Positions 1 to 17,464 of a stretch of DNA of 17,464 bases are shown in pieces. This stretch comes from Ignisphaera sp. (GTDB lineage: Archaea; Thermoproteota; Thermoprotei_A; Sulfolobales; Ignisphaeraceae). Position numbers and translations under genes: made by a program. Within the stretch, counting starts at the first letter, position 1, and each line of letters starts with the position of its first letter. The notes beneath the pieces were generated by a model. The model was not told the origin of the DNA. It worked only from the letters and a program-made list of their open reading frames with translations, and did no database searches. The DNA is taken from contig JAWAHS010000003.1 of the NCBI GenBank assembly GCA_038889075.1, positions 1-17,464 on the forward strand, read 5' to 3'.

Positions 1-2242
1 GTAGTACTATTGCTAGTGCTGTTGTTATTGTCCAGTCTGTTACTGTTTCAGTCTTTGTTGTTGTAACTGTTTCTACTCTAGTTGTTACTGCTGTTGATGT
101 TACTACTGATGTTGTTGTAACTGTTTGAATAGCAGTTACAGTAACAGTTGTAGCAACCGGAGTTGGAGTTGGAGTCGGTGTCGGAGTAGGAGTAGGTGTC
201 GGAGTAGGAGTTGGAGTAGGTGTTGGTTTCGGTATTTCTATTGGTAGTTTTGGTGGTGCTCCTGGCATTGTTGCCTCCTTAGTTGGACATCTACCTGTAG
301 GCTTTACACTGAGTATTATGAAGAGCATGTGGTTCCACCAGTTTACTGGATCCATGTAGTAGTTTTCTGGATATGTTGGCCAGTTATCCCAGCAGTAGGT
401 ATTCTGTGGTGTATAGAATAGATGTGCAAAGAATGGTACACCCGGTGTTATCTCAGCCCATAGCAGGATATACTCCTGTGCAAGTTTTATCATTTTTTCT
501 GTCTCCCACGGAGGTGTCGCCTCCATCTCCTCAATAATCTTATCTAATCTTGCCCTCTGCTCCTTAGCTTTTGCATCATGTTTTGCTAGTATAGCTGGCT
601 GGGACCACTGGAACGGTAGCTCTGTTTCCTTGCCTGTTCCATAGCATGGGAAGAATCCGCTTCCACCTTGTCTTTCATGGCAGTATCTGCTATGATAACC
701 CCATACGTGTGGTGCTACATCTGGGAATAGCATTGAGCAGAATGGCCATGTAGATGCTATATCGAAGTCGCCATATGTTGTTCTTGTTGCCCATATTGCT
801 GCTTCTGGTGTTTCAACCTCTACCTCAATTCCAAACTTCTTCCAGTAGTCTGCTATTAGAAAGCCCTGGACCTGGGTCTCCCAGTGGAATGGTCCTGTAA
901 CTAGGAATCTTATAACCCACTTCTCTCCTGTCGGTAGATACCACTTGCCATCAGGACCTCTATAGAACCCTACCTTCTTCAGTAATTCCTCAGCTTTCTG
1001 TGGATTGTACTCCCAGAAGGCTACATCAGCATCAAATCCGAGGAGCTTTAGATGCTCTCTCACCTCGGCTGGCACCTTATCCGGTGGTGCAATAATTCCA
1101 AGCTTCACGAGTTCATCCTTCAATGCAGAGTACACATATTTATCGACTAGTGGTGATCTTATGAAGTGGAGAACCATTGGTATAGGCTTAGATCCATCAG
1201 GACCCGATAGAGCCTTCCATACAGCAACAGGATCAATGGCATATCTAAGTGCATACCTTACCTCCGTTATGTTGTATGGATATCTAAACGTATTGTATGT
1301 ATAGCCCTTGTTGCATGGATCGAAGAGCCACGCAAGTGGCGGCTCTCTTCTCCATCCAATTACATATGGGTTCTGCAGTACGAGTTCCATCTGTTCTACA
1401 GCGAAAGTCTTCTTGCAATCCATTTCATTTCTAACAAACATTAGGGCTGCCTTCTCCTCGGGACCGGGGTAGAGCACAAGATAGTACTTTGGTGCTGGCT
1501 TAAGTCCATACAGTTTTGTACCCCACCAATTCTCATTTCTCTCCCATAGCCACCAGTTGCCACCTCTATCAAAGTCTTTCAGTACATAGGGTCCTAGACA
1601 CAGAGGTGGATAGTTCTTATATGCAACTGGATCTTCAACCTTCTCCCATACATGCTTAGCTATAGATGTAACATAAACGGACGGACCCCAGATTATTGCT
1701 GTAAAGTAGTAGTGGAACCTTGGATTCGGCTTTAGAAGTTCATAGACAACTGTATAGTCGTCTACCTTATAGACGTTGGCAACCCATGATGTGAGTAAGG
1801 CATAGGGTCCAAATCTCTTATCACTCATAAGAAGCTTAGTTGCAAATACAACATCTTCAGCTGTAAAGGGAACCCCATCACTCCATGTTACACCCTTTCT
1901 CAGATATATTTTAACAGTCTTAAAGTCTGGTGAATATTCTGGTGGACCAGCTGCAATCCAGCTAATAAGCTCATTATTGGTTGTATTTATATACCATAGA
2001 TTCTGGTGGCATACATGATGCCATCCATATGCAACGGGTCTCCCAGGTACATGAACATTGAAGTTGTCTGGCTCTGCTAGTGTCCCCCCTTCATAGTGGT
2101 TTACTAGCACATCTCCCCTGGGTACACCTGGGGGAAGTGGTAGCTGTGCCTCTACAGGTCTTATATCCATTATAATAACGCTGCTCAGTACCATTATTAT
2201 TATGAGTAATGTGCTGAGTATATATCCGCCTTTGAGACTCAA
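1..2242 (-). CDS. ABC transporter substrate-binding protein, family 5 (Opp/Dpp fold, probably oligosaccharide-binding); 3' end runs off the window
   Basis: Not in the ORF track; translated by hand at both ends, which share a frame. TTG at 2242 (in-frame GTG at 2251) follows SD GGAGTGA. N-terminus MSLKGGYILSTLLIIIMVLSSVIIMDIRPVEAQLPLPPGVPRGDVLV is a signal peptide. Contains the SBP_bac_5 motif LRKGVTWSDGVPFTAEDVVF, plus VRYALRYAID and LLKKVGF. C-terminus has (PT)11, a Thr-rich linker and the start of a TM anchor (TDWTITTALAIVL). Confidence 0.95.
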   Translation of the reverse strand, partial: MSLKGGYILSTLLIIIMVLSSVIIMDIRPVEAQLPLPPGVPRGDVLVNHYEGGTLAEPDNFNVHVPGRPVAYGWHHVCHQNLWYINTTNNELISWIAAGPPEYSPDFKTVKIYLRKGVTWSDGVPFTAEDVVFATKLLMSDKRFGPYALLTSWVANVYKVDDYTVVYELLKPNPRFHYYFTAIIWGPSVYVTSIAKHVWEKVEDPVAYKNYPPLCLGPYVLKDFDRGGNWWLWERNENWWGTKLYGLKPAPKYYLVLYPGPEEKAALMFVRNEMDCKKTFAVEQMELVLQNPYVIGWRREPPLAWLFDPCNKGYTYNTFRYPYNITEVRYALRYAIDPVAVWKALSGPDGSKPIPMVLHFIRSPLVDKYVYSALKDELVKLGIIAPPDKVPAEVREHLKLLGFDADVAFWEYNPQKAEELLKKVGFYRGPDGKWYLPTGEKWVIRFLVTGPFHWETQVQGFLIADYWKKFGIEVEVETPEAAIWATRTTYGDFDIASTWPFCSMLFPDVAPHVWGYHSRYCHERQGGSGFFPCYGTGKETELPFQWSQPAILAKHDAKAKEQRARLDKIIEEMEATPPWETEKMIKLAQEYILLWAEITPGVPFFAHLFYTPQNTYCWDNWPTYPENYYMDPVNWWNHMLFIILSVKPTGRCPTKEATMPGAPPKLPIEIPKPTPTPTPTPTPTPTPTPTPTPTPVATTVTVTAIQTVTTTSVVTSTAVTTRVETVTTTKTETVTDWTITTALAIVL
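158..226 (-). repeat. Coding hexanucleotide repeat encoding a (Pro-Thr)11-Pro linker
   Basis: Forward strand alternates cgg/tgg/agg with agt/tgt for 23 codons; a Thr/Val-rich stretch follows to the window edge. Confidence 0.95.
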
Positions 2243-2279
2243 GTTTCTCACTCCGTCTATAGTTACCTTATAGCTGGGG

Positions 2280-2294
2280 TTTTTAAATGTTTTT
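2280..2294 (-). promoter_or_regulatory. Internal BRE/TATA promoter for the binding-protein gene
   Basis: Minus strand reads AAAAACA-TTTAAAAA, about 25 nt upstream of the SD/start region. Confidence 0.55.
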
Positions 2295-2319
2295 GCTTCT
2301 CCTTCCCCTCCTTATCTAT

Positions 2320-3222
2320 CTACTGTCTTAATCTGGGGTTTACATACTCTGATATACCCTGTGATAGTAGGAAGAATGCCAGGAATACCAATATTACACC
2401 TACAATTGGTGTAATATACCACCACCAGAGCCCTCTAAATAGCGCTGAGTAGTAAAGCGACCAGTAGATCATTGTACCAAGAGTATCCTTATCGAGTATC
2501 GATAGCCCTAATATTGACAGCCCTGTCTCCATACCTATGGAGTAGAGCACAGTATTGGTAAGATTTATGAGATGCCATGCGAGTAGATGTGGTATGATCT
2601 CTCTAAGTATTATCCTAGCCATAGAGTTTCCAGATAGAGATGATGTTAGTATGAATTCCCTCTCCCTCAGTGACAATACCATTGCACGTACCTGTCTGGC
2701 AGGCCAGCACCATGCTGTAATTGAAAATATTAACCCCATAAATGGTATTGGACTTCCCACTGCTGATATATGGGGCTTTAGTATCATTAACACTATTACG
2801 TATAGTGGTAGTGCTGGTATTACTATAATGGTGTCTGTTATAAACATTAGTACTCTATCAACTATGCCGCCTTTTAGCCCTGCGATAATACCTACAAGTA
2901 GCCCAATGTGTGGTGCTATCAGAGCTGTAACTATACCTATTACTAGTGAGTTCTTTATGGCATTTGTAAAGATCCAAAATACGCTTCTGCCATTAGCGGT
3001 TGTCCCAAATATGAGATCTATGCCTGTAGGTGTTGGTGGGAGACTCCTTGGGTAACTATACCAGTGTATATATTGTGGTGGTGCTGAAAAGGAAAGCAGA
3101 GCCAGTATCGTTACCCCTATAATTATGATAAAGCCTATTCGAAATTTTTTACTTACCCTCATGAGTATTGAAAATGAGTTTTTAATTGAGGTAATAACAC
3201 CTATAGGTATACCAACCAACAT
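2320..3222 (-). CDS. dppC: Opp/Dpp-family ABC permease (DppC-like)
   Basis: IFGTTANGRSVF, ARQVRAMVLSLREREFI (EAA-loop region), GLSILGL and WWWYITP motifs; SD GGGGTGA. Confidence 0.93.
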   Translation of the reverse strand: MLVGIPIGVITSIKNSFSILMRVSKKFRIGFIIIIGVTILALLSFSAPPQYIHWYSYPRSLPPTPTGIDLIFGTTANGRSVFWIFTNAIKNSLVIGIVTALIAPHIGLLVGIIAGLKGGIVDRVLMFITDTIIVIPALPLYVIVLMILKPHISAVGSPIPFMGLIFSITAWCWPARQVRAMVLSLREREFILTSSLSGNSMARIILREIIPHLLAWHLINLTNTVLYSIGMETGLSILGLSILDKDTLGTMIYWSLYYSALFRGLWWWYITPIVGVILVFLAFFLLSQGISEYVNPRLRQ

Positions 3223-3232
3223 CCTTCACCCC

Positions 3233-4246
3233 TTATCTATGCCTTACGCGCGGATCTATAAATGGATACACAATATCTAAAATATATGTTGCTATAGCTA
3301 CTGCTATTATTGTAAGTGAAAGCATACTTAGTGCTGTTGGATAATCTCCTGATAGAACAGCCCTATATGCAAGCATACCAATTCCAGGATATGTGAACAG
3401 TATTTCTGTAAGTAGTGCACCACCAAATATCCCTCCCAGAGACAGTCCTAGCGTTGTAACCTGCGGTAATAGTACATTCCTAAATACATAATTCTTTAAT
3501 ATGCGTGACTGTGACAGCCCTCTAAGCTCTGCATAGTAGACATAGTCCTCTGTCTGCACATTTAATGTTAGTGTGAATGAGCTTAGGAACCACCAGCCCA
3601 ACATACTAATCAATATTATCGATAGTGCTGGCAAGGTGGATCTATATAGCCACTCTCTAATCAGTATAAATATATCTGTAAAGACCGCTTCCCCAAAGCC
3701 GCCTACAAGTGGAAACACAGGTATTAGGTAGGCAAATAGAAATATGAGTGCTAATGCCATAATATAGTATGGTATGGGATACAGCGTTAGTGAAAGTGAT
3801 ACTAGAACCTTTGATATCCTCTTTTTCCTATTTATGCTTGCAAAAACGCCGAGTAAATTCCCTAAAATCCATGATAGTACCGTGGTGAATACCAGGAGAC
3901 TTACAGTCCAAGGCAATCTACGAATTATTAGTTCCCTCGCTGGAGTTGGATATGACATTATTGATGGTCCAAAGTCCAGTGTTAGAAACCTTCTAAGATA
4001 AGAGATGTACTGCTCGATGGGCGACCCCATTAAACCAAACACCTCATACAGGGTCTTTCTAAGCTCTTCCAATGCTTGAGGGTCGACAACTTGCCCCTGA
4101 ACTGTAAAGGATGCTACAATGTTTTCTACAGCTGAAACTGGCATTGCCCTCAGTAGTAGGAATGTAAATGTGAATGCTGTGAACAGTGTTGCCACCAGTA
4201 CAGCTGTTCTAATGGCTATGAAACGTGGTAGCGCCTTTGAAGCCAG
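3233..4246 (-). CDS. dppB: Opp/Dpp-family ABC permease (DppB-like); probable CTG start
   Basis: QYISYLRRFLTLDFGPS, EDYVYYAELRGLS, TEILFTYPGIG and YPFIDPRVR motifs. The track start (GTG 4195) cuts into the first helix. The frame stays open to a CTG at 4246, 6 nt after SD GGTGGTGA, giving MASKALPRFIAIRTAVLVATLF. Confidence 0.92.
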   Translation of the reverse strand: MASKALPRFIAIRTAVLVATLFTAFTFTFLLLRAMPVSAVENIVASFTVQGQVVDPQALEELRKTLYEVFGLMGSPIEQYISYLRRFLTLDFGPSIMSYPTPARELIIRRLPWTVSLLVFTTVLSWILGNLLGVFASINRKKRISKVLVSLSLTLYPIPYYIMALALIFLFAYLIPVFPLVGGFGEAVFTDIFILIREWLYRSTLPALSIILISMLGWWFLSSFTLTLNVQTEDYVYYAELRGLSQSRILKNYVFRNVLLPQVTTLGLSLGGIFGGALLTEILFTYPGIGMLAYRAVLSGDYPTALSMLSLTIIAVAIATYILDIVYPFIDPRVRHR

Positions 4247-4273
4247 GCTACATCACCACCTATATTAATCTAG

Positions 4274-4317
4274 TTTTACACGTTGTAAAAGTTTGAGAAA
4301 TCTTTTATAAATTTTCA
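4274..4317 (-). promoter_or_regulatory. Transporter operon promoter (BRE + TATA) with a palindromic operator candidate
   Basis: TTTATAAA at 4304-4311 is preceded on the minus strand by TGAAAA. The inverted repeat TTTTACA-cgt-TGTAAAA at 4274-4290 overlaps the expected TSS. Confidence 0.6.
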
Positions 4318-4447
4318 ACACAGTCAATATCTTTCAATTAGCAAACAAAATATTTACTAATCATATGAATTAACAAATGATTGGAATTAATGCAATGCAC
4401 ATTCATACTGTGGGTGGATATAATATTTAAAAGCAACATATGGCTAC

Positions 4448-5458
4448 CTAACGAGAGTGTGCTACGCGTTCTATCTCTTCTTTCAGTTCTTGGAGGAGTT
4501 GTTTATATATTGATATGCTCTTGGTCTGTAGTGGGTCTAGACCCCTTAGTTGTGCCAGCTTAATACTTGTAATGCCTATTACTAGTGAGCCGTAAAGAAA
4601 TCTTTCTATTACATTACCATTTAGCCTTAGTATATATGTGTCTATACCTAATCCCTTCAAATATTCGGCATAGAATTGAATGAGTTTATTCTCGTATGTT
4701 AGGTCGGAGTCTACAAGTAAAGCTTTATCTTTAAATTCTGCAGATTCCCATCCAACAATATCATTGTGGAAGAGTTCAGGTAGTATTTCCACCTTTACAG
4801 GAATTTTCGAATTCTCGTTAAGTTCATTTTTAATTCTTACCGCTAGTGCTGAGTACCTTAGTGTGGCGACAACTAGTGGCAATTTAGAGAGCTTTAGGAA
4901 GTTAAATAGCTCTCTGCTAGTTCTCTCAGCTTCATCCATATTTTTAAGCACCTCCAGTGCTTTCATTAGCTCTTCTCTTGCGATTAATTCGATACCACAA
5001 GTTGATAGTAGATTAAATGCTGCTACTAGCATTATTGGAAGTGCTGAACGTGGTGCTAGCCCACTCCTAATAGCTATATATGGTAGTCCATTTCTCTTTG
5101 CAAGTTCTATTAGTTCCCCACCAGAGGCTATAACGCCCACAGATTTTGTATGCTGTAGTGCTTTTTTAGTTGATAGTATCGTCTCCAACGTATTGCCAGA
5201 GTAGCTTATTGATAGCACGAATGTTGTACCATCAATTATATTACTTGGAATGTAAAAATCCTTATACACGTACACGGGGTATTCTGATTCAGCTGCAATT
5301 GACGCTATTATATCGCCTACAATACCGCTTCCACCCATACCCAGAATAACAATTCTCCTAATACCATCGAAAAATCTGGCATTTACGACGGTATAGCCTA
5401 GAGCTTCCAAACTATATTCATACCATTTCATATAGTGTTCGAGCATAACGATCCCCAC
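4448..5458 (-). CDS. Bifunctional phosphoglucose/phosphomannose isomerase (PGI/PMI, SIS domain)
   Basis: GMGGSGIVGD, SYSGNTLET, PRSALP and ELNENSK...PELFHNDIVGW motifs. The true start may be ATG 5446. Confidence 0.93.
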   Translation of the reverse strand: MGIVMLEHYMKWYEYSLEALGYTVVNARFFDGIRRIVILGMGGSGIVGDIIASIAAESEYPVYVYKDFYIPSNIIDGTTFVLSISYSGNTLETILSTKKALQHTKSVGVIASGGELIELAKRNGLPYIAIRSGLAPRSALPIMLVAAFNLLSTCGIELIAREELMKALEVLKNMDEAERTSRELFNFLKLSKLPLVVATLRYSALAVRIKNELNENSKIPVKVEILPELFHNDIVGWESAEFKDKALLVDSDLTYENKLIQFYAEYLKGLGIDTYILRLNGNVIERFLYGSLVIGITSIKLAQLRGLDPLQTKSISIYKQLLQELKEEIERVAHSR

Positions 5459-5608
5459 ATCTACCTACATACTCGTTTTCCGTATTTTAGAATGCGGTAC
5501 CTAGATCTCTATTATAAGCTTTTTATTTTAAGACTAAAATATGGTACCTAGATAGAACAAAGCTTTTAAACCAATCAGAAGTAAATACGTGACTGATGGT
5601 GTGGCTCT

Positions 5609-5815
5609 ATGCCTATATTTATTAACAGCGAAGATAGGTTTTTAGAGGTTGTAAAAAGAGCTCTAGAATGTAGAGTTAAAAGAATTGAAAAGAAGGGTAT
5701 AGCAAAGGTTAAAGCAAGAACAAAGAAATACCTCTATACATACATAACAACTCTAGACAAACTTGATGACCTACTAAATAAGCTAAAGAGCATATGTACT
5801 GTAAAAGAACTATAG
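5609..5815 (+). CDS. rpl38e: 50S ribosomal protein L38e
   Basis: 68-aa basic protein with MP..I....FLE, ECRVKR and KVKARTKKYLYT, matching the eL38 K-x-K-x-R-x-x-x-YLYT signature; TATA (TTTTAAA) and SD upstream. Confidence 0.9.
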   Translation: MPIFINSEDRFLEVVKRALECRVKRIEKKGIAKVKARTKKYLYTYITTLDKLDDLLNKLKSICTVKEL

Positions 5816-6194
5816 AGATGCTCTCATATCAAGTCATAAATATTATAAATGGAAATACCTCCATGGACCAAAATTGAGCAGCATATGTATTGGTCGATAA
5901 TAACCTATAGCAATACAGGAATCGACTTCTTACAACTTTCTTTCACCTTTGCACGCTAGCCATCATTTCCTACAACATTCAAATTCATTAGATATGCCAG
6001 TACCGGTCTCATAAATGTCACAACCATATCCCACCGCAGGTTCCTCGAGAACCGTGATTCAAGAGCTGACAATGAGAATAGACCTAAAACGTAGAAAGAC
6101 AGCTAAGGATAGGTTTCAAAGTGAATACACATTAAGGTGTGAAGCTAAAAAGATTAAATACTCTAAAGAGGTAGAAAGGTGTAGCGATCAGCCA

Positions 6195-6257
6195 ATGATG
6201 TATTACAAACCCCATCTGATGATCTCCAGCGTATATGATGATGGCTGGCGCTTCTGA
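6195..6257 (+). ncRNA. Atypical C/D-box sRNA candidate
   Basis: C ATGATGT 6195-6201, 14-nt guide, D' CTGA 6216-6219, long 15-nt spacer, C' ATGATGA 6235-6241, 12-nt guide, D CTGA 6254-6257. AAAAAGA-TTAAATA promoter-like motif near 6147-6160. No target recognised. Confidence 0.5.
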
Positions 6258-6599
6258 ACAGTAGGACTTTGTCTGATCCATAGATATACATCTGGAGCGT
6301 CCAACACCGCAATTGATAATTGAACTAGAAATCTACAATCTGTGATTTGCATATAGTTGTCGGAAAGCATGTTTTGCTCTATAATTACTTCATCTAGAAG
6401 TTGAGGTTATATATTGTATGTTGTACATATTGAAGGCGATTTATTGGTGTATCTCTTACTTCTATCTAGCTAGAATGTCTATCGTTTAACTCTAAATCTG
6501 TTAATGGTTGATAAAACTTATAAACTATATATATTACTAATACTGTATACAGTTAAAAAGTAATGTCATTGGTTTACCTATGGTGTTGAGGTGACCATA

Positions 6600-7286
6600 G
6601 TGATTAATGAAGATGATATAGCGCTACTGATTTCTACGGCATATAGTATACCATCACTACTCGATATGAATGTTTTACCAGTAATCGATAGGAGTCACGT
6701 TATTAAGATGGTTGAAATGTTCATGGACGAAGCAATTATGTATGTCAGAAATCTTGGTATAGAACCTCTATCCTCCAAATACATAAAGGAGGATATCTAT
6801 ATGCTATGTGACAATCTACTGAAATATATTGGCGAATTTGAGGGTGGTCTCATTCCACAAGCCGATATCCTTAAGCACATCTCTGGGTGTAGCACTATTG
6901 CCGTGCTCCATAGCCATCCCATACCAATACCTGTACCAACATTAGAAGACCTGATATCCTCTTCACAAATTGGCTACAATGTTGAGTGTGTCATAAGTAA
7001 ATCGTCAAGCTGCTTAGCTACAATGGTATGTATGGAGCCTCTTAAAACATGGCGGGATGTAATATCGGCTTTCTATGATATCAACGACTATTTTCTGGAA
7101 TCCGCTAGGTATATTGTTGTTGGAGATCACTCACAGATCGAATTTCTTCCCTTTCCCAACACAGATGAACAGAATAACATGATTCGCGTATTTATAGAGG
7201 TTCTTAGTAGATATGCAAAAATCTCTTATGCTAGGATAGATTTAGCGAACCGTATATACGATGTAGAGATATTTAATAGAGTTTAA
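6600..7286 (+). CDS. Divergent JAB/JAMM (MPN+) domain metalloprotein
   Basis: IAVLHSHPIPIPVPTLED fits H-x-H-x7-[S/T]-x2-D; upstream EFEGGLI could supply the catalytic Glu. SD GAGGTGA favours GTG 6600 over 6591. Confidence 0.7.
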   Translation: MINEDDIALLISTAYSIPSLLDMNVLPVIDRSHVIKMVEMFMDEAIMYVRNLGIEPLSSKYIKEDIYMLCDNLLKYIGEFEGGLIPQADILKHISGCSTIAVLHSHPIPIPVPTLEDLISSSQIGYNVECVISKSSSCLATMVCMEPLKTWRDVISAFYDINDYFLESARYIVVGDHSQIEFLPFPNTDEQNNMIRVFIEVLSRYAKISYARIDLANRIYDVEIFNRV

Positions 7287-7334
7287 TTATTCTCGAGAGA
7301 ACTGAGTATACTAGGATTTAGAAGGTACCATAAG

Positions 7335-8684
7335 ATGTCCATAGATATGGATAGGTATAAGATTGTAAAAGACGCTGTGCATGGCTATATAAAAATCTAC
7401 CACCATGAATTGCCAATAGTTGACTCCTATGCATTTCAGAGACTTAGAAGAATTAAACAGCTTTCTGTAGCAGACATAGTGTATCCAGGCGCTGTACATA
7501 CAAGGTTTCAACACTCGTTGGGTACAGCACATATAGCTGAAACTATGATTAGAGAACTGCTGAGGAAACTACGTCTAAAGCAATACGATATAGATAGATA
7601 CACAGTACTGATAAGACTACTAGCCCTCCTTCATGATGTAGGCCACGGCCCCTTTAGCCATCTATTCGAAGACTGTATTCTATTACCAAAGGGACTAACT
7701 CATGAAGATGTAGGGGCATTGATAGTTATGAATATAGATGACCTCTCCTCTAGAATAGATTCTATATTAAGTGCCTACGGTTACAGCACCAGCCATATAG
7801 CTAAGGCATTGAAAAGCAAAGGTGTAGATGAATGGCCCTTTACATCAAATATTACAGGAGAGACGAGTGAAAAAGCACTTTTCTACATAATTAAGGGCAT
7901 CTTTAGTGCAGATATTATCGATTATCTTCTTCGCGATTCCTACTATACCGGCGCTGGATATGGTGATAACATTGATTGGTATAGAATCTCCTACTATCTA
8001 TACATATACAGTGATAAACTGGTAATTGACTATAGGGCTCTCGATGTTTTTGAGCAGATGATTATAGCTAGGCTTCACATGTTTTCAACAGTATACTATC
8101 ATAAGACCGTTAGAGCTGCCTATAAATTTCTAGGTGATATTCTCAAAAAGATAGATGAGTTAAAGCTTCTAGATTTTGAAAAGCATCTAAATAGTATCGA
8201 AAGATATATTGAGCTAGACGACTATTCTGTACTATTAAATGATAGGGTTAGGGATCTATCAGAGGTTCGTGAGTTCCTATCAAGGAGAATTCCATATAAA
8301 GCTGTAGCCGAACACCGGATCCTTCTACCCAATAATGTGAAATCACTAGGATACCTATTTGATGTAGGTAAGAAAATCATTGAGGAATCTCTTGAAGAGA
8401 GCTTAAGATCACGAGGTATAGATGTCTCTAGGGATAGGGATTTCTTCGTCGATACCCCCAAGCTATCTCTAAATCCCATGCTGACCACAGATGATGCATA
8501 CATTATGCTTGAAGGAGGATACATGCAGAGGAGAAGGGTATATGAATTACCGTGGATAAATATACCTAAAGCCGTAGCTGTGGTTAGAGTCTATATTAGA
8601 AGAACCCTCCTAGATAAGTCATCTATTATACGGGAAATATTCAATAGCATAGTAGAGGGTGATAATCTAAGGTCGTTCTACTAG
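7335..8684 (+). CDS. HD-domain phosphohydrolase (COG1078, SAMHD1/dNTP triphosphohydrolase-like)
   Basis: DAVHGYI, FQRLRRIKQL, VYPGAVHTRFQHSLG, LLHDVGHGPFSH, ADIIDYLLRDSYYTG and MFSTVYYHKTVR motifs. Confidence 0.93.
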   Translation: MSIDMDRYKIVKDAVHGYIKIYHHELPIVDSYAFQRLRRIKQLSVADIVYPGAVHTRFQHSLGTAHIAETMIRELLRKLRLKQYDIDRYTVLIRLLALLHDVGHGPFSHLFEDCILLPKGLTHEDVGALIVMNIDDLSSRIDSILSAYGYSTSHIAKALKSKGVDEWPFTSNITGETSEKALFYIIKGIFSADIIDYLLRDSYYTGAGYGDNIDWYRISYYLYIYSDKLVIDYRALDVFEQMIIARLHMFSTVYYHKTVRAAYKFLGDILKKIDELKLLDFEKHLNSIERYIELDDYSVLLNDRVRDLSEVREFLSRRIPYKAVAEHRILLPNNVKSLGYLFDVGKKIIEESLEESLRSRGIDVSRDRDFFVDTPKLSLNPMLTTDDAYIMLEGGYMQRRRVYELPWINIPKAVAVVRVYIRRTLLDKSSIIREIFNSIVEGDNLRSFY

Positions 8685-9340
8685 TACTTCCTCACATAAC
8701 TGTCGTATAATTCCATCAGCTTCTCAACGTCCTGAGGAAATAGCTCGTATATCTTGCCTCTATCTATATCAAAGATGAGTACGCTGTGTATGTGTGCCTT
8801 CATTAAATAGTCTATATCACCGTTATCTAAAGGAGATATTTCCCTTACACTAGAGATCAGATCAAGCAATTTTCTTCTAGATCTACCCTCTACAGGCTTC
8901 ACCAACTCTATTGGTATTAATGGTACAGAGCCGTAAGGATATGCAAATACTGCTGCTTTAATTCCACTCTTCACTATCTGGATCACCTTCCTTATATGAC
9001 GGGCTAGTATGTACTTCGTCCTATTCAATATAAAATTCGATGGTACGGTATAGAAATCTACTTCAATACATATATTAAAATCCCCTTTCTGCGCATATAC
9101 ATCACATTTAGCTATGCCCACGCTCTCCTCTATCGATATATAGCTGTAGCCACAGTTAGATAGATAGTAGTAGATTAGGAGCTCCGCCAGGATGTGATTT
9201 ATGGGAATGCCCTTTTCATTTACAAGTTTAATCGCCTTACGGACAAGGTCTTCCAGGTGCTTCACCCCCATTCTATTCAATAGCTGTAGTATTTGGGTTA
9301 GATGCATTTCGCTGCCCAACAATGGATCACCATACTGCAT
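8681..9340 (-). CDS. Conserved archaeal hypothetical protein with a PD-(D/E)XK-like fold
   Basis: NHILAE helix, then IEESVG..CDVYAQKG...CIEVD; the catalytic Lys is absent. Its stop overlaps the HD gene stop (CTAG). Confidence 0.7.
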   Translation of the reverse strand: MQYGDPLLGSEMHLTQILQLLNRMGVKHLEDLVRKAIKLVNEKGIPINHILAELLIYYYLSNCGYSYISIEESVGIAKCDVYAQKGDFNICIEVDFYTVPSNFILNRTKYILARHIRKVIQIVKSGIKAAVFAYPYGSVPLIPIELVKPVEGRSRRKLLDLISSVREISPLDNGDIDYLMKAHIHSVLIFDIDRGKIYELFPQDVEKLMELYDSYVRKY

Positions 9341-9411
9341 TAAGCCATATTAAGGTCTATTTTATGAAAAGTAATCTGTATTTTAATTAAAAAATGCTAT
9401 AGGTTCAAGCT

Positions 9412-10275
9412 ATGGATGGTGAAATAGAGTATCTAATTGCATTTTCAGTAAATGATGCAGCTGGTAGGGGCATGGCTATCTCGCTCGCAAACATGGCTAA
9501 ATGTGAAGACGTTACCCATAGATCTAGGGATCCTAAGATTAGGGCACTCCATCTATGTGACGACTTGAGGGCAGTTTTAGCAGGCTTTGACGAGGATGTG
9601 GTGTTCTTTGATTTTATTGAAGAATTTAGAGATGTAAAATACTTCGTTATACTATCTAGACACAGTTCTCTAACAGGTATGCCAACCCTAACAACACATG
9701 TACCTGGAAATCCATGGGGTAAAAACGATTTTGGTGGAAAGCCATGGGAAATACCGCCTGCAAACCCTGTATTGATGTGGTATTTTCTGAAGGGGCTGAT
9801 TAATCGACGGGCTAGAGATGGCTTACTCGAGTTTAGAGTAAGCTATGAGGTTACACACCATGGTCCTACCTCGATCACGAGACCCATAACATTTATCGAA
9901 ATTGGAAGTAGTGAAAGAGAGTGGAATATGTTGAATGTACAGAGAGCTGTGGCCTCAGTAGTTATTGAAGGAATTGAAAATACCTTAGATGGTGGTTCGA
10001 CAAAGCTATGCACAGTAAGCATAGGTTTTGGAGGTCCTCACTATGCCCCATTATTTACGAGAAGGGCTATCGAATACGGCGAATGCTATGGCCATATAAT
10101 ACCCAACTATGTAATTAAGGAACTCGACTTAGATAGGATAAAATTCATTACAGTTAGAGCAATCGAATCTACACCTGGTGTAGAACGTATTGTAATAGAG
10201 AAAGTAAAAAGTGAAATTAGAAAAGCAATAGCTACGATTGCTGAGGAAAGGAACATTGAGGTTATATCATATTAG
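9412..10275 (+). CDS. dtdA: D-aminoacyl-tRNA deacylase (DTD2/GEK1 family)
   Basis: SRHSS..GMPTLTTHVPGN, YEVTHHGP, FIEIGS and GFGGPHYAP motifs. Confidence 0.95.
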   Translation: MDGEIEYLIAFSVNDAAGRGMAISLANMAKCEDVTHRSRDPKIRALHLCDDLRAVLAGFDEDVVFFDFIEEFRDVKYFVILSRHSSLTGMPTLTTHVPGNPWGKNDFGGKPWEIPPANPVLMWYFLKGLINRRARDGLLEFRVSYEVTHHGPTSITRPITFIEIGSSEREWNMLNVQRAVASVVIEGIENTLDGGSTKLCTVSIGFGGPHYAPLFTRRAIEYGECYGHIIPNYVIKELDLDRIKFITVRAIESTPGVERIVIEKVKSEIRKAIATIAEERNIEVISY

Positions 10276-10294
10276 TGTTCCTCACAGCCTGCCC

Positions 10295-11566
10295 CTATAG
10301 AGCTATTTTCTCACCATTTCTAGGCGCTATGAATTCTATACCCAGTTCCTCCTTTATACGATACCCTAGATTATAGATAGAATCCTCATTCCCGTGAACT
10401 AGCACTACCTTTTCTAAATTTCTTGCATTTTTTGCAATATTAAACAGATCTGAGGCCCCTGCATGGCTTGAAAAATCAAACCAGAATACCCTAGCCCTTA
10501 CATGAGGGCCTCCACTCTCTAGCGATCCCTCTACCAATAGTCTTCTTCCCGGTGTTGTTGGTGCTTGGTAGCTTACCAACACAATTGCATTTTTTGGCTC
10601 ATTCCACAGTCTCTTTACATAGTACTGGACGGGTCCTCCCTTAAGCATACCAGCAGGTGTAACTATTATGCTACCAGGTTCCTTACATATCCTCTTCCTC
10701 ATATCACTACCTTTCACAGATGTGAAGGTCCTGTGTATTCTTTCAAGAAGATCGTATTTATTGATGAATTCTCTATGCCTTAGGAAAAGTTCGAGAATGT
10801 CCTTAGCCATACCATCGTAGTATACATTAGAATAGGGCATTCTCTCAGCTAATATAGCGAGAATTTCCTGTGATCTTGCCAGTGAGAATGCTGGTATCAG
10901 TACTATACCTCCATCCTCAATTATACCCTTGACCGTTTCGATAAATAGATCCTCAACCCTCTGTCTATCGGGATGATCATACATTCCATACGTTGACTCC
11001 ATCACGAGGATGTTGGTATCAATTCTACCTATATCTAAACCTTTGGTCAGCCTTGTATCTATGGTATTTATATCTCCTGTATACAGTATGCTACGTTCAC
11101 CGTCTACTAGCCTATACATAGTTGCCCCTGGAATATGTCCTGAGTTGTGCACCTCAACATATGTATTGTCTATCCAAAAACTTTCCCTTAATCCCACAGT
11201 TTTTGCATTCTCAAGCATTGTCATAAGTTCAGGGTACTCGAATGGTAGATAGTAACCTGAAAGTCTAAGCATATCCTCTATCATAATTCTACCTAGTTCA
11301 AATGTAAGCCCACTCATTATTGCCGTGGGTCTTGCAGAGGTGTATAGAAATGGTGTGGCTCCAATATGATCGAGATGAGCATGTGTAATTAGAATAGCTG
11401 TAATCCTTGATGGTGGTATTGTTAGAGGTAGTAAGGGCTTATCATCCTCGTCAAAAGAAACACCGTAATCCAGTAGGATATTGGTGCCATTTCTAGCATT
11501 ACTGATTAAAATGGCCGCTCTACCAACTTCTCTACCTGCTCCTAATACTGTTAACTCTGTACCCAT
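10295..11566 (-). CDS. MBL-fold beta-CASP ribonuclease (KH-less aCPSF2/aCPSF1b type)
   Basis: LGAGREVGR, THAHLDH, GHIPG, YTGD, MESTYG, PAFSLARSQE, FSSHA and LVHG motifs. Confidence 0.93.
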   Translation of the reverse strand: MGTELTVLGAGREVGRAAILISNARNGTNILLDYGVSFDEDDKPLLPLTIPPSRITAILITHAHLDHIGATPFLYTSARPTAIMSGLTFELGRIMIEDMLRLSGYYLPFEYPELMTMLENAKTVGLRESFWIDNTYVEVHNSGHIPGATMYRLVDGERSILYTGDINTIDTRLTKGLDIGRIDTNILVMESTYGMYDHPDRQRVEDLFIETVKGIIEDGGIVLIPAFSLARSQEILAILAERMPYSNVYYDGMAKDILELFLRHREFINKYDLLERIHRTFTSVKGSDMRKRICKEPGSIIVTPAGMLKGGPVQYYVKRLWNEPKNAIVLVSYQAPTTPGRRLLVEGSLESGGPHVRARVFWFDFSSHAGASDLFNIAKNARNLEKVVLVHGNEDSIYNLGYRIKEELGIEFIAPRNGEKIAL

Positions 11567-11651
11567 CTACCTTTCAACCACTATCACTTATATTCTAGCT
11601 ATACGCTACTAATAATTCTGCTGTTAAAGGCTTATCTATAGTGAGAAAAAT

Positions 11652-12026
11652 ATGTTCCCTATAAATCCTCGTGAATTACAGAAACAATTAAAGCAGCTTA
11701 AAAAGATGGGCATGAAGATAGAGCAGCTAGAGAATGTAGATGAAGTTGTAATACAGCTAGAAGGTAAAAAGCTTATTCTTGAAAAACCTGATGTGATGGC
11801 ACTCGAATTCGCTTCGCAAAAGGTATTCTATATAGTACCTAAATCAATTAGGGAGGAGATAGGGGGTATTAAAGCCGAAACGCCAGCTACATCAATTAAG
11901 GAAGACGATATTTCATTTATTGCTGAATTCACTGGGGTGAGCCGTGACGTTGCTAGAGAAGCATTAATTAGAGCTGGAGGGGATATTGCTAAAGCCATTG
12001 AAATTCTTCAGAGCGAAAAGAAATAG
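11652..12026 (+). CDS. nac: Nascent polypeptide-associated complex protein (aNAC)
   Basis: NPRELQ..LKKMGMK NAC domain; C-terminal UBA-like EDDISFIAEFTGVSRDVAREALIRAGGDIAKAI. Confidence 0.95.
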   Translation: MFPINPRELQKQLKQLKKMGMKIEQLENVDEVVIQLEGKKLILEKPDVMALEFASQKVFYIVPKSIREEIGGIKAETPATSIKEDDISFIAEFTGVSRDVAREALIRAGGDIAKAIEILQSEKK

Positions 12027-12084
12027 CAGTAGGTAGCAATGCTATGCTATTACTATGTTACCCACTGTCACGCAATTTTATAGT

Positions 12085-12417
12085 TTATAGAATTGACTCT
12101 TTTATACATGGGCATAGGGTCTTTAGAACAGTGTAGACTGTATCTGTACCAGTGTAGCTATACTTAGCCTGTAGAAAGGCTTTACCTATATCGATGAGTG
12201 TAGAAATACCTTGACATCTTTTACCAATCTCCATAGCTAGGTCTGGAGTAGATATAAGTCTTGAAATTACGATTGCTAGATAGCGTATAATGTAGTAGAA
12301 ACTCCTGTCACTAGCAACAGTAGGAGAGTCTTGTCCTATATAACTTATACAGAAGTCTACATATATTTTTAATCTTTTAATTTCATCTATGCGGCAGGTC
12401 TTCGACTCCACTACCAT
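12085..12417 (-). CDS. Hypothetical protein
   Basis: 110-aa ATG ORF that fills the gap between nac and the divergent membrane-protein gene; no family recognised. Confidence 0.65.
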   Translation of the reverse strand: MVVESKTCRIDEIKRLKIYVDFCISYIGQDSPTVASDRSFYYIIRYLAIVISRLISTPDLAMEIGKRCQGISTLIDIGKAFLQAKYSYTGTDTVYTVLKTLCPCIKESIL

Positions 12418-12484
12418 CTTTATCTTAGTTAGTTAAAGTTTAAAGCTAGATTATAAGTATTCTGTAGCTGCAGGTGTATACACG

Positions 12485-13051
12485 ATGAACAGTTTTAATT
12501 CTTGGCTAAGACAGTTAATCGAATCTCTTCCACTAGCCTTAGCAATCGTAATATCATCGTTAGCCCTTCTAGTATCTATAGCAATGTATGTAGAACCTCC
12601 AGATGCGCTTAGAGATGCAATAGAAGATGAAATTAGGAACATATCTACAGCTCTTACAAATACCTCATTTATAGAAAGGGTGTACATCATCTATACAAGA
12701 AATGCTCTCGTCAATACGCTCTTCATACTACCATTCTTTATAAACGTAGCCATTTACATATCCACCATGGTTACAACTGCTTGGGCTCTCGGCACATCTG
12801 CACTAAACTTAGAAATCGCTACTGGCGTTCCAAAATACATAAGCATATTACTGTTGATGCTTATGCCTCATACATATTTAGAGCTATTCTCATACTCTCT
12901 ATCCATTATAGTATCGCTTAAATTAACGTTAAGCTTTATCAAGAGAAGAGTAGATAAGGTGATTCTATACAATTCCATAGCCACCATCATAGTGTCCTAC
13001 ATAATACTACTGCTATCTGCTGTAATCGAAACAGTGCTAATCAGCCTATAA
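12485..13051 (+). CDS. SpoIIM/DUF95-like integral membrane protein
   Basis: Several TM helices; IIYTRNALV and LLMLMPHTYLEL match the I..NN and LPHG..EL signatures. Confidence 0.8.
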   Translation: MNSFNSWLRQLIESLPLALAIVISSLALLVSIAMYVEPPDALRDAIEDEIRNISTALTNTSFIERVYIIYTRNALVNTLFILPFFINVAIYISTMVTTAWALGTSALNLEIATGVPKYISILLLMLMPHTYLELFSYSLSIIVSLKLTLSFIKRRVDKVILYNSIATIIVSYIILLLSAVIETVLISL

Positions 13052-13090
13052 TTCTACCTCTAATTCTATCTACAGACCGGATACCCATTT

Positions 13091-13138
13091 TCAGCGAGAG
13101 GATACGATCATCATCTCTCAGAGTCTCTACCTCATCAC
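13091..13138 (-). ncRNA. C/D-box methylation-guide sRNA
   Basis: Minus strand: C GTGATGA - GGTAGAGACT - D' CTGA - gag - C' ATGATGA - TCGTATCCTCTCG - D CTGA. All four boxes are consensus. TTTATCTA TATA-like motif at 13163-13170. Confidence 0.92.
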
Positions 13139-13221
13139 ATTAGTAGCTATGTTCCCCGTTTTAGATAAACTATAAGAAGCTAATTAACATTAATTACACA
13201 TATGACGGAATTCGTTAAAGG

Positions 13222-13269
13222 ATGATGAATTCAAGACGGTATGATAGGTGATTATAACTCCCCATCTGA
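13222..13269 (+). ncRNA. C/D-box methylation-guide sRNA
   Basis: C ATGATGA - ATTCAAGACGGT - D' ATGA - tag - C' GTGATTA - TAACTCCCCAT - D CTGA, with canonical spacing. The guides are complementary to adjacent conserved 23S segments (CCGUCUUGAA, GGGGAGUU; recalled). Confidence 0.88.
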
Positions 13270-13468
13270 TACTATAAAAAAAAACATTAATTTCCAGCTA
13301 GTAGCAGCTTGACGCTTTACGTTACCATGTAATTAGAAGATTTATTCAATTTAACAAGATATGATTCGATGTTACTAGGTTGCAATATGTTTTGGACAAT
13401 AGATCATATCACATCTATTCAAAATTTTTATCTACAGTATTAAAGGTTGAGTAGTTCGGGTCCAAATT

Positions 13469-14296
13469 ATGAAAAAACCATGTGGGATAGTTGCTATACT
13501 GACAGATTTTGGATGCAACGACTACTACGTAGCTGCTATGAAGGGTGTTATACTAGATGTTTGTAGAGATGTAGAAATTGTTGATATAACCCATTCTATA
13601 GAGAATTTCAACTTGTATCAAGCTGCCTTTACATTATATGCTTCACATAGATATTTTCCTGAAGGAACAGTCTTTCTAGCAGTTGTTGATCCTGGTGTAG
13701 GCAGTAGCAGGATGGCTATTCTCATAGTTTCGAAAAGGTATTACTTCATAGGACCTGATAACGGTATTCTGACCCCAGCTGCAAAATACGATGGAATTGA
13801 AAAGGTTTATATGATAGAGAATGACGTATACTTTAGAAAGCCTGTCTCAAAATCATTCCATGGAAGGGATATATTTGCACCCGTTGCTGCAAGAATAGCA
13901 TGTGGTCTAGAACCTTTTCGTGTTGGAAGAGAGCTGGATGTTAATAAGCTACATAATATAAATATTGAGCTGTTCATGGAGAAGAGCGACGACTGTGTAG
14001 TGCTAAAGGTAATATACATAGATAGATTTGGTAATGTAATGCTTTCCCATAATTTTAGAAATGTTATAGAGACTCTCAATGTAGATGTAGGAGATGATGT
14101 ATATGTATATGCAGGTGGTGATCGTATCCTAAAGGCAAAAATTTTAGAGGTATTCTCACACGGAGCACCCAATGATCTCATACTCTACGAGAATAGCCTA
14201 CAGCTTGCAGAACTAGCTGTTAATCTGAGTTCTGCAAAGAGTCTGTTAAGTGTTAATAATGATGACAGTATTAGGATATGTAAATATGGATATTGA
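13469..14296 (+). CDS. S-adenosyl-L-methionine hydroxide adenosyltransferase (DUF62, chlorinase/fluorinase family)
   Basis: LTDFG, MKGVI, VDITH, AVVDPGVGS, GPDNG, SFHGRDIFAP, YIDRFGN and ELAVN motifs. Confidence 0.95.
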   Translation: MKKPCGIVAILTDFGCNDYYVAAMKGVILDVCRDVEIVDITHSIENFNLYQAAFTLYASHRYFPEGTVFLAVVDPGVGSSRMAILIVSKRYYFIGPDNGILTPAAKYDGIEKVYMIENDVYFRKPVSKSFHGRDIFAPVAARIACGLEPFRVGRELDVNKLHNINIELFMEKSDDCVVLKVIYIDRFGNVMLSHNFRNVIETLNVDVGDDVYVYAGGDRILKAKILEVFSHGAPNDLILYENSLQLAELAVNLSSAKSLLSVNNDDSIRICKYGY

Positions 14297-14309
14297 TATT
14301 ATGGAAGTA

Positions 14310-14387
14310 CCGGGGGTGACCCGCCCCGTGTACACGTAGCCCCGGGACAACGGGGTTTATTTACACGGGCAACCAGGGTTGCCACAC
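14310..14387. other. GC-rich multi-hairpin element (structured ncRNA or IS200/IS605-type end remnant)
   Basis: Stems CCCGTGTA/TACACGGG (14325-32/14362-69), AGCCCCG/CGGGGTT (14338-44/14351-57) and GGCAAC/GTTGCC (14368-73/14378-83). A minus-strand TTTATATA at 14406-14413 points into the element. Confidence 0.55.
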
Positions 14388-14473
14388 TTTCTAACTTTTT
14401 ACAAGTATATAAACTTAATCATCTACTACAGCATCCACATCCCATTAATCTTGGACAATTCTATTAAATTCAT

Positions 14474-14527
14474 TCAGCATGGGTTGGAGCATATCATCCT
14501 TTGTCAAGCATTGGAGTCACTCATCAT
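14474..14527 (-). ncRNA. C/D-box methylation-guide sRNA
   Basis: Minus strand: C ATGATGA - GTGACTCCAATGC - D' TTGA - caaagg - C' ATGATAT - GCTCCAACCCATG - D CTGA. The guides match neighbouring 16S segments AUUGGAGUCA and GGG(G)UGGAGC (recalled). TATA TTTATATT at 14551-14558. Confidence 0.87.
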
Positions 14528-14641
14528 CATAGTACAGAGAGTTAAACCTGAATATAAATCTCTGTACTGGTAGAGCCACTTACCACAAAATGGTATTCGC
14601 CGGCCACGCAGCACAATCTAAACCCAAAATGAATAAAAGAA

Positions 14642-15031
14642 TTATCTACTGGTTATCTGTGTTAGAAGCCTATGTCCATTACCTATGAAGATGGGCGTTT
14701 TAAATACAAATAGTTCATCGTTTTTATAAATTACAACTCCAACCAAATTATTAATCTTTTTCAAAATCCATGGATACAGCCTATACGGTACGACTACATA
14801 TAGATAGTCTGCTAACTCTAATCTCTTCTCAATTTGATCGATTATCCTAGATTTAGCTCTAACCTTAACCTCAAATATATGTACTAAAGGTCTTTGAAGC
14901 TCTTTAGAAGGCTCTATAGCCATAACATCGAATTCTAACCCCATATACTTAAAATTGCTATAAACATCATAACCTAAGGCGAGAAGCTTTTTAGTGAGGC
15001 GCTCAATGATTACAGACTCGCTATACAGCAT
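14642..15031 (-). CDS. Small PD-(D/E)XK nuclease-superfamily protein
   Basis: SE..I..LTKKL...GYDV, EFDVMAI, HIFEVK and DQI......ADYLYVVVP; complete E-D-ExK-Q catalytic set. Confidence 0.8.
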   Translation of the reverse strand: MLYSESVIIERLTKKLLALGYDVYSNFKYMGLEFDVMAIEPSKELQRPLVHIFEVKVRAKSRIIDQIEKRLELADYLYVVVPYRLYPWILKKINNLVGVVIYKNDELFVFKTPIFIGNGHRLLTQITSR

Positions 15032-15255
15032 TCAACACCTTAACCTTAGAAGAGGCTGTGGAAATATAATACACGCAGTTAGACAGCCCTTAAACTAATT
15101 CAATGATTAATAAATATATTTAAAAATATACTACAAGTAATACCATCATAAAATAAAGGACTGTAGTATATGGAGGCATCTATATAAATAGAAAAGAAGG
15201 CTATGCGCCTTATAATAATTAAACCTATCCCCACCCAGATAAATACGGGGCCAAA

Positions 15256-15387
15256 CCTACAGGATGTGCATATAGAACCGGGTAACCCGATAGGTCGAAG
15301 GGGTAGAACCTAAGGGTGATAAAGCCCTTAGGCTAATACCCCTCAGGCTTACCGGAATTATCCGGTTCTATATGCACATCCTGTAGG
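15256..15387. mobile_element. Long inverted-repeat element: MITE-like (IS630-type TA boundary) and/or rod-shaped structured RNA
   Basis: Perfect 26-bp IR CCTACAGGATGTGCATATAGAACCGG at 15256-15281 and 15362-15387; the interior is also self-complementary. TA at 15258-59 and 15384-85 reconstruct an empty site CCTAGG. Confidence 0.65.
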
Positions 15388-15421
15388 GGCTAAGCCTTCT
15401 TGACATCTTAACAGTTCATCT

Positions 15422-15964
15422 CTACATTAATGTATATTCCTGGCCTATCTTATAACCCTGCTTCTCCAGAAGTTTCGTACATTTCCGGCAAAACTTCATA
15501 GTCTTACTATCGACTTCAGCAACACTATTGCTAAAGCTCATAACGCATTCTCTCTTAAAGCAGTGTTTCAATCCGAGTATATGGCCTAGTTCATGTATAA
15601 CTTCTTTCTTAACCCTTTCTATGAATACTATACCCGAAGCTGCTACTGCTAACCTTGGTAGAAATACTGCTGCTGTTTTCAAATGAGGTATTGCAAGTCC
15701 AAATACAAAGTTTAGTCCTTTTACATAGGCGTCGAATTCAGCTAGTATGATTGCTATTGACACGAAGTTCCTGTATCTATATACATGGTAAACGAATGCG
15801 TCTGCCAAGTACTGCATCCTTTTATCGTCAAATATATCGATCGGAGGCTCTATATAGTGGTCTACGATCTCTACATTAGCTGAGAAGACGTTGTGAAGAC
15901 ACGATGCTACCTCTTCCAGTATCTTTCTTTCAACATTTCGCGTTCTAAAGAGCTGTATCTGCAT
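15422..15964 (-). CDS. amzA: Archaemetzincin Zn-dependent metalloprotease
   Basis: DAYVKGLNFVFGLA, HELGHILGLKHC...CVMSFSNS..EVD.K...FCRKC motifs. Confidence 0.95.
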   Translation of the reverse strand: MQIQLFRTRNVERKILEEVASCLHNVFSANVEIVDHYIEPPIDIFDDKRMQYLADAFVYHVYRYRNFVSIAIILAEFDAYVKGLNFVFGLAIPHLKTAAVFLPRLAVAASGIVFIERVKKEVIHELGHILGLKHCFKRECVMSFSNSVAEVDSKTMKFCRKCTKLLEKQGYKIGQEYTLM

Positions 15965-16312
15965 CTATCAATACCTCTCCATAGGAAATTGGTTTAAGTT
16001 ATCCTTCAGACCATTCATATAGCTCAACGATACAATAGGACGGTGATCTATTTATATTTTTAGTTAACCATCTAAAGAATAGTACTCTGACTCATTCCCT
16101 ATCTTCTAAGCTTCTCCATATCCTTCAGAGTATACCTTCAGCTATAAACACCGGTTTCTCAAATCTCATTAGGAACTATAAATAGAGAGATTTGCAGAAG
16201 CTTCTACAGAGAGATGAGAAACGTGTTATAGTATTTTCAATTCAAACACTATAAATCGCGTTATAGGCAGTAAAGAGCCTTGGTATCCCATACATGCATC
16301 TGCCATAAGTCC

Positions 16313-16990
16313 CTACAATCTGCTTTTGATTAAGCCTGGGATAGAGTATTTCCTTTCTATTATTTTTACAAATTCCGTTAGTACTATAGAAGCAACGATG
16401 TATATGAAAGCTAGTACAACGTACACCTCTAAGTAGAGAAATGTTCTGCTTCCTATTGACTTGCCTATGTACATAAGTTCTGGTGCTGTTACAAAGTAGG
16501 CGATAGACGAATATTTGAATAGGTATATAGCTTCATTAGCTAGAGCTGGTATCGCTATCCTAATAGCCTGTGGTAGGATAACTATCCATATCGTTCTAAA
16601 TCTCGTCAATCCTATCGATAATGCAGATTCGAATTGCGAATATGGTATTGAACTTATTGACGATCTTATATATTCTGACTGGTATACGGATGAATTGATC
16701 GATATAGCTATTATGGAGGCTGTCACAGGGTCTAACAATATGCCTAGCTCAGGTAGTGCATAGTATACGAAAAATAGCTGTACTATCATTGGTGTGCCCC
16801 GTATTACTTCAACAAACACGGTAAGTACTATTCTAACCCATCTATTGCTATATATCCTTAGTAGAGCAATGATTGTACCCAGGGTTAAACCAATGATATA
16901 TGATGCTGTGGTGATTATGATTGTATATCTGAGTCCCAGTAATATGGAATACCCATAGTTGTTTAAAATGTAGAATATACCCTGCAACAT
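16313..16990 (-). CDS. Polar amino-acid ABC transporter permease (HisM/GlnP family)
   Basis: FVEVIRGTPMIVQLFFVYYALP, SEYIRSSI..IP..QFESALSIGL and ILPQAIR motifs. Confidence 0.95.
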   Translation of the reverse strand: MLQGIFYILNNYGYSILLGLRYTIIITTASYIIGLTLGTIIALLRIYSNRWVRIVLTVFVEVIRGTPMIVQLFFVYYALPELGILLDPVTASIIAISINSSVYQSEYIRSSISSIPYSQFESALSIGLTRFRTIWIVILPQAIRIAIPALANEAIYLFKYSSIAYFVTAPELMYIGKSIGSRTFLYLEVYVVLAFIYIVASIVLTEFVKIIERKYSIPGLIKSRL

Positions 16991-16991
16991 T

Positions 16992-17464
16992 CTAACCAGC
17001 TCTAGATTGTATATCCAATGAATACAGGTACCACATTCTCTCCATAAATCTGCGTATCCTTTCGTTTTTAGGACTCAATAATATCTGTTCCGGTGAACCC
17101 CTCTCAACTATGGTTCCCCCATCCATAAACATTACCTCGTGGGCAACCTTTACAGCAAAACCAAGTTCGTGTGTAACAACAATCATAGTCATACCATTCC
17201 TCGAGAGCCTTTCCATAACATTCAAAACCTCCCATATAAGCTCAGGATCTAGAGCTGAGGTGGGTTCATCGAATAGTATTATCTTTGGGTCCATTGCAAT
17301 AGCTCTAGCAATTGCTACACGTTGTTGCTGTCCACCTGATAATTGGACAGGGTACTTTCTCCAAAGATCCTCAGTAATACCAACCGATAGTAGTGCCTCT
17401 TCTGCTTTTCTCATAGCCTCTTCCCTCGGTAGCTTCTTTACCTTTACCAGACCAAGTAGAACGT
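16992..17464 (-). CDS. Polar amino-acid ABC transporter ATP-binding protein (GlnQ-like), 5' end outside the window
   Basis: LSGGQQQRVAIARA, ILFDEPTSALDPE and VVTHE motifs. The frame stays open to the window edge (VLLGLVKVKKLPREEAM). Confidence 0.95.
   Translation of the reverse strand, partial: VLLGLVKVKKLPREEAMRKAEEALLSVGITEDLWRKYPVQLSGGQQQRVAIARAIAMDPKIILFDEPTSALDPELIWEVLNVMERLSRNGMTMIVVTHELGFAVKVAHEVMFMDGGTIVERGSPEQILLSPKNERIRRFMERMWYLYSLDIQSRAG

What the first reader, a model, noticed from the sequence alone, without database searches (positions are those of the whole stretch)
15247..15396. Rod-shaped ~140-nt hairpin closed by a bulge-helix-bulge motif: candidate EndA-excised circular RNA or orphan intron
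Seen in the sequence: on the + strand the whole region folds into one rod. It has a 26-bp perfect stem, then GTAA/TTAT, TAGGTC/GGCTTA, GGGGTA/TACCCC and CCTAAGGG/CCCTTAGG, capped by an 8-nt loop. At the base, GGCC (15249-52) pairs with GGCT (15388-91), and each strand is followed by a 3-nt bulge (AAA 15253-55; AAG 15392-94), then GG/CC. Established: helix-then-bulge on both strands is the BHB geometry that the archaeal tRNA splicing endonuclease cuts, and excised BHB introns are circularised by RtcB. Inference: cuts at 15254^55 and 15393^94 would release a 139-nt rod-like circle from a locus that is not a recognisable tRNA, rRNA or cbf5 gene. Four imperfect pairs are G-U on the + strand versus one on the - strand, a weak hint of RNA-level selection. 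TATA-like motifs lie upstream (15181-90, 15210-17). Caveat: the outer helix is only 2 bp.
Basis: partly seen in the sequence, partly recalled or inferred. Interest (0 to 1): 0.8.

Follow-up and report, generated by a model that had tools for sequence, protein, structure and literature searches.

The report
Stand-alone intron-like rod RNA gene
A small archaeal gene seems to make only a rod-shaped RNA flanked by the splicing enzyme's cut motif, so the excised, probably circular piece would be the product, and it always lies beside one uncharacterised nuclease-like gene.

Summary
The hairpin is real: MFE -101 kcal/mol, z = -12.8. It is single-copy and the longest inverted repeat in the genome.

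It is a conserved RNA gene, found in 31 genomes of two families: Ignisphaera and its relatives, and uncultured "Desulfurococcaceae".
- Stem sequences differ almost completely between species, yet pairing is kept.
- In 29 rods, mismatches are G-U on one strand 170 times against 41 A-C.
- The base is a canonical bulge-helix-bulge. A 4-bp helix is paired in 72 of 72 cells with five pair types at one position. It has 3-nt bulges on both strands and an outer helix that also covaries.
- The genome's own pre-23S stem carries the same AAA/AAG bulges.
- EndA and RtcB genes are present.

Predicted cuts at 15254|15255 and 15393|15394 would release 139 nt. No exon of any known gene flanks it.

New here: the rod lies beside a 129-aa gene with a PD-(D/E)xK nuclease fold in all 31 genomes, in three different arrangements. 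Presence and absence of the two match across genomes.

Cleavage, circularity and function are not shown, because the read data were uninformative.

The parts
15205..15222 (+). Promoter-like BRE/TATA box of the RNA gene (inferred)
   Evidence: An A/T-rich 8-mer starts about 40 nt before the central helix. The first such box lies at -33 to -41 in 13 of 18 Ignisphaeraceae orthologues. No transcription start has been mapped.
15247..15248 (+). Outer (exon-side) helix h, 5' strand; pairs with 15395-15396
   Evidence: Two G-C pairs. In 18 family-f1 sequences the two positions pair in 17 and 16 cases. In the second family the helix is 4 bp and covaries.
15249..15252 (+). Central 4-bp helix H, 5' strand; pairs with 15388-15391
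   Evidence: Paired in 72 of 72 cells across 18 sequences. Position 1 shows G-U, G-C, A-U, C-G and U-A. 0 of 500 shuffles reach the observed covariation.
15253..15255 (+). 5' three-nucleotide bulge (AAA); predicted cut 15254|15255
   Evidence: The cut position is inferred from this genome's own tRNA introns as bounded by ARAGORN.
15256..15387 (+). Rod (intron-side helix h'): 54 base pairs, small internal loops, apical loop 15318-15323
   Evidence: In 29 orthologues the arms give 1535 Watson-Crick pairs, 170 G-U, 41 A-C, 49 transversion mismatches and 51 gaps.
15312..15329 (+). Apical stem-loop, the only sequence-conserved part of the rod within the genus
   Evidence: Identical 18-mer in 6 genomes of the genus, the window's included, and within 2 mismatches in 5 more that hold a rod. 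The loop differs in other genera.
15388..15391 (+). Central helix H, 3' strand (intron side)
15392..15394 (+). 3' three-nucleotide bulge (AAG); predicted cut 15393|15394
   Evidence: The genome's own pre-23S processing stem has the same AAA and AAG bulges.
15255..15393 (+). Predicted excised RNA, 139 nt; if ligated, a rod circle closed by a 7-nt junction loop
   Evidence: Folded as a circle it has an MFE of -91.1 kcal/mol. Excision and ligation are inferred, not observed.
15397..15401 (+). T-rich tract, possible archaeal terminator (weak evidence)
   Evidence: A short T-rich tract starts within 10 nt of the 3' bulge in 27 of 29 orthologues. The pattern used is permissive.
14642..15031 (-). ORF129: uncharacterised protein with a PD-(D/E)xK nuclease fold, divergent neighbour and candidate partner
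   Evidence: AlphaFold model with pLDDT 92. Best PDB match 3dnx at E = 2.5e-5, followed by SfsA, XisH, PaqCI and NucS. E5, E33, D35, E54 and K56 are invariant in 19 sequences. It lies next to the rod in 31 genomes.
15138..15144 (+). 7-nt motif TAATACC, half of an inverted pair between the two genes; possible operator (speculative)
   Evidence: In the 400 nt upstream of the RNA gene this motif occurs in 12 of 18 family-f1 genomes and its reverse complement in 11 of 18.

Best explanation
This is an independent non-coding RNA gene on the + strand.

Proposed pathway:
1. A short transcript runs from about 10 nt before 15247 to shortly after 15396 and folds into a long hairpin. The base of the hairpin is a canonical bulge-helix-bulge site.
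2. The tRNA-splicing endonuclease EndA cuts after the second nucleotide of each bulge, at 15254|15255 and 15393|15394.
3. RtcB joins the ends of the released 139-nt piece into a circular, almost fully double-stranded rod. One end of the rod is closed by the conserved apical loop and the other by a 7-nt junction loop.

The two leftover 'exons' are only about 15-20 nt each and belong to no known gene. The excised 'intron' is therefore the product.

What is shown: the structure, its conservation, RNA-level selection on one strand, covariation of the splice motif, presence of the enzyme genes, and linkage to ORF129.

What is inferred: transcription, cleavage, circularity, and a functional partnership with the neighbouring PD-(D/E)xK nuclease-like protein. 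In that partnership the RNA would act as bound cofactor, scaffold or regulator of the protein.
For: Structure: MFE -101.3 kcal/mol, z = -12.8.

Distribution: rods occur in 18 genomes of family f1 and 13 of family f3. Their stem sequences are unrelated, but pairing is kept.

Strand asymmetry: 170 G-U against 41 A-C in 29 rods, split 108:21 in f1 and 62:20 in f3.

Splice motif:
- The central helix is paired in 72 of 72 cells with five pair types at one position.
- Ten of 19 tested pairs have double changes.
- 0 of 500 shuffles reach the observed values, and slid controls fall to 57-73% paired.
- RNAalifold on the 13 f3 sequences recovers the same motif without guidance, with a 4-bp covarying outer helix.

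In-genome controls:
- Three tRNA introns fit a 4-bp helix with a cut after bulge nucleotide 2.
- The pre-23S stem has GUAC-AAA on one strand and GUAC-AAG on the other.

Enzymes: EndA and RtcB genes are present.

Definition met: two 3-nt bulges, a 4-bp helix and outer helices of at least 2 Watson-Crick pairs (passages of PMC6379350 and PMC7714728).

Gene boundaries: promoter-like box and T-tract at fixed distances.

Not another kind of element: no tRNA, rRNA or Rfam family, and single copy.

Linkage to ORF129:
- It lies next to the rod in all 31 genomes in divergent, tandem or convergent order.
- In f3 the RNA model hits 13 of 52 genomes, the same 13 that hold ORF129.
Against: - No direct evidence of transcription, cleavage or a back-splice junction. 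Contigs of one metatranscriptome and three metagenomes all stop at the hairpin.
- In the window alone the two strands are indistinguishable by G-U count, 5 against 5.
- The outer helix is only 2-3 bp in family f1, and 1 bp in two genomes.
- Two genomes need a 4-nt 5' bulge.
- Some rods are perfect palindromes, for example about 64 pairs with no unpaired base in G021. That also fits DNA-level homogenisation of the arms.
- The four most similar g65 rods show no clear G-U excess: 4:5, 3:2, 4:5, and one at 14:1.
- One genome (G022, 79% complete) has ORF129 but no rod within 1.5 kb.
- The RNA models were built from the hits themselves, so absence elsewhere is weak evidence.
- The nuclease fold of ORF129 suggests a DNA substrate.
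Confidence: 0.62

Rival explanations
1. A structured hairpin RNA that EndA does not process. The conserved base would be a recognition or cleavage site for another factor, most obviously the neighbouring ORF129. The mature RNA would be a linear hairpin.
For: ORF129 is always adjacent and carries an intact nuclease motif. No junction evidence exists. The outer helix is short in family f1.
Against: The motif has exactly the geometry EndA requires, and it matches the genome's own pre-23S site, including both bulge sequences. PD-(D/E)xK enzymes of this size are mostly DNases. A protein site would not by itself explain a 4-bp helix held by pure covariation between two 3-nt bulges.
Confidence: 0.15
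2. A DNA-level element: a long palindrome or cruciform used as a site by the adjacent PD-(D/E)xK nuclease, for recombination, replication or a selfish nuclease-plus-site cassette. The RNA-like features would be incidental.
For: - Near-perfect palindromes, for example G021.
- Both strands fold almost equally well in the window.
- The neighbour resembles nucleases that act on DNA, including Hjc-like resolvases at lower rank.
- The element appears in either orientation relative to the ORF.
Against: - The strand asymmetry of 170 G-U to 41 A-C cannot arise from selection on duplex or cruciform DNA.
- The promoter-like box and T-tract sit on one strand at fixed distances.
- Staggered 3-nt bulges around a covarying 4-bp helix have no known DNA role.
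- The element is single-copy and vertically inherited, not mobile.
Confidence: 0.1
3. A true intron whose ligated exons are the functional product. One example would be removal of the rod from the 5' leader of the ORF129 mRNA, as in the Haloferax HVO_1309 leader, so that splicing regulates ORF129.
For: In four genomes of family f3 (G038, G205, G221, G222) the rod lies about 100-120 nt upstream of ORF129 on the same strand. A BHB in a 5' UTR is known (abstract of PMC7714728).
Against: In the window and in all 18 f1 genomes the RNA is divergent from ORF129. In nine f3 genomes it is convergent. It therefore cannot be part of that mRNA. Flanks outside the outer helix are not conserved. A T-rich tract follows the 3' bulge even in the tandem cases.
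Confidence: 0.06
4. An ordinary by-product: a MITE-like repeat, or a bidirectional terminator hairpin between genes.
For: It lies 26 nt past the stop of the archaemetzincin gene on the other strand. It is a long inverted repeat.
Against: It has one copy per genome. It is conserved across two families while flanking genes other than ORF129 change. Its base motif covaries. Archaeal terminators do not need 60-bp hairpins (general knowledge).
Confidence: 0.02

Closest known systems
Archaeal BHB introns of tRNA and rRNA genes and their stable circular products
   Same: The same hBHBh' motif and the same predicted enzymes, EndA and RtcB. Excised pieces of this kind are known to circularise. Sulfolobus circRNA-seq found tRNA introns and rRNA intermediates as circles (PMC3326292, abstract and table passages).
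   Different: There is no host gene: the exons are a few nucleotides of leader and trailer. The 'intron' has its own promoter-like box and is conserved as a unit.
Processing stems of archaeal pre-16S and pre-23S rRNA
   Same: A long helix carrying a BHB. The genome's own 23S stem has a 4-bp helix with AAA and AAG bulges, as the rod does. Excision gives circular intermediates (abstracts).
   Different: The stem encloses nothing but a 6-8-nt loop instead of an rRNA. There is no sequence similarity to the rRNA stems. It is unlinked to the rRNA operon, which lies on contig C19.
Permuted SRP RNA of Thermoproteus, made functional by BHB cleavage and circularisation (PMC4731332, abstract in search listing only)
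   Same: A non-tRNA, non-rRNA functional RNA whose maturation would depend on EndA and ligation into a circle.
   Different: That RNA is a known universal RNA in rearranged form. This rod matches no known RNA family.
BHB in the 5' UTR of HVO_1309 in Haloferax volcanii (PMC7714728, abstract and passages)
   Same: An EndA substrate outside tRNA and rRNA, found as a circular excised piece.
   Different: There it lies inside an mRNA leader. Here it is a separate gene, divergent from or convergent with its neighbour in 27 of 31 genomes.
Metazoan tRNA intronic circular RNAs (PMC4536317, abstract in search listing only)
   Same: Stable circles produced by the tRNA splicing machinery.
   Different: Those are by-products of tRNA genes in animals.
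Viroid-like rod-shaped circular RNAs (recalled, no call)
   Same: A small, highly base-paired rod circle.
   Different: This one is chromosomally encoded, single-copy and vertically inherited. It shows no ribozyme or replicase signal, and Rfam is silent.
Type III toxin-antitoxin pairs, RNA antitoxin plus nuclease toxin (recalled, no call)
   Same: A small nuclease gene tightly linked to a structured RNA gene. The tandem order with an intervening T-tract is seen in four genomes.
   Different: No tandem repeat array. The protein fold is different. The orientation varies. The locus is stable within the genus rather than mobile. There is no match to defence-system models, apart from 1 of 19 members to an unrelated model at E = 0.005.

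Membership tests
Canonical archaeal splice site (hBHBh') | Two 3-nt bulges on opposite strands | tested here: met
   The bulges are 15253-55 and 15392-94. They are 3 nt in 16 of 18 f1 genomes on the 5' side, 4 nt in G009 and G003, and 3 nt in 18 of 18 on the 3' side.
Canonical archaeal splice site (hBHBh') | Bulges separated by a 4-bp helix | tested here: met
   72 of 72 cells are paired with compensatory changes. The same holds in 13 of 13 f3 sequences.
Canonical archaeal splice site (hBHBh') | Outer helices of at least two Watson-Crick pairs on both the exon side and the intron side (footnote in PMC7714728) | tested here: met
   The window has two G-C pairs on the exon side and 26 or more pairs on the intron side. 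In f1, 12 of 18 genomes have G-C at both exon-side positions. In f3 the helix is 4 bp and covaries.
Canonical archaeal splice site (hBHBh') | Cleavage by EndA inside both bulges | not testable with these tools
   The EndA gene is present. The cut position is inferred from the genome's own tRNA introns.
BHB-derived circular RNA | Back-splice junction joining the 3' cut to the 5' cut | tested here: inconclusive
   Contigs of 4 runs were laid and no joints were reported. RNA and DNA contigs alike break at the inverted repeat. The RtcB gene is present.
tRNA, rRNA or mRNA intron | Exons that form a tRNA, an rRNA or a reading frame | tested here: not met
   ARAGORN finds 0 tRNA genes in the window. 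There are no Rfam matches at gathering score in the window, nor at E up to 5 in 15150-15480 apart from one chance miRNA hit. No ORF of 50 aa or more crosses the element.
MITE or other repeated palindromic element | Many copies per genome | tested here: not met
   Only the self match was found in G000. The next-longest inverted repeats are unrelated and lack the base motif.
PD-(D/E)xK nuclease superfamily (ORF129) | Core alpha-beta fold with a D...(D/E)xK motif | tested here: met
   The model has pLDDT 92. Foldseek matches 3dnx, SfsA, XisH, PaqCI and NucS. D35, E54 and K56 are invariant in 19 sequences.
Hjc Holliday-junction resolvase (ORF129) | Match to the Hjc family model, and being the genome's resolvase | tested here: not met
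   The Pfam Hjc model is matched by only 2 of 19 members, best E = 0.019. Structural TM-scores to Hjc are 0.37-0.41. A separate canonical Hjc gene lies on contig C6.
Type III toxin-antitoxin | Tandem array of RNA repeats upstream of the toxin gene | tested here: not met
   There is a single hairpin and no repeat array. The orientation to the ORF varies.

The most novel reading that the evidence does not exclude
EndA and RtcB here act as the biogenesis machinery of a dedicated 'intron-only' gene. Its circular, double-stranded dumbbell RNA is the obligate partner of a lineage-specific PD-(D/E)xK nuclease, as scaffold, ruler, inhibitor or specificity factor. Together they would form a two-component RNA-protein system of a kind not yet described in archaea.
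Probability: 0.3. Interest if true: 0.85.

Novelty: new variant of a known kind. Interest (0 to 1): 0.72.

Why it matters
Known substrates of the archaeal splicing endonuclease are parts of larger genes: tRNAs, rRNAs, a few mRNAs and a permuted SRP RNA. A gene whose only plausible product is the excised piece would show that the splicing pathway is also used to manufacture a stand-alone RNA, probably a circular one.

The strict co-inheritance with one small nuclease-like protein of unknown function gives a concrete, testable handle on what such an RNA does. Archaeal circular RNAs 'of unknown function' have mostly lacked such a handle.

The rod is also a natural, compact and very stable BHB cassette from a hyperthermophile, which may interest people who engineer circular RNAs.

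Tried and rejected
- **Read evidence.** The one metatranscriptome and the three metagenomes laid are Logan contigs. All of them stop at the inverted repeat, DNA contigs included, so they say nothing on transcription, ends or junctions.
- **Rfam.** Nothing at gathering score, and only a 16-bit miRNA chance hit at E = 1.4.
- **BLAST of the element to 40 relatives.** It found only two orthologues. The three other short hits that were inspected lie in coding sequence. A fourth hit, in G001, was a real orthologue.
- **The 18-mer apex pattern in 325 genomes.** The hits outside the genus that were folded are not rods (output partly cut).
- **RNA model R1.** It finds the f1 rods and one f3 rod but misses the g65 type. 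It therefore cannot show absence elsewhere. Its 16-bit hit in G269 is not a rod.
- **Weak ORF129-like hits in other families** (G037, G024, G091, G133, G139, G125, and a second hit in G005). No rod lies nearby.
- **A 'widest span' rule for locating the base motif.** It gave spurious internal solutions and was replaced. G213 and G214 are missing from the G-U count for that reason. Their motifs were seen.
- **ORF129 against Pfam, NCBIfam, PADLOC, PHROGs, PDB sequences and the ESM Atlas.** Only weak generic nuclease or unknown-function hits.
- **The search for related loci with the protein alignment.** It failed because the alignment has no conserved stretch long enough to search with. A single protein gave two MAG records titled Desulfurococcaceae.
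- **Literature.** A search for Ignisphaera plus bulge-helix-bulge found only the cbf5 intron paper. Searches for BHB circular RNAs listed nothing resembling this element. Supplements were not consulted.

Full report
**1. The observation**

The + strand of 15240-15405 folds into one rod. Its MFE is -101.3 kcal/mol against a shuffle mean of -47.8, giving z = -12.8, and 0 of 200 shuffles fold as well. The arms 15256-15285 and 15358-15387 are 30 nt long and 97% complementary.

- 15249-52 pairs with 15388-91.
- The 3-nt bulges lie at 15253-55 and 15392-94.
- 15247-48 pairs with 15395-96.

The - strand folds nearly as well, at -94.6 kcal/mol.

The element is unique in its 1.95-Mb genome and is that genome's longest inverted repeat.

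**2. It is a conserved, structured RNA gene**

BLAST found two orthologues at 73% identity. The invariant apical 18-mer found more. Folding showed rods in 10 further genomes of the genus.

The neighbouring gene (section 5) then led to:
- seven more rods in family f1, including four other genera;
- 13 rods in a second family, f3, whose records are titled Desulfurococcaceae MAGs.

Protein names place the window's genus as Ignisphaera.

Between species the stem sequences are essentially unrelated, yet each remains a near-perfect hairpin. The predicted excised length is 131-160 nt in f1 and 97-147 nt in f3.

In 29 rods the arm-against-arm comparison gives:

| Class | Count |
|---|---|
| Watson-Crick pairs | 1535 |
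| G-U on the proposed RNA strand | 170 |
| A-C (G-U on the other strand) | 41 |
| Transversion mismatches | 49 |
| Gaps | 51 |

The G-U to A-C split is 108:21 in f1 and 62:20 in f3. The strand had been fixed beforehand by the apex motif in f1 and by the first letter of the bulges in f3. G213 and G214 were not counted.

This asymmetry is what selection on an RNA produces, and selection on duplex or cruciform DNA does not. Related genomes are not independent, and four similar g65 rods taken alone show no clear excess.

**3. The base is a canonical bulge-helix-bulge site**

On the 18 f1 sequences:
- The 4-bp central helix is paired in 72 of 72 cells. Its first position shows G-U (9), U-A (3), A-U (2), C-G (2) and G-C (2).
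- Over the 19 tested pairs, 92.7% of cells pair against 83.3% in shuffles. Ten pairs carry double changes. 0 of 500 shuffles reach any of the five measures.
- Sliding the 3' partner by one column drops pairing to 57-73%.

RNAalifold on the 13 f3 sequences, given no structure, returned the same layout. Its exon-side helix is 4 bp and itself covaries, for example A-U in 6 sequences and G-C in 5 at one position.

The published definition is two 3-nt bulges, a 4-bp helix, and outer helices of at least two Watson-Crick pairs (passages of PMC6379350 and PMC7714728). The window meets it.

Two controls come from the same genome:
- ARAGORN's intron boundaries for tRNA-Met, tRNA-Tyr and tRNA-Pro fit a 4-bp helix, with the cut after the second bulge nucleotide. 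This is my reading of the sequences printed.
- The pre-23S processing stem carries GUAC-AAA on one strand and GUAC-AAG on the other. These are the same bulge sequences as the rod's.

Genes for the EndA catalytic subunit and for RtcB are present.

Applying the tRNA rule gives cuts at 15254|15255 and 15393|15394 and a 139-nt product. Folded as a circle it keeps the rod, at -91.1 kcal/mol, with a 7-nt junction loop.

**4. There is no host gene**

- The window has no tRNA and no Rfam family.
- No ORF of 50 aa or more crosses the element.
- An A/T-rich box preceded by a G/C-rich stretch starts 33-41 nt before the central helix in 13 of 18 f1 genomes.
- A short T-rich tract starts within 10 nt after the 3' bulge in 27 of 29 genomes. 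The pattern used is permissive, so this is weak evidence.

If the box is a TATA element, the leader and trailer are only about 10-20 nt each. The excised piece would then be the product. Promoter, transcription start and terminator are all inferred.

**5. A linked protein gene**

The divergent neighbour, ORF129 (14642-15031, - strand), has no Pfam family. Only 19 clusters match it among 5.8 billion proteins, and all are unnamed or 'hypothetical'.

A confident model (pLDDT 92) has the PD-(D/E)xK nuclease fold. The best PDB match is 3dnx at E = 2.5e-5, followed by SfsA, XisH, PaqCI and NucS/EndoMS, with Hjc lower down. E5, E33, D35, E54 and K56 are invariant in 19 sequences. Weak UPF0102 matches occur in 8 of 19. 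ORF129 is not the genome's Hjc, which lies elsewhere.

ORF129 is adjacent to the rod in all 31 genomes, in three layouts:

| Layout | Where | Spacing |
|---|---|---|
| Divergent | f1 | about 200-300 nt between the aligned N-terminus and the RNA 5' end |
| Tandem, RNA upstream | four f3 genomes | about 100-120 nt |
| Convergent | nine g65 genomes | RNA 3' end abuts the ORF's stop |

The gene on the other side of the rod is not conserved. The archaemetzincin gene is inverted in G003 and G004, and it was not found in the loci of four other genomes.

Presence and absence of the two genes match:
- In f3 the ORF129 profile hits 13 of 52 genomes.
- An RNA model built from the f3 rods hits the same 13 and none of the other 39. 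The 13 match by construction, so the information lies in the 39 misses, and diverged rods could have been missed.
- In f1 the only clear exception is G022, which has the ORF but no rod within 1.5 kb and is 79% complete.

**6. Expression**

One metatranscriptome and three metagenomes were laid as contigs. Every contig, RNA or DNA, ends at the hairpin, and no joint was reported. This says nothing either way.

**7. Interpretation**

The best-supported reading is an independent RNA gene whose transcript is cut by EndA at a canonical site. By analogy with other excised pieces, RtcB would then circularise it into a stable rod.

What the rod does is unknown. Only the two ends are conserved, together with an approximate length. 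I infer that it works as a protein-binding dumbbell. The persistent linkage makes ORF129 the prime candidate partner.

My estimates:

| Claim | Probability |
|---|---|
| Transcribed structured RNA | about 0.85 |
| EndA cleavage | about 0.75 |
| Circular product | about 0.6 |
| Functional partnership with ORF129 | about 0.45 |

Rivals, each treated in its own section:
- a hairpin processed or bound by another factor;
- a DNA palindrome serving the nuclease;
- a leader intron of ORF129;
- a repeat or terminator.

**8. Comparison and novelty**

The processing logic is that of tRNA and rRNA introns, pre-rRNA stems, the Thermoproteus SRP RNA and the Haloferax HVO_1309 leader.

What differs is that there is no host gene, the product matches no known RNA family, and a dedicated protein gene travels with it.

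Passages were read from PMC6379350, PMC7714728 and PMC3326292. All other papers were seen only as listing abstracts. None of these describes such an element. The library is incomplete and supplements were not consulted, so prior description cannot be excluded.

Noticed in passing
window 15138-15144, and the matching intergenic regions of loci L049-L066: The 7-mer TAATACC and its reverse complement GGTATTA recur between ORF129 and the RNA gene. They occur in 12 and 11 of 18 f1 genomes, typically near -110 and near -55 to -80 from the central helix. This forms an inverted pair that could be an operator.
   Followed up: partly
window 15197-15211, - strand: A small terminator-like hairpin followed by a T-run on the - strand. 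It overlaps the promoter-like box proposed for the RNA gene.
   Followed up: no
window 15244-15297: A metagenome contig (run X8) carries a strain variant of the 5' arm with five substitutions and a 2-nt insertion. One of the substitutions turns an A-U pair into G-U. The partner arm of that strain was not recovered.
   Followed up: no
G000 contig C3, 17464-17563, just past the window's end: A run of about 100 N. Many similar runs occur elsewhere in the assembly, so the contigs are scaffolds.
   Followed up: no
G000 C19:11990-13331: ARAGORN calls a tRNA-Thr with a 1247-nt intron that overlaps the 5' part of the 23S rRNA gene (9891-13080). It is probably an artefact. Part of the 16S-23S spacer reads N.
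   Followed up: no
G000 C3:90464-90531 and C10:65-102: These are the second and third longest inverted repeats of the genome, with arms of about 19 bp and 16 bp. Neither has a bulge-helix-bulge base.
   Followed up: partly
L130 (G133:C26), about 2270-2330: A perfect palindrome of about 26 bp lies near a weak ORF129-like hit in another family. It has no bulge-helix-bulge base and is probably unrelated.
   Followed up: no
window 15422-15964 (-) and 13469-14296 (+): The neighbours are an archaemetzincin-family metalloprotease and a SAM hydroxide adenosyltransferase. Their linkage to the rod is not conserved outside close relatives.
   Followed up: partly
G022:C8:2089-2367 and G005:C52:9946-10218: Second, weaker ORF129-like matches. 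The one in G022 has an in-frame TAG. No rod lies near the G005 copy. The G022 copy was not examined.
   Followed up: partly
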